Origin: Veillonella parvula
Lineage (GTDB): Bacteria > Bacillota > Negativicutes > Veillonellales > Veillonellaceae
Assembly: GCA_947096075.1 (NCBI GenBank)
Contig: CAMUQE010000001.1
Span: 1 to 59,600, forward strand
DNA length: 59,600 nucleotides
Reading direction: 5' to 3'
Below the pieces are notes generated by a model, which was not told the DNA's origin, searched no databases, and saw only the letters and a list, made by a program, of their open reading frames with translations. The translations under genes were made by a program, and so were the position numbers. How positions within the stretch are numbered: the stretch's first letter is position 1; every line of letters begins with the position of its first letter. Below are positions 1 through 59,600 of this stretch, one piece after another.

Positions 1-50
1 AAAATAACTTAATATAATAGAAAAATAATGACTACAATATTAATTAAAGA

Positions 51-1883
51 CTACTTGCCTGCATTAACAGGATCATTTGCTAATGGCTGTTCACCAAGTA
101 ATGTAGTTAAGTTATGTAGATTAAATCGATATTGAGCATTACTAAAATCTCTTGTTGTATCATATCGTTGACTTGGAGCATGTATGAGACCTACTAATGT
201 ATCGTATAGCAAATCATTAGTAAAGAATTGATGCTCGTGTTTAGCAAGCACCTCAGCAGTTTGAGGATAAGTTGAGCGATATTGTGGAGATAGGTATACC
301 CAGAATGGAATATGTGTCATAACAAAATCAAATGTATCAGGGTTATGGGATTTGTCTAAACTTTCACCGTGATCGGAGAAATACACCATAGCTTGTAAGT
401 TTAATTTGTCTTTGCCATAATTGTAAATTTGTTGTAATAACCAGTCTGTGTATAATTGGCTGTTAGCATATGCTTCTTGACCATCAGGATACGGACCTTG
501 TTTCCACTTGCTAAATTCATGTGGGTAACGATCATTGTAGTAAATATGACTACCCATAATATGTATAACGATAAAGTTGTTCTTGGTAGGATCTACAGTT
601 TCTAATAATGGCAATAGAGCTTCATCATATCGATCTGAGAATGCATAAGATTCATGGGCCCATTTTGTTGTGTCTGCAGTTTTAGCCATTAATGAAATAG
701 CTGTATCATATTCACCGAATACACCTTGATTGCTAAACCAAGAAGTCGTGTATCCCGCTTTTTTAGCAATATCTAAGATATTGGCTGAATCAAGAAATGG
801 TTTATCATCGTATTGGTTTCGTTCAGATAGTGCACGCTCCAAGGTTGGTACTGTTTGTACGTAGGATGAATAGGCATTATCAAAGAAGACAAAGTCTTTA
901 TTGTCCGAACGCATATTACCTTGCCATGGAGTGTCGTCATATGGGAAGTTTGGATTATATACTTTCATATAATCTCGAGAACTAGATTCGCCAATGACTA
1001 GAATAATAGTACCAGGTGTTTTGTTCACCGCCGTTTCCTTTGTGTCTAAATTAAAGGAATCAAATACTAAGTGGTGATTATCATTATATTGTTGCATTTG
1101 TTTTACATAATCGCCTGCAGCAATCCAGTTCGCCACAATACAGGTTTGAGGGAACAAGAAGAATGGTACATATACTAAAAAAGCTACAAGGGATGCGATG
1201 AGCATAGCTGACCGCATAGGACGTGTAGTATTTAAGTTTACTACTGCTTTCATTCCTAAGTTAGACCAGTACAATAAATAAGTCCATAAGATAAGACCAA
1301 TACTCACTGCTATAAGACCAGGTATACCAGCTGCATTCTTTAAAAAACCAAATGCTTCTTCTGGATTGGTCATATATACGGCGAGCAGACTGGCTGGCGT
1401 TAAGCAATGCCAAGTAGTCATGTAATAGCCGATCTGTAAGAATGGTATTAAGCTTAAAATCATGGAAATAATAGCCATGATCAAGGACGTTGTCTTATGG
1501 AAACGGTTTGTTTGGTTCAGTAAAAACTGAATGCCTGATAATCCCATGAAGATCAATAAGCCAAATAAAAAATCATTAGCAAATTCATAGAAATATAGCG
1601 GCTTTACATAAGACCAGTGGAATAAAAGCGGAAAGGTAAGTGCCCATAAGATTCCAACTAGGCCATACCCTAAAAAAGGCCTGTGGAAAACGGTACACCC
1701 CATAAAATATTGAAATAAAAAGGTACCTACAATTGTTGGTACTGCTAAAATCGTAATATCTTCTACATCAAGTCCTAAGGTTATGGGCTCATAAATTAAA
1801 AATAAAACGATATATAAAACAATACCTATAATACCAAAGCGAAAAATGGGATTTTGCCCAATTTGCTTCACACTCGATGACAT
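51..1883 (-). CDS. Phosphoethanolamine transferase (EptA/CptA-like, sulfatase superfamily) with multi-TM N-terminus
   Basis: 610 aa; hydrophobic N-terminal ~250 aa, then ILVIGESSSR (metal Glu), YVQTVPTL (nucleophile Thr), HIMGSH, YFSDHGE and HIPFWVY motifs. Confidence 0.85.
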   Translation of the reverse strand: MSSSVKQIGQNPIFRFGIIGIVLYIVLFLIYEPITLGLDVEDITILAVPTIVGTFLFQYFMGCTVFHRPFLGYGLVGILWALTFPLLFHWSYVKPLYFYEFANDFLFGLLIFMGLSGIQFLLNQTNRFHKTTSLIMAIISMILSLIPFLQIGYYMTTWHCLTPASLLAVYMTNPEEAFGFLKNAAGIPGLIAVSIGLILWTYLLYWSNLGMKAVVNLNTTRPMRSAMLIASLVAFLVYVPFFLFPQTCIVANWIAAGDYVKQMQQYNDNHHLVFDSFNLDTKETAVNKTPGTIILVIGESSSRDYMKVYNPNFPYDDTPWQGNMRSDNKDFVFFDNAYSSYVQTVPTLERALSERNQYDDKPFLDSANILDIAKKAGYTTSWFSNQGVFGEYDTAISLMAKTADTTKWAHESYAFSDRYDEALLPLLETVDPTKNNFIVIHIMGSHIYYNDRYPHEFSKWKQGPYPDGQEAYANSQLYTDWLLQQIYNYGKDKLNLQAMVYFSDHGESLDKSHNPDTFDFVMTHIPFWVYLSPQYRSTYPQTAEVLAKHEHQFFTNDLLYDTLVGLIHAPSQRYDTTRDFSNAQYRFNLHNLTTLLGEQPLANDPVNAGK

Positions 1884-1983
1884 AATAAATCCTCTCTAAA
1901 AGGAATACACAATAACATATCCTTTATAATATATAATAATTACAATAATAAAGATAGCAGATGAGTGTAAAAAAAACAATTAT

Positions 1984-2013
1984 TTGAAAGTACTACTATA
2001 TATGCTTTATAAT
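1984..2013 (+). promoter_or_regulatory. Putative sigma-A promoter for the scpA operon
   Basis: TTGAAA (1984-1989), 18 bp, TATAAT (2008-2013) in the divergent intergenic region. Confidence 0.5.
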
Positions 2014-2053
2014 TATATAGTTAAAGTACATTTTTTTCTGAGGATTGGGGTTT

Positions 2054-2764
2054 ATGGGAGATTATAATTACAAGTTGGACGTTTTTGAAGGTCCCCTTGA
2101 TTTGCTCTTGCATCTCATTGAAAAACATAAAATAGAAATCACCGATATTCCTATCGTTGAAATAACGAGTCAATACTTGGAATATCTAGACAATTGGAAC
2201 CATTTTGATATTCATTATAGTAGTGAGTTTCTTGTTATGGCATCTACCTTATTACAGATTAAATCACGCATGTTATTACCTAAGGCTGAACCTGAGCCTG
2301 ATGAAGCCGAGGATCCACGTGATGAGTTGGTAGCAAAATTAGTAGAATTTAAGAAAATTAAGGATATTACATCTCTATTAATGGAGCGTACCACTGTATC
2401 TGCAAACATATTTAGTCGTCCTGAAGAAACGAGTGTGCTTGGATTAGATAGTGTATATAATTTGGAACTTTCACAGTTATATCAAATTTTTTATCAAACT
2501 ATAAAACGAGCTAAAGAGGTACCAGAAGAAGAGATGATTCGTGAGGTAAAGGTTGAAAAGGATACGTATAGTTTAGAGGACATGATTATATCCTTGTCTA
2601 GTCGTATACATCGTGGCGAGTGTCTATATTTTAGGGAGTTATTAGTAGCAATTGAAACGAAAAGTGGTATGGTAACTATCTTTATGGCTGTTCTAGAATT
2701 ATTAAAACAACAAGTTATGGAAATGCGTTATGAAGATGATGACATTATATTCACTGCTACCTAG
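2054..2764 (+). CDS. scpA: Segregation and condensation protein A
   Basis: FEGPLDLLLHLI and SEFLVMASTLLQIKSRMLLP motifs; ATG 2054 preferred over TTG 2045. Confidence 0.95.
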   Translation: MGDYNYKLDVFEGPLDLLLHLIEKHKIEITDIPIVEITSQYLEYLDNWNHFDIHYSSEFLVMASTLLQIKSRMLLPKAEPEPDEAEDPRDELVAKLVEFKKIKDITSLLMERTTVSANIFSRPEETSVLGLDSVYNLELSQLYQIFYQTIKRAKEVPEEEMIREVKVEKDTYSLEDMIISLSSRIHRGECLYFRELLVAIETKSGMVTIFMAVLELLKQQVMEMRYEDDDIIFTAT

Positions 2765-2791
2765 GAGAGGGCTGTGTAGAAAGGGGGCTAT

Positions 2792-3301
2792 ATGAGCTTA
2801 CCAACGATGCATTTAGAAGCTGTTTTGTTTTCAGCGGCAAAGCCTATATCGATAGATATGTTATCAGAAGTGTTTGGGCTTTCCATAGAGGAAATACAAA
2901 AATATATAGAAGAATTACAACGAGAACTAGAAGAACAGAATCGAGGTATTCGAATACGTATATCTGGAGCCGGTATTGAATTAGTAAGCGCTGTTGAATG
3001 TGCTGATTATGTTGGTCATATTCGGAAGAGAGAAGATAAATTATCTAATGCAGCAATGGAAACATTAGCTGTTATCGCCTATAAGCAGCCTATTACAAAG
3101 GCTGAAATCGAAGAGGTTCGCGGTGTAAATAGCGATAAAATTATAAAACAATTATTGTCTAGATCTCTTATAGCTGAATTAGGTCATAAGGATACTGTAG
3201 GTAGACCGATTCTATATGGCACGACTGATGAATTTTTGAGAAGTGCTGGTGTAGAATCGATAGAAGCCTTACATCAAGAAGCTTCGGAAACAGAAGGATA
3301 A
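2792..3301 (+). CDS. scpB: Segregation and condensation protein B
   Basis: LSNAAMETLAVIAYKQPITKAEIEEVRGVNS and GRPILYGTTDEFL; follows scpA. Confidence 0.95.
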   Translation: MSLPTMHLEAVLFSAAKPISIDMLSEVFGLSIEEIQKYIEELQRELEEQNRGIRIRISGAGIELVSAVECADYVGHIRKREDKLSNAAMETLAVIAYKQPITKAEIEEVRGVNSDKIIKQLLSRSLIAELGHKDTVGRPILYGTTDEFLRSAGVESIEALHQEASETEG

Positions 3302-3302
3302 C

Positions 3303-4031
3303 ATGGAACGATTACAAAAATATATTGCCAGTTGTGGTATTGCATCACGGCGTAAGGCAGAAGAACTAATTACAGAGGGTAAGGTACAGGTAAATGGCCG
3401 AAAGGTTACAGAGCTTGGGATTAAAATTAACCCTCAAAAAGATAAGGTTAAGGTTAATGGCCAATTATTGGCTCAGGAAAAGCCTGTATATTATTTATTA
3501 AATAAACCAAAAGGTGTCATTACATCTGTATCTGACCCTCAAGGTAGAGAAACTGTTTTAGATTATATTAAAAATGAATCTAAACGCATTTATCCTGTTG
3601 GACGTCTCGACTTATATACAGAAGGTTTATTACTTCTTACTAATGATGGTGAGTTAGCACAAAACTTAACACATCCCTCTAAAGGTGTGGAAAAAACTTA
3701 TGAAGTGCGCATCAAAGGACGTGTTCGCGATGAAGACTTACAAGTTATAGCTAATGGTGTGAAACTTGAAGATGGTATGACTGCACCTGCTACAATTGTA
3801 GATTTAGGTTTTGATGACCATAACGGTGTACATGAAGTAGAGATTACTATCCATGAAGGTCGTAATCGACAAGTTCGCCGTATGTTTGAACACTTTGGGT
3901 ACCGCATTCATAATTTAAAACGTATTGCCTATGCTGGGCTCACCTTGGGCGGTGTTAAACGCGGTGCTTCTCGTCAGCTTACAATTGGTGAAGTGAAAGC
4001 TCTAAAAGCGTTAGGAACAGGTAAGAAATGA
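3303..4031 (+). CDS. rluB: 23S rRNA pseudouridine synthase RluB family (S4 domain + RsuA-family catalytic domain)
   Basis: ERLQKYIASCGIASRRKAEELI S4 domain; PVGRLD catalytic Asp; EGRNRQVRRM; scpAB-rluB synteny. Confidence 0.9.
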   Translation: MERLQKYIASCGIASRRKAEELITEGKVQVNGRKVTELGIKINPQKDKVKVNGQLLAQEKPVYYLLNKPKGVITSVSDPQGRETVLDYIKNESKRIYPVGRLDLYTEGLLLLTNDGELAQNLTHPSKGVEKTYEVRIKGRVRDEDLQVIANGVKLEDGMTAPATIVDLGFDDHNGVHEVEITIHEGRNRQVRRMFEHFGYRIHNLKRIAYAGLTLGGVKRGASRQLTIGEVKALKALGTGKK

Positions 4032-5275
4032 AACAAATCATAGTCATTGGTGGTGGTGCGGCAGGCTTAATGGCAGCTGTTATAGCTGGCCGTGAAGGAG
4101 CCCGTGTCATCTTATTAGAAAAAATGAATATGGTTGGTAAAAAAATGGGCATTACCGGTAAAGGTCGTTGTAATATTACGAATAGTGCAGATATGGCTGA
4201 ATTTATTAAAAACACTCCTGGTAATGGTAAGTTCTTATACGGTGCCTATGAACGCTTTAGCAATGAAGATCTTCTGGACTTATTGCATAGTTGGGGGTTA
4301 AAAACTAAAGTAGAACGTGGGGGACGAGTGTTTCCTGAATCCGATTCTGCATTAGAAGTACGCAATATCTTTATGAATATTCTCAAAAAGTATAATGTCC
4401 AAGTTCATTTAAATGAACCTGTTACATCGATTACTGTAAAGGATAATCGTGTAGTTGGTGTTACAACCGATAAAGAACAATATGCATGTGATGCTGCTAT
4501 CATTTGTACTGGTGGCGCATCCTATCCATTGACTGGTTCTACTGGTGATGGTTATACTTTAGCCGAAAAAGTGGGACATACTATTACTGATATTCGTCCA
4601 TCCTTGGTACCTATCGTTACAAACGAAACGTGGGTAAAGGAAGTTATGGGGCTTAGTCTTCGTAATGTTGAGGTTTCTGTAGTTTCTAAAAATAAGGTGC
4701 AAGCTAAACAATTTGGGGAGATGATGTTTACCCATTTTGGTCTTACGGGGCCTACAATTCTATCGTTAAGTCACACGGTAGGTAAGTTGCTTCGAAAGAA
4801 GAATCCTCAAATTACTATTGAAATTAATCTTAAGCCTGCCTTGACTGCAGAAGTATTGAATAAGCGCTTGCAAAAGGATTTTGATTTATACTCAAAAAAA
4901 CAATTGGCTAATGGTATGAAGGATTTATTACCGGTGAATCTGATTCCAATTGTTATAAAGCTTGCTGAGTTAAATCCGACTAAACCAATTAATCAAATTA
5001 CAAAGGAAGAGCGTTTGCGCTTATGTCATGTGTTGCAACATATGACATTAACAGTTAAGGAATTACGACCAGTAGCGGAAGCTATTGTAACAGCCGGTGG
5101 TATTTCCTTAAAAGAATTTAATCCTAAAACTATGGAGTCTAAATTGATTGGTGGTTTATATGGTGCTGGCGAAGTACTAGACATTGATGCTTTAACAGGA
5201 GGCTATAATTTACAAGCTGCCTTTTCCACAGGCTATGTGGCGGCTATGCATGCCGTACACGGTGATGAAGAATAG
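4028..5275 (+). CDS. HI0933/YhiN (BaiN/RdsA-like) flavoprotein
   Basis: GGGAAG dinucleotide motif, ITGKGRCNITN, TGSTGDGY, GEMMFTHFGLTGP, GGYNLQAAFSTG. Confidence 0.9.
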   Translation: MKQIIVIGGGAAGLMAAVIAGREGARVILLEKMNMVGKKMGITGKGRCNITNSADMAEFIKNTPGNGKFLYGAYERFSNEDLLDLLHSWGLKTKVERGGRVFPESDSALEVRNIFMNILKKYNVQVHLNEPVTSITVKDNRVVGVTTDKEQYACDAAIICTGGASYPLTGSTGDGYTLAEKVGHTITDIRPSLVPIVTNETWVKEVMGLSLRNVEVSVVSKNKVQAKQFGEMMFTHFGLTGPTILSLSHTVGKLLRKKNPQITIEINLKPALTAEVLNKRLQKDFDLYSKKQLANGMKDLLPVNLIPIVIKLAELNPTKPINQITKEERLRLCHVLQHMTLTVKELRPVAEAIVTAGGISLKEFNPKTMESKLIGGLYGAGEVLDIDALTGGYNLQAAFSTGYVAAMHAVHGDEE

Positions 5276-5283
5276 AGGTTATT

Positions 5284-5967
5284 ATGAGCACTAAAAAAAT
5301 TGCCATTGCTATTGATGGTCCTGCAGGGGCTGGTAAAAGTAGTATTTCTAAAGTAGTGGCCAATGACTTAGGGTATTTATATATTGATACAGGTGCCATG
5401 TATCGTGGTGTTACATGGGCAGTTCTTGATAGTCAAATCGATGTTAAAGATCAAGCTGATGTAGAAGCTTTATTACCATCTTTAAATTTGACTTTAGAAC
5501 CTACTGCAACAGCATGTAAAGTCTATGTTAAAGATAAAGATGTAACATCATTAATTCGCCAACAACAAATTAATGATAATGTATCGACTATAGCGTCATA
5601 TAAAGGGGTCCGACAATATTTGGTAGAACGTCAACAGGCGATGGCTGCTGTTGGGGGCGTTATATTAGATGGTCGAGACATAGGCTCCGTTGTATTACCA
5701 GATGCAGAGTTAAAAATCTATTTAACTGCTTCTGTTGATGCGCGGGCAAAACGTAGATGGCTTGAAGTACAAGGTACGCCAAACGAGCAAACATTAGAAG
5801 AAATTAAAAAGAACGTAGAAAGTCGCGATGAAATGGATAAAAATCGTGAAGAATCTCCACTTATATGTGTTGACGATGCAGTAGTTGTAGATTCTAGCGA
5901 TATGACTTTCGATGAAACTGTGGCATATATATTGAATTTAGTACAGGAGACAATCAATCATGAATAA
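5284..5967 (+). CDS. cmk: Cytidylate kinase
   Basis: IAIDGPAGAGKSS, DTGAMYR and DGRDIGSVVLPDAELKIYLTAS. Confidence 0.97.
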   Translation: MSTKKIAIAIDGPAGAGKSSISKVVANDLGYLYIDTGAMYRGVTWAVLDSQIDVKDQADVEALLPSLNLTLEPTATACKVYVKDKDVTSLIRQQQINDNVSTIASYKGVRQYLVERQQAMAAVGGVILDGRDIGSVVLPDAELKIYLTASVDARAKRRWLEVQGTPNEQTLEEIKKNVESRDEMDKNREESPLICVDDAVVVDSSDMTFDETVAYILNLVQETINHE

Positions 5968-6580
5968 ATTTTCTACCTGGTTATGGCGGACAGCCTTTTG
6001 GCTTCGCTATAAGGTAGGGTATGGGTTGAAAGTATATGGTCGCGATAATTTCCCAATGGAAGGACCTGTTATTGTAGTGCCTAATCATTTAAGTAATAAT
6101 GATCCACCTATTTGTGGTTATGTATTACCTAGGCATGTACATTTTATGGCTAAACAAGAATTATTTGTGAATCCTATATCTCGGTTTATTTGTACATGGC
6201 TTGGCGCGTTTCCTTTAAATCGTGGAGCTATTGATAAGGTTGCCATTCGTCATGCTATGGGGCTACTTAAGGACAATAAGGTTTTAGGCATTTTTGCAGA
6301 AGGCAACCGTCAAAAAAGTGGTAAACTTGGTAAATTTCATGATGGTGCAGCATCAATTGCACTTAGAACAGGGGTTAGCATAGTGCCTGTTGCTATCATT
6401 GGTTCTTATAATATGGAACGCGATAAAGTTGCTTGTATCATTGGTAAACCAATTCCTGTTGAAAAAGCTAAAGCGACTCCAGAAGCAATTCAAAAAGTAA
6501 ATGATAGTGTTAAAAGTGAAATCCAACGAATGATAGATTCTTATCATAACAATTGTATAGAGGAGACTTTATGGAAATAA
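5960..6580 (+). CDS. plsC: 1-acyl-sn-glycerol-3-phosphate acyltransferase
   Basis: NHLSNND (HxxxxD), FMAKQELF, IFAEGNR; cmk-plsC-ispH synteny. Confidence 0.9.
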   Translation: MNKFSTWLWRTAFWLRYKVGYGLKVYGRDNFPMEGPVIVVPNHLSNNDPPICGYVLPRHVHFMAKQELFVNPISRFICTWLGAFPLNRGAIDKVAIRHAMGLLKDNKVLGIFAEGNRQKSGKLGKFHDGAASIALRTGVSIVPVAIIGSYNMERDKVACIIGKPIPVEKAKATPEAIQKVNDSVKSEIQRMIDSYHNNCIEETLWK

Positions 6581-8469
6581 TTTTGGCTGAAAACCATGGT
6601 TTTTGCTATGGTGTAAAACGGGCTGTTGAAATGGCAAATGAAGCTGCAAATAACGATGGTAAAAGCTATACATTAGGGCCTATTATTCACAATCCTCAGG
6701 TTGTAGGTCGTCTTGAAGATAAAGGGGTAAGCCCTGTTCAAGAAGTGTCTGATATCGCAGAAGGGACCATGATTATTCGCTCTCATGGTGTAGGTCCCGC
6801 TATTTACGAAGAGGCAGAAGAGAAGGGCTTACATATTGTAGATGCTACATGTCCATATGTAAAAAAGGCACAACAAGATGCTAAATCCGTTATTGAAGAT
6901 GACATGACTTTGGTAATTTTGGGCGAAAAAAATCATCCTGAGGTCAAAAGCATCAATTTATGGGCAAATAACGAGGGAATAATCATCGAAGATGAAGATT
7001 CCGCTCAAAAACTACAAGTTGTGGAAAAAATGGGCGTTGTTGTACAAACAACCTTTTCACAATTCAAATTTAACAGTATAATAGACATATTAGAGAAAAA
7101 ATCTAAGAATCTTAAGGTTTTCAAAACGATATGCAATGCAACGCAAGAACGACAGAATTCTGCCGTTGATTTAGCACGTAATGTAGATCTTATGATAGTG
7201 ATAGGTGGTAAGAACAGCGGCAATACGAACCGATTGGCAGAGGTTTGTCGTGACGTTGGATGTACAACGTATCACATTGAAACTTCTACTGAATTACAAC
7301 TGGAATGGTTTAACCGAGTACAGACGGTAGGAGTAACAGCAGGAGCATCGACTCCCGACTGGATTATTAAGGAGGTCATTGAGACAATGAAAGATTTTGC
7401 AGAATTATTAGCAGCCGAAGGTCAAGAAGAATTTAAGAAAGGGAATGTTGTAGAAGGTACAGTAGTTCAAGTCGAAGATGAACGAGCTTACGTATCTTTT
7501 GGCTACAAAACTGAAGCCATTTTGAACAGAACTGAAATTTCTTATCCAGCACCAGAATCTGCCAAAGATGTGTTAAAAAATGGTGATGAAATTAAAGCAG
7601 TTATCATGAATCACATCAAAGAAGATAATCCTATTTATCTTTCCATGACTCGCTTGGCTAAAGATGAAGATTGGCAATATGTTATCGAAGCACAAGAAAA
7701 AGATGAAGCTATCGTATGTAAAGGTATTGATGCTATTCCAGCAGGTTTAGTAGTAACAGTTAAATCCCTTCGTGGTTTCATTCCATTGTCCCAAGGTGAT
7801 GTTCATTTCGTGAAATCCTTGGACAACTTGGTTGGTACAGAATTTGAAGCTAAAGTACTTGAAATCGATGAAAAGAAAAACCGTTTGGTTCTTTCCCGTC
7901 GTGCAGTATTGGAAGTGGAACGTCAAGCTAAATTAGCTGAAGCATTGAAAAACATTAACGTTGGCGAGAACTATAAAGGTATTGTTCGTAAAATCATGCC
8001 TTATGGTGCATTCGTAGATATCGGCGGTATTGAAGGTTTACTTCACATTTCCGATATTTCTTGGCAAAAAATTAAAAAAGTGGAAGATGTTCTTTCCGTT
8101 GGTCAAGAAATCGAAGTTAAATTACAATCCTTCGACGCTGAAAGCAATAAATTATCCTTGTCCTTAAAAGCTTTATCTAAGAGCCCATGGGACGTTGCTG
8201 AAGAAACATTGCATGTTGGCGATGTTATTAACGGCAAAGTTGTTCGTTTAGTAGCTTACGGTGCATTCGTAGCTGTTAATGACGACATCCAAGGTTTACT
8301 TCACATTTCCCAAATTACAAAACAACGTAATGCGAAAGTTGAAGATTACTTGAACCGTGGTCAAGAAGTTGAAGTTAAAATCATTTCTCTTAACAAAGAT
8401 GAAAAGAAATTGGGTTTGGCTTTGACTGAGTTGATGGAATTAAAAGAAACTGCAGAAGACGCTGAATAA
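6571..8469 (+). CDS. ispH: Fused 4-hydroxy-3-methylbut-2-enyl diphosphate reductase (IspH) / 30S ribosomal protein S1
   Basis: IspH Cys motifs GFCYGV, DATCPYV, TICNAT and TAGASTP, followed in frame by four S1 repeats (YGAFVDIGGIEGLLHISDISW); ATG 6571 behind GAGGAG. Confidence 0.95.
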   Translation: MEIILAENHGFCYGVKRAVEMANEAANNDGKSYTLGPIIHNPQVVGRLEDKGVSPVQEVSDIAEGTMIIRSHGVGPAIYEEAEEKGLHIVDATCPYVKKAQQDAKSVIEDDMTLVILGEKNHPEVKSINLWANNEGIIIEDEDSAQKLQVVEKMGVVVQTTFSQFKFNSIIDILEKKSKNLKVFKTICNATQERQNSAVDLARNVDLMIVIGGKNSGNTNRLAEVCRDVGCTTYHIETSTELQLEWFNRVQTVGVTAGASTPDWIIKEVIETMKDFAELLAAEGQEEFKKGNVVEGTVVQVEDERAYVSFGYKTEAILNRTEISYPAPESAKDVLKNGDEIKAVIMNHIKEDNPIYLSMTRLAKDEDWQYVIEAQEKDEAIVCKGIDAIPAGLVVTVKSLRGFIPLSQGDVHFVKSLDNLVGTEFEAKVLEIDEKKNRLVLSRRAVLEVERQAKLAEALKNINVGENYKGIVRKIMPYGAFVDIGGIEGLLHISDISWQKIKKVEDVLSVGQEIEVKLQSFDAESNKLSLSLKALSKSPWDVAEETLHVGDVINGKVVRLVAYGAFVAVNDDIQGLLHISQITKQRNAKVEDYLNRGQEVEVKIISLNKDEKKLGLALTELMELKETAEDAE

Positions 8470-8482
8470 TTCATTGTCTAAT

Positions 8483-8518
8483 AAAAGGCTAGCCAAGGTT
8501 TCCTTGGTTAGCCTTTTT
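8483..8518 (+). terminator. Intrinsic terminator after ispH-rpsA
   Basis: aggctagccaagg / ccttggttagcct stem followed by a T run. Confidence 0.85.
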
Positions 8519-8546
8519 GCGTACTTTACTTAGAATATGATAAAAT
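8517..8546 (+). promoter_or_regulatory. Putative sigma-A promoter for the der operon
   Basis: TTGCGT, 18 bp, extended -10 TG-A-TAAAAT (8538-8546). Confidence 0.5.
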
Positions 8547-8582
8547 ATAGTAATGTATTAGATTAGATAATGAGGTGAAACT

Positions 8583-9917
8583 ATGGCAAAACCATTAGTG
8601 GCTGTTGTAGGCCGTCCAAATGTAGGTAAATCTACACTTTTTAATGCCATTGTTAATAAACGTATCTCTATCGTTGAAGATATTCCGGGGGTAACAAGGG
8701 ACCGTATTTACTTCGATGCAGAGTGGTTAAATCGTGAGTTTACAATGATCGATACAGGTGGTATCGAGTTCATTACTGAAAATAGTCATGTTATTCCTAA
8801 GATGATGCGATTACAAGCTGAATTAGCTATTGAAGAAGCGGATGTAATTTTATTCGTCGTCGATGGTAAACAAGGTATTGTACCTGCTGATGAAGAAGTT
8901 GCAAATATTCTTAGAGCTAGTGGAAAACCTGTTGTACTTGTAGTTAATAAGATTGATAGTGTAAATCAAGAGCCGAATATTTATGAATTCTACAATCTTG
9001 GTTTGGGGGACCCCATTGGCATTTCCGCTAAAAATCTTATGAATTTAGGTGATTTGCTGGATGATACTGTTAAACATTTTCCACCAGTTGGCACTAATGT
9101 AGATGATGAAGATACTATTCATGTTGCCGTTATTGGTCGTCCAAATGTAGGTAAATCTTCTTTGACTAATGCATTATTAGGACAAGATCGTGTAATAGTA
9201 TCTGATGTAGCAGGTACTACTCGAGACTCCATTGATACGTATTGGACTCATGAGGGCCAAAAATTTGTACTTATTGATACGGCGGGAATGCGTCGTAAGT
9301 CTAAAATCGAAGAAGCCGTTGAACGATATAGTATTGTCCGCTCTTTGCGCTCTGTAGATCGTGCTGATATTGTAGTTCTTGTACTAGATGCTCAAGATGG
9401 AGTTACAGAACAAGATAAAAAAATTGCAGGTTATGCTTACGAAGCGGGTAAAGGTGTAGTCATTGTTGTGAATAAATGGGATCTTGTTGAAAAAGATGAC
9501 AAAACAACATTGCGATTTACTGAAGATATTTATGATGAATTAGGTTTTTTACAGTTTGCACCTATCCTGTTTGCTTCTGCTTTAACTAAGCAACGTATTC
9601 ACCGTTTAGCTGATATGTTGAAGTTCGTATCTGAACAACAATACCGCCGTGTATCTACGGGGACGTTAAATCAATTATTACAAGATGCACAAACCGTAAA
9701 TCCCGTGCCATCTCGCAATGGTAGAATTCCAAAAATCTATTATATGACGCAAGCTAGTGTTAAGCCGCCTACATTCATTTTATTTGTAAATGAACCAGAG
9801 CTAATTCACTTCTCTTATATGCGTTTCTTAGAGAATCGATTACGTGAATCCTTTGGCTTCGAAGGAACACCGATACGTTTAGTATTACGCGGTAAAAAAC
9901 GGGATGATGAGGAATGA
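8583..9917 (+). CDS. der: Ribosome biogenesis GTPase Der (EngA)
   Basis: Two GRPNVGKS P-loops, DTGG/DTAG, NKID/NKWD, C-terminal FGFEGTPI. Confidence 0.98.
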   Translation: MAKPLVAVVGRPNVGKSTLFNAIVNKRISIVEDIPGVTRDRIYFDAEWLNREFTMIDTGGIEFITENSHVIPKMMRLQAELAIEEADVILFVVDGKQGIVPADEEVANILRASGKPVVLVVNKIDSVNQEPNIYEFYNLGLGDPIGISAKNLMNLGDLLDDTVKHFPPVGTNVDDEDTIHVAVIGRPNVGKSSLTNALLGQDRVIVSDVAGTTRDSIDTYWTHEGQKFVLIDTAGMRRKSKIEEAVERYSIVRSLRSVDRADIVVLVLDAQDGVTEQDKKIAGYAYEAGKGVVIVVNKWDLVEKDDKTTLRFTEDIYDELGFLQFAPILFASALTKQRIHRLADMLKFVSEQQYRRVSTGTLNQLLQDAQTVNPVPSRNGRIPKIYYMTQASVKPPTFILFVNEPELIHFSYMRFLENRLRESFGFEGTPIRLVLRGKKRDDEE

Positions 9918-10513
9918 TAAATTTAATGTTTATTGTATATGCTGTGTTAGCATATCTTATAGGCTCTATACCTAGTGGCTTAATTATCGGTAAGATTTTT
10001 TTCAATATTGATGTACGCCAATATGGATCCAGGAATATAGGAGCTACTAATACATATCGTGTTATCGGTCTTAAAGCTGCTTTACCAGTATTTTTATGTG
10101 ATGCTCTAAAAGGTGCTGCTGGGGTAGTATTATTATCCTCTTATGGACCTATGTATATGATTTTAGGTGGTATCCTTGCTATGATGGGCCATAACTGGTC
10201 TGTTTTTCTGGGCTTTAAAGGTGGTCGTGGTGTTGCTACGGGTTTAGGTGTACTTATTGCACTTTCACCATTAGTAGCATTGCTTTGCTTTCTTGTGTGG
10301 GGCATCATCGTATATTTTACCAAGCTTGTATCCTTAGGTTCTATTATAGCTGCTGCATTAGTACCTGTATTGATGTACGTTACAGGTGAATCCTATTGGT
10401 TTGTTGGCTTTGGTGGATTAGCTGCCTTATTTGTTATAGTTCGTCACTGGGATAATATTAAACGTCTACTTGCAGGTAATGAGTTAAAAGTAGAACGTAT
10501 TAAAAAGGATTAA
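9914..10513 (+). CDS. plsY: Glycerol-3-phosphate acyltransferase PlsY
   Basis: YLIGSIP, GSRNIGATN, FKGGRGVAT, RHWDNIKRL. Confidence 0.96.
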   Translation: MINLMFIVYAVLAYLIGSIPSGLIIGKIFFNIDVRQYGSRNIGATNTYRVIGLKAALPVFLCDALKGAAGVVLLSSYGPMYMILGGILAMMGHNWSVFLGFKGGRGVATGLGVLIALSPLVALLCFLVWGIIVYFTKLVSLGSIIAAALVPVLMYVTGESYWFVGFGGLAALFVIVRHWDNIKRLLAGNELKVERIKKD

Positions 10514-10516
10514 TGT

Positions 10517-11515
10517 ATGAATGTTGTTGTTATAGGCTCTGGTAGTTGGGGGACAGCCCTTGCTATTAAATCCGTTTTAGCTGGAAATACTACAACTTTA
10601 TATTGTCGTCGCCCAGAATTTGCTGATCAATTGGCTAAGGATTTAGAAAATAAAGATTACTTGCCAGGTGTAGAGCTACCTAAAGAGTTACAATATAGCT
10701 CAGATTTAGAGGCTTCTATTAGGAATGCAGAAGTTGTTTTAATGGTTACACCTTCTGTACATGTCCGTACTAGCTTAGAGTCTATTAAACCTTATGCACA
10801 TAAAAATCAATCTTATATACTTTGTTCAAAAGGGGTTGAACAAACTACAGGTAAATTATTGACTACTGTTATGAAAGAGGTTCTTGGTCCAATTGGTTGT
10901 CACTTGGCTGTTCTTTCTGGTCCAAATCACGCAGAAGAAATTGGGCGTAATTTACCGGCTGCTTCTGTATTAAGTACAGAGGATTTAGAGGTGGCTACTA
11001 CACTTCAAAAAGCATTATGTAGTCAGAATTTTAGAATTTATGCCAATACTGATGTCATAGGTGTTGAGCTTGCTGGTGCTACAAAGAATATTATCGCCCT
11101 TGCTGCTGGTATTGTTGATGGGCTAAAACTTGGTGACAATTGTAAGGCCTTGTTATTAACGAGAGGGCTACATGAGATGACTCGCTTTGGCGTAGCCTTA
11201 GGTGCTCAAAAGGAAACTTATGCTGGTCTTGCTGGTATGGGAGATTTGATTGCTACCTGTATGAGTCCTCATGGTCGTAACCGTGCGGCTGGGCAAAAAC
11301 TAGCAGCCGGTAAGACGATGGATTATATCATTAATCATACGAATATGGTGGTAGAAGGATTTTTTGCTACAGATATTATTTATAAAATGGCTTGTAAACA
11401 TCAAATTGAAATGCCTATAACGAAGGCTTTATACGAGGTTTTATACGAAAAAAAATCTCCATCCATAGCATTAGGCGAGTTGATGGGACGTGATATTAAA
11501 ATTGAAGTATCATAG
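10517..11515 (+). CDS. gpsA: NAD(P)H-dependent glycerol-3-phosphate dehydrogenase
   Basis: GSGSWGTALA, LSGPNHAEE, GLAGMGDLIATC. Confidence 0.96.
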   Translation: MNVVVIGSGSWGTALAIKSVLAGNTTTLYCRRPEFADQLAKDLENKDYLPGVELPKELQYSSDLEASIRNAEVVLMVTPSVHVRTSLESIKPYAHKNQSYILCSKGVEQTTGKLLTTVMKEVLGPIGCHLAVLSGPNHAEEIGRNLPAASVLSTEDLEVATTLQKALCSQNFRIYANTDVIGVELAGATKNIIALAAGIVDGLKLGDNCKALLLTRGLHEMTRFGVALGAQKETYAGLAGMGDLIATCMSPHGRNRAAGQKLAAGKTMDYIINHTNMVVEGFFATDIIYKMACKHQIEMPITKALYEVLYEKKSPSIALGELMGRDIKIEVS

Positions 11516-11582
11516 ATAAAAGATACTTTTAATTTGGTTATTTATATACTATAATTAATGAGTATAATCTTGTGAGGGTTGT

Positions 11583-12134
11583 ATGCGAATTATTGGCGGA
11601 ACTGCTAAGGGACATGTTATAAAAGCACCTAAAGGATTAGATACTAGACCTACACTTGATCGTGTTCGTGAAAGTGTATTTAATGTATTAGCAAATAGAG
11701 GTATATTTGGTTCTGATGTACTAGATATATTTTCTGGCACTGGTGCAGTAGCAATTGAAGCCTTAAGTCGTGGTGCAGCACATGCAGTAGCAGTGGACTT
11801 TAAAACGGGCAAACTAATTTTAGAGAATGCTAAACATTGTCGTGTGGATGATCGGTTAGAAATCATTCCGAGGAAACTTTCACAATTAAAAAATTATATA
11901 GTGGGGCGACAGTTCGATTATATATTTTCTGATCCGCCATATGAAAACGGATTTATACAAGATACCATAGATTTGGTTCTAAACCATGATTTGTTAAAAT
12001 CTGAAGGAATTTTATTGTTAGAACATCATAAGGATGAGGTTTTCACCTTACCAGAATCATGGGAGTGTATAAAAGAACAGAAATTTGGTTATACGATGGT
12101 TTCCTATTTTGTAAAGATAGCCGAAAGGAGCTAA
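11583..12134 (+). CDS. rsmD: 16S rRNA m2G966 methyltransferase
   Basis: MRIIGG, TRPTLDRVRESVFN, DIFSGTG, DPPY; precedes coaD. Confidence 0.93.
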   Translation: MRIIGGTAKGHVIKAPKGLDTRPTLDRVRESVFNVLANRGIFGSDVLDIFSGTGAVAIEALSRGAAHAVAVDFKTGKLILENAKHCRVDDRLEIIPRKLSQLKNYIVGRQFDYIFSDPPYENGFIQDTIDLVLNHDLLKSEGILLLEHHKDEVFTLPESWECIKEQKFGYTMVSYFVKIAERS

Positions 12135-12138
12135 ACCT

Positions 12139-12630
12139 GTGCGTATAGGTGTATGTCCGGGTAGTTTTGACCCAGTTACAAATGGACATGTTGATATTTT
12201 TGAACGGGGCAGTCGATTGGTTGATAAATTAATCATTGCTGTCAGCTCAAATCCGAATAAAAATTCCTTATTTACTATGGAAGAACGGGTTGAGATGATT
12301 CGAAATTCTGTCAAACATATTCCTAATGTTGAAATTGATTGTACAGGTGGCTTGCTCAACGAGTACGTTAAATCCAAGAATGCTACTATTATTATTCGAG
12401 GGTTACGTGCATTGAGTGACTTTGAATATGAATTTCAGCGCGCATTATTTGCAAAATATTTGGATGATGACATTGAAACAGTATTTATTATGACAAATAA
12501 CAAATATTCTTTTGTCAGCTCCACAGGCATTCGTGAACTAGCTAAATTTGGTGGTAAGCTAGATGGTCTTGTTCCGGATGATGTTAAGGAAAAACTTGAA
12601 GAACGCTTTAATACGGTCCATAATAAATAG
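12139..12630 (+). CDS. coaD: Phosphopantetheine adenylyltransferase
   Basis: PGSFDPVTNGH, RGLRALSDFEYE, VSST; GTG start behind AGGAG. Confidence 0.97.
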   Translation: MRIGVCPGSFDPVTNGHVDIFERGSRLVDKLIIAVSSNPNKNSLFTMEERVEMIRNSVKHIPNVEIDCTGGLLNEYVKSKNATIIIRGLRALSDFEYEFQRALFAKYLDDDIETVFIMTNNKYSFVSSTGIRELAKFGGKLDGLVPDDVKEKLEERFNTVHNK

Positions 12631-12641
12631 GGGTGAATTGT

Positions 12642-13109
12642 ATGAAAACAGAAAAATTATTAGAAGATTTAGAGGTTCTTATTGAATCCAGCAGCCGTAT
12701 TCCTATGACTACAAAACGTATGGTTGAGGAAGACGAAATTATGCGTATTATAGATTCTATTCAGGAATCCTTACCTTTGGAACTTGAAGAATCTCGTCGT
12801 ATTGTAGCAGATAAAGATAAAGTGTTAGCTGATGCTCAACGTCAGGCTGAAACTTTGATCGATCAAGCTAAAGACTACATTGCTAAATTAACAGCTGAAA
12901 GTGAACTTGTAAAACAAGCTCAAGAACAAGCCAATCAAATTATTAATGCAGCAAACCAATCCTCTGATGAATTGAAGGCTAGCTCTATTCAATATGCTGG
13001 TGATGTTCTTAAATACGTTGAAAACAACTTAGAAAAAACATTGGAAAGCTTGCGTCAAAACCGTGAAAGTTTAAAACAAACTGAACAACGTACGGAAGAA
13101 AACCAATAA
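12642..13109 (+). CDS. Conserved coiled-coil protein downstream of coaD (ATP synthase subunit b/DivIVA-like repeats), function unknown
   Basis: Heptad A/Q/E-rich helices (AQRQAETLIDQA, AQEQANQIINAA); SD before ATG 12642. Confidence 0.7.
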   Translation: MKTEKLLEDLEVLIESSSRIPMTTKRMVEEDEIMRIIDSIQESLPLELEESRRIVADKDKVLADAQRQAETLIDQAKDYIAKLTAESELVKQAQEQANQIINAANQSSDELKASSIQYAGDVLKYVENNLEKTLESLRQNRESLKQTEQRTEENQ

Positions 13110-13118
13110 TTTAAGTAC

Positions 13119-13151
13119 AGGCTAGATATCATATTATATCTGGCCTTTTTT
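13119..13151 (+). terminator. Intrinsic terminator
   Basis: aggctagata / tatctggcct stem followed by a T run. Confidence 0.75.
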
Positions 13152-13237
13152 ATATTTTAATTCCATAGAAAATTTAAGATAAGTAATATCAAATTTCAGA
13201 TCAATATGTAAAAATAATGTGAACAAAATAATAAGCC

Positions 13238-13275
13238 AAAAATAAAAGCGAAGGGATACCTTCGCTTTTATTTTT
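13238..13275 (-). terminator. Terminator of rqcH, potentially bidirectional
   Basis: Perfect 17-bp inverted repeat aaaaataaaagcgaagg / ccttcgcttttattttt overlapping the rqcH stop codon. Confidence 0.85.
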
Positions 13276-14986
13276 CTCTATAGTTTTCTGGTTTTTTAGG
13301 CTCAACAATCATAGTTTGATGGGTATTGAAAATAACAAATCCTAAAGGAGATCCGGGTGGCTTTTTGATATTTTTTATGTATGTATAATCTACAGGAACC
13401 TTACTAGTGTCACGAGCCTTACTAAAGTAGGCTGCATATTGTGCTACTTTAGATAAAATCATATCGTTTGGTTCAACATTGAGCCGTAAAATAAGGTGCG
13501 AACCTTGGATATCCTGTGTATGGAACCAAATGTCAGTTGGTTTTGCAAATCGATGTGTCAAATATTCGTTTTGCTGATTGTTACGGCCAATAAACATTTC
13601 ACCTTCGTCAATTGTTAAGTGAATGTAGTTAGATTTACCAAGCTTGTAAGATAATGGTTTTTTTGATTTTTTTATGATACCTGCATCCATGCATTCTTTG
13701 CGTATTTCTTCTAAGCTTTCACGAGTAGTGGCTAAGGAGATACTGTATAGAATAGATTGTAAGTATGCTAGTTTTGTGGTACTTGCATTGAGTTGGTACT
13801 CGCCGCTAACCATACGATTTTTTAGTTTTGTATAAAGCTTATAGTACCATTGTGCATTTTCCACAATCGTTAAGTTTGGCTTTAAAGGAATAGTTAAGAT
13901 TTCATTTTCTTCGGAAAGAAGATTTTGCAATTCAATAGACGGTTCGTATTGCACTTGAAGGTGTGCATTTATCATTAGAAGATCACCATATAATTTATAG
14001 GTTTCCATTTTCTTAGTATCTTCTAATTCATCTTTAATCTTTTGATGGCGACCTTCTTCCTTTTTGATGGCTGCTATTAAGATTTTTTCTAACTCTTTAT
14101 CAGCTGTATGAATTGCTTTTGTGTTATGAATGGATTCTTCTAAGGCTTCAGAAATAGTGTTGTATTCTTTTAATACCTTATAGTTATGTAATAAAATGCT
14201 TGCGTAAGCCTTTTTATTGTTATCGTTGACTAAAGTAAACAAACCATTGCTATTTTCAAGCTTTTCTTTGAGGTGATATAAAGATTTAGTAAACATATCT
14301 AATTGAGAAGTATCTAAATCTGTTATGATTTCTTCACCATTCAGCTTGGAAATATATAAAACTTCATCCAATAAAGGCTTGCCAAAGCCGTTAAAGATAG
14401 ATCGAATAGATTGCTGTACGGAACCATTACCAAAAGAGGTGAGTAGATTTTTGATTTCATCACAATCAAAGTCCATTAAGCTTACGCGATTAGCATTTGG
14501 CGGTAGTTCATATCGTAATTTAGGACTAATAGAACGTTCACGGTTCATAAGTGGAGAGACGTGAATTAAAGATTCTAAAATAACATCGTCTTGTACAAAA
14601 ATACAGTTGGAATATTTGCCCATTAATTCAACATAAATGTATGTACTCGTAATGGAACCATCCATTTCCAATTTATCCGTTTGGATGCACATGATTCGGT
14701 CGCCATTGATTTGTTCCACCTTTACAATGCGGCTACCTTCAATATGCTTTCGTAAGAACATACAAAGTGAGCTTGGTTCTTTTGGTAAATCTTGCAGTGG
14801 TTGACTAAGATACATTGCTGGTGTAGCACCTACGGTAATGATCAGGTTTTGGTCTTCGTTGAGTGCTCGAATTTTAAATAATAATGTAGTTTTATCTATT
14901 TGATATAGTTTTTGTATTTGACCTGTTTGTAATCGCTCGTTAATTTCTTTAGCGAGTACAGACATGGTAAGTCCGTCTAAATTCAT
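13268..14986 (-). CDS. rqcH: Ribosome quality control factor RqcH (NFACT/FbpA/YloA family)
   Basis: MNLDG start, MFLRKHIEG, DR motif, ELMGKYSN, C-terminal IGRNNQQNEYLT, WFHTQDIQGSH, VPVDYT. Confidence 0.93.
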   Translation of the reverse strand: MNLDGLTMSVLAKEINERLQTGQIQKLYQIDKTTLLFKIRALNEDQNLIITVGATPAMYLSQPLQDLPKEPSSLCMFLRKHIEGSRIVKVEQINGDRIMCIQTDKLEMDGSITSTYIYVELMGKYSNCIFVQDDVILESLIHVSPLMNRERSISPKLRYELPPNANRVSLMDFDCDEIKNLLTSFGNGSVQQSIRSIFNGFGKPLLDEVLYISKLNGEEIITDLDTSQLDMFTKSLYHLKEKLENSNGLFTLVNDNNKKAYASILLHNYKVLKEYNTISEALEESIHNTKAIHTADKELEKILIAAIKKEEGRHQKIKDELEDTKKMETYKLYGDLLMINAHLQVQYEPSIELQNLLSEENEILTIPLKPNLTIVENAQWYYKLYTKLKNRMVSGEYQLNASTTKLAYLQSILYSISLATTRESLEEIRKECMDAGIIKKSKKPLSYKLGKSNYIHLTIDEGEMFIGRNNQQNEYLTHRFAKPTDIWFHTQDIQGSHLILRLNVEPNDMILSKVAQYAAYFSKARDTSKVPVDYTYIKNIKKPPGSPLGFVIFNTHQTMIVEPKKPENYREK

Positions 14987-15021
14987 AGTACTCCTTTCAA
15001 ATATATTTAGAAGTATAGTTT

Positions 15022-15086
15022 AGTATACCATAGTGTACATATAATTCTTAGTATTTAAACACGGATTGTGTAATTCGTGGTACAAT
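15022..15086. promoter_or_regulatory. Divergent extended -10 promoters for rqcH (-) and the yloC operon (+)
   Basis: Minus-strand TGGTATACT (15030-15022); plus-strand TGGTACAAT (15078-15086). Confidence 0.5.
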
Positions 15087-15113
15087 AATAAAAACTACTA
15101 AGGAGGATGACTT

Positions 15114-15995
15114 ATGAAAAGCATGACCGGTTTTGGTTCGGGCACAGCAACCAAAGATAGTATTACCTGTACTGTAGAAATTAAGTCCGTAAATGCACGC
15201 TTCTTGGATCTATTTATTCGTAGTCCAAAACAAATGAATCCTTTTGAAAGTATTATTCGTGGAATGATACAAGATCGCATTACTCGTGGTAAGGTTGAAG
15301 TATCAGTTTCTATTCTAGATGCAGGAGAGCGACCTAAAACTTTTACCATTAATAGTGTATTGAGAAAGCAAATACAACAGTTATTGGTACAAGAGGAGTT
15401 CTATGATGACCCTAAAAAGGTACCTTTACAAGCTGTGAATTCGATTTCTAATGAATGGATTCAACAACAAGATACACCAATTGCAGAAGAAGTACTTTCA
15501 GATATTGTAAAAGAATCAACTATTCAAGCATTAGATGCTTTAATAGCAATGCGATCTGCGGAAGGTCAACATATCAAGCAGGATCTATTAGAACGTATCG
15601 GAACACTTGAAAGTATTATTACTGAAATAGACACGAATAAAGCTAGTGCTGTAGAAGCGTATCGAGAGCATATTAAAACTAAGATACAAGAATACTTGGT
15701 TTCTTTAGATGCGAGTATTAGTGAAGAACGTTTTATACAGGAAATTGCTCTATTAGCTGATAAGACTGATATTACGGAAGAGATTGTCCGATTTACCTCT
15801 CATGTGGTACAATTAAAAAATACACTTGCAGATGCGAACTCAATCGGTCGTAAGGTCGATTTTATTTTGCAAGAAATGAATCGTGAAGTAAATACAATCG
15901 GCTCCAAAGCAATGGATTCGAATATTACTGAGTTTGTGGTTCAACTTAAATGTGAGTTAGAAAAAATTAGAGAACAAGTACAGAATGTAGAGTAA
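15114..15995 (+). CDS. yloC: YicC/YloC family endoribonuclease
   Basis: MKSMTGFG, EIKSVNARFLD, RGKVE, DITEEIVR, GRKVDFILQEMNREVNTIGSK, EKIREQVQNVE. Confidence 0.95.
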   Translation: MKSMTGFGSGTATKDSITCTVEIKSVNARFLDLFIRSPKQMNPFESIIRGMIQDRITRGKVEVSVSILDAGERPKTFTINSVLRKQIQQLLVQEEFYDDPKKVPLQAVNSISNEWIQQQDTPIAEEVLSDIVKESTIQALDALIAMRSAEGQHIKQDLLERIGTLESIITEIDTNKASAVEAYREHIKTKIQEYLVSLDASISEERFIQEIALLADKTDITEEIVRFTSHVVQLKNTLADANSIGRKVDFILQEMNREVNTIGSKAMDSNITEFVVQLKCELEKIREQVQNVE

Positions 15996-16009
15996 TAGGA
16001 GGTCCATGA

Positions 16010-16279
16010 ATGAGTATTCAATTACTGAATATAGGCTTTGGTAATATGGTATCTGCTAACCGTGTTATGGCTATCATTAGTCCTGAATCTGCTCCCATAA
16101 AGAGAATGGTTCAAGATGCTAGAGACAAGGGATTGCTCATTGATGCTACATATGGTCGTAAGACTCGTGCTGTATTAGTTATGGATAGTGGTCAAATTGT
16201 ATTATCCGCAATTCAACCTGAAACCGTAGCACATCGACTTGTGCAACATGATGTAGATGTAGATACAGTGGAATCATAG
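16010..16279 (+). CDS. remA: RemA/YlzA (DUF370) regulator
   Basis: [40 protein letters not shown]. Confidence 0.93.
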
Positions 16280-16287
16280 GAGTGCAT

Positions 16288-16917
16288 ATGTCAGACAGAG
16301 GATTATTAATCGTTATATCCGGGCCATCTGGCGCAGGTAAAGGTACGATTTGTGCGAATATTCGCAAAGAAATGCCTAATTTAGTTTATTCCGTTTCTAT
16401 GACAACTCGTGCTCCCCGTGTAGGTGAAGAGGAAGGAATTAACTATTTTTTCCGCTCTAAGGAGGAATTTGAGTCTTTACTTAGTGAAGACGCATTCTTA
16501 GAATATGCTAAGGTATATGATAATTACTATGGTACACCAAAACAACATGTAATGGATTTATTAGATGATGGCAAAAGTGTACTATTAGAAATCGATATTC
16601 AAGGCGCAATGCAGGTTAAGGAACGTTTTAGTGATGCTGTATTTATTTATATTGTACCGCCATCTTTAACTGAATTATCTGAGCGTTTACATAATCGTGG
16701 CACTGATGCTAAAGAGGTCATTGATAAGCGATTGTCATTAGCTTGTTCTGAGCTGGCATTAGCCCATCGTTATGACTATATCGTTGTAAATGATGACTTA
16801 GCCGAGGCATCTGAAAAGGTTGCCTCAATCTTGCGAGCTGAATCTTGTAAGATTAGTCGTAATAAAGAACAAATTCAATATATTTATAAACAATATCAAG
16901 AGTCTAAGGAGAAGTGA
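16288..16917 (+). CDS. gmk: Guanylate kinase
   Basis: ISGPSGAGKGT, SMTTRAPRVGE, YYGT, LEIDIQGA. Confidence 0.97.
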   Translation: MSDRGLLIVISGPSGAGKGTICANIRKEMPNLVYSVSMTTRAPRVGEEEGINYFFRSKEEFESLLSEDAFLEYAKVYDNYYGTPKQHVMDLLDDGKSVLLEIDIQGAMQVKERFSDAVFIYIVPPSLTELSERLHNRGTDAKEVIDKRLSLACSELALAHRYDYIVVNDDLAEASEKVASILRAESCKISRNKEQIQYIYKQYQESKEK

Positions 16918-16921
16918 TAGT

Positions 16922-17137
16922 ATGATGGTAAAACCTCCATTAAAAAAATTGGAAAGTCAAGTAGATAGTAAATATACATTGGTAACTTTAGCGGCTAAAC
17001 GCGCTCGCGAATTAACAGATGGCGAAGCCTGCTTAGCAGAATCTACACATGCAACTGACAAGCCTGTATCCTTGGCATTTTATGAAATTGCCGAAGGTGA
17101 AGTGACATATAAACGCACTAAAGAAGGCATTAAATAA
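16922..17137 (+). CDS. rpoZ: RNA polymerase omega subunit
   Basis: VDSKYTLVTLAAKRAREL...KPVSLAFYEI; start ATG 16922 or 16925 behind AAGGAG. Confidence 0.93.
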   Translation: MMVKPPLKKLESQVDSKYTLVTLAAKRARELTDGEACLAESTHATDKPVSLAFYEIAEGEVTYKRTKEGIK

Positions 17138-17143
17138 AAAACC

Positions 17144-17175
17144 AATTCCTTGTATCTATGATACAAGGAATTTTT
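17144..17175 (+). terminator. Intrinsic terminator after rpoZ
   Basis: Perfect 13-bp stem aattccttgtatc / gatacaaggaatt followed by T residues. Confidence 0.75.
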
Positions 17176-17189
17176 AAAAGGAGAAAAAC

Positions 17190-18389
17190 ATGCGCGGAAA
17201 ACATATCATTGTCGCAGTATCTGCAGGTATTGCAGCGTATAAAGCAATTGAAGTAGTAAGCAGACTTCGTAAAAAAGGGGCTGAAGTAAAGGTTGTAATG
17301 ACACAAAATGCTACGCATATTGCGTCACCCTTAACGTTTGGTGAAATTAGTGGACACCCTGTAGCTCTAGACATGTTTGAACAAGTACATCAATGGGATG
17401 TAGAACATATTGCATTGGCCACATGGGCAGATGCATATGTAGTTGTGCCTGCAACAGCAAATGTGATCGGAAAAATTTATGCAGGCATTGCTGACGATAT
17501 GTTAACTACAACAATTATGGCTACCACAGCACCTAAATACCTTTGTCCTGCTATGAATACAGAAATGTATAATAATCCTATTACCCAACGTAATTTAGAA
17601 GGATTGCGTTCCTTGGGCTATCATATTATGGAACCCGCAGAAGGTTGGCTTGCTTGTGGCATTACTGGTGTAGGGCGTTTACCGGAACCAGAAGCAATTG
17701 TGGAGTGGCTAGAATCTAAAATATGCAGTACAAATGAGCTTGAAGGTACTACTATACTTGTTACAGCTGGTGGAACACAGGAGAATATCGATCCTGTTCG
17801 GTATATCGGAAATCGTTCTAGCGGTAAGATGGGATATGCCATTGCAGAACAAGCTGTACGCATGGGGGCTAAGGTGATTTTAGTAAGTGCTTCCACATCT
17901 TTACCTGTACCAAGTGGCGTAGACTTTGTTTCTGTAGACTCTGCAGTATCTATGCAGGAGGCTATTGAAGCTCGTTATAATGATGTCAATGTAGTTATCA
18001 TGGCTGCCGCTGTTTCTGATTTTAGAGTTCTTCATAAATCAGAACAAAAAATTAAAAAAATGGAATCTATGACTTTAGAACTTGTAAAAAACCCAGACAT
18101 TTTACAAGGTTTAGGCTCTAAAAAAAGCCATCAAATTCTCGTTGGTTTTGCGGCAGAAACAGAACATGTAATCAAGTATGGTCAAGATAAAGTGGCTAGA
18201 AAAAATCTAGATATGCTTGTAGCCAATGATGTAAGCAAATCTAATGCAGGTTTTAATGTAGATACAAATGAAGGCTATTTCTTATATCCTGATAAAGAGC
18301 CTAAAGAATTGCCTAATATGAAAAAATCCGACCTTGCTCGACATATTCTTAAAGAGGTTATTAACTTAGTAGCAAACAGACAAAGCTAA
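17190..18389 (+). CDS. coaBC: Phosphopantothenoylcysteine decarboxylase/synthetase
   Basis: AGIAAYKA, PATAN, PAMNTEMY, DPVRYIGNRSSGKMG, VGFAAET. Confidence 0.97.
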   Translation: MRGKHIIVAVSAGIAAYKAIEVVSRLRKKGAEVKVVMTQNATHIASPLTFGEISGHPVALDMFEQVHQWDVEHIALATWADAYVVVPATANVIGKIYAGIADDMLTTTIMATTAPKYLCPAMNTEMYNNPITQRNLEGLRSLGYHIMEPAEGWLACGITGVGRLPEPEAIVEWLESKICSTNELEGTTILVTAGGTQENIDPVRYIGNRSSGKMGYAIAEQAVRMGAKVILVSASTSLPVPSGVDFVSVDSAVSMQEAIEARYNDVNVVIMAAAVSDFRVLHKSEQKIKKMESMTLELVKNPDILQGLGSKKSHQILVGFAAETEHVIKYGQDKVARKNLDMLVANDVSKSNAGFNVDTNEGYFLYPDKEPKELPNMKKSDLARHILKEVINLVANRQS

Positions 18390-18440
18390 CATAAAATAAT
18401 TCTGGCGTGTGTTGTTTTAAGAAGGGTGTGTTTTTGTTAT

Positions 18441-20105
18441 ATGTTTGCTATACAAAAAGCATATTTAGAGGGTTCCTTAGGAAAAGGGCAATGGAGTAAT
18501 AATATTATTGCTGGATTAGTCGTAGGAGTTGTGGCACTGCCTTTAGCGATGGCCTTTGCTATTGCTAGTGGAGTTACACCTCAGGCAGGTATATATACGG
18601 CAATCATTGCAGGGATTTTTGTGTCCTTATTTGGTGGATCTTCTGTTCAGATTGCAGGACCTACAGGGGCATTTATCGTTTTATTAAGTAGTATCGTTGT
18701 CAATTATGGCTTTGAAGGCTTACAAATTGCGACCATGATGGCAGGGATTATTCTCGTTTTAATGAGTGTTGCAAAGTTAGGAACGGTAATTCGGTTTATA
18801 CCAACACCTGTTATCATGGGCTTTACTGCAGGTATTGGTGTTACGATTTGGGTAGGGCAATGGCCATATTTTTTTGGCTTTCCACAGTTGCCGTATATGG
18901 CTCATTTCCATGAAAAATTATGGGCTATGATTCAGTCCTTACCATACTCTGACTTACCTACATTGGAAATTGCACTCCTTAGCTTAACTTTATTGTTAGT
19001 GTTGCCTAAAATTCCATATATTAATAAAATTCCTGCTCCTATTGTAGCTATGATTGTTGCCACCATTATTCAAGCTATCTACCAATTTCCTACGGTTTTA
19101 ACTATTGGCAGTGCTTTTGGTGGTATACCTCAAGGTTTACCAGAATTTTCTGTACCAAACTTGACCTTTGATAAAGTCTTAACTTTAATAGGTCCTGCTT
19201 TTACAATTGCCATGTTAGGGGCTATTGAATCCTTGTTGTCTGCAGTTGTTGCTGATGGTATGAGTGGTACCAAGCATGAATCTAATACTGAATTGTTTGG
19301 ACAAGGATTAGCTAATATATTTGCGCCATTGTTTGGAGGAATTGCATCGACAGGTGCTATTGCACGCACTGCCACAAATATTCGACAAGGTGGTAATTCT
19401 CCGGTGGCAGGCATTGTTCATGCCATTACATTAGGTGCTATCTTATTATTTTTAGCTCCTTATGCAGTGTATATTCCGTTGGCATCTATGGGGGCCATAT
19501 TATTTGTAGTAGCCTACAATATGAGTGATGTACCACGTTTTATACGAATGCTTATTCTTGCACCTCGCCCAGATCAAGTAATTTTAATGCTTACCTTTTT
19601 CCTGACAATTTTTACGGATTTGGTAGTAGCCGTAAATGTTGGTGTAGTGATTGCCGTATTACAGTTCATGCGTAAAATGGTTAAAACAATCGATGTGCAT
19701 GAAGCAAGTAGTGCCGAATTATCAGCACAAATTAGGCATGAAATTACAATTCATCCAGAAATAATGGTGTACACCGTAGAGGGGCCATTATTCTTTGGTG
19801 CTATAAGCGCATTTGATAGAGCATTAAATTCTATACATAAAGATCCTAAATATTTAATCATTCGTTTTGTAAAAGTGCCGTTTGTTGATTTGACGGGTTT
19901 ACGTATTCTACGTGGCATTATTGAAGAGCTTCAAAAGAGAGGTATTGAGGTTTTACTCAGTGATGTGAGTTACGATATTCGTAGAGAAATGTATAAATCT
20001 GACTTCTTAGATATTCTAGGGCGTCATCATATGTATCGTCAGTTTGAAAGTGCCCTTCATAAGGCTGAACATGATTTAGCATTGAAAGAGGCAAAAGAAG
20101 TATAA
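18441..20105 (+). CDS. SulP/SLC26 anion or dicarboxylate transporter with STAS domain (DauA/YchM-like)
   Basis: GVVALPLAMAFAIASG, QIAGPTGAF, ESLLSAVVADGM, TGAIARTATNI, STAS GPLFFGA...DLTG. Confidence 0.9.
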   Translation: MFAIQKAYLEGSLGKGQWSNNIIAGLVVGVVALPLAMAFAIASGVTPQAGIYTAIIAGIFVSLFGGSSVQIAGPTGAFIVLLSSIVVNYGFEGLQIATMMAGIILVLMSVAKLGTVIRFIPTPVIMGFTAGIGVTIWVGQWPYFFGFPQLPYMAHFHEKLWAMIQSLPYSDLPTLEIALLSLTLLLVLPKIPYINKIPAPIVAMIVATIIQAIYQFPTVLTIGSAFGGIPQGLPEFSVPNLTFDKVLTLIGPAFTIAMLGAIESLLSAVVADGMSGTKHESNTELFGQGLANIFAPLFGGIASTGAIARTATNIRQGGNSPVAGIVHAITLGAILLFLAPYAVYIPLASMGAILFVVAYNMSDVPRFIRMLILAPRPDQVILMLTFFLTIFTDLVVAVNVGVVIAVLQFMRKMVKTIDVHEASSAELSAQIRHEITIHPEIMVYTVEGPLFFGAISAFDRALNSIHKDPKYLIIRFVKVPFVDLTGLRILRGIIEELQKRGIEVLLSDVSYDIRREMYKSDFLDILGRHHMYRQFESALHKAEHDLALKEAKEV

Positions 20106-20112
20106 TAATGAC

Positions 20113-20141
20113 TTGCTTTCTCACTGTAAATACACTATAAT
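20113..20141 (+). promoter_or_regulatory. Sigma-A promoter of metK
   Basis: TTGCTT, 17 bp, TATAAT immediately upstream of the riboswitch. Confidence 0.75.
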
Positions 20142-20149
20142 ATTTCTGT

Positions 20150-20250
20150 AACTCATCAAGAGTAGCGGAGGGATAGGCCCTGTGAAGCTACAGCAACCAT
20201 TCCAAGGGGAAAAGGTGCTAATTCCTATGACAAATGTCGTTAGATGGGAG
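20150..20250 (+). ncRNA. SAM-I (S-box) riboswitch
   Basis: ctcATCaAGAG...GGAGGGAtaGGCCCtgtGAAgc...aGCAACC...GGTGCTAAttCC...aGATggg matches the S-box consensus; lies upstream of metK. Confidence 0.95.
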
Positions 20251-20282
20251 GGTCTCTCATGAGTGCATGAGAGGCTTTTTTT
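20251..20282 (+). terminator. Riboswitch expression-platform terminator
   Basis: ggtctctcatg / catgagaggct stem followed by a T run, before the metK SD. Confidence 0.85.
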
Positions 20283-20299
20283 CGTATTAGGAGGATAAA

Positions 20300-21490
20300 A
20301 TGGCTGAAAAACATATGTTTTTTACTTCTGAATCTGTTACTGAAGGCCATCCAGATAAAATAGCTGACCAAATTTCTGATGCTGTTTTGGATGCGATTAT
20401 TGAAAAGGATCCAACTGCTCGTGTAGCTTGTGAAACTTTAGTTACTACTGGTCTAGTTCATGTAGTAGGTGAAATTTCTACTCACACTTATGTAGATATT
20501 CCTCGCATCGTACGTGATACAGTTCGTGAAATTGGTTATACTCGTGCAAAATTTGGTTTTGACTGTGATACTTGTGGTGTACTTGTATCCATCGATGAAC
20601 AATCTGCTGACATCGCTATGGGCGTTGACGAAGCGCTTGAATCTAAAGATGGTAAGGGTGAAGCACTTGATAAAATCGGTGCTGGTGACCAAGGTATGAT
20701 GTTTGGTTATGCATCTAATGAAACACCTGAACTTATGCCTTTACCAATTTCTTTGGCGCATCGTTTATCCCGTCGTCTAGCAGAAGTTCGTAAAGATGAA
20801 ACTTTAACTTATTTACGTCCAGATGGTAAAACTCAAGTTACTGTTGAATATGTTGATGGTAAACCTAAACGCATTGATACAATTGTTATCTCTACACAAC
20901 ATAGTCCTGAAGTAACGCAAGAACAAATTAAAACTGATTTGAAACGTTATGTTATTGACGCAGCATTGCCTGCTGAATTTGTTGATGAAAATACTAAATA
21001 CTTTATCAATCCAACTGGACGTTTCGTAATCGGCGGTCCTCATGGTGATGCTGGTTTAACTGGTCGCAAAATTATTGTAGATACTTATGGTGGTATGGCT
21101 CGTCATGGTGGTGGTGCGTTCTCCGGTAAGGATCCATCTAAAGTAGACCGTTCCGCAGCATACGCAGCGCGTTATGTCGCTAAAAACGTTGTAGCAGCAG
21201 GTCTTGCTGATAAATGTGAAGTACAAGTTGCTTATGCGATTGGCGTTGCTCATCCTGTATCTATATTGGTTGACACTTTTGGTACAGGTCACGTTGAGGA
21301 AACTAAAATACAAGAACTTGTTAAGAAACATTTCGACCTTCGTCCAGCAGGTATCATTGAAATGCTTGATTTGTTAAAACCTCATTACCGCAAAACTGCT
21401 GCGTATGGTCACTTTGGTAGAACCGATGTAGATTTACCATGGGAACGTACAGATAAAGCACAAATTCTAAAAGAAGAAGCTGGCTTATAA
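20300..21490 (+). CDS. metK: S-adenosylmethionine synthetase
   Basis: [38 protein letters not shown]. Confidence 0.99.
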
Positions 21491-21493
21491 TAC

Positions 21494-21528
21494 AAAAGGT
21501 CTTAGTAGAATTTCTACTGAGACCTTTT
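21494..21528 (+). terminator. Intrinsic terminator after metK
   Basis: aaaaggtcttagtaga / tctactgagacctttt. Confidence 0.85.
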
Positions 21529-21552
21529 ATAATAAACGAAAGGAAATAATGT

Positions 21553-23736
21553 ATGCGCGTAGCACAAGTTATAATTAACAGACCGGCCAAACAACTTCAT
21601 AAACCTTTGAGCTATTTAATGCCTGAAAAGTTTGGTAATGTTTTACCTGGTACGCGCGTACTCATTCCTTTAGGACATAGTCGTGAAGAAGGTATTCTCA
21701 TTGGTTACGATGAGTTAGTTGAGCCACCAGAGTTCACTTTACGAAATATCGTACAAGTATTAGATAGTGAACCTTGGTTTACACCAGAAATGATGGATAC
21801 GGCCCGTCGTCTAAATGAGTATTATTTATTCTCCTATGGTGATGCGTTGCGATTGTTTACGGTGAATAAGACATTAAAATCCTACGAGGCACCAAAGGAA
21901 GAATGGCTTGTAGTCATGCCAGAATTTTCGGTGGCACAATTTAGTGAACGAAAAAAAAAGCAGCGCGAATTAGCAAAATACTTACTTGAAGTGGGCGGAG
22001 CATCTAAGGCGTTACTGTTAGCTAAGGGCTTTTCTCGTATGGTCATAAAGCAAGTAAGTGAAGCCAAGGGGATTACTGTTGAATCACGTTTTAAAGCCAC
22101 AAAAACAACGTTTGATGAGCTTTTAACAGAAGAGGTTAATATTTCTCTTACTGAAGCTCAACAAGCTGTATATAAACCAATACAAGAAGCAATGAATAGT
22201 CATGAACATAAAATCTTTTTACTTCATGGTGTAACTGGTAGTGGCAAGACTCAATTATATTTACGTGCTACAGCTAAATGCATTAGTCAAGACAAGACAG
22301 CTATTATTTTGGTGCCTGAAATTATATTGACAGATCAAATCGTGCGACGATTTGTAGAAACCTTTGGTGATGAAGTCGTAGTATTTCATAGTAAATTGAC
22401 GGTACAACAACGGAACAATAATTGGGAGCGCTTGCGACGTAAGGATAGTCACATTATTATTGGCGCCCGTTCAGCCGTATTTGCGCCAGCTGAGGATATC
22501 GGTCTTATTGTGGTCGATGAAGAACATGATACGTCTTATAAGCAAGAGGATATGGTCCGCTATCATGCACGTAATGTGGCGTTGTGGCGTGGAGAAACAC
22601 ATGGTTGTCCTGTTATTTTAGGTTCCGCTACACCATCTGTTACTTCCTACTATAAAGCTAAGCAAGGGGAATATCATTTACTAGAGCTACCACATCGTAT
22701 TTTTGAACAACCTATGCCTAAGGTTAGCATAGTAGATATGAAAGAAGAAATTCTGCATGGTAACTACTCTGTTTTTTCTGATGCAATGCGTAGTTTGATT
22801 CAAAAAACATTAGATGAACATAATCAAATGATTATCCTGCTAAATAGACGCGGTTATAGTACATTTGTTATGTGCCGAGACTGTGGGGAAACTATTATGT
22901 GCCCTCATTGTGATGTAGCAATGGTATATCACCAAGCTGGTGAAGAATTGCGTTGCCACTATTGTGAACATCACGAGCCGATTCCAACGGTTTGTCCTAA
23001 ATGTAATAGCAAACGCATAAAGTTCTTTGGCTCAGGCACACAAAAGGTAGAGGAAGAATTACGTCGTTATTTTAATTCGGCTCGCATTGCTCGCTTAGAT
23101 CAAGATGTGACAAAAAATAAGCAATTAGCAGAAGATATTCTGCATGACTTTGGGGCTCATAAATATGATATTTTGTTAGGAACACAAATGGTATCTAAAG
23201 GTCATGACTTTAAAGATGTAACAGCTGTTGGTATTTTAACGGCCGATTCAATTTTAAATATTCCTGTTTATACTGCTGCTGAACGAACCTTTGATTTACT
23301 TACTCAAACCTCTGGACGCGCTGGTCGTGGCGATAAAACGGGAAGCGTTGTAATACAAACATACAATCCGTTAAATTATGCTATAATAAAGAGTAAGGCT
23401 CATGATTATGTAGGCTTTTACAATGAAGAAATTCAAAATCGTAAAGCCTTAGGATATCCTCCATTTCGAGAAATGATTCACATGGTAGTACGTCATCAAG
23501 ATATGGAGACATTAGAGTCTATTGCAAATCATATTGTAAATGATTTGGAGGCTCATAAGGGGAATCAAGATATTTTGATTAATGGTCCTTACGAAGCACC
23601 TATAAAAAAGGTGCGTGATATGTATCGTCTAGCTATTATGATTCGCGGTACTGATTTAACGAATTTGAAAGAATATATATATAACTCATGGATTTTCACG
23701 CAAGAAGGACTGCTGATTGACGTGGACCCCGTGTAG
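21553..23736 (+). CDS. priA: Primosomal protein N' (replication restart helicase)
   Basis: GVTGSGKT, DEEH, SATPS, four CxxC zinc motifs, C-terminal IDVDP. Confidence 0.97.
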   Translation: MRVAQVIINRPAKQLHKPLSYLMPEKFGNVLPGTRVLIPLGHSREEGILIGYDELVEPPEFTLRNIVQVLDSEPWFTPEMMDTARRLNEYYLFSYGDALRLFTVNKTLKSYEAPKEEWLVVMPEFSVAQFSERKKKQRELAKYLLEVGGASKALLLAKGFSRMVIKQVSEAKGITVESRFKATKTTFDELLTEEVNISLTEAQQAVYKPIQEAMNSHEHKIFLLHGVTGSGKTQLYLRATAKCISQDKTAIILVPEIILTDQIVRRFVETFGDEVVVFHSKLTVQQRNNNWERLRRKDSHIIIGARSAVFAPAEDIGLIVVDEEHDTSYKQEDMVRYHARNVALWRGETHGCPVILGSATPSVTSYYKAKQGEYHLLELPHRIFEQPMPKVSIVDMKEEILHGNYSVFSDAMRSLIQKTLDEHNQMIILLNRRGYSTFVMCRDCGETIMCPHCDVAMVYHQAGEELRCHYCEHHEPIPTVCPKCNSKRIKFFGSGTQKVEEELRRYFNSARIARLDQDVTKNKQLAEDILHDFGAHKYDILLGTQMVSKGHDFKDVTAVGILTADSILNIPVYTAAERTFDLLTQTSGRAGRGDKTGSVVIQTYNPLNYAIIKSKAHDYVGFYNEEIQNRKALGYPPFREMIHMVVRHQDMETLESIANHIVNDLEAHKGNQDILINGPYEAPIKKVRDMYRLAIMIRGTDLTNLKEYIYNSWIFTQEGLLIDVDPV

Positions 23737-23749
23737 TATAGGAGTGTCA

Positions 23750-24238
23750 ATGGCTGTATTAGATGTTGTAAAAGCAGGTCATCCCGTTTTAAAACAAGTG
23801 GCGGAACCTGTAGAGCATGTTAATAAAAAACTTAGAGCCCTTATCGATGATATGGCTGAAACTATGTATAAGACAGAAGGTGTTGGTCTTGCTGCACCTC
23901 AAGTAGCTGTTTCTAAACGAATTATCGTAGTAGATGATCAAGCTGGTAGTGGACTTATTGCATTAATCAATCCTGAAATCACACATGCTGAAGGCTCTCA
24001 AGTTGGACCAGAAGGTTGTTTAAGTGTACCAGGCTATTTTGGGGATGTAGAACGCTTTAATAAAATTACCGTTAAAGGTATTGATCCACATAATAAAAAG
24101 GTAATTATTAAAGCTGAAGGATTTTTAGCACGTATTTTCCAACATGAGATCGATCACTTGGAAGGTCATTTGTTTATTGAAAAAGCAACTAACTTACGAT
24201 TAATTACTGATCATCCAGAGGAGAAAGAAATTGTCTAA
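23750..24238 (+). CDS. def: Peptide deformylase
   Basis: GVGLAAPQ, EGCLSVP, QHEIDHLEG; ATG 23750 behind AGGAG. Confidence 0.97.
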   Translation: MAVLDVVKAGHPVLKQVAEPVEHVNKKLRALIDDMAETMYKTEGVGLAAPQVAVSKRIIVVDDQAGSGLIALINPEITHAEGSQVGPEGCLSVPGYFGDVERFNKITVKGIDPHNKKVIIKAEGFLARIFQHEIDHLEGHLFIEKATNLRLITDHPEEKEIV

Positions 24239-25241
24239 TAATAAACAATTGCGCATCGTTTTTATGGGGACGCCAGACTTTTCTGTACCAACCTTAGAGG
24301 CTTTGATTCAAGCAGGTCATTCTATTGTTGGCGTGTATTGTCAGCCTGATAAACAAAAAGGGCGTGGTAAACAAGTTCAAATGCCTCCTGTGAAAGTTGC
24401 TGCTCTTGAACATAATTTACAAGTGTTTCAACCTGTTACATTACGGGATGAGCAAGTTCGAGCTGAATTAGAAGCATTGAAACCAGATGTAGTGGTGGTT
24501 ATTGCATACGGAAAGATTTTACCACCGTGGTTAATCAGGCTACCACAATACGGCTGTATTAATGTTCATGCTTCGATTTTGCCTAGCTATAGAGGTGCTG
24601 CACCGATTCACTATGCAATTATTAATGGGGACTCTAAAACGGGTGTTACCATAATGCATATGGATGATGGTCTTGATACAGGTGACATCATCGACATTGT
24701 GGAAACTGATATTTTACCCGGTGAAACAACAGGGCAGTTATTTGAACGTATAGCTGTACTTGGGGGAGAAACTATAGTACCTGTATTAACTCGTTGGGTT
24801 AATGGAGACATTGTGGCTACTCCACAAGATGATACAATGGCAACACACACTGCTAAGATTACAAAGGAAATGGGGCAGATTGACTGGTCTAAGCCTGCTA
24901 ATGAAATTGTAAATCTCATTAGAGGACTTAATCCAGCACCTGGATGTTATACTTACCTCGACGGAAAACGTTTAAAAGTATGGTCTGGAGAAGTGGTTCC
25001 AAGTGATACGACTCATTGTTTGATAGATATTCATGGAAAACATGTGCCAATTGTGTTATCAGCTATAACTAGACCTGGTACAGTCGTATCTAAAATAGCG
25101 GGTTTAGGCGTATTCTGTGGGGATGGAAATATAGTTTTACTAACAGAAGTGCAACCTGAAAATAAGAAACGTATTAGTGCCACTGATTTTATAAATGGAC
25201 ATCAGATAAAGGAAGGTATCGTTTTTGAGGACTCAATATAA
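24231..25241 (+). CDS. fmt: Methionyl-tRNA formyltransferase
   Basis: FMGTPDF, INVHASILPSYRGAAPI, GLDTGD; TTG start behind GAGGAG. Confidence 0.97.
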   Translation: MSNNKQLRIVFMGTPDFSVPTLEALIQAGHSIVGVYCQPDKQKGRGKQVQMPPVKVAALEHNLQVFQPVTLRDEQVRAELEALKPDVVVVIAYGKILPPWLIRLPQYGCINVHASILPSYRGAAPIHYAIINGDSKTGVTIMHMDDGLDTGDIIDIVETDILPGETTGQLFERIAVLGGETIVPVLTRWVNGDIVATPQDDTMATHTAKITKEMGQIDWSKPANEIVNLIRGLNPAPGCYTYLDGKRLKVWSGEVVPSDTTHCLIDIHGKHVPIVLSAITRPGTVVSKIAGLGVFCGDGNIVLLTEVQPENKKRISATDFINGHQIKEGIVFEDSI

Positions 25242-26019
25242 GCAGTACGAAACGTATCCGTTATACTTGATATTATCAACTATTACTTGTGCTTTACTCA
25301 CAGCAATACTAGCTTTTCTAATGTATATATTAGAGCCTGGGCTTTCACAATTACATTCAATTGCACCTATTATAAGTAGTGTAGTTATTTCTATCCTTAT
25401 TGGTGTCATATGGATATTGTGCGCATCCCTAATTGTTGCTAGTTTAGGTATTATACGGTTACATCCTATTGTTTTAAGACTAGCTAATCAGTTTATTTAT
25501 GGATTATTTCCATTGACTTTGGCGATTGGTAAGGTGAGAGGGGTTACTAAAGATCAACTACGTCAATCTATGATTGATTTAATCAATCATCTGGTAATGC
25601 TAGATATGTATACGGTTGATCCAGAACGTATATTATTGTTAACACCTCACTGTTTACAAGAAAGCTCGTGTGTTCATAAGGTTACACATGATGTATATAA
25701 TTGTAAGCAGTGTGGGCGATGTCAAGTTGGTAATTTATTACAAGTTGCAAAAGACTACGGGTGTCAATTTATAGTTGTCACTGGAGGTACTTTAGCGCGA
25801 ATGAAGGTAAAGGAAGCGCGGCCAAAAGCTATTGTAGCAATAGCTTGCGAACGAGATTTAGCAAGCGGTATGGCTGATGTATTTCCCATCCCAGTTATTG
25901 GCGTATTAAATGAACGCCCTAATGGGCCATGTTGTAATACAACAGTAGACCCTGAACGTGTTCGAGCAGTAGTAGAACAATTGATTGGTAGGAATAGCGA
26001 TGACAGAAGTAAAGACTAA
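25225..26019 (+). CDS. DUF116-family Cys-rich membrane protein
   Basis: Two N-terminal TM segments; PHCLQ..C....CKQCGRC, TGGTLAR, AIACERDL, NGPCCNT. Confidence 0.8.
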   Translation: MRTQYKQYETYPLYLILSTITCALLTAILAFLMYILEPGLSQLHSIAPIISSVVISILIGVIWILCASLIVASLGIIRLHPIVLRLANQFIYGLFPLTLAIGKVRGVTKDQLRQSMIDLINHLVMLDMYTVDPERILLLTPHCLQESSCVHKVTHDVYNCKQCGRCQVGNLLQVAKDYGCQFIVVTGGTLARMKVKEARPKAIVAIACERDLASGMADVFPIPVIGVLNERPNGPCCNTTVDPERVRAVVEQLIGRNSDDRSKD

Positions 26020-27355
26020 TCAACAACAGAATATTCGCTTGCTCGCTGTAAAAGCATTAAGTGATATTAATCGCAATGGTGCCTATGCAAATATTACGTT
26101 GCAAGAGTATTTACAGAAATATCATCTATCCGATTTAGATCGAAGATTCTTTACTGAACTTGTGTATGGAGTCATTCGTAGAAAGAATTATTTGGATGCT
26201 ATTATTGTTCACTTTGCAAAACGACCTTTAAAGAAACTATCTTCCATGGTTGTGGAAATCCTTAGACTTGGTATATACCAAATTATTTACATGGATAAGG
26301 TTCCTGAAAGTGCAGCTGTTAACGAATCTGTTAAAATTGCTAAAAAGTTAACTAGAGGATTATCGGGTTTTGTAAATGCTGTATTGCGTTCGGTTTTACG
26401 TGAAAGTGATAGCATCTCTATCGGTGAACTAGCCAAGTCTGAAGCTGAAGAAATTTCTTTTATCTACAATCAACCATTATGGCTGGTTAATTTATGGATA
26501 AAAGAAATGGGAAAAGACAAGACTGTAGATCTTTGTGCGTGGTTTAATGAACAACCTCGTTTGACGGCTCGCATAAATACGGTGAAAGTATCTATTGAGG
26601 ACTGTTTAAAAGAACTAGAAGATTTAGGTTGGATTGTAGAACAGGATAAACATATCCCCGAAGTAGTTTATGTTGATGGTCATCAAGGTCATTTAGAAAA
26701 AGTCAAACCTGTTCTTGAAGGTCATATTACCTTTATGGATAAAGCATCTATGCTAGTTTCCCATATAGTTGATCCTCAACCAAGAGAGCGTATCTTAGAT
26801 TGTTGTGCTGCACCAGGTGGCAAGTCCATGCATATGGCAAGTCTTATGAACAATACAGGGGCTATTATGAGTTGTGATATTTACGACCATAAATTAAATC
26901 TCATGAATCAGAATGCTGAGCGATTAGGTGTATCTATTATTTCTACTAAGCTTCAAGATGGTCGTCATCTACCTGATAATTGGAAAGAACAATTTGATCG
27001 TGTCTTAGTTGATGCTCCGTGCTCTGGTCTAGGTATATTACAAAAGAAATTAGATATGCGCTGGCGAAAAACAGAAGCTTTACTTAACGAACTGCCACCG
27101 TTACAGCTTGAAATATTAGAAAAAGCTTCTGAGATGGTTAAGGTTAATGGATATTTAGTATATTCCACATGTACTATAAATAGTGGTGAAAACGAGGATA
27201 TTTTAGAAAAGTTTTTGGCAATTCATAAGAACTTTATCATCGATCCTGTATCATATAAAGGGGCACCACAAGCTATAGATGGTATGATTACAACCTATCC
27301 ACCGCGAGATCATATGGATGGTTTCTTTATGGCTCGCATGAAACGCTTATCATAA
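26000..27355 (+). CDS. rsmB: 16S rRNA m5C967 methyltransferase (Sun)
   Basis: NusB-like N-terminus; DCCAAPGGKS, DAPCSGLG, YSTCT, DGFF. Confidence 0.95.
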   Translation: MTEVKTNQQQNIRLLAVKALSDINRNGAYANITLQEYLQKYHLSDLDRRFFTELVYGVIRRKNYLDAIIVHFAKRPLKKLSSMVVEILRLGIYQIIYMDKVPESAAVNESVKIAKKLTRGLSGFVNAVLRSVLRESDSISIGELAKSEAEEISFIYNQPLWLVNLWIKEMGKDKTVDLCAWFNEQPRLTARINTVKVSIEDCLKELEDLGWIVEQDKHIPEVVYVDGHQGHLEKVKPVLEGHITFMDKASMLVSHIVDPQPRERILDCCAAPGGKSMHMASLMNNTGAIMSCDIYDHKLNLMNQNAERLGVSIISTKLQDGRHLPDNWKEQFDRVLVDAPCSGLGILQKKLDMRWRKTEALLNELPPLQLEILEKASEMVKVNGYLVYSTCTINSGENEDILEKFLAIHKNFIIDPVSYKGAPQAIDGMITTYPPRDHMDGFFMARMKRLS

Positions 27356-27373
27356 TATAAGAAATGGAGCACC

Positions 27374-28420
27374 ATGATAGAATTATTGGGTAAGTCTTTA
27401 GAAGAATTACAATCTATCTTTAAGACCCATAATATACAAAAGTTTCGAGCGAAACAGTTAATTGACTATATGTATCATAGATATATTTTTGATTTTGAAG
27501 ACATGACACAATTTCCGAAAGACTTGCGTCAATGGTTAGGTAATAATTGTGTTATTTCTTTACCTACATTAATTACAGAGTCTATTGCCCCTGACGGAAA
27601 GACTCGCAAAATTCTTGTAGAGATGACAGATCAAAGTCGTGTGGAAGCAGTTTTGATGGAACAACACTATGGTTATTCTGTATGTGTTTCCTCTCAAGTG
27701 GGATGTGCCATGGGATGTGTTTTCTGCGCTTCTACACAGGGTGGCTTATACAGAGATTTAACAGTCGCAGAAATCATTGGACAAGTTGTCATATTTGGGG
27801 CTCTTACTAAAGAGGAAATACACTCTATTGTCGTTATGGGCGCAGGGGAGCCGTTACAAAATTATGATAATGTATTACAAGCATTACAACTACTACATGA
27901 TCCTATGATTTGTAATATTAGCTATCGTAAGATGACGATTTCCACTTGTGGTTGGGTTCCTAATATTTATAAATTAGCTGATGAAGGTTTTCCAATAACT
28001 TTGGCACTTTCATTACATGCTACAAATAATGAAGTTCGTCGTAGTATTATGCCTGTTGGCGCCCGTTATGAATTGACGGAAGTCTTAGATGCGGTAAAAT
28101 ATTATTATGATACGACACAGCGTCGTGTTACCTTTGAGTACATTCTCATAGATTCTGTAAATGCATCTATAGAGGAGGCTCATGCTTTGGGGCGAATATG
28201 TAAAGATTTCCCAAATTGTCATGTTAACTTGATCCCAGTTAATGGCAATGAACATATTGAATTATATAAACCATCTATTACGAATATGAATACATTTAAA
28301 GACATCGTTAGTTCCTATGGTGTATCAGTAACGGTACGAAAGGAAATGGGCGATGCAATCCAAGCCGCATGTGGGCAGTTAAAGGCTGCTCATGGTCGGA
28401 AAAAGGAGAATCATGAATAA
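27374..28420 (+). CDS. rlmN: Dual-specificity RNA methyltransferase RlmN (radical SAM)
   Basis: CVSSQVGCAMGCVFCAS, MGAGEPL, LSLHA, AACGQL. Confidence 0.96.
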   Translation: MIELLGKSLEELQSIFKTHNIQKFRAKQLIDYMYHRYIFDFEDMTQFPKDLRQWLGNNCVISLPTLITESIAPDGKTRKILVEMTDQSRVEAVLMEQHYGYSVCVSSQVGCAMGCVFCASTQGGLYRDLTVAEIIGQVVIFGALTKEEIHSIVVMGAGEPLQNYDNVLQALQLLHDPMICNISYRKMTISTCGWVPNIYKLADEGFPITLALSLHATNNEVRRSIMPVGARYELTEVLDAVKYYYDTTQRRVTFEYILIDSVNASIEEAHALGRICKDFPNCHVNLIPVNGNEHIELYKPSITNMNTFKDIVSSYGVSVTVRKEMGDAIQAACGQLKAAHGRKKENHE

Positions 28421-29114
28421 TTTTGTTGGTTTAAGTAAAATTGGGCTTGTGCGCCAGCGTAACGAGGACCGTTTCTTCATTGATGGCCATATTTGTGCTG
28501 TTACTGATGGTATGGGTGGCTATAGCGGTGGTGAAATCGCAAGTACCTATGCTGTAGATGAAATAAAAGAATATTTGTCCTCCCTTGAAACGATAGGTCA
28601 ACAAGACTTATGTGATGCTATCATTCACGCTAATCAACGTATTGTAAATCGCGTTGCTTGTGAAGAACGTCTTGCTGGTATGGGTACTACTGCTGTAGTT
28701 ACAGCTATAAATGGTAATCAACTTTACTGGGCAAGTGTTGGTGATAGTCGTTTGTATGTATATAGAGATGGTCATTTACGACAAATTACTACAGATCATT
28801 CTATGGTACAAGAATTATTAACAGCTGGAGAGATTACAAAGGATGAAATGCTAAATCACCCTCAACGTAATTTATTAACCCGCGCAGTTGGTGTTGATGA
28901 AATCTTAGAGGTTGATAGTGGTGTAGAATCTATTCTTCCCGGTGATCGTATTTTACTTTGCACTGATGGATTAAGTGGCTATGTATCCGATGATGTAATT
29001 GCCTCTGTATTACAATCAACGGATGATGATATGTTGGTTATTGAATCATTGATGGAAGCTGTATATGAAGTCGGAGCAGGAGATAATGTGACCATTGTGG
29101 TGGGAACAATCTAA
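28413..29114 (+). CDS. prpC: PP2C-type Ser/Thr phosphatase (PrpC/Stp1)
   Basis: RQRNED, DGMGG, VGDSRLY, LCTDGL, DNVT. Confidence 0.93.
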   Translation: MNNFVGLSKIGLVRQRNEDRFFIDGHICAVTDGMGGYSGGEIASTYAVDEIKEYLSSLETIGQQDLCDAIIHANQRIVNRVACEERLAGMGTTAVVTAINGNQLYWASVGDSRLYVYRDGHLRQITTDHSMVQELLTAGEITKDEMLNHPQRNLLTRAVGVDEILEVDSGVESILPGDRILLCTDGLSGYVSDDVIASVLQSTDDDMLVIESLMEAVYEVGAGDNVTIVVGTI

Positions 29115-29132
29115 TCTAGAAATGGAGAAATA

Positions 29133-31067
29133 ATGAGTACTATGAATATAAAAGGTATACTTCTAGATAACCGCTACCGAATTGTTGATAAAATTGGCGT
29201 TGGTGGAATGGCTGATGTATACCTTGGAGAAGATACCTTACTAGGTAGACAAGTAGCAATAAAAGTATTGCATGCTAATTTTGCAAATGATGATGAATTT
29301 GTGACTCGATTTAAACGAGAAGCACAAGCGGCAGGTAAATTAAATCATCCAAATATTGTAAATATGTATGATGTAGGTTTTGACCAAAATCTACATTACA
29401 TTGTCATGGAATATGTAGATGGTGAAACCTTAAAAAAATATATAACTCGTCATGGAAGACTGTCTATAGATGAGGCTGTTAAATTCACTATCGCCATAGC
29501 TGAAGGCTTAGAACACGCTCATACAATGGGCATTGTTCATTGTGATATAAAACCACATAATGTTATTATTACCAATACAGGTCGCGTTAAAGTAACTGAC
29601 TTTGGTATTGCTCGTGCAATAAATGCAACTAACACAGTTATGTATACGAATTCGATTTTGGGTTCTGCACACTATTTATCACCAGAGCAAGCTAGTGGTA
29701 AACCGGTAGATGGAAATACAGATATTTATTCACTGGGTGTCGTATTGTATGAAATGCTTACAGGTCGTGTACCATTTGAAGGGGAAACGCCAATTGCAGT
29801 AGCATTAAAACACGTTCGTGAGAAGGTAGAACCTCCAACTCGATATAATCCATCAATTCCTCCGCTTTTAGAAGCTGTTGTTATGAAAGCATTATCTAAA
29901 AATCCTGCAGATCGATTTGATTCTATCTCTGATATGATCAGTGATTTGCGGTTATCTCAAGGTTTTACGATGGGGAAAACACAACGTCATGAACCATATG
30001 ATTTTGCTACACAAATGATTCCTGCGGTTGATCCTGAAGCACTTGAAGATCTTAGTATTATTCAAGAAGAACGTAAAGACGAGGGTAAAAAGAAGAGTAT
30101 GTTAAGTAAAATTGCATCGATTCCACAAAAATACATCGTTCTAGGTGCTGCTGTCATTTTCTTAGTAGCATTTTTGGGTGCTTTCTTAAGCTACGGAAAT
30201 TTCTGGAGTAATACAACAGTCGATGTACCTAATGTGGTAGGTAAACAAGTTTCTGTAGCAAAAAATATCTTAGAAGATAAACATTTGCGTGTGTCTACAA
30301 GTGAAGTTACGAATCCTGATGTGCCAGCTGGTCAAGTTATTTCTCAAACACCTGGGGCTGGAGAAAAGGTTAAAGAGCAAAGGACAATCCATCTTGTAGT
30401 TTCTAAAGGTATAGGCGATATTACGGTGCCAGATTTAACTGATTTAACTGTCGATCAAGCCCGTCAACGACTTAAAGATTTAGGTTTAGTTGTGGGGAAA
30501 ATAACACAGCAATCTGTAGATGGTAAAAAAGATGGTGTAATTATTTCTCAGAGTCCTTCCGGAGATTCTAAAGTGTCTAAAGGGACAACTATTGATCTCG
30601 TTGTAAATAAAGCGAAGGCTAAAAAAGTCAAAGTACCTAATCTTGTTGGTATGACATTAAAAGATGCTCGTGATACATTGAGTAATATTCAACTAGGTGT
30701 AAACCAAGTATCTGGATCTGTGGAAGAAAAATCTGTGGTTATAGAGCAAAGTATTAAAGCTGGCGATGAAATTGACGAAGGCTCCACATTAAATCTTACG
30801 ACTGAGTTCAAAGATGATAAAAAGAAATCTGAAAAGAAAGATGGAAACAGTGGTAATAAAACAACTGGTACTATAGATGTTACTGTACCAGCTGGTTCTA
30901 AAAATCAAGAACTTAAAATTGTTGTAAAGGATGATGAGGGTTCTGCCGTAATCTATGATGATACGAATAAACCTGGAGATCGTGTTGTTAGAAAAGTGTC
31001 TGGTGTAGGTAATGTACGTATTGAGGTGTATCTCAATGGTGCATTAGTGCAAGAAACTGCATTATAA
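29133..31067 (+). CDS. prkC: PASTA-domain Ser/Thr kinase (PrkC/PknB)
   Basis: GVGGMADVY, VAIK, HCDIKPHN, DFGIA, one TM helix, three PASTA repeats (VPNVVGK, VPDLTDL, VPNLVGM). Confidence 0.95.
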   Translation: MSTMNIKGILLDNRYRIVDKIGVGGMADVYLGEDTLLGRQVAIKVLHANFANDDEFVTRFKREAQAAGKLNHPNIVNMYDVGFDQNLHYIVMEYVDGETLKKYITRHGRLSIDEAVKFTIAIAEGLEHAHTMGIVHCDIKPHNVIITNTGRVKVTDFGIARAINATNTVMYTNSILGSAHYLSPEQASGKPVDGNTDIYSLGVVLYEMLTGRVPFEGETPIAVALKHVREKVEPPTRYNPSIPPLLEAVVMKALSKNPADRFDSISDMISDLRLSQGFTMGKTQRHEPYDFATQMIPAVDPEALEDLSIIQEERKDEGKKKSMLSKIASIPQKYIVLGAAVIFLVAFLGAFLSYGNFWSNTTVDVPNVVGKQVSVAKNILEDKHLRVSTSEVTNPDVPAGQVISQTPGAGEKVKEQRTIHLVVSKGIGDITVPDLTDLTVDQARQRLKDLGLVVGKITQQSVDGKKDGVIISQSPSGDSKVSKGTTIDLVVNKAKAKKVKVPNLVGMTLKDARDTLSNIQLGVNQVSGSVEEKSVVIEQSIKAGDEIDEGSTLNLTTEFKDDKKKSEKKDGNSGNKTTGTIDVTVPAGSKNQELKIVVKDDEGSAVIYDDTNKPGDRVVRKVSGVGNVRIEVYLNGALVQETAL

Positions 31068-31075
31068 GAGGTACT

Positions 31076-31939
31076 ATGATTACAGGCATTGTTGTCAAAA
31101 ATATGAATGGGTACTTTTATGTACAAGATGATACGGGTACTATACATGAATGTAAGGTTCGTGGCAGACTTAAGCAGGGTCGCTATAGTTTACTTGTGGG
31201 GGACCGCGTTACGATTTCAGAGGATGGATTCGTTGAATCCATCCACGAACGTCATAATTCAATGGTTCGTCCAGCAGTAGCTAATATTGACCAAGTTGTA
31301 TTAGTTGTGGCTGCCCATGAACCAGATATTAATGAGCTATTACTTAATAAAATGCTCGTTATGATTGAACATGCGGATATACCTATCGTGCTATGTATCA
31401 ATAAATGTGATCTGATGGATTCAGAGACGGAAACTATGGTTGATCTTTATAAATCAATTGGTTATAAGGTTTTGATGACATCCACATATAATATGACAGG
31501 CATCGATGATTTACGTCATGTGCTTCAACATAAGGTAACGGCTTTTGCAGGTCCATCTGGTGTTGGTAAGAGTAGTCTTTTAAACGCAGTAGACTCAAAA
31601 TTTACCTTCCAGACTGGGGAGGTAAGTGATAAGATTAAACGTGGTAAACACACCACTCGTCACGCTTCCTTATATAGTTTAGATGCAGATTCTTTCATCA
31701 TGGATACACCTGGCTTTAGCGCTATTGAATTTAATGATGTTTCCCTTGAAAGATTGCCTACTTTATTCCCAGAATTTGGTGAATATGTGGATGCTTGTAA
31801 ATTTAATCCTTGCTATCATGAGCATGAACCAATTTGTGGAATTAAAGCTGCTTTAGAAGCTGGTCATATTCATCAAGGACGATATGATGCTTATATGTCT
31901 ATACGTGATGATATAGAAAGTCAACGAAAGAGGTTTTAA
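31076..31939 (+). CDS. rsgA: Ribosome small-subunit GTPase RsgA (CpgA)
   Basis: NKCD, GPSGVGKSS, RGKHTT, DTPG, CKFNPCYHEHEPIC zinc finger. Confidence 0.96.
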   Translation: MITGIVVKNMNGYFYVQDDTGTIHECKVRGRLKQGRYSLLVGDRVTISEDGFVESIHERHNSMVRPAVANIDQVVLVVAAHEPDINELLLNKMLVMIEHADIPIVLCINKCDLMDSETETMVDLYKSIGYKVLMTSTYNMTGIDDLRHVLQHKVTAFAGPSGVGKSSLLNAVDSKFTFQTGEVSDKIKRGKHTTRHASLYSLDADSFIMDTPGFSAIEFNDVSLERLPTLFPEFGEYVDACKFNPCYHEHEPICGIKAALEAGHIHQGRYDAYMSIRDDIESQRKRF

Positions 31940-31940
31940 T

Positions 31941-32591
31941 ATGATAAAAATTGCACCATCTATGCTTTCCGCAAATTTTGCGATATTAAGCGAAGAATTA
32001 AAATCTATTGAAGCAGCGGGGGCTGACTTACTACATATTGACATCATGGATGGACACTTTGTTCCTAATCTAACCTTTGGTGCTCCCATTGTGAAAGCAA
32101 TTCGTCCATATACAAAATTGCCATTTGATGTGCATTTAATGGTTACTAATCCTGGTGATTATGTAGAAGAATTTGCAAAAATTGGTGTAGAATATTTTAC
32201 TTTTCATCAAGAAACTGTACCTCATATGCATCGTTTGATTCAACATATTAAGCAATGTGGGATGAAGGCTGGTATAGCATTGAATCCTAGTACACCTGTA
32301 TCTTTACTAGAAGATGTAGCTGCAGATTTAGATATGATTTTAATTATGTCTGTGAATCCAGGATTTGGAGGGCAATCTTTTATTAAGAATGCTATAAAAA
32401 AAGTTAAACAAGCTAAGATATTGTTAGAAGAAGTGGATAATTCAACGGCAGTTATTGAGGTAGACGGTGGTATTAACGATATTACTTGTGTACCAATTAA
32501 AAGAGCGGGTGCTACAGTTTTAGTTGCTGGTTCTGCAGTGTTTGGAACAGAAAATCGTGCAAGTATGATTGAATCCATTCGCAATAATTAA
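31941..32591 (+). CDS. rpe: Ribulose-phosphate 3-epimerase
   Basis: IAPSMLSA, HIDIMDGHFVPN, MSVNPGFGGQ, VDGG. Confidence 0.97.
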   Translation: MIKIAPSMLSANFAILSEELKSIEAAGADLLHIDIMDGHFVPNLTFGAPIVKAIRPYTKLPFDVHLMVTNPGDYVEEFAKIGVEYFTFHQETVPHMHRLIQHIKQCGMKAGIALNPSTPVSLLEDVAADLDMILIMSVNPGFGGQSFIKNAIKKVKQAKILLEEVDNSTAVIEVDGGINDITCVPIKRAGATVLVAGSAVFGTENRASMIESIRNN

Positions 32592-32686
32592 ATAATTTAG
32601 CTTTAGGTATACTTATTTATGAAAAAAATTTAAAGATAGATTTATTATATGGATGATAGAAATACTGAAGTAAATTTAATTAAAAT

Positions 32687-32723
32687 AAGGAGTGAGGAAT
32701 TCTTTAAGAAATCCTCACTCCTT
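32687..32723 (+). terminator. Hairpin, probable terminator of the priA-rpe operon
   Basis: aaggagtgagga / tcctcactcctt 12-bp stem. Confidence 0.65.
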
Positions 32724-32725
32724 GC

Positions 32726-32754
32726 TTGCTTTTACCTTATTTTTTTGTTAAAAT
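32726..32754 (+). promoter_or_regulatory. Sigma-A promoter of rpsB
   Basis: TTGCTT, 17 bp, TAAAAT with an extended TG at 32746-32747. Confidence 0.75.
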
Positions 32755-32764
32755 TATTGGGTAT

Positions 32765-32850
32765 GAAAAATATGCACGTCAGTGGACTTCGGTACTGTGC
32801 CTAATTTTGGGTGACCCGAAGGATGAAGCGGCGGAGGTTAATTAACAGGA
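32765..32850 (+). ncRNA. rpsB (S2) 5' leader, probable S2 autoregulatory RNA
   Basis: GC-richer ~90-nt UTR with gcacg at the 5' side, pairable ttcgg/ccgaa and 3' ggcggag, at the position of known rpsB leaders. Confidence 0.6.
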
Positions 32851-32859
32851 GGTGCCACA

Positions 32860-33612
32860 ATGGCAGTAGTATCAATGAAACAATTATTAGAGGCTGGTGT
32901 ACACTTTGGTCATCAGACTAGAAGATGGAATCCTAAAATGGCGAAATTCATCTTCACTGAGCGCAATGGTATTTATATCATTGACTTGTCTAAAACAGTT
33001 AAAAAAGTAGAAGAAGCTTACTCTTTCTTACGTGAAGTTGCTTCCCAAGGCGAAGTGATCTTGTTCGTAGGCACTAAAAAACAAGCTCAAGAAGCTATTA
33101 AAGAAGAAGCTGTCCGCGCTAACATGTTCTTCGTTAACGAACGTTGGTTGGGCGGTATGTTGACTAACTTCAAAACAATTGAAACTCGTATTAAACGTTT
33201 AAAACAATTGGAAGCTATGGCTGAAGATGGTACTTTTGAAGTATTGCCTAAGAAAGAAGTTATCGGTCTTCGTCATGAAATGGATAAATTGGAAAAATAC
33301 CTTGGCGGTATCAAAGATATGCCTAAAATGCCAGGTGCTCTTTTTGTAGTTGATCCTAAAAAAGAAAAAATCGCTATTGCAGAAGCTAAAAAATTGGGTA
33401 TTCCTGTAGTTGCAACAGTTGACACTAACTGCGACCCAGACGAAGTTGATTTCCCAATCCCAGCAAATGATGACGCTATCCGCGCTGTTAAATTGTTGGC
33501 TGGTAAAATGGCTGACGCTGTTCTTGAAGGTCGTCAAGGCGAATCCTTTGAAGAAGCATTAGATAACATGGTAGCTGATTCCGCAGAAATGGTTCGAGAC
33601 GGTAAAGCTTAA
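32860..33612 (+). CDS. rpsB: 30S ribosomal protein S2
   Basis: [47 protein letters not shown]. Confidence 0.99.
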
Positions 33613-33655
33613 TCGTTGTCGTATTAGCATTTGAAAGATAAATCTATAACATATA

Positions 33656-33690
33656 TAATTGGGGTAAGGACTATATCCTTACCTTAATTA
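33656..33690 (+). other. rpsB-tsf intergenic hairpin (attenuator or processing site)
   Basis: taattggggtaagga / tccttaccttaatta stem without a long T tail. Confidence 0.55.
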
Positions 33691-33710
33691 ATACTAGGAG
33701 GAACAAAATA

Positions 33711-34391
33711 ATGGCAATTACTGCTGCTTTGGTAAAAGAATTGCGCGACATGACTGGCGCAGGTATGATGGACGCTAAAAAAGCATTGGTTGAGACTGAC
33801 GGTAATATCGATAAAGCGGTTGACCTTCTTCGTGAAAAAGGTTTGGCTGCGGCAGCTAAAAAAGCAGGTCGTATTGCAGCTGAAGGTGTAGTACAATCCT
33901 ACATTCATGCTGGTGGTCGTATCGGTGTTTTAGTGGAAGTTAACTGTGAAACTGACTTTGTTGCAAAAACTGATGATTTCCAAAATTTAGCACGTGACAT
34001 CGCAATGCAAATTGCAGCTGTAAATCCTACATACTTGAACCGTGAAGAAGTTCCTACTGAAGTAATTGAACACGAAAAACAAGTATTATTGGAACAAGCT
34101 AAAGTAGAAGCTGAAGAAGACGTTAAAGCTGGTCGTAAACCAAAACCTGAAGCTGTTTTAGAAAAAATGGTTGCAGGTCGTATTGAAAAATTCTATAAAG
34201 AAAATTGCCTATTAGAACAAGTATTCATTAAAGATGGCGACAAAACTGTTACAGACATCATTAATGAAAGTATTGCAAAAATCGGTGAAAACATCAACGT
34301 ACGTCGTTTTGTTCGCTATGGTTTAGGTGAAGGCATTGAAAAACGCCAAGATGACTTCGTAGCTGAAGTAATGGCATCTGTTGGTAAATAA
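33711..34391 (+). CDS. tsf: Elongation factor Ts (short form)
   Basis: [29 protein letters not shown]; 226 aa. Confidence 0.98.
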
Positions 34392-34400
34392 TTAAGAAAC

Positions 34401-34434
34401 AATAAGAGAACACCGTACAGTGTTCTCTTATTTT
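34401..34434 (+). terminator. Intrinsic terminator after tsf
   Basis: aataagagaacac / gtgttctcttatt followed by T residues. Confidence 0.8.
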
Positions 34435-34453
34435 GCAATAGAGGAGTAAAAAT

Positions 34454-35179
34454 ATGGCAAAGAGAAACTTTCGACGTATTGTTTTGAAGTTGAGTGGTGA
34501 AGCATTAGCAGGTGAACAAGGTTTTGGTATTAATCCAGATGTTGTTGAAGAATTTGCAAAAGAAATTGCTGCTTTAGCAAAATCCACTGATTTAGAAATC
34601 GCAATTGTTGTTGGTGGCGGTAACCTATGGAGAGGTTTAGCTGGTAGCAATCAAGGTATGGATCGTGCTACTGCTGACTATATGGGGATGCTAGCAACAG
34701 TGATGAACTCCTTAGCATTGCAGGATGCATTAGAGCAAGCTGGCGTAGATACACGTGTTCAAACAGCTATTGAAATGCAAGAAATTGCAGAACCTTATAT
34801 TCGTCGTCGCGCTATTCGTCACTTAGAGAAAAAACGCATCGTAATCTTTGGTGCAGGTCTTGGAAAACCATACTTCTCTACTGATACAACGGCTGCATTA
34901 CGGGCTGCTGAAATTGAAGCTGATGCGATTTTGATGGCGAAGAAATTTGCTGATGGTGTATATGATTCCGATCCTAAGACGAATCCTAATGCCGTTAAAT
35001 TTGATGAATTAACATATAATGATATCATTACAAAAGAATTGAAAGTTATGGATGCTACATCTACGACTTTATGTAAAGATAACAATATTCCTATTATTGT
35101 ATTTAGCATGGATATTCCTGGTAATATTACTAAAGCCGCTAAGGGTGAAGAAATCGGGACTATAGTTCGAGGAGAATAA
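34454..35179 (+). CDS. pyrH: Uridylate kinase
   Basis: [36 protein letters not shown]. Confidence 0.98.
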
Positions 35180-35184
35180 TTCAT

Positions 35185-35745
35185 ATGGAAATCAAAGAAT
35201 TGTTGCAACAAGCAGAAGAACGCATGAATAAGTCTATTGAGGCTTTAAAACATGAATTCGCATCTATTCGTACAGGCCGTGCTAGCGTAGCATTGCTTGA
35301 TAAAGTAATGGTTGACTACTATGGTAGTCAAACTCCAATTAATCAAGTTGCGAATATTTCCGTGCCTGAGCCTCGCATGATTGTTGTTGCGCCTTGGGAT
35401 AAAACGATGATTGGTGCTATTGAAAAAGCAATTTTACAATCTGACTTAGGTTTAAATCCTGGTAATGATGGTGCACAAATTCGTTTGACTATTCCTCAAT
35501 TAACTGAGGAGCGCCGTAAAGAAATCGTTAAAGTAGTTCATAAAAAAGCTGAAGATGCAAAAGTTGCAGTACGCAACATTCGTCGTGATGTAAATGATGC
35601 ATTGAAAAAAGAAGAAAAAGCTAAAATAATTACTGAAGATGATGCTAAAAACGGTTTAGATGAAATTCAAAAGCTTACCGATGCTAAAGTTAAGCAAATC
35701 GATGAGTTAAAAGCAGTAAAAGAAAAGGACGTATTAGAAGTATAA
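35185..35745 (+). CDS. frr: Ribosome recycling factor
   Basis: IRTGRAS, VDYYG, PQLTEERRKE, VAVRNIRRD. Confidence 0.98.
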   Translation: MEIKELLQQAEERMNKSIEALKHEFASIRTGRASVALLDKVMVDYYGSQTPINQVANISVPEPRMIVVAPWDKTMIGAIEKAILQSDLGLNPGNDGAQIRLTIPQLTEERRKEIVKVVHKKAEDAKVAVRNIRRDVNDALKKEEKAKIITEDDAKNGLDEIQKLTDAKVKQIDELKAVKEKDVLEV

Positions 35746-35996
35746 TGTTAGATTCTAATATCCTTATTGGAATACCATGGCAGCTTGCAAAGTCTCGTTT
35801 GCAGGCTGCCCATATTCCTTTTAAGGTAATGATTGGGGGATCTTTTAATCGCTTTTTTGAAATTGCGGATGAAGGATTTTATGTAGCACGTATTACAAAG
35901 GTTGATGAGTGTTTACATATATTATTATATAGACCAATGATTGCCAGTGACTTCGGAAATTCTGACGAGGTAGACTATGCTAAAGAAATTATTTAA
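35745..35996 (+). CDS. Small hypothetical protein (83 aa) between frr and uppS
   Basis: Fills the gap exactly; TAATG overlap with the frr stop and a 20-nt overlap with the uppS start. Confidence 0.7.
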   Translation: MLDSNILIGIPWQLAKSRLQAAHIPFKVMIGGSFNRFFEIADEGFYVARITKVDECLHILLYRPMIASDFGNSDEVDYAKEII

Positions 35997-36741
35997 CCGT
36001 AAACAATCTGATACGCCTGTCATTGATAGCAATGTAATTCCAAAACATGTTGCTATTATTATGGATGGGAATGGACGTTGGGCTAAACGCAGAGGCATGC
36101 CGCGCTCCATGGGGCATCGTGCTGGTGCAGATGTATTAAAAGAAATTGTTATGGCTGCAGATGAAATTGGAATTAGAGCTCTTACGGTATATGGTTTCTC
36201 TACTGAGAACTGGAAACGTCCTGAACACGAAGTTTCTTTACTTATGGCTCTCATAAAAGAATACTTAAACAATAATGTTAAGTATATGCATGAACATAAT
36301 GTACGCATTCGATTTATTGGTTTTATTGGGGCTCTTTCAGAGGAACTTCAAGAAATCATTCGCGATGCAGAATTATTAACTAAGAATAATACAGGCCTTA
36401 CTTTACAGTTAGCGATTAACTATGGTGGGCGTGATGAAATAGTTAGAACTATCCGCGACATTACAAATTCTGTTGTGGATGGTACTATTACAATGGACAA
36501 TATTACTGAAGAATATGTAAGTTCGCAATTATTCACTAAAGAGTTTAGTGATGTAGATCTGTTAATTCGTCCAAGTAGTGATTTTAGAATTAGTAATTTC
36601 TTGTTATGGCAACTAGCCTATGCTGAATTTTGGTTTACTGATTTGCATTGGCCAGATTTCACTAAGGAAACTTTATTAGAAGCTGTTGCGGCATATCAGA
36701 AACGAGAACGCCGATTTGGTGGCTTAAGTGATGAGGAATAA
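35977..36741 (+). CDS. uppS: Undecaprenyl diphosphate synthase
   Basis: HVAIIMDGNGRWA, FSTENWKRP, NYGGRDEI, RISNFLLWQ, RRFGG. Confidence 0.98.
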   Translation: MLKKLFNRKQSDTPVIDSNVIPKHVAIIMDGNGRWAKRRGMPRSMGHRAGADVLKEIVMAADEIGIRALTVYGFSTENWKRPEHEVSLLMALIKEYLNNNVKYMHEHNVRIRFIGFIGALSEELQEIIRDAELLTKNNTGLTLQLAINYGGRDEIVRTIRDITNSVVDGTITMDNITEEYVSSQLFTKEFSDVDLLIRPSSDFRISNFLLWQLAYAEFWFTDLHWPDFTKETLLEAVAAYQKRERRFGGLSDEE

Positions 36742-36744
36742 AAA

Positions 36745-37569
36745 ATGTTAAAAACACGTGTTATTACCGCTGTTATAGGTTTTATTATTGCCTTAGGGGC
36801 CATTACATTAGGCGGATCTATATATGATGTTCTAATTACACTTTTAGCTTTATTAGGGTGGCGTGAGTTTGTATTACTTGGTAAAGCTAAACGTGTTCGG
36901 ATATCCATTATATGGGGCTATATTAGCATTTTATTGCTAATGATTGCTTTTGCATGTCATCAGTATATTATAGCTATAGCTATTTTAGTATTAAGTTTAT
37001 TCGCCAATTATATGTTGTGTACATTTGGTGAAAGCAAATATTCTATAGCTAGTGTATCTTTCAGTGTATTTGGATTACTCTATCTTGGTATTGGTATGAT
37101 TTCATTGCTCATGATTCGTCATGATTCAATTTACATGTCTTTATCAATGCCTTTTGAACTGTATAATTGGGGAACAATTACACTTTGGCTATTATTGTTT
37201 ACTACATGGGCTAGTGATACCTTTGCTTATTTTGCAGGCCGTGCCTTTGGTAAACGGAAAATAGTACCATCCATTAGTCCTAATAAAACACTGGAAGGCT
37301 TTATTGGTGGCTTTATTGGGTGTATTTTTACAGGTGTAGTATTTTCGTTTATCGTTGGTATTCCTTGGTGGATGGGTATCCATGTAGGTATGATTAGCGG
37401 TATATTAGCACCATTAGGTGATTTGTTTGAATCAAAGATTAAACGATTATGTAATGTAAAAGATTCTGGAACATTATTACCAGGTCATGGCGGTGTATTG
37501 GATCGCTTCGATAGCTTATTATTTGCAGCTCCCATTACATTAGTCTACATATTACTATTCTCGTACTAG
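36745..37569 (+). CDS. cdsA: Phosphatidate cytidylyltransferase
   Basis: SDTFAYFAG, ISPNKTLEG, GDLFESKIKR, KDSGTLLPGHGGVLDRFDS. Confidence 0.97.
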   Translation: MLKTRVITAVIGFIIALGAITLGGSIYDVLITLLALLGWREFVLLGKAKRVRISIIWGYISILLLMIAFACHQYIIAIAILVLSLFANYMLCTFGESKYSIASVSFSVFGLLYLGIGMISLLMIRHDSIYMSLSMPFELYNWGTITLWLLLFTTWASDTFAYFAGRAFGKRKIVPSISPNKTLEGFIGGFIGCIFTGVVFSFIVGIPWWMGIHVGMISGILAPLGDLFESKIKRLCNVKDSGTLLPGHGGVLDRFDSLLFAAPITLVYILLFSY

Positions 37570-37587
37570 TTTCATAGAGGTACACTT

Positions 37588-38733
37588 ATGAAATACCTAA
37601 GTATTATTGGCAGTACTGGCTCAATCGGTACACAGACGCTTGATGTAGTGTCTCAACATCCAGATCAATTCAAGGTGGTTGCCTTAGTGGCACATCATAA
37701 TATTGACCTCTTAGAACATCAAATTAAAAAATATGAACCTTTAGTAGCAGGTCTTGTAGATGAAAGTGCGTTTAAGGAATTACAAGCACGTTATACAGGT
37801 CCTACAAAATTGATAGGTGGTAAGGAAGCCCTTATTGCAGCGGCAACGATTCAAGAAGCTACGATGGTTATTACTGCTATTGTAGGTGCTGCAGGCATTG
37901 AGCCCACAGTAGAAGCTATAAAAAAAGGGAAGACTATAGGTCTTGCTAATAAAGAAACTCTTGTTGCTGGAGGCCCACTAATTACGTCGCTAGCTGAAGA
38001 ACACGGGGTTCAAATTTTACCTATTGATAGTGAACATAGTGCTATATTTCAGTGCTTAGAAGGGCAAGGTCGTGACAATGTTGACTCTTTAATTGTTACT
38101 GCTTCTGGTGGCCCTTTACGTACATGGGATTCTAGTAAGATTCAAACTGCAACTGCTGCAGATTGTTTGCGACATCCTACCTGGAATATGGGCAATAAAA
38201 TAACTATAGACTCTGCCTCCTTATTCAATAAAGGATTAGAGGTAATAGAAGCTCACTGGTTATTTGGCTTCGATTTTGATCATATTGATGTAGTAGTACA
38301 TCCTCAAAGTATCGTTCATTCTATGATTCGTATGAAGGATGGTGCGATATTAGCGCAAATGGGAAATCCAGATATGCGTGAGCCTATTCAATATGCTTTA
38401 ACGTATCCAAAACGTGAAGCTTTAAGTATTAATCATCTTGATTTTACTCAAACTCTACAATTGGAGTTTTTACCTCCACGATATGACGATTTCCCTGCAC
38501 TTCGACTTGCATATGAGGTAGGGCGTGCTAGTGGATTTAAACCAGCTGTATTTAATGCAGCCAATGAAACGTCAGTATATGCGTTTTTAGAAGATAAAAT
38601 CGCTTTTGGTGATATTTATAAAGTCGTTTCTTCTGTTCTTGAATCTATGGGATCAGAAGATGATTTTACATTAGATAATTTATTATCCATCGATAGATGG
38701 GCCCGTGAAAAGGCAACATCATTGATGTTATAG
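37588..38733 (+). CDS. dxr: 1-deoxy-D-xylulose-5-phosphate reductoisomerase
   Basis: GSTGSIGTQTL, LANKETLV, PIDSEHSA, HPTWNMG, NKGLEVIEA. Confidence 0.98.
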   Translation: MKYLSIIGSTGSIGTQTLDVVSQHPDQFKVVALVAHHNIDLLEHQIKKYEPLVAGLVDESAFKELQARYTGPTKLIGGKEALIAAATIQEATMVITAIVGAAGIEPTVEAIKKGKTIGLANKETLVAGGPLITSLAEEHGVQILPIDSEHSAIFQCLEGQGRDNVDSLIVTASGGPLRTWDSSKIQTATAADCLRHPTWNMGNKITIDSASLFNKGLEVIEAHWLFGFDFDHIDVVVHPQSIVHSMIRMKDGAILAQMGNPDMREPIQYALTYPKREALSINHLDFTQTLQLEFLPPRYDDFPALRLAYEVGRASGFKPAVFNAANETSVYAFLEDKIAFGDIYKVVSSVLESMGSEDDFTLDNLLSIDRWAREKATSLML

Positions 38734-38741
38734 GAGAATAT

Positions 38742-39758
38742 ATGATTACGGCATTAGCCACAATATTTGTATTTGGTTTAATCGTGTTTATTCATGAGCT
38801 AGGCCATTTTATTACAGCTAAGATGTCAGGTATGCAAGTTGATGAATTTGCTATAGGTTTTGGACCAGCCATATTTAAAGTACAAAAAGGGGAAACTTTA
38901 TATTCTATTCGTATAATTCCTCTTGGAGGATTTAATCGTATTGCTGGTATGACACTTGACGAGCCTCTTAATGAACGCTCTTTTTATAATAAACCTGCGT
39001 GGAAAAAATTTATCGTTATTTCCGCAGGGGCTGTATTTAACTTTATATTAGCCATTGTACTTTTCTTTGGCCTCAATGTTACTGTAGGAAATCTTACTTA
39101 TACAAATGAACCTGTAATTGGTAACATTATTGCTGGTAGTTCTGCCGAACAGGCTCATTTAGAAGCTAACGATAGAATTATTACGATTGATGGCAAAAAA
39201 ATTAGTACTTGGGATGATATTCGTCCTAGCTTACAAGGCACAGCAAACCATGGTGTAACTGTTGTTGTAGAGCGTGAAGGACAAACTATAGAAACTACGG
39301 TAATACCTAAAATGGAACAAGATAGTCCTAAGATTGGCATCTATCCTAGCTTTACTCGTGAAACTTATAGTATTGGTGAATCTTTGGGCCTTGCTATTAG
39401 CCGGACGGGGCAAACTATTGTTGCTATGGTCAGTGGGATTTACGATATGATTCGTGGCACACAAGCAGCCGAATTATCTGGTCCAGTAGGTATTTCGCAA
39501 ATGGCAGGTACTATTGCACAATCAGGTTTTGCACCATTATTAAGCTTTGCTGCTTTTCTTAGTATTAACTTAGGGGTTATTAATCTTTTACCATTACCTG
39601 TTTTAGATGGTGGTCATTTGATTATTATCTTGGCGGAAGCTATAACAGGCCGTAGATTACCTGCTAAAGCCTTAATGTATATTCAAATGGTTGGGGTTGC
39701 CTTAATGGTAGCATTATTCTTATATGTAACAACGCAGGATATTTTCCGTTTACTATAA
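38742..39758 (+). CDS. rseP: RIP metalloprotease RseP/RasP with PDZ domain
   Basis: HELGH, PLGGF, NLLPLPVLDGG. Confidence 0.95.
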   Translation: MITALATIFVFGLIVFIHELGHFITAKMSGMQVDEFAIGFGPAIFKVQKGETLYSIRIIPLGGFNRIAGMTLDEPLNERSFYNKPAWKKFIVISAGAVFNFILAIVLFFGLNVTVGNLTYTNEPVIGNIIAGSSAEQAHLEANDRIITIDGKKISTWDDIRPSLQGTANHGVTVVVEREGQTIETTVIPKMEQDSPKIGIYPSFTRETYSIGESLGLAISRTGQTIVAMVSGIYDMIRGTQAAELSGPVGISQMAGTIAQSGFAPLLSFAAFLSINLGVINLLPLPVLDGGHLIIILAEAITGRRLPAKALMYIQMVGVALMVALFLYVTTQDIFRLL

Positions 39759-39776
39759 GACAGATGGGAGATTACA

Positions 39777-40862
39777 ATGATTGTACGTAAACCAACAAAT
39801 GGTATCTATGTAGGTATAGTTAAAATCGGCGATTATGCACCGGTAAGTATTCAATCTATGATTACTACGGATCCAGTCCATACAGAGGAGGCAATTACGG
39901 AAATTAATCGTTTAGCAGAGGCCGGTTGTGAACTGGTTCGTGTCGCAGTTCCGACAATGGCATCTGCAAAGGCTTTAAAAGCTGTTAGAGCCGGCATTTC
40001 AATCCCTTTGATTGCTGATATTCACTTTGATTATAGATTAGCTTTAGAAGCTATTGAAAATAATGTTGATGGATTGCGCATTAACCCAGGAAATATTGGT
40101 GGTGAAGATAAGGTTTTAGCCGTTATTGAAAAGGCAAAACCTAAACAAATCCCAATTCGCATTGGTGTTAATGCAGGGTCTTTACCAAAGCACATTCTCG
40201 ATGCTCATGGAGGTCATCCTACTGCGGACGGTATGGTTGAAACTGCTTTAGAACATGTAAGAATACTAGAGAAACTTGATTATCGTCAAATGAAATTATC
40301 TATTAAAGCCACGGAAGTGCCTTTAATGGTAGAAGCATATCGTAAATTATCCGATAAGATTCCTTATCCGTTACATTTAGGTGTTACAGAAGCTGGTACT
40401 ATTAAACAAGGCACTATTAAATCTGCTATGGGTATTGGTGCTTTACTTCTTGATGGTATTGGTGATACCTTACGGGTATCTTTAACGGGTGATCCAATTC
40501 ACGAAATTGAAGTAGGTCGAAGTATTTTAAGTAGCTTAGGGTTAAGAAGCTTTGGAGCCACTATGATATCTTGTCCTACATGCGGTCGCTGCCAAGTAAA
40601 CTTGTTTGATATGGCTGGTATTGTAGAAGAACGTTTAGCATCCATTAAAGCGCCTATTAAGGTTGCTGTTATGGGGTGTGTTGTAAATGGTCCAGGGGAA
40701 GCTCGTGAGGCTGACTTTGGTATCGCTGGTGGTGATGGTCAAGGTATCATTTTCCGTAAAGGGGAAGTTATTAAAACTGTACCAGAAGCCGAATTAGTAG
40801 ATACATTGTTTAGAGAAATTGACCAATATTTAGAAAATTTAAATGAGGAGTCTTTATGTTAG
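39777..40862 (+). CDS. ispG: (E)-4-hydroxy-3-methylbut-2-enyl diphosphate synthase
   Basis: IADIHFDY, RINPGNIG, HLGVTEAG, SCPTCGRC, MGCVVNGPGEA. Confidence 0.98.
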   Translation: MIVRKPTNGIYVGIVKIGDYAPVSIQSMITTDPVHTEEAITEINRLAEAGCELVRVAVPTMASAKALKAVRAGISIPLIADIHFDYRLALEAIENNVDGLRINPGNIGGEDKVLAVIEKAKPKQIPIRIGVNAGSLPKHILDAHGGHPTADGMVETALEHVRILEKLDYRQMKLSIKATEVPLMVEAYRKLSDKIPYPLHLGVTEAGTIKQGTIKSAMGIGALLLDGIGDTLRVSLTGDPIHEIEVGRSILSSLGLRSFGATMISCPTCGRCQVNLFDMAGIVEERLASIKAPIKVAVMGCVVNGPGEAREADFGIAGGDGQGIIFRKGEVIKTVPEAELVDTLFREIDQYLENLNEESLC

Positions 40863-42574
40863 CCACTAAATTATATGCACCTACATTGCGTGAGGTTCCA
40901 TCTGACGCTGATGTAGTAAGCCAACAGCTTATGCTTCGCGCTGGTTTTATGCGTAAAACTGCAAATGGTTTATATAGCTTTTTACCATTGGGTTGGAGAA
41001 GTATCAAAAAGATTGAAGCCATCGTACGTGAAGAAATGGATCGTGCTAGTGCTCAAGAAATTATGATGCCAATTTTACAGCCTGCAGAAATTTGGAAAGA
41101 GTCTGGCCGTTGGAAGGCATATGGCGCAGAAATGATGCGTATCAACGACCGTCATGATAATGAGTTTTGTCTAGGACCAACACATGAAGAGATGATTACA
41201 ACTCTCGTTAAAAATGAGATCAATTCATATCGTCAGTTACCAGTCAATTTATATCAAATTCAAAGTAAATTCCGCGATGAACGTCGTCCTCGTTATGGTT
41301 TGATGCGCAGTCGCGAATTTATTATGAAAGATGCTTATTCTTTTGACGTAGATGAAGCAGGCTTAGAAGAATCTTATAAGTCTATGTACGATGCATATAC
41401 TCGTATCTTTAATCGTTGTGGACTTACATTCCGTCCAGTAGAGGCTGATAGTGGTGCCATCGGTGGTAGTGGTACTCATGAATTTATGGCTATCGCTGAA
41501 GCAGGTGAAGCAGATATCGTATATTGTACTAAATGCGATTACGCTGCCAATATCGAAATCGGTAAGCCTGGCATCATAAAACAGGATGAAGAAGCTCTTC
41601 AAGAGTTATCCGTTGTAGATACTCCTAATGCTAGCACTATTGAAGCTGTTGCGGAAATGCTAAACTTACCACTACATAAAACTATTAAAGCTGTAGTGTT
41701 CTCTATTGATGGTAAAGTGGTATTAGCCATCGTTCGTGGCGATCATGAAGTAAATGAAGTTGCCGTACAACATGCCGTACTTGGTTCTGTAGAGCCTGAG
41801 ATGGCTACATCAGAAGAATTGGAAAAAGTAGGTTTAACAGCTGGCTTTATTAGTCCTGTAGGATTACAACAAACAGATGAATTTGCTATCGTTGTGGATG
41901 AGTCTGTTATGGAAACTTACAATGTTTGTGGTGGCGCTAATAAAAAGGATGCTCACTACGTAAATATCAATCCTAAACGGGACTTTAATGTAGCAGACAT
42001 TATTGTTGCTCCAATTCGTTTGATCACGAAGGACGATGTGTGTCCTAAATGTGGTGGTGCTTTAGAACATGCTAAAGGCATCGAAGTAGGTCAAGTATTT
42101 AAATTGGGTACCAAATATTCTGAAGCATTACAAGCTACATTCTTAGATCAAAATGGTCGTCCTAATCCAATGATTATGGGTTGCTATGGTATCGGTGTAT
42201 CTCGTACACTAGCTGCTGCTATTGAGCAATATCACGATGAAAATGGTATTATTTGGCCGCGTTCTATCGCTCCATTTGAAGCAGTTATTGTGCCAATTAA
42301 TGCAAAAGACGAAGCATTAATGTCTACTAGTCATACTATTTATACTGCATTAAAAGATGCTGGTGTTGATGTATTGCTTGATGATCGTAAAGATCGTGCA
42401 GGCGTTAAGTTTAAGGATGCTGATTTGATTGGTTATCCACTTCGCATTACAGTAAGTAAAAATACTCTTGAAAATAATGAAGTAGAAATTCAAATTCGTA
42501 AGTCTGGAGAAGCACTTCCTTGTGCTATTGATTCTGTAGCCACAAAAGTTGCAGAGTTACTTCAAAACTTATAA
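40856..42574 (+). CDS. proS: Proline--tRNA ligase with INS editing domain
   Basis: LGPTHEE, FRDERRPRYGLMRSREF, GIEVGQVF, MGCYGIGVSR. Confidence 0.98.
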   Translation: MLATKLYAPTLREVPSDADVVSQQLMLRAGFMRKTANGLYSFLPLGWRSIKKIEAIVREEMDRASAQEIMMPILQPAEIWKESGRWKAYGAEMMRINDRHDNEFCLGPTHEEMITTLVKNEINSYRQLPVNLYQIQSKFRDERRPRYGLMRSREFIMKDAYSFDVDEAGLEESYKSMYDAYTRIFNRCGLTFRPVEADSGAIGGSGTHEFMAIAEAGEADIVYCTKCDYAANIEIGKPGIIKQDEEALQELSVVDTPNASTIEAVAEMLNLPLHKTIKAVVFSIDGKVVLAIVRGDHEVNEVAVQHAVLGSVEPEMATSEELEKVGLTAGFISPVGLQQTDEFAIVVDESVMETYNVCGGANKKDAHYVNINPKRDFNVADIIVAPIRLITKDDVCPKCGGALEHAKGIEVGQVFKLGTKYSEALQATFLDQNGRPNPMIMGCYGIGVSRTLAAAIEQYHDENGIIWPRSIAPFEAVIVPINAKDEALMSTSHTIYTALKDAGVDVLLDDRKDRAGVKFKDADLIGYPLRITVSKNTLENNEVEIQIRKSGEALPCAIDSVATKVAELLQNL

Positions 42575-42576
42575 TA

Positions 42577-42622
42577 AAATTGCGATTCTAGTGAATACTC
42601 ATTAGGATCGCAATTTCTCTTT
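42577..42622 (+). terminator. Intrinsic terminator after proS
   Basis: aaattgcgattctagtga / tcattaggatcgcaattt stem with a pyrimidine tail. Confidence 0.8.
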
Positions 42623-42628
42623 ATAAAC

Positions 42629-42657
42629 TTGAATTAATGGACTAAATCAGTCATAAT
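42629..42657 (+). promoter_or_regulatory. Putative promoter for the PHP / P-loop-Asp23 / miaB operon
   Basis: TTGAAT, 17 bp, CATAAT. Confidence 0.5.
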
Positions 42658-42691
42658 TAAATAATAGGATATTTATAATGGGAGGTAGTAT

Positions 42692-43519
42692 ATGCTTGTA
42701 GATTTTCATATGCATTCCGTTTTTTCGGATGGTGTTGAAACGCCTAAAGAGTTGTTACGTCATGCCTTAGACTGTAATGTATCTATGATGGCTTTAACCG
42801 ATCATGATGAAATAGATGGCATTCAAGCATTGCGTGCTGCTCAAAAAGAATTAGATCCTAATGAATCTATTAAAATTGTAAATGGCTGTGAATTTAGTGC
42901 TGATTATAAAGATAAGTCTATTCATATTTTAGGGTATTGCTTTGATGAAACTAATAGAGAATTAAACGATTTTATTACTTTTTTTAAAAGAAAACGTGAA
43001 GAACGTATCGATGAAATCATTAGACGCTGTAATAATGAAGGCTATCACATTACAAAAAAAGAGCTTATCAAACAATTTCCTGATACTAAGGCTTATGGGC
43101 GTCCACATATTGGTAAACTTTTAATTGATGGTGGTTATGCTAAGGATATTAATGATGTTTTTAAAGGCATTTTACGAAAAGGTAGTCCTTGCTATGTGCC
43201 TAAGGTAAAAGTAGAGGTTCAACATATTATCGATATCATTCATAAAGCAGGTGGACTTGCCGTTATGGCTCATCCTAAATTGGTTACCAGTGATGAATAT
43301 GTGTTGGAAATGTTAGATTATAATTTTGATGGTATTGAGGTATATCATTCAAAACATAATGATGATGATGTAGAAAGATATAAAGCATTAGCTAAGGATT
43401 ATAACCTCTTTATTACGGGTGGTTCTGATTATCATGGGATTCCAGAAAAAAAACCTGATAAGTTTGGTGATTACTTAGTATCCGGTGAAGATGTATCAGA
43501 ATTTATTAGTTTATTATAA
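42692..43519 (+). CDS. PHP-domain phosphoesterase (TrpH/YciV-like)
   Basis: DFHMHSVFSDG, ALTDHD, HILGY, GRPHI, AHP, GGSDYHG. Confidence 0.9.
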   Translation: MLVDFHMHSVFSDGVETPKELLRHALDCNVSMMALTDHDEIDGIQALRAAQKELDPNESIKIVNGCEFSADYKDKSIHILGYCFDETNRELNDFITFFKRKREERIDEIIRRCNNEGYHITKKELIKQFPDTKAYGRPHIGKLLIDGGYAKDINDVFKGILRKGSPCYVPKVKVEVQHIIDIIHKAGGLAVMAHPKLVTSDEYVLEMLDYNFDGIEVYHSKHNDDDVERYKALAKDYNLFITGGSDYHGIPEKKPDKFGDYLVSGEDVSEFISLL

Positions 43520-43533
43520 ATATGAGGTAGACT

Positions 43534-44409
43534 ATGGAAGTCATTGCATTTGTAGGTAGTAGTGGCACAGGTAAGAGTCATCGTGCACTCGTAGTTGCTC
43601 ATGAAAATAAAATTGAATGTATTATCGATGATGGTATTTTGATTCATGATAATAAAATCGTGGCTGGCTTTTCTGCAAAAAAAGAGTCTAGTCGATTAAA
43701 AGCTGTTCGACGCGCTATTTTCCAAGATGAAGTGCAAGTTAAGTCCGTACGTGAACAACTAGATAAGATTAAACCTAATAAACTTATGATTATCGGTACC
43801 TCTGATAATATGGTGAAGAAGATTACTAAAGCTTTAGGTTTGCAAAATCCTGATCGTTATATTCGCATTGAAGATGTTGCAACACCTAAGGAAATTGAAA
43901 AGGCACAACATGCACGTTTGAAAGAAGGCAAGCATATTATTCCTGTGCCCACAATGGAATTAAAGCCGCACTTTAGAGGTTATCTAATCGATCCAATTAA
44001 AACCATGTGGCGTCGCCGCACTTTGAAGAAACAAGACCAAGATACATTAGGTCAAATTGGTTCTGAAGGTTTTGAGCGTTCTGTTGTACGTCCTGCTTTC
44101 AGTTACTATGGTAGACTCACTTTTGATGATGAAGTAATCATTAAATTGATTAGAAATGGGTTAAAAAAAGTAGCTGGTGTCGATGAGACCAGTATAATTT
44201 CTTTTAAAAAAAGCGACAAAGGTCAAAACGGTCTTGTTGTTGATATGGCTGTAGTTATTGAACATGGATATCCTGTTAAACCATTGATGCAACAGGTACA
44301 AAAATCTGTTCGCAATGAAATTGAATATATTACCGGCATGTCTATTGAACGTATGTCCATTAAAGTTAAGAATATTATTGAAACAAAACGTAAGATTGTT
44401 AAAGTTTAG
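43534..44409 (+). CDS. P-loop protein fused to a C-terminal Asp23/Gls24-like domain
   Basis: N-terminal GSSGTGKS and CIIDDG; C-terminal GRLTFDDEVI...VQKSVRNEIEYITGMSIERMSIKV. Confidence 0.75.
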   Translation: MEVIAFVGSSGTGKSHRALVVAHENKIECIIDDGILIHDNKIVAGFSAKKESSRLKAVRRAIFQDEVQVKSVREQLDKIKPNKLMIIGTSDNMVKKITKALGLQNPDRYIRIEDVATPKEIEKAQHARLKEGKHIIPVPTMELKPHFRGYLIDPIKTMWRRRTLKKQDQDTLGQIGSEGFERSVVRPAFSYYGRLTFDDEVIIKLIRNGLKKVAGVDETSIISFKKSDKGQNGLVVDMAVVIEHGYPVKPLMQQVQKSVRNEIEYITGMSIERMSIKVKNIIETKRKIVKV

Positions 44410-44417
44410 GAGTTAGA

Positions 44418-45731
44418 ATGAAGTCTTATTATATTTATACCTATGGTTGTCAAATGAATACCGCCGATTCTGAGCGCTTATCCCATCAGCTAGAGTCTGT
44501 TGGATATACGCCAACAGAGGAAGTTGAAACTGCAGATTTAATTTTGTTAAATACTTGTGCAGTGCGCGAAAATGCAGAAACTAAAGTTTATGGCCGCATA
44601 GGTGAACTAAAAAGACTGAAACGTAATAATAAAAACTTGATTATCGCCGTTACAGGATGTATGGCTCAAAAAAATCAGGCAGAAATGTTTAAACGAGCTC
44701 CACATATTGATATTGTATTAGGTACTCATAATATTCAACATATTAATGAGATGATTGAAGAGGTACAACGCGGTCACACGCATCAAATCAGCGTAGATAT
44801 GGATAACACTGTATTACCTGAATTAGAAGCAAAACCAAATGGCTCTTTTTATGCATGGGTACCTATTATGAATGGTTGTAATAAATTTTGTACCTATTGT
44901 ATTGTTCCCCATGTACGTGGTAGAGAAATTAGCCGTCCTGTAGAGGCCATTGTTAAAGAGGTTACAGAACTAGGGGCTAAAGGATTTAAAGAAATCACTT
45001 TATTGGGGCAAAATGTAAACTCTTATGGCCTAGATTTTAAAGATGGTACAGATTTTGGTACATTAGTTGATGCTCTTGATGGTATTCCAGGTATAGAACG
45101 TATTCGCTATATGACGAGTCACCCTCAAGATATGAGTAAGTCTATGATAGATGCACTTGGTAGATCTTCTAATATTGTTACGCATTTACATTTACCAATT
45201 CAATCTGGTTCTGACCGTATTCTTAAAAAAATGAACCGCCATTATACGGTGGAGCATTATAAAGAATTGCTTTCTTATTGTCGTGAAAAAATAAAAGATG
45301 TAGTGGTGACTACGGATATCATCGTAGGCTTTCCAGGAGAAACTGAGGAAGATTTTCAAGCTACATTACAGTTATTAAAAGATGTACGCTATGATATGGC
45401 TTATACGTTCATCTACTCTAAGCGTTCTGGGACGCCAGCTGCGACTATGGATGATCAAATTCCTGAAGAGGTTAAGCGTGTTCGTTTACAGACATTGATG
45501 GATGTACAAAATGAAATTTCTTATGAACTAAATAAACCTATGGAAGGACAAGTATTTGATATTATTATAGAGGGACCAAGTCCTCGTGATGAAGATATGT
45601 GGTTCGGTCGTACGTCTGGTAATAAAATGGTTTTATTCCCAAAAGACGAGTCCTTATCAATCGGTCAAACTGTACCAGCTTATATCGATAAAGCTCAAAC
45701 ATGGGTTTGTTATGGTAGTATTTTAAAATAA
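44418..45731 (+). CDS. miaB: tRNA i6A37 methylthiotransferase
   Basis: TYGCQMNTADSE, NTCAVRENAE, GCNKFCTYCIVP, TRAM domain; miaB-mutSL-miaA synteny. Confidence 0.96.
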   Translation: MKSYYIYTYGCQMNTADSERLSHQLESVGYTPTEEVETADLILLNTCAVRENAETKVYGRIGELKRLKRNNKNLIIAVTGCMAQKNQAEMFKRAPHIDIVLGTHNIQHINEMIEEVQRGHTHQISVDMDNTVLPELEAKPNGSFYAWVPIMNGCNKFCTYCIVPHVRGREISRPVEAIVKEVTELGAKGFKEITLLGQNVNSYGLDFKDGTDFGTLVDALDGIPGIERIRYMTSHPQDMSKSMIDALGRSSNIVTHLHLPIQSGSDRILKKMNRHYTVEHYKELLSYCREKIKDVVVTTDIIVGFPGETEEDFQATLQLLKDVRYDMAYTFIYSKRSGTPAATMDDQIPEEVKRVRLQTLMDVQNEISYELNKPMEGQVFDIIIEGPSPRDEDMWFGRTSGNKMVLFPKDESLSIGQTVPAYIDKAQTWVCYGSILK

Positions 45732-45743
45732 ACGATTAGAATT

Positions 45744-45835
45744 AAAAAGAACTCGTCACTATTATGTTAACTCTAAGGTTAGATTTTTTATCTAAAATTA
45801 GTGTGTCAAACATATGGTGACGATGTGCTTTTTTT
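45744..45835. repeat. Long imperfect palindrome (~90 bp), terminator and possible MITE-like remnant
   Basis: Outer arms aaaaagaactcgtcactat / atggtgacgatgtgcttttt; inner arms tatgtt..ctaa..ttagat / atctaa..ttag..aacata. Confidence 0.55.
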
Positions 45836-45863
45836 ATCATAGATACTGATTAGAAATCATGTG

Positions 45864-45872
45864 TGTTATAAT
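45864..45872 (+). promoter_or_regulatory. Extended -10 element upstream of the methyltransferase gene
   Basis: TG-T-TATAAT. Confidence 0.45.
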
Positions 45873-45961
45873 AATAGAATAATATAAAAGTTGTATATTG
45901 ATGACTTTCATAGGTATGAAGACCATTTAGATATCATATTTTCTATAAAGAAGGTGTAACT

Positions 45962-46762
45962 ATGAATTTAGATTTAAACGCTGTAGGCGAAACGGCATTA
46001 TTGACACTATATGCGAGAGCAAAAGATTACGAGTCTGTACAATCCGTATTGAAGGATAAAAAATCCTGGGAGATTATAAATCAGATTGAGTATGATTTTG
46101 ATCAATTTAAAGATGTTAAGATGTCCTATTATGGTATTTTAGGACGGGCTAAAGTTATCGATAATGAGATACGAAAGTTTATATCTCTTTATCCAGATTG
46201 TATCGTCGTATCATTAGGTGCCGGTTTAGATACTATGTTTTATCGAGTCGACAACGGTTATATTGATCGGTATAATATCGATTTTGCCGGAGTAATTGAG
46301 GCACGTTCACAATTTTTTGAGCCTCATGAACGAGTACATAACGTAGTGAGCTCTATAACTGATGAATTGTGGACTAAAAATATTGAGATAAATGGCCGAA
46401 AACTATTGCTTGTTAGTGAAGGGGTAGTTATGTATCTTACACTGGATGAAATGAAGCAATTCTTAGGATTACTGACTGATTCTTTTGAAGAATTTACCTT
46501 ATATCTTGATATGATTTCTCCTTACGTGGCAAAACGTAGTAAACAACATGATATGCTCAGTAAAATGGATGTTACTTTTCAATGGGGAACTAAGGATGGT
46601 CATGAAATTGTAGATATGAATCCTAAACTTAAACAAACTGCACTGATTAATTTTACAGGAAGTATGTTGTCCTTAGCGCCTATTATTTATAAATTGTTGT
46701 ATCCGTTCATATATTTGTTCAATAACCGCATGGGTATATACGAATATAAGCGGAATCTGTGA
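45962..46762 (+). CDS. Class I SAM-dependent methyltransferase (leucine carboxyl methyltransferase / TcmP-like)
   Basis: ETALLTLYARA, VVSLGAGLDTMFYRV, SEGVVMYL. Confidence 0.85.
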   Translation: MNLDLNAVGETALLTLYARAKDYESVQSVLKDKKSWEIINQIEYDFDQFKDVKMSYYGILGRAKVIDNEIRKFISLYPDCIVVSLGAGLDTMFYRVDNGYIDRYNIDFAGVIEARSQFFEPHERVHNVVSSITDELWTKNIEINGRKLLLVSEGVVMYLTLDEMKQFLGLLTDSFEEFTLYLDMISPYVAKRSKQHDMLSKMDVTFQWGTKDGHEIVDMNPKLKQTALINFTGSMLSLAPIIYKLLYPFIYLFNNRMGIYEYKRNL

Positions 46763-46788
46763 TATGACTCATAATATATGAGGTGAAA

Positions 46789-49422
46789 ATGAGTAAAAAG
46801 CAAACACCTATGATGGAACAGTATTTAGATATTAAATCTAGATACTCTGAAGAATTACTGTTCTTTCGCTTAGGTGACTTTTATGAATTATTTAATGATG
46901 ATGCTTTAGTTGCATCTCGTGAACTTAATATTACCTTAACAGGTCGACCTACAGGAGATGAGGAACGCACACCGATGTGTGGCGTTCCTTTTCATGCTGC
47001 TGAAAGCTATATAGAAACGCTTGTAAAAAAAGGATATAAGGTTGCTATTTGTGAACAATTAGAAGATCCTAAAGCAGTTAAAGGTATTGTTAAGCGCGAT
47101 GTTATTAAAGTTGTTACTCCTGGTACAGTAATGACAGAAAATGGCAACGATGCACGGTCAAATAACTTTTTATCATTATTTTATATGGTAAAAGATGCGT
47201 GGATTCTTGTGTTTTCCGATGTATCTACAGGAGAAGTTATTTGGCATCGCATTACAAATTGTGAAAAACGTAGTGATATGTATGATGCACTCAGCATGTA
47301 TCGACCAAGTGAAATCATATTGCCTGAAGGAACGATATTACCACAAGATATTCGAGATTTTATTGAAAATCAATTTAGTAATGTCGTATTTTCTCCTTTT
47401 TCTACATACTATACACAGCGTGAAGTAGCTGAAAAAGCTGTCACTCACTTTGGTGATTTAGGCCTTATGGAAGAGGATGTATGGGAAGCTTTAGGTTATA
47501 TGCTTTTATATTTAGAAGATATAATTAAGTCTGAAATTTCTCATATCAACTATGTACATCAATTAAGTGTAGGTAATCGCCTCATTCTTGATACATCTTC
47601 TTTGCGTCACCTTGAAATTACACACAATTTACGTGATGGTGGTCAAAAAGGTACTTTACTTGATGTGCTAGATCGTACCTTGACACCAATGGGAGCACGC
47701 CTTTTAAAACAATGGCTTGAAAGCCCGTTAACTGATGTAAATCAAATTCAACGTCGCCAAGCGGCCGTGGCAGAACTCATTACACGCGGTGCTGAACGCT
47801 CTCATATTCGTAGCTTTTTAGATTGTATTTACGATTTTGAACGCATTGTAGGTCGTGTTGAAACCGGATCGGTATCTCCAAGAGATTTAACAGCACTTCG
47901 TGAATCATTAGCAGTTTTACCGGATATTAAGAATGTATTAAGTACATCTTCAAGTTTAGCTTTAACGTCGATTAATGAACGCATTCAAGATCATAAAGAT
48001 ATTTATGACTTATTATGTCGTGCTATTGCAGAGCAACCAGCGTTGACATTAAAAGATGGTCGAGTTATTAAAGATGGCTTTAATGCTGATTTAGATGAGC
48101 TACGTTCTTTAGCGACTAATAGCGAGCAATGGCTTGCCAAGATGGAAGCGGATATTAAAGAAGCTACAGGGCTTTCAAAAATTAAGACTGGTTATAATAA
48201 AGTGTTTGGTTACTATTTTGAAGTATCACATAGTAAATCAGAACAAGTGCCAGACTATTTTATTCGAAAACAAACCTTGGCCAATGCTGAACGTTATATT
48301 ACACCTGAGTTGAAAGAGTTTGAAATTAAAATTCTCAGTGCAAAAGATAAAATTATTGCGTTGGAGCACGAACTATATCAACAATTGCGTAATGATATTA
48401 AACTGGTTATCAAAGAGGTACAAGAAACGGCTCGTGCCCTTGCAGACCTTGATGTATTATGCTCATTAGCATTAGTCGGATACGAAGAAAACTATATTTG
48501 TCCAACTATTGTTATGAATGGTCAAATCAATATTCGCGATGGTCGCCATCCGGTTATTGAAAAGTTTTTAAAACGAGAGGTGTTCGTACCAAATGATATT
48601 GTTCTAAATCATGATGATGAGGAATTCTTACTCATTACAGGCCCTAATATGGCAGGTAAATCTACTTACATGCGTCAAGCTGCTATTTTAATGATTATGG
48701 CACAGATTGGTTCCTTTATTCCCGCTCGTGAGGCCTCTATCTCTCCTGTAGATCGTATTTTTACACGTGTTGGTGCTAGTGATGATATTTCTACTGGTCA
48801 AAGTACGTTCATGGTGGAAATGAAAGAGGTAGCTTATATCTTAGAGAATGCTACTCACAATAGCTTGATTATTCTTGATGAAATTGGTCGGGGGACGAGT
48901 ACCTTTGATGGCTTAAGTATTGCACAAGCCGTAGTGGAACATATTTGTAAGCACATTCATAGCAAGACTTTATTTGCAACGCACTACCATGAATTGATTT
49001 GCTTAGAAGAAAACTATAGTAAATTAAAAAATTATACAGTAGCTGTTAAAGAAAAAGGGAAAGATGTTGCCTTTTTGCGCCGTATCATCAAAGGTGGTGC
49101 TGATCGCAGTTATGGTATTCACGTAGCTAGACTGGCAGGCCTACCTAATTCTGTATTAAAACGAGCTGAAGTGATTTTGGAATCGTTGGAAGATCAAAGT
49201 CACGATGCAAGTGACTTAAATAATCGAGTTATGGGGGCTCAACTTACTAATGTAGCAAAACCAGCTGTTAAGCAAGTTAGTGATTCCCCACTAGGAAATT
49301 TATTTACACATTCCGTAGTAGATAGCTTATTGGAAGTCGATGTAATGAGCATGACTCCAATTGAAGCATTAAATAAATTATATGAACTACAAGAGGAGGC
49401 TCGTAAAGGAGGTGGGAAATAA
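46789..49422 (+). CDS. mutS: DNA mismatch repair protein MutS
   Basis: TPMMEQY, FFRLGDFYELF, TGPNMAGKSTYMRQ, STFMVEM, DEIGRGTST; start 46783 or 46789. Confidence 0.98.
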   Translation: MSKKQTPMMEQYLDIKSRYSEELLFFRLGDFYELFNDDALVASRELNITLTGRPTGDEERTPMCGVPFHAAESYIETLVKKGYKVAICEQLEDPKAVKGIVKRDVIKVVTPGTVMTENGNDARSNNFLSLFYMVKDAWILVFSDVSTGEVIWHRITNCEKRSDMYDALSMYRPSEIILPEGTILPQDIRDFIENQFSNVVFSPFSTYYTQREVAEKAVTHFGDLGLMEEDVWEALGYMLLYLEDIIKSEISHINYVHQLSVGNRLILDTSSLRHLEITHNLRDGGQKGTLLDVLDRTLTPMGARLLKQWLESPLTDVNQIQRRQAAVAELITRGAERSHIRSFLDCIYDFERIVGRVETGSVSPRDLTALRESLAVLPDIKNVLSTSSSLALTSINERIQDHKDIYDLLCRAIAEQPALTLKDGRVIKDGFNADLDELRSLATNSEQWLAKMEADIKEATGLSKIKTGYNKVFGYYFEVSHSKSEQVPDYFIRKQTLANAERYITPELKEFEIKILSAKDKIIALEHELYQQLRNDIKLVIKEVQETARALADLDVLCSLALVGYEENYICPTIVMNGQINIRDGRHPVIEKFLKREVFVPNDIVLNHDDEEFLLITGPNMAGKSTYMRQAAILMIMAQIGSFIPAREASISPVDRIFTRVGASDDISTGQSTFMVEMKEVAYILENATHNSLIILDEIGRGTSTFDGLSIAQAVVEHICKHIHSKTLFATHYHELICLEENYSKLKNYTVAVKEKGKDVAFLRRIIKGGADRSYGIHVARLAGLPNSVLKRAEVILESLEDQSHDASDLNNRVMGAQLTNVAKPAVKQVSDSPLGNLFTHSVVDSLLEVDVMSMTPIEALNKLYELQEEARKGGGK

Positions 49423-51467
49423 TGGCAACCATTCATGTATTGGATGAAACGACAATCAATAAAATAGCTGCCGGTGAAGTCGTTGAACGTCCCGCATCAG
49501 TTATTAAAGAGCTCATAGAAAACTCTATTGATGCGTCAGCTACCAATATAGAGATTGAAATCGGTGATGGCGGTGTAGCATACATGCGTATTACCGATAA
49601 TGGCATTGGTATGACGGAAGAGGATGCTCGCTTGGCGATTCTACGTCATGCAACCTCTAAGATTCAACAAGTAGAGGACCTCTTTGATATTGCGTCCCTA
49701 GGCTTCCGTGGGGAGGCCTTGGCTAGTATTGCCTCTGTATCTCATTTCTCTTTAATCACTCGTAAAGCAGACTCTGACTTGGGAACTCGTATTACTGTTG
49801 ATGGAGGCACTTTTACCGATTGTATTCCTTATGGTGCGGCACCAGGTACGACTATCGAAATTCGAGATTTGTTTTATAATACGCCGGCTCGTCGTAAATT
49901 CTTAAAAACTGAGCGTACAGAAGCCTCTAAGATTCAAGATATCGTGGGGAAATTAGCACTAAGTAATCCACATATCTCTTTTAAGCTTATCGTCGATGAT
50001 CGGGTGTCAATTATTACACCAGGAAATGGTAATATTAGTGATACTGTAGCTTCATTATACGGATATAAAACCAAGGATGATATTTTTACAGTTGCCTATG
50101 AAAGTGACTCCATTTATATCGATGGCGTAGTGAGTAAGCCGACACTTCTTAAAAGCACAAGGATATGGCAGACCATCATCGTCAATAATCGAGTGATTTC
50201 TGATAAAACTATAATGAAGGCTATCGATAATGCATACCATGCACTTTTACCGAAAAATGGTCATCCTTTGGTGGTATTAAATATTACTGTGCCTGCGGGA
50301 ATGGTTGATATAAACGTACATCCTCGCAAGAGTGAAGTTAAATTCTCAGATGATAAGATTATATTTAAAGCCGTTTATCACGGTATCTTAAATGCTCTAA
50401 ATAATCCACTCCATGAGAGATACGAACGAGAGTCATCATCTTATATGACTGGTACAGCTGCTAATATATCTGATGATAATGGTAATACTACTGATAGTAG
50501 TAACAGTAGTATAAATAATAGTTTTAGTTCTGATAGAACATCCTTACATGGTAATAGCACTTATGATTCTTACAGAGCACCTTCTGCTGTACATGATGAG
50601 ATGCAGTCTGCAGAACATATAGCCACAGCTATAGATTATGATAAAGTCTTTGGTGGACGCCGTACAAAAGGCTATGAAGTTTTGCGCGATAAAACTTCAC
50701 AGTTTGTGGAGAATCTCAAAACTAAGGGGTATACACCACCTGCACCAAAGACAACTTATGAACAATCATCCTTTATAGATGAAAGTTTTGACGCTGTTCC
50801 TAAGGAATATACTAGTTATACTAAAGAGGATATAGAACGTTTTAAATCTTTATCTCATGACATCCGTGAACAAGATGTGGAGGAACGGACAATTCAAAAC
50901 TCTGGCTTCCTACCTATGGGCCAAGTTGCGTCTTGTTATATATTAGCTAAAAAAGGTGATGATCTGTATATCATAGATCAACATGCGGCGCATGAGCGTG
51001 TGCGTTATGATAAGTTGTGTAAATCTTCTGAATCGATTCCTATGCAATCTATTTTGGTTCCTCAATATAATGAGGCCACAGATGATGAAATGAATTTAGT
51101 AGAGGAAGAACGAGAAACATTACTTGATCTTGGCTTTGATGTAGAATTGGGTGGTCCTACTAAAATAAAACTTGTGGGAGCCCCTGTAGATTTAGTAGAG
51201 TCAAAAGCATTTGAAATTCTCCAATATGTATTTTCTTACTTACATGATCATCAACAACCTACTAAGGCTCAATTACGACATGAAATGTTAGCCTATGCAT
51301 CTTGTAGAGGAGCCATCAAGGCAGGTCATAATTTAAATATGTATCAAATGACTACCTTAATTGAGGACTTATTTAATACCGAAAAACCATATGTATGTCC
51401 TCATGGTCGTCCTACGATAATAAAATTTACGCCTGATGAATTAGGTAAATTATTCTTACGGTCTTAA
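49422..51467 (+). CDS. mutL: DNA mismatch repair endonuclease MutL
   Basis: IAAGEVVERP, GFRGEAL, DQHAAHER endonuclease motif, CPHGRP. Confidence 0.98.
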   Translation: MATIHVLDETTINKIAAGEVVERPASVIKELIENSIDASATNIEIEIGDGGVAYMRITDNGIGMTEEDARLAILRHATSKIQQVEDLFDIASLGFRGEALASIASVSHFSLITRKADSDLGTRITVDGGTFTDCIPYGAAPGTTIEIRDLFYNTPARRKFLKTERTEASKIQDIVGKLALSNPHISFKLIVDDRVSIITPGNGNISDTVASLYGYKTKDDIFTVAYESDSIYIDGVVSKPTLLKSTRIWQTIIVNNRVISDKTIMKAIDNAYHALLPKNGHPLVVLNITVPAGMVDINVHPRKSEVKFSDDKIIFKAVYHGILNALNNPLHERYERESSSYMTGTAANISDDNGNTTDSSNSSINNSFSSDRTSLHGNSTYDSYRAPSAVHDEMQSAEHIATAIDYDKVFGGRRTKGYEVLRDKTSQFVENLKTKGYTPPAPKTTYEQSSFIDESFDAVPKEYTSYTKEDIERFKSLSHDIREQDVEERTIQNSGFLPMGQVASCYILAKKGDDLYIIDQHAAHERVRYDKLCKSSESIPMQSILVPQYNEATDDEMNLVEEERETLLDLGFDVELGGPTKIKLVGAPVDLVESKAFEILQYVFSYLHDHQQPTKAQLRHEMLAYASCRGAIKAGHNLNMYQMTTLIEDLFNTEKPYVCPHGRPTIIKFTPDELGKLFLRS

Positions 51468-51468
51468 T

Positions 51469-52281
51469 ATGAATATATTAACTACAGCTCAAAAATCTAA
51501 TGAGGCCATTCAAGAGGAAGCCAAAGCTTTGGCTTCCTCTATGCATATGACCTATATAAAACGAGGTAAAACATCGATACCAGCCTTATTCTCTAAGTAT
51601 CAATGCGAATATATTGCGGTTCTTGCCGGTTCTGGATTAACGATTCATTTTCCAGAAAATCAACAACATACCTTTCATTTGTCTATGGCTCAATTGCGTA
51701 TACTACGTTTACAGCGTGGAGAAGGGGAGCATTTAGTTAATGCTATTCAGACAATACTAAATGCTAATGAAATAAGTGATAAAGAAGAATTTTCGTTTCT
51801 TGATTGTACAATTGGCCTTGGTAGTGACAGTATTGTCGTGAGCTATGCTTTTCCTCAGGCTCAAATAAAAGGCCTAGAAGGGTCTTTCCCTATATGGCTT
51901 GCCACATCGTATGGTTTAGCTCATTATTCTCATAATGTGAAAAGTGTGACGGACGCATTACGTCGTATTGAGGTAAGTCATGATACCTTTGAAAATTATC
52001 TATCTAATTTACCAGATGGTAGTATAGATATTATTTATTTTGACCCCATGTTCGAAGTACCTGTAGAGGATAGTCCTCAATTTAAACCACTTCGTGGACA
52101 TACTGTGGAAAGTCATATTGATGATACAATCATGGAGGAGGCTATGCGTGCTGCCTTGTGTGGTGTTATCATTAAAGAACGACCGTTTAGTTCTGTTTTT
52201 CAGAAGTATCCACCTCATCAATGGGTGGGCGGAAGATATAGCCGCATAGGCTATGGTGTATATATGAAGGAGTTATTGTGA
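51469..52281 (+). CDS. Class I SAM-dependent methyltransferase, RsmJ/YhiQ-like
   Basis: LDCTIGLGSDS and DIIYFDPMF motifs; lies between mutL and miaA. Confidence 0.75.
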   Translation: MNILTTAQKSNEAIQEEAKALASSMHMTYIKRGKTSIPALFSKYQCEYIAVLAGSGLTIHFPENQQHTFHLSMAQLRILRLQRGEGEHLVNAIQTILNANEISDKEEFSFLDCTIGLGSDSIVVSYAFPQAQIKGLEGSFPIWLATSYGLAHYSHNVKSVTDALRRIEVSHDTFENYLSNLPDGSIDIIYFDPMFEVPVEDSPQFKPLRGHTVESHIDDTIMEEAMRAALCGVIIKERPFSSVFQKYPPHQWVGGRYSRIGYGVYMKELL

Positions 52282-53207
52282 ATCCCTTAATTACCATCGT
52301 TGGACCTACAGCGGTAGGCAAAACAGAACTTACCTTGGACTTAGCAGAACAGCTGCATGCTGAGGTTATTTCTGGTGATGCTTACCAGGTATATAAACAA
52401 CTTAATATTGGTACCGCTAAACCATCGCTAGATGAACTTAATCGGGTGAAACATCATCTCATCGATATACTGGAACCAAATGACTCATATTCGGTATCTA
52501 TTTTTCAAGATCAAGCCAAAGAAATAATAGCAAGATTAAAAGATAGAAATATTCTTCCTATTCTGTCTGGTGGTACAGGGCTTTATGTTCAATCATTATT
52601 GGAGAACTATAACTTTAATGATGTTAAGCCTGATGAAAGTTTACGAGCAGAACTAGATGAGCTATATAATACCAAAGGTATTGAAGGCTTACGAGAATAT
52701 GCTTTTACTTTAGGAACAGAACATAATATAGAAATTCAATATAGTGATAAGCATCGCTTATATCGAGCTATTGAGATCTTGCACTATGGTGATGTAGATT
52801 CGTTACGAAATCAAACTAAAGCTGGTTTATCTTATAAAGGGCCTGTTATCGGTCTCATGAGAGACCGTGATAAACTATATGAGCGCATCAATTTACGGGT
52901 TGATATGATGTTTGATGCAGGCTTGGTTGAAGAAGTGGAACAACTCATAAAATCCGGTGTGAAGCCAGATTGCCAAGCATTTAAAGGTATTGGCTATAAA
53001 GAAGTTGTAGACTATATAAATGGCAGTATAACATTAGATGAATGTAGAGATTTGATCAAGAAAAACACGCGTCATTTTGCGAAGCGCCAAATCACTTGGT
53101 ATAAGCGCATGCCATATATTGAATGGATTCATATTGATAATAATACATCTAAAGATTTTATATTTAATAAAGCTATGGAATTAATTCGTAGAGAAGGATT
53201 AGCATGA
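52278..53207 (+). CDS. miaA: tRNA dimethylallyltransferase
   Basis: GPTAVGKT, IGTAKP, GGTGLY, IGYKE, FAKRQITW. Confidence 0.97.
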   Translation: MNPLITIVGPTAVGKTELTLDLAEQLHAEVISGDAYQVYKQLNIGTAKPSLDELNRVKHHLIDILEPNDSYSVSIFQDQAKEIIARLKDRNILPILSGGTGLYVQSLLENYNFNDVKPDESLRAELDELYNTKGIEGLREYAFTLGTEHNIEIQYSDKHRLYRAIEILHYGDVDSLRNQTKAGLSYKGPVIGLMRDRDKLYERINLRVDMMFDAGLVEEVEQLIKSGVKPDCQAFKGIGYKEVVDYINGSITLDECRDLIKKNTRHFAKRQITWYKRMPYIEWIHIDNNTSKDFIFNKAMELIRREGLA

Positions 53208-54442
53208 CATTAGAAGAAATACGCAGTAAAGCCCTTGAAATGGCTGAACCTGAATTTAAAAAGTTTGAACCTATTGCATTGGCCAATACAAAAAAGGTAT
53301 TGAAAGCTTTTAAAGAATGCCAAGTATCTGATTATCATTTTACGGGCACAACTGGTTATGGTTATAACGATATAGGTCGTGAGAAATTAGATGAAGTATT
53401 TGCCTATGTATTTAAAGGTGAAAAGGCCATTGTACGACCGCACTTTGTTTCTGGTACACATGCATTAGCAACGACGCTAATTTCTTTGATGGGAAATGGT
53501 TCTAAAGGTACTGAATTTATATATGCTGTTGGGGCTCCTTACGATACGATGCAATCTGTTATCGGTGCATCTCGTGAAGTGCGTGGTTCTTTAGTAGAAA
53601 AAGGCTTTACCTATACAGAGGTATCTTTGAAAGATAATACCTATGATGTAGATGCCATTGCTAAAGCTGTTAATGATAATACTAGAGTAGTGGTTATTCA
53701 ACGTTCTCGCGGCTATAGCACACGTGAGCCATTATCTATCGCAGATATTAAGATTATTGTAGACGCTGTAAAAGCTAAAAATCCGAATACAATTTGTTTC
53801 GTAGATAATTGTTATGGAGAGTTTACAGAGCTTCAAGAACCTTTAGAGGCTGGTGCGGATATCATGGCGGGTTCGCTCATCAAAAATGCGGGAGGTGGTT
53901 TAGCACCCACAGGTGGTTATATCGTAGGTCGTGAAGAGCTTGTAGAAGATGCAGCGTATCAATTGACGGCTCCTGGCTTAGGTGATCATATGGGTTCTTA
54001 TGCACCTGGGTATCGTTTGTTTTTCCAAGGCTTATTTATGGCACCTCACGTAGTATTACAGGCGCTTAAAGGCGCTGTGTATACTGCAGCTGTAGGTGAG
54101 TTATTAGGTTATGATGTATTCCCTAAGGTAGATGCAGATCGTTATGATTTGATTCAAGCTATTAATCTGAAAAATGGAGAAGAAATGGAGCATTTTTGCG
54201 TAGGTATGCAGGCTTACTCTCCTGTAGATGCTCATGTACATCCAATTCCTGGTGATATGCCTGGTTACGAAGATAAAATCATCATGGCTGGAGGTACATT
54301 TGTACAGGGGTCATCTATTGAGTTGAGTGCAGATGGTCCTGTACGTCCTCCATATACGATTTTTATGCAAGGTGGTCTAGTATTTGAACATTCCATGCTT
54401 GGTATTTTAGGCGCCGCTGAAGAGTTATTAAAACATAGATAA
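53204..54442 (+). CDS. YnbB / 'aluminium resistance' PLP-dependent lyase family protein
   Basis: TGYGYNDIGRE, FVSGTHA, IQRSRGYS, FVDNCYGEF, GSLIKNAGGG, GSSIELSADGP. Confidence 0.9.
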   Translation: MTLEEIRSKALEMAEPEFKKFEPIALANTKKVLKAFKECQVSDYHFTGTTGYGYNDIGREKLDEVFAYVFKGEKAIVRPHFVSGTHALATTLISLMGNGSKGTEFIYAVGAPYDTMQSVIGASREVRGSLVEKGFTYTEVSLKDNTYDVDAIAKAVNDNTRVVVIQRSRGYSTREPLSIADIKIIVDAVKAKNPNTICFVDNCYGEFTELQEPLEAGADIMAGSLIKNAGGGLAPTGGYIVGREELVEDAAYQLTAPGLGDHMGSYAPGYRLFFQGLFMAPHVVLQALKGAVYTAAVGELLGYDVFPKVDADRYDLIQAINLKNGEEMEHFCVGMQAYSPVDAHVHPIPGDMPGYEDKIIMAGGTFVQGSSIELSADGPVRPPYTIFMQGGLVFEHSMLGILGAAEELLKHR

Positions 54443-54447
54443 TATTT

Positions 54448-54486
54448 AGAATCTCTTTCTTTTAGAGAAGGGGGTTCTTTTTATTT
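54448..54486 (+). terminator. Intrinsic terminator after the ynbB-like gene
   Basis: agaatctctttct / agaaagggggttct stem followed by a T tract. Confidence 0.75.
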
Positions 54487-54516
54487 CAAATCTTTTCAAT
54501 GTACCTATTTCTAGGC

Positions 54517-54547
54517 TATAATATAAGTTGCTATAATTTTATAGCAA
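54517..54547 (+). promoter_or_regulatory. mnmA promoter region: TATAAT (54517-54522) and extended -10 TGCTATAAT (54529-54537) inside a 20-bp palindrome
   Basis: ttgctataa-tt-ttatagcaa at 54528-54547. Confidence 0.55.
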
Positions 54548-54641
54548 TACTACTCGGACTTTTACACCGAACTAGTGGTTTACACGTCAGGCTTTCACCC
54601 TGATTAGTTTTATGATCAAGCGATCATTAAAAGGAGAAAGT
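54548..54641 (+). ncRNA. Candidate structured mnmA leader with two tRNA anticodon-arm mimics
   Basis: Hairpins tcgga-CTTTTAC-accga (54554-54570) and tcagg-CTTTCAC-cctga (54587-54603), plus atgatc/gatcat (54612-54627) just before the SD. Confidence 0.5.
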
Positions 54642-55703
54642 ATGGAAAAAGTTATCGCTGTAGCTATGAGTGGCGGCGTAGACAGTTCTTTAACTGCTGC
54701 AATGCTACTAAAACAAGGCTATAAAGTATTTGGTATTACTCTATGGTTATGGGTGAGTGGCACGCCCTATGATGAGGTGCCTCTTGCCGTAACAGATGCT
54801 AAGAAAATGTGTGATTTTCTTGGTATCGAGCATCATGTAATCGATGCTCGTGATGTATTCTACGAAAATGTAGTAGATTACTTTGTAAAAGAATATGCCT
54901 ATGGTCGTACGCCAAATCCTTGTGTATTTTGTAACAAAAATATTAAATTTGATTTGATGCTTAACCGTGCTCTTGAACTCGGTGCCACCCATATGGTTAC
55001 TGGTCATTATGCACAAGTTAATTATAATGAAGAAACGGGTTTGTATGAGTTACATAAAGGTGTTGATCCTACAAAAGATCAAAGTTATGTTATGTACAAT
55101 ATGAACCAACGTATTTTGAGTCATCTTATGTTCCCATTAGGTGGTCAATGTAAGACTGAAACACGTAAATTAGCTGCTGAATATGATTTACCAGTAGCTA
55201 AGAAACCAGATAGTGTAGATATTTGTTTCTTGCCTCATGGAAACTATCAAAAGCTGGTGGCAGAAGAAATGAAGGGAAAGCCAGAGTCTGGTAATATCGT
55301 TACCGAAGATGGTGAAGTGTTAGGTAAGCACAATGGCTTATTTAATTACACTATTGGTCAACGTAAGGGACTTGGTATTGCGTATAAGTACCCATTATAT
55401 GTTATTGGTTTTAATGGTGACCGTAACGAGGTCATCGTAGGTCCTAACGAACGACTCTTTACAAATCGAATGATTTGTAAGTTTTATAACTTCTTAGATG
55501 ATACCATTCATAAAGAATTGAAGGTACAAGGTAAGATTCGCTATGCAGCTAATCCTTCTCCTTGTACAGCACGTATTTTAGATGACGATACGATGGAGGT
55601 TATCTTTGAAGAACCACAACGGGCTATTACCCCTGGTCAGTCCGTAGCCTTTTATAATGGCACTCAATTATTGGGAGGTGCTGTTATCGATCGCGTATGT
55701 TAG
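54642..55703 (+). CDS. mnmA: tRNA 2-thiouridine(34) synthase
   Basis: AMSGGVDS, GRTPNPCVFCN, TGHYA, KDQSY, DSVDICF, YTIGQRKGL, AITPGQS; ATG 54642 behind AAGGAG. Confidence 0.97.
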   Translation: MEKVIAVAMSGGVDSSLTAAMLLKQGYKVFGITLWLWVSGTPYDEVPLAVTDAKKMCDFLGIEHHVIDARDVFYENVVDYFVKEYAYGRTPNPCVFCNKNIKFDLMLNRALELGATHMVTGHYAQVNYNEETGLYELHKGVDPTKDQSYVMYNMNQRILSHLMFPLGGQCKTETRKLAAEYDLPVAKKPDSVDICFLPHGNYQKLVAEEMKGKPESGNIVTEDGEVLGKHNGLFNYTIGQRKGLGIAYKYPLYVIGFNGDRNEVIVGPNERLFTNRMICKFYNFLDDTIHKELKVQGKIRYAANPSPCTARILDDDTMEVIFEEPQRAITPGQSVAFYNGTQLLGGAVIDRVC

Positions 55704-55741
55704 AAAGGAGAATGCAAGTTCTTTGAACTTGTTTATATAGT

Positions 55742-57541
55742 ATGTCAACGAAAAAGATTCGAAACTTCTGTATTATAGCCCATATCGACCATGGTAAATC
55801 TACCATCGCTGATAGATTAATTGAATATACTGGTACATTACAAAAACGTGAAATGGAGGCTCAAGTTTTGGATTCCATGGACCTCGAACGTGAACGCGGT
55901 ATTACTATTAAAGCGCAATCTGTTCGCATTTTGTATAAAGCGCAAGATGGTGAAGAATATATCTTGAATCTTATCGATACTCCAGGCCATGTCGATTTCA
56001 GTTATGAAGTATCTCGTTCTCTTGCAGCTTGTGAAGGGGCATTACTTGTTGTTGATGCTGCTCAAGGTGTGGAAGCGCAAACGTTGGCAAATGTGTATCT
56101 AGCTTTAGAACATGATCTTGAAATCATTCCTGTTATTAACAAGATTGATTTGCCGTCAGCAGACCCTGATCGCGTTAAACAAGAAATTGAAGATATTATT
56201 GGTTTAGATGCATCTGATGCTGTACTATGTTCTGCTAAATCAGGTATCGGTATCCCGGATATTTTAGAAGCCATTGTAAATAAAGTTCCTGCACCACCAG
56301 ATAAATCTGATGAGCCAACAAGAGCCTTAATTTTTGATAGCCGTTTTGATGCGTACAAAGGTGCTATTGCCTATGTCCGCGTAAAAGAAGGGTCCATAAA
56401 AGCAAAAGATACTATTCGCATGATGCATGATAAAAAGGACTTTGATGTTACAGAACTTGGCATCTTTACACCTAATCTTGTACCTGTACAAGAATTACCA
56501 TGTGGATCAGTAGGTTGCATTGCAGCTAGCATCAAAAATGTAAAAGATTGTCACGTAGGCGATACTGTAACATTAGCTAATAATCCTGCATCAGAACCTT
56601 TGCCTGGTTATCGTAAGGCCGTATCCATGGTGTACTGTGGCCTTTACCCAACAGAGTCTAAAGATTATGAAAACCTTCGTGATGCATTAGAAAAGTTACA
56701 GCTAAATGATGCTGCCTTAGAATATGAAGCAGAAACATCATTGGCGTTGGGCTTTGGTTTCCGTTGTGGGTTCCTTGGTCTTTTGCATATGGACGTAATT
56801 CAAGAACGTTTAGAACGTGAATATAACTTGACGCTTATTACGACGGCTCCATCTGTAAATTACAAAGTGTACAAAACCAATGGGGAAATGCTTGAAGTCG
56901 ATAATCCTGCTAAATTGCCCCCTCCAACAGAAATTGATTACATTGAAGAGCCTTATGTAAAGGCAACTACAATCGTACCTAAAGATTTCGTTGGTACTAT
57001 TATGGAGTTATCTCAGGATAAACGCGGTGAATACCAATCTATGGAATACTTAGATGAAACACGCGTATCTGTTGTGTATCATTTACCATTGAGTGAAATC
57101 ATTTATGATTACTTTGATAAATTAAAATCTGCCACAAAGGGTTATGCATCCCTTGACTATGAATTGATTGGTTATAAACAATCTCCAATGGTTAAGATGG
57201 ATATTCTATTAAATGGTGATCCTGTGGATGCATTGTCCATTATCGTACATAAGGACCGCGCCGCTACACGTGGTCGTGCATTGGCAGAAAAATTAAAAGA
57301 ACTCATTCCTCGTCAAATGTTTGAAATTCCTATTCAAGCTGCGGTAGGTACAAAAATTGTGGCTCGTGAAACTGTAAAAGCTTGGCGTAAGGACGTTTTG
57401 GCAAAATGTTACGGTGGTGATATTTCTCGTAAGCGTAAATTACTTGAAAAACAAAAAGCCGGTAAGAAACGCATGAAATCTGTCGGTTCTGTAGAGATTC
57501 CACAAGAAGCATTCATGGCGATTCTCAAGGTTGAGGACTAA
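55742..57541 (+). CDS. lepA: Elongation factor 4
   Basis: [48 protein letters not shown]. Confidence 0.99.
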
Positions 57542-57545
57542 TATA

Positions 57546-58730
57546 ATGAAAACAGATTCTAATATTTTGAATCTGTCTACACTTGGGGATATGGGCTTGT
57601 ATGTTCATATCCCTTTTTGTAAACAGAAATGTATGTACTGTGATTTTCCGGCCTATCAGAATTTACAAGACTATTACGAAACCTATGTATATGCTTTAGT
57701 TCAAGAAGTCGATTTATGGGTCTCTGAACATCCAGAGTCTACATCTAAAGCTATTGATACAATTTATTTTGGGGGAGGTACGCCTACAGAATTATCGATT
57801 CAACAACTACAGATGATTCTTGATAAAATCAAAAATACTTTTACAATTACTGATGATTGTCATATGACTATTGAATCGAATCCTGGAGAGGTAGATTTAC
57901 GGTATCTTACCAAATTAGTGCAATTAGGTTTTAATCGTATTAGTTTTGGTATTCAAACCTTTGATGATAAGGCGCTCGCTATGCTGCATCGCAGTCACAA
58001 TGGGGAAAAGGCTAAACAAGCTGTTTATGATGCTAAAGAGGCAGGCTTTGCTGATATTAATATTGATTTGATTTATGGATTACCAAGACAATCCTTAGAC
58101 GATATTAAACGTAATTTAGTAATCGTGAAAGACCTACCTATTAATCATATTTCTACTTATGGTTTACAAGTAGAGGTAGGCACATATTTATATCATTTAG
58201 TTCAGAAAAATCTTATTTCCATTCCTAGTGAAAGCATTGATGAAGCTATGTATGATACGATGATGGAAGGATTAAAAGTACTTGGTTTCGAACGATATGA
58301 GATTTCAAATTTTTCGAAGGATAACTTTTATAGTCGCCATAATTTAAAATATTGGCACTATGTAGATTACTTAGGTTTTGGTGCGGGAGCGCATTCTTTT
58401 TATAATGGTGTTCGCCGCAGTAATAACCGAAATGTAATGCCTTATATACAATCAGTTGATCGATATGTTATGCCTACTATCGATACGGAGACGATTACTT
58501 TAGAACGAGCTCAAGAGGATTTTTGCTTTTTAGCTCTTCGCACTAAATGGGGTCTTGATGAACAAAAATTCGAAGATACATTTGGCGTATCCGTCTATGA
58601 TTTATTTGGTACTACTTTAGAGGATTTAGTTAGTAAAAGTCTATTAGAGTATCAAAATGGAAGTTATCACTTAACAGCTGAAGGTGCCAAGCATGGAAAC
58701 TATGTATTTAGTCAATTTATTCGTGAGTAA
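57546..58730 (+). CDS. hemW: Radical SAM heme chaperone HemW (HemN-like)
   Basis: YVHIPFCKQKCMYCDF, GGGTPT, YEISNF, HNLKYW; lepA-hemW synteny. Confidence 0.92.
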   Translation: MKTDSNILNLSTLGDMGLYVHIPFCKQKCMYCDFPAYQNLQDYYETYVYALVQEVDLWVSEHPESTSKAIDTIYFGGGTPTELSIQQLQMILDKIKNTFTITDDCHMTIESNPGEVDLRYLTKLVQLGFNRISFGIQTFDDKALAMLHRSHNGEKAKQAVYDAKEAGFADINIDLIYGLPRQSLDDIKRNLVIVKDLPINHISTYGLQVEVGTYLYHLVQKNLISIPSESIDEAMYDTMMEGLKVLGFERYEISNFSKDNFYSRHNLKYWHYVDYLGFGAGAHSFYNGVRRSNNRNVMPYIQSVDRYVMPTIDTETITLERAQEDFCFLALRTKWGLDEQKFEDTFGVSVYDLFGTTLEDLVSKSLLEYQNGSYHLTAEGAKHGNYVFSQFIRE

Positions 58731-58766
58731 TTTCTCACAGTTTCTCAAAATCTAATATGTTAGTAT
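58731..58766 (+). promoter_or_regulatory. Direct repeat TTTCTCA-N3-TTTCTCA upstream of an extended -10
   Basis: tttctca at 58731 and 58741 (10-bp period); TG-T-TAGTAT at 58758-58766. Confidence 0.4.
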
Positions 58767-58811
58767 AAATAGGATGATGATGAATAAGCATGCTAGATTT
58801 GAGGAGGAACG

Positions 58812-59414
58812 ATGAAGACATCTGTAATATTACACGGTTTACATAATGAATTTACTTTAGATCAAATGAAAGCATGCATAGAACTTGCTGAAAAATATGG
58901 CGGCTCCTTTCGTCATGTTGTAACAGGTATACAAATTACAGGTATTGAAAAAGATGATAAGGAACAGTTAATTTCTGAATTGCCTGATGGCGTGACAACT
59001 GTTATTCATAGAGGTGTTAATTCCTTAATTGCCTGTGTAGGTAAAGGCCATTGTAAAAATGGACAAATGGAAACTAAAGAATTGGCTGATTATGTAGAGA
59101 GAAAACACTACGGCCGAAAAACATCTCATAAGTGCAAGATTGGCATCAGTGGATGTGGACGTAATTGCCCTGATGCGATGGTGAAAGATATTGCTTTTAT
59201 TGGTACATCTCAAGGTTTTATGTTGGCTGTTGGTGGTAATACAGGTATGAGACCAGAAGCAGGAAAAATTTTAGCAAGAAAACTAACTATTGAGCAATCT
59301 AAAAAAGCTGTAGACATTTTGATTGATTGGTATGCTAAAAATGGTGAACCTCGTGAACGTATGGGACAATTGTTAGAAAGACTTGGAAATCCACTTGAAG
59401 GTGTAGAACTATAA
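58812..59414 (+). CDS. Stand-alone nitrite/sulfite reductase-type siroheme/[4Fe-4S] domain protein
   Basis: ACVGKGHCKNG and KIGISGCGRNC (four Cys ligands), DIAFIG, VGG, ERMGQLLERLG; SD GAGGAGG. Confidence 0.8.
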   Translation: MKTSVILHGLHNEFTLDQMKACIELAEKYGGSFRHVVTGIQITGIEKDDKEQLISELPDGVTTVIHRGVNSLIACVGKGHCKNGQMETKELADYVERKHYGRKTSHKCKIGISGCGRNCPDAMVKDIAFIGTSQGFMLAVGGNTGMRPEAGKILARKLTIEQSKKAVDILIDWYAKNGEPRERMGQLLERLGNPLEGVEL

Positions 59415-59600
59415 ATTGTAATATTTTTAGTACTAATTACTTTATGGTCCTTAGGCTATACATTTTTACAATCAAAAAGTATTTTTACTGAGAGTTTCAT
59501 AATAACAAAATTATAATATATATAAACACTTATACTATTTCAGGTTTTAATAATAGAAATTTTATTAGATCAACATATTCCAATGTTTAAATTTGGGGAT

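Follow-up and report, generated by a model that had tools for sequence, protein, structure and literature searches.

The window, a 59,600-nucleotide stretch of the Veillonella parvula genome, contains on its forward strand a gene for MnmA, the tRNA 2-thiouridine(34) synthase, whose upstream neighbour codes for a protein of the PF06838 family (Table 1); miaA lies farther upstream of mnmA and lepA downstream. The NCBIfam MnmA match and the N-terminus of the protein, MEKVIAVAMSGGVDSS, which is common to its relatives and fits a start at 54642, identify this position as the start codon, and an earlier in-frame ATG at 54612 is not the start. The region studied here is the stretch between the two genes (54443-54641). 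It begins with a terminator-like hairpin and T-run that end the PF06838 gene, which indicates that mnmA constitutes a separate transcription unit. A promoter-like site follows, and a second, extended -10-like element, TGCTATAAT, can be read from the sequence at 54529-54537. Contigs assembled from two RNA-Seq runs of a ~96% identical relative start at the equivalents of 54535 and 54562 and continue through mnmA, with no contig sequence over 54300-54534 in either run; such contig ends are no proof of a transcript start and DNA carry-over is possible. Two raw-read gut metatranscriptomes contained no reads from this stretch. The contig starts agree with the predicted promoter, which places both of the anticodon-like hairpins described below within the RNA, as the preliminary description of this locus had supposed.

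Sequence inspection together with RNA folding points to four hairpins in the leader. The first of these, proximal to the 5' end, probably represents the 5' end structure of the mnmA mRNA as judged from the predicted fold. In two related genomes (G093 and G070; loci L032 and L033) its pairing is preserved, with one G-C pair being replaced by A-U and with G-U wobbles at two places, which favours a role as RNA over one as DNA. The next two, hairpins 1 and 2, are those that had been proposed to mimic the anticodon arms of MnmA substrates, and their positions and pairings were confirmed in the sequence. Hairpin 2, with its 7-nt loop, has the geometry of a genuine anticodon arm; it ends 38 nt before the AUG of mnmA, and the degenerate UUU-loop copy, hairpin 1, lies 33 nt upstream of it. 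A segment just upstream of hairpin 2, CUAGUGGUUUA, had been likened to a tRNA D-loop; this likeness has to be abandoned, as its GG reads GT in close relatives from the same genus and the T-run following it varies in length. Hairpin 3 is located directly 5' of the ribosome-binding site, and relatives also possess a hairpin at this position, albeit with different stems (GGUC/GACC, GGACC/GGUCC, GUC/GAC and CUAGGCAGA/UCUGCCUAG).

Table 1. Features of the mnmA locus, in coordinates of the window
Feature	Position	Strand	Details
PF06838 (Met_gamma_lyase family) gene, upstream neighbour of mnmA	53204-54442		Pfam PF06838, 552 bits
Terminator-like hairpin and T-run ending the PF06838 gene	54448..54488	+	14-pair stem (54448-54478), then TTTTATTTCA
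Promoter-like site TTTTCA-18-TATAAT	54493..54522	+	10/12 matches in promoter scan; predicted transcript start near 54529
5'-proximal hairpin	54528..54547	+	UUGCUAUA / UAUAGCAA, 8 bp; in MFE fold
Hairpin 1, loop CUUUUAC (Lys-type UUU)	54548..54577	+	Lineage-specific extra copy of the element; upper part UCGGA (54554-54558), CUUUUAC (54559-54565), ACCGA (54566-54570), with paired upper stem UCGG/CCGA and A58-A66 closing mismatch; lower stem UACUA (54548-54552) / UAGUG (54573-54577)
Hairpin 2 (core element), loop CUUUCAC	54586..54604	+	5-6 bp stem; UCAGG (54587-54591), CUUUCAC (54592-54598), CCUGA (54599-54603), plus G54586-U54604 wobble
Hairpin 3, AUGAUC-AAGC-GAUCAU	54612..54627	+	In predicted folds; directly 5' of ribosome-binding site, then AAGGAGAAAGUAUG
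Shine-Dalgarno AAGGAG, spacer GAAAG, AUG	54631..54644	+	Spacer at 54636-54640
mnmA, tRNA 2-thiouridine(34) synthase, 353 aa	54642..55703	+	NCBIfam NF001138, 407.9 bits (cut-off 284); TIGR00420, 346.9 bits

Distribution of the leader hairpin

Hairpins of at least five pairs (G-U allowed) with the loop CTTTCA[CA] number 17 on both strands of the 1.78-Mb genome, so that a single copy in a 100-nt leader is just mildly unusual. The significance of hairpin 2 hence lies in its conservation and not in its rarity within a single genome. We matched mnmA in 114 of 121 genomes of the window's family, spanning five genera. A 15-nt core pattern, CRGRCTTTYAMYCTG, occurs at 116 sites in these 121 genomes, i.e. 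about once per genome and precisely once in that of the window, as opposed to 2 sites for a reversed-pattern control. As many as 112 of the 116 sites are situated no more than 250 nt upstream of mnmA and on the same strand, and these are spread over 110 of the 114 mnmA-bearing genomes. The exceptions are G009, where a contig break has left the leader at the end of another contig (L085), G052 and G114, which have truncated genes, and G067, the single g9 genome, which is truly devoid of the element. The remaining three pattern sites away from mnmA fall in coding-like DNA.

A hairpin with a 7-nt CUUUCA(C/A) loop precedes mnmA in four genera of the family. The main clade of genus g1 has GUCAGG-CUUUCAC-CCUGAU, and the deep branches of this genus have CGGA-CUUUCAA-UCUG and CAGA-CUUUCAC-UCUG. 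The corresponding versions are AUACAUAUUCGGA-CUUUCAC-UCUGUAUCAUGUAU in g10, AUACAUCUUCAGA-CUUUCAA-UCUGUUUUGAUGUAU in g8, with a gap of 13 nt to the ribosome site, and AUACAUAGUCAGA-CUUUCAC-UCUGUCCCAUGUAU in g7, where the outer stem abuts the Shine-Dalgarno sequence. When 12 leaders from genera with 68-80% MnmA identity are aligned, the hairpin and the ribosome site are the only conserved islands, the mean column identity being 47%. A covariance model returned hairpin 2 as the best match in the genome (31.9 bits, E 5e-5) and also recovered hairpin 1 (26.4 bits, E 0.002). Across six genomes, all matches with E <=0.002 are copies from mnmA leaders, and the next best, with E >=0.2, include true tRNA-Gln anticodon arms; as five of these six genomes had fed the model, their own matches arise by construction, and it is the absence of other matches that is informative. 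The idea of a wider regulon, with the motif also standing before mnmE, mnmG, gltX or lysS, was rejected, since neither the pattern search nor the covariance-model search yielded another significant copy.

Beyond the window's family, a slightly wider pattern applied to a class-wide sample of 401 genomes was found in 61/61 genomes of that family, in 14/14 of a second family of the same order (f2, apparently Dialister/Allisonella), and sporadically elsewhere. All 14 inspected f2 leaders display UCCUU-CGGA-CUUUCA(C/A)-(U/C)CCG behind a TATAAT box. A 20-nt version of this f2 element, searched over 185,579 species genomes (one per species), gave 40 stretches, 37 of which are followed by mnmA on the same strand at a distance of 42-309 nt. 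The other three comprise one stretch without room downstream and two chance matches in Bacteroidota contigs. A few short contigs among the 40 come from otherwise-labelled bins and are probably mis-binned. Among 20 pattern sites that were inspected in other families, just two, both from f2, precede mnmA, the other 18 being unrelated to it; one of the latter is a genuine tRNA-Glu gene of another family, the anticodon-arm core of which is identical to the g8 leader hairpin. Across lineages the hairpin lies between ~22 nt and ~309 nt from the start codon.

No such hairpin was detected in the mnmA upstream regions of 40 genomes from 24 other Negativicutes families, nor in those of 10 genomes from f3 and f4, the remaining two families of the order, which together amount to 50 inspected regions from 26 families. 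In most of the 40 genomes an IscU-like gene precedes mnmA by 10-20 nt, and in f4 mnmA comes after a cysteine-desulfurase-like gene. Both of the element-bearing families have mnmA with a leader of its own behind a predicted promoter; f3 likewise has mnmA behind its own promoter, yet lacks the element. The -10 box of Dialister ends 7-13 nt before the UCCUU in 32/38 leaders, thereby placing the element at the 5' end of the transcript. RNAalifold gives only the 4-bp hairpin for the Dialister leaders, and no larger conserved structure was found in them. These leaders also contain an invariant block, AUGAUGGU, for which we have no explanation.

Variation among the copies and the RNA character of the element

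We collected 23 distinct copies of the element from both families. The loop is 7 nt long in 23/23 of them, and C32, U33, U34, U35 and A37 are invariant throughout, with position 36 being C or U and position 38 C or A. None of the 23 has G36, which would correspond to the Gln anticodon, though tRNA-Gln is a substrate. In the stem, the pair 29-41 is GC in 11 copies, AU in 8 and GU in 4, being unpaired in none, and the closing pair 31-39 is AU in 18, GC in 2 and mismatched in 3. The remaining two core pairs are invariant (C-G and G-C). The preliminary description had named conserved CUUU(C/U)AC loops with compensatory stem changes as support; the loops are preserved across relatives as CUUU(C/U)A(C/A), and two of the four core pairs covary. 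Overall 85% of the cells pair, versus 16-53% when the partner is slid. RNAalifold supports only a 4-bp stem with a small covariation term; given the few independent events and the relatedness of the sequences, the covariation is supportive rather than statistically decisive. Apparent covariation in an outer stem (AUACAU/AUGUAU) of g7, g8 and g10 was discarded because the pair counts were inflated by poorly aligned g1 rows. We regard the existence of the element as near certain, and the data show its RNA nature, its conservation and its confinement to mnmA, which agrees with the attention originally drawn to hairpin 2 as an anticodon-arm look-alike.

The situation is different with hairpin 1, the UUU-loop copy, which is real yet lineage-specific, and imperfect in the window. 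It persists in those relatives whose MnmA is at least 92% identical, with an A-C mismatch in G020, and is replaced by unrelated sequence in G016 (89% MnmA identity). In a more distant relative, G068 (86% MnmA identity), the element occurs as a tandem of three copies at a spacing of 42 nt, their loops being CUUUUAC, CUUUCAC and CUUUCAC and their stems all good. The earlier proposal of two mimics, one with UUU and the other with UUC, thus gains from the occurrence of a UUU copy beside UUC copies in G068, but is weakened by the confinement of the mismatched hairpin 1 to the closest relatives. Most lineages have a single copy; the two-hairpin layout is therefore not ancestral, and the suggested parallel with the paired hairpins of thrS does not extend to the element at large.

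Likeness to substrate tRNAs and competing explanations

MnmA thiolates the anticodon (U34) of tRNA-Glu, tRNA-Lys and tRNA-Gln. In the window's genome the anticodon arms of these tRNAs are respectively CCGCC-CUUUCAC-GGCGG, CCUGA-CUUUUAA-UCAGG and ACGGA-CUUUGAC-UCCGU, and the same tRNA loops are seen in five other genomes from both families. The CUUUCAC loop of hairpin 2 is identical to the anticodon loop of tRNA-Glu(UUC) from the same genome. More generally, the commonest leader loop is that of tRNA-Glu, and the variants remain within the loops of the three substrates. The core of the Dialister hairpin, CGGA-CUUUCAC-UCCG, is identical to the tRNA-Gln arm at 14/15 positions, differing at position 36, and its stem is the anticodon stem of tRNA-Gln, CGGA/UCCG. 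A possible covariation of the leader loop with the tRNA-Glu loop, suggested by A38 in g8, did not hold, the tRNA-Glu loop being CUUUCAC in g8 too.

This resemblance does not reflect a tRNA gene or a catalogued RNA family, both of which had been considered as explanations at the outset. ARAGORN reports 0 tRNA genes, both for the window and for 6 leader loci, and there is no RF00005 match at E <=10 in the window or at E <=1 in 8 related loci. No Rfam 15 family reaches its gathering threshold in the leader, with nothing above E = 3, and the best match over it is preQ1-II with 16.3 bits against a threshold of 47. The sole Rfam PyrR match in the window falls on the terminator of the upstream gene and is at chance level (16.9 bits as against a gathering score of 54). 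In the 8 related loci the sole true Rfam match is a skipping-rope RNA located elsewhere.

Given that the element is confined to a single locus, right before the gene of an enzyme that binds this very shape, the most economical interpretation is that MnmA regulates its own expression. We assign a probability of roughly 0.5 to the proposal that the hairpin is a substrate-mimic operator, by means of which MnmA would feed back on its own mRNA in the manner of ThrRS on thrS.

The main rival, which is unlikely in our estimate, is a protein-free RNA switch. Under this explanation the CUUUC of the loop, plus UCCUU in Dialister, would act as an anti-Shine-Dalgarno by pairing with GAAAG/AAGGA, thereby tuning translation or mRNA stability. 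The tRNA-Glu likeness would then have arisen secondarily, from complementarity to a ribosome site rich in purines, a notion that we rate as equally unlikely. In g1, g10 and most Dialister the ribosome site has a GAAAG spacer to which the CUUUC in the loop is complementary, and an initial MFE prediction for the leader in the window pairs GCUUUC with GAAAGU of the spacer. Moreover, the word GGAGAAAG precedes just 5 of the 1017 SD-bearing long ORFs in the window's genome, yet is preserved before the mnmA start in g1 and g10, where the conserved string is AAGGAGAAAG[U/C]AUG. This complementarity, along with the rare word and the one fold, makes a protein-free role possible in g1, g10 and Dialister. 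In the last of these the UCCUU is invariant in 11/11 aligned leaders that were recovered without UCCUU in the query, the AAGGA Shine-Dalgarno is found in 37/37 leaders, and the predicted pairing between the two has P >0.5 in 27/37, whatever the distance. In Dialister, where the element is right at the 5' end of the transcript, the hairpin could also simply stabilise the mRNA. Against such a role, the hairpin persists in g7, in g8 and in the Dialister-type leader L095, none of which has a GAAAG close to the start, on account of which we rejected a universal CUUUC-GAAAG kissing interaction. Likewise, when the window transcript is folded from its predicted start site, hairpin 2 forms with a stem pair probability of ~0.86 and the Shine-Dalgarno is mostly free. 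Further, complementarity to the ribosome site does not account for a loop fixed at 7 nt, for the lack of any variation at A37 and in the C-G and G-C pairs, or for the 14/15 identity to the tRNA-Gln arm.

Somewhat less probable still is an operator for some other trans-acting reader of U33-U34-U35 loops, such as MnmE/MnmG, an MnmM-like methyltransferase, GluRS or an RNase; the idea that such a factor would link mnmA expression with another step in the pathway is comparably doubtful. The conservation that speaks for MnmA speaks equally for such a factor, and other xm5s2U-pathway enzymes likewise target these anticodon loops. U35 is discussed for an aminomethyl-2-thiouridine methyltransferase in one report (PMC9976899). 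Nothing, however, indicates a specific alternative protein, and an outside regulator would more often be expected to have several targets, including its own gene, as opposed to a single site per genome found solely before mnmA.

The other alternatives fare considerably worse. Hairpin 2 with the ensuing UUAGUUUUAU could, in the window's lineage, constitute a weak intrinsic terminator acting as an attenuator. A terminator scan does report 54586-54604 plus TAGTTTTATG, and UUUU or UUUUU directly follows the stem in some relatives (g8, L023, L031); but g10, g7 and Dialister lack the T-run, there are just 3 G-C pairs in the stem, and the RNA contigs of the close relative run through the site into mnmA. 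We consider attenuation very improbable: a terminator function would at most be an addition peculiar to some lineages, and might itself depend on MnmA. Slightly more improbable is a DNA operator for a transcription factor, as might be imagined for an inverted repeat near a promoter, the Dialister copy beginning 7-13 nt past the -10 box. The most conserved part is the asymmetric centre, i.e. the loop, with the arms being less so, 4/23 copies pair through G-U, and the element is on the mnmA sense strand in 112/112 adjacent sites, all of which speak against a DNA site; the spacing between promoter and element also varies, from a few nt to ~90 nt. Finally, a non-functional, decaying remnant of tRNA-Gln or tRNA-Glu has next to no likelihood: the 14/15 match of the Dialister core allows for an origin from a tRNA fragment, but ARAGORN and Rfam detect no tRNA-like flanks, and a neutral relic would not remain invariant in two families amid diverging flanks.

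A candidate substrate-mimic operator

To our knowledge, little is known about how bacteria set the levels of their tRNA-modifying enzymes. If the leader hairpin is an operator read by MnmA, then the element would be a cis-regulatory RNA hairpin that imitates an anticodon arm, with a 4-5 bp stem and a loop of the form C-U-U-U-(C/U)-A-(C/A). We infer, as regards ligand, direction and level, that free MnmA would bind it like the anticodon arm of a tRNA and thereby lower its own synthesis. Unthiolated tRNA-Glu, -Lys and -Gln would compete for the enzyme and relieve this repression, and by virtue of such competition the MnmA level would track the pool of unmodified substrates. According to a review, MnmA also contacts the tRNA D-stem, a feature that a bare hairpin lacks; conjecturally, the coaxial helix of Dialister, or the AUACAU/AUGUAU helix of the window's family, might take the place of the D-stem.

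The step at which repression acts probably differs by lineage. With the hairpin situated anywhere from ~22 to ~309 nt from the start, simple steric competition with the ribosome cannot apply everywhere. Such competition could be pictured in g7, where the predicted helix beneath the hairpin abuts the Shine-Dalgarno. As the UCCUU of Dialister is complementary to the AAGGA Shine-Dalgarno and is predicted to pair with it, the mimic in this genus appears to sit atop an SD-sequestering helix. The hairpin might stack on the UCCUU:AAGGA helix, and binding by MnmA could then lock the ribosome site shut. It should be noted that the default state in Dialister is already predicted to hide the Shine-Dalgarno (in 27/37 leaders), which would fit less simply with MnmA being a repressor.

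Substrate mimicry in a leader is textbook knowledge for threonyl-tRNA synthetase: at the translational operator of E. coli thrS, studied by the Springer, Romby and Ehresmann laboratories, ThrRS represses its own synthesis through mimics of the anticodon arm. The mnmA element is similar in that a hairpin with a 7-nt loop and the anticodon of a substrate lies in the leader of the enzyme that binds this arm, in that some lineages have multiple copies of it, and in that competition between tRNA and mRNA is the expected logic. It differs in that mnmA encodes a tRNA-modifying thiouridylase rather than an aminoacyl-tRNA synthetase, with no sequence relation between the two systems, and in that it mostly consists of one hairpin located ~0 to ~300 nt from the ribosome site, with binding by MnmA being putative. 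The joining of the hairpin to an anti-SD:SD helix in Dialister also sets it apart from thrS. Among modification enzymes, the tRNA-guanine transglycosylase of Shigella acts on a hairpin in the virF mRNA that resembles its tRNA substrate; here, unlike with mnmA, the target is the mRNA of another gene, and the hairpin is not known as a conserved, dedicated leader element. The PyrR leaders (RF00515) likewise contain a small conserved hairpin to which a pathway protein binds, but operate by transcription attenuation through a terminator/antiterminator pair. Yeast HisRS, according to Levi and Arava (2019; PMC6542539), associates with a putative anticodon mimic in its own mRNA and autoregulates its translation by tRNA levels, and is similar in involving a tRNA-binding enzyme and an anticodon mimic in the cognate mRNA, though the system is eukaryotic and the enzyme is a synthetase and not a modification enzyme.

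A full-text literature search of openly accessible sources recovered neither a description of an mnmA/trmU leader nor a case of a tRNA-modifying enzyme binding its own mRNA, in keeping with the impression in the preliminary description that no such element had been reported. Substrate mimicry as such being known from synthetases, what would be new, with chances that we see as evenly balanced, is a candidate substrate-mimic operator for a modification enzyme. Were MnmA to read the hairpin, abundant commensals of the human mouth and gut would offer a compact model for the adjustment of wobble-uridine thiolation to the unmodified tRNA pool, and the hairpin would provide a minimal RNA that defines recognition by MnmA. 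The occurrence of the element where mnmA has its own leader, versus a location of mnmA directly behind an IscU-like gene, would in that case represent a natural experiment. Even with a different ligand, the element is a conserved motif of mnmA leaders that has hitherto gone undescribed and whose genomic signature is clear.

A further prospect, improbable by our reckoning, is that MnmA, besides binding its leader hairpin, thiolates the uridine there that corresponds to the wobble base, with the s2U mark altering the fold of the operator or its affinity. This would amount to a bacterial mRNA being modified by a tRNA thiouridylase within a feedback loop. The arrays that combine UUU and UUC loops, with two copies in the window and three in G068, might in that event read the Lys and Glu tRNA pools separately.

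Genomic setting of mnmA in Negativicutes

Among 40 Negativicutes genomes from 24 families other than that of the window (loci L106-L145), mnmA in most cases starts 10-20 nt after the end of an IscU-like gene, whose C-terminus contains the segment KMHCSNLAADALHEAIKDY. In those cases mnmA belongs to an operon for iron-sulfur clusters. Its upstream neighbor in the family of the window is a gene of the PF06838 (Met_gamma_lyase) family, and both here and in Dialister mnmA has a leader and a predicted promoter of its own. In a genome of g8, a genus of the window's family, a search of Rfam recovered a skipping-rope RNA (54.8 bits against a gathering score of 36.7; E = 1.5e-11) about 200-280 nt 5' of the mnmA start, immediately upstream of the mnmA promoter. 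It is a small RNA separate from the mimic hairpin, i.e. the leader hairpin with a 7-nt loop that resembles a tRNA anticodon arm.

Coordinates of leader elements and of the adjacent small RNA
Feature	Location	Strand	Remarks
5'-proximal hairpin	window 54528-54547		8 bp; overlaps second, extended -10-like TGCTATAAT
Spacer holding a T-run	window 54578-54585		separates hairpins 1 and 2
Three tandem mimic hairpins	L031 178-312 (G068)		loops CUUUUAC, CUUUCAC, CUUUCAC
Skipping-rope RNA (RF02924)	L053 261-343 (G054, g8)	minus (mnmA sense)	Rfam match
Dialister-type leader with AUGAUGGU	L149 87-157
Dialister-type leader with AUGAUGGU	L078 148-219	minus
Dialister-type leader with AUGAUGGU	L151 350-429	minus

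Further elements of the window-type leader

Because its pairing is kept in two related genomes (G093 and G070), where one substitution is compensated by another and two further pairs are G-U wobbles, the 5'-proximal hairpin of the window leader is likely to act as a stabilizer of the RNA 5' end. The T-run occupies the same place in five related leaders (L010, L011, L015, L017 and L019); its length varies among close relatives from GTGTTTTACAC to GTGTTTTTTTACAC, a behavior like that of a slippage-prone homopolymer. The array of the related genome G068 repeats with a period of 42 nt, as against 33 nt for the two window copies.

ARAGORN lists one "tRNA-Stop" (anticodon TTA) among the 32 tRNAs of the window's genome. 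This entry may correspond to a tRNA of suppressor type, or it may be a spurious prediction.

A conserved block in Dialister-type leaders

Leaders of the second family with this hairpin (Dialister/Allisonella by record titles) share a block, AUGAUGGU, invariant in all 11 aligned examples and lying 10-50 nt 3' of the mimic hairpin. It may represent a leader peptide start, a pairing partner or a protein site. In most of the 11 it is preceded by a variable G+C-rich hairpin, the stem of which differs in sequence between leaders with retention of pairing.
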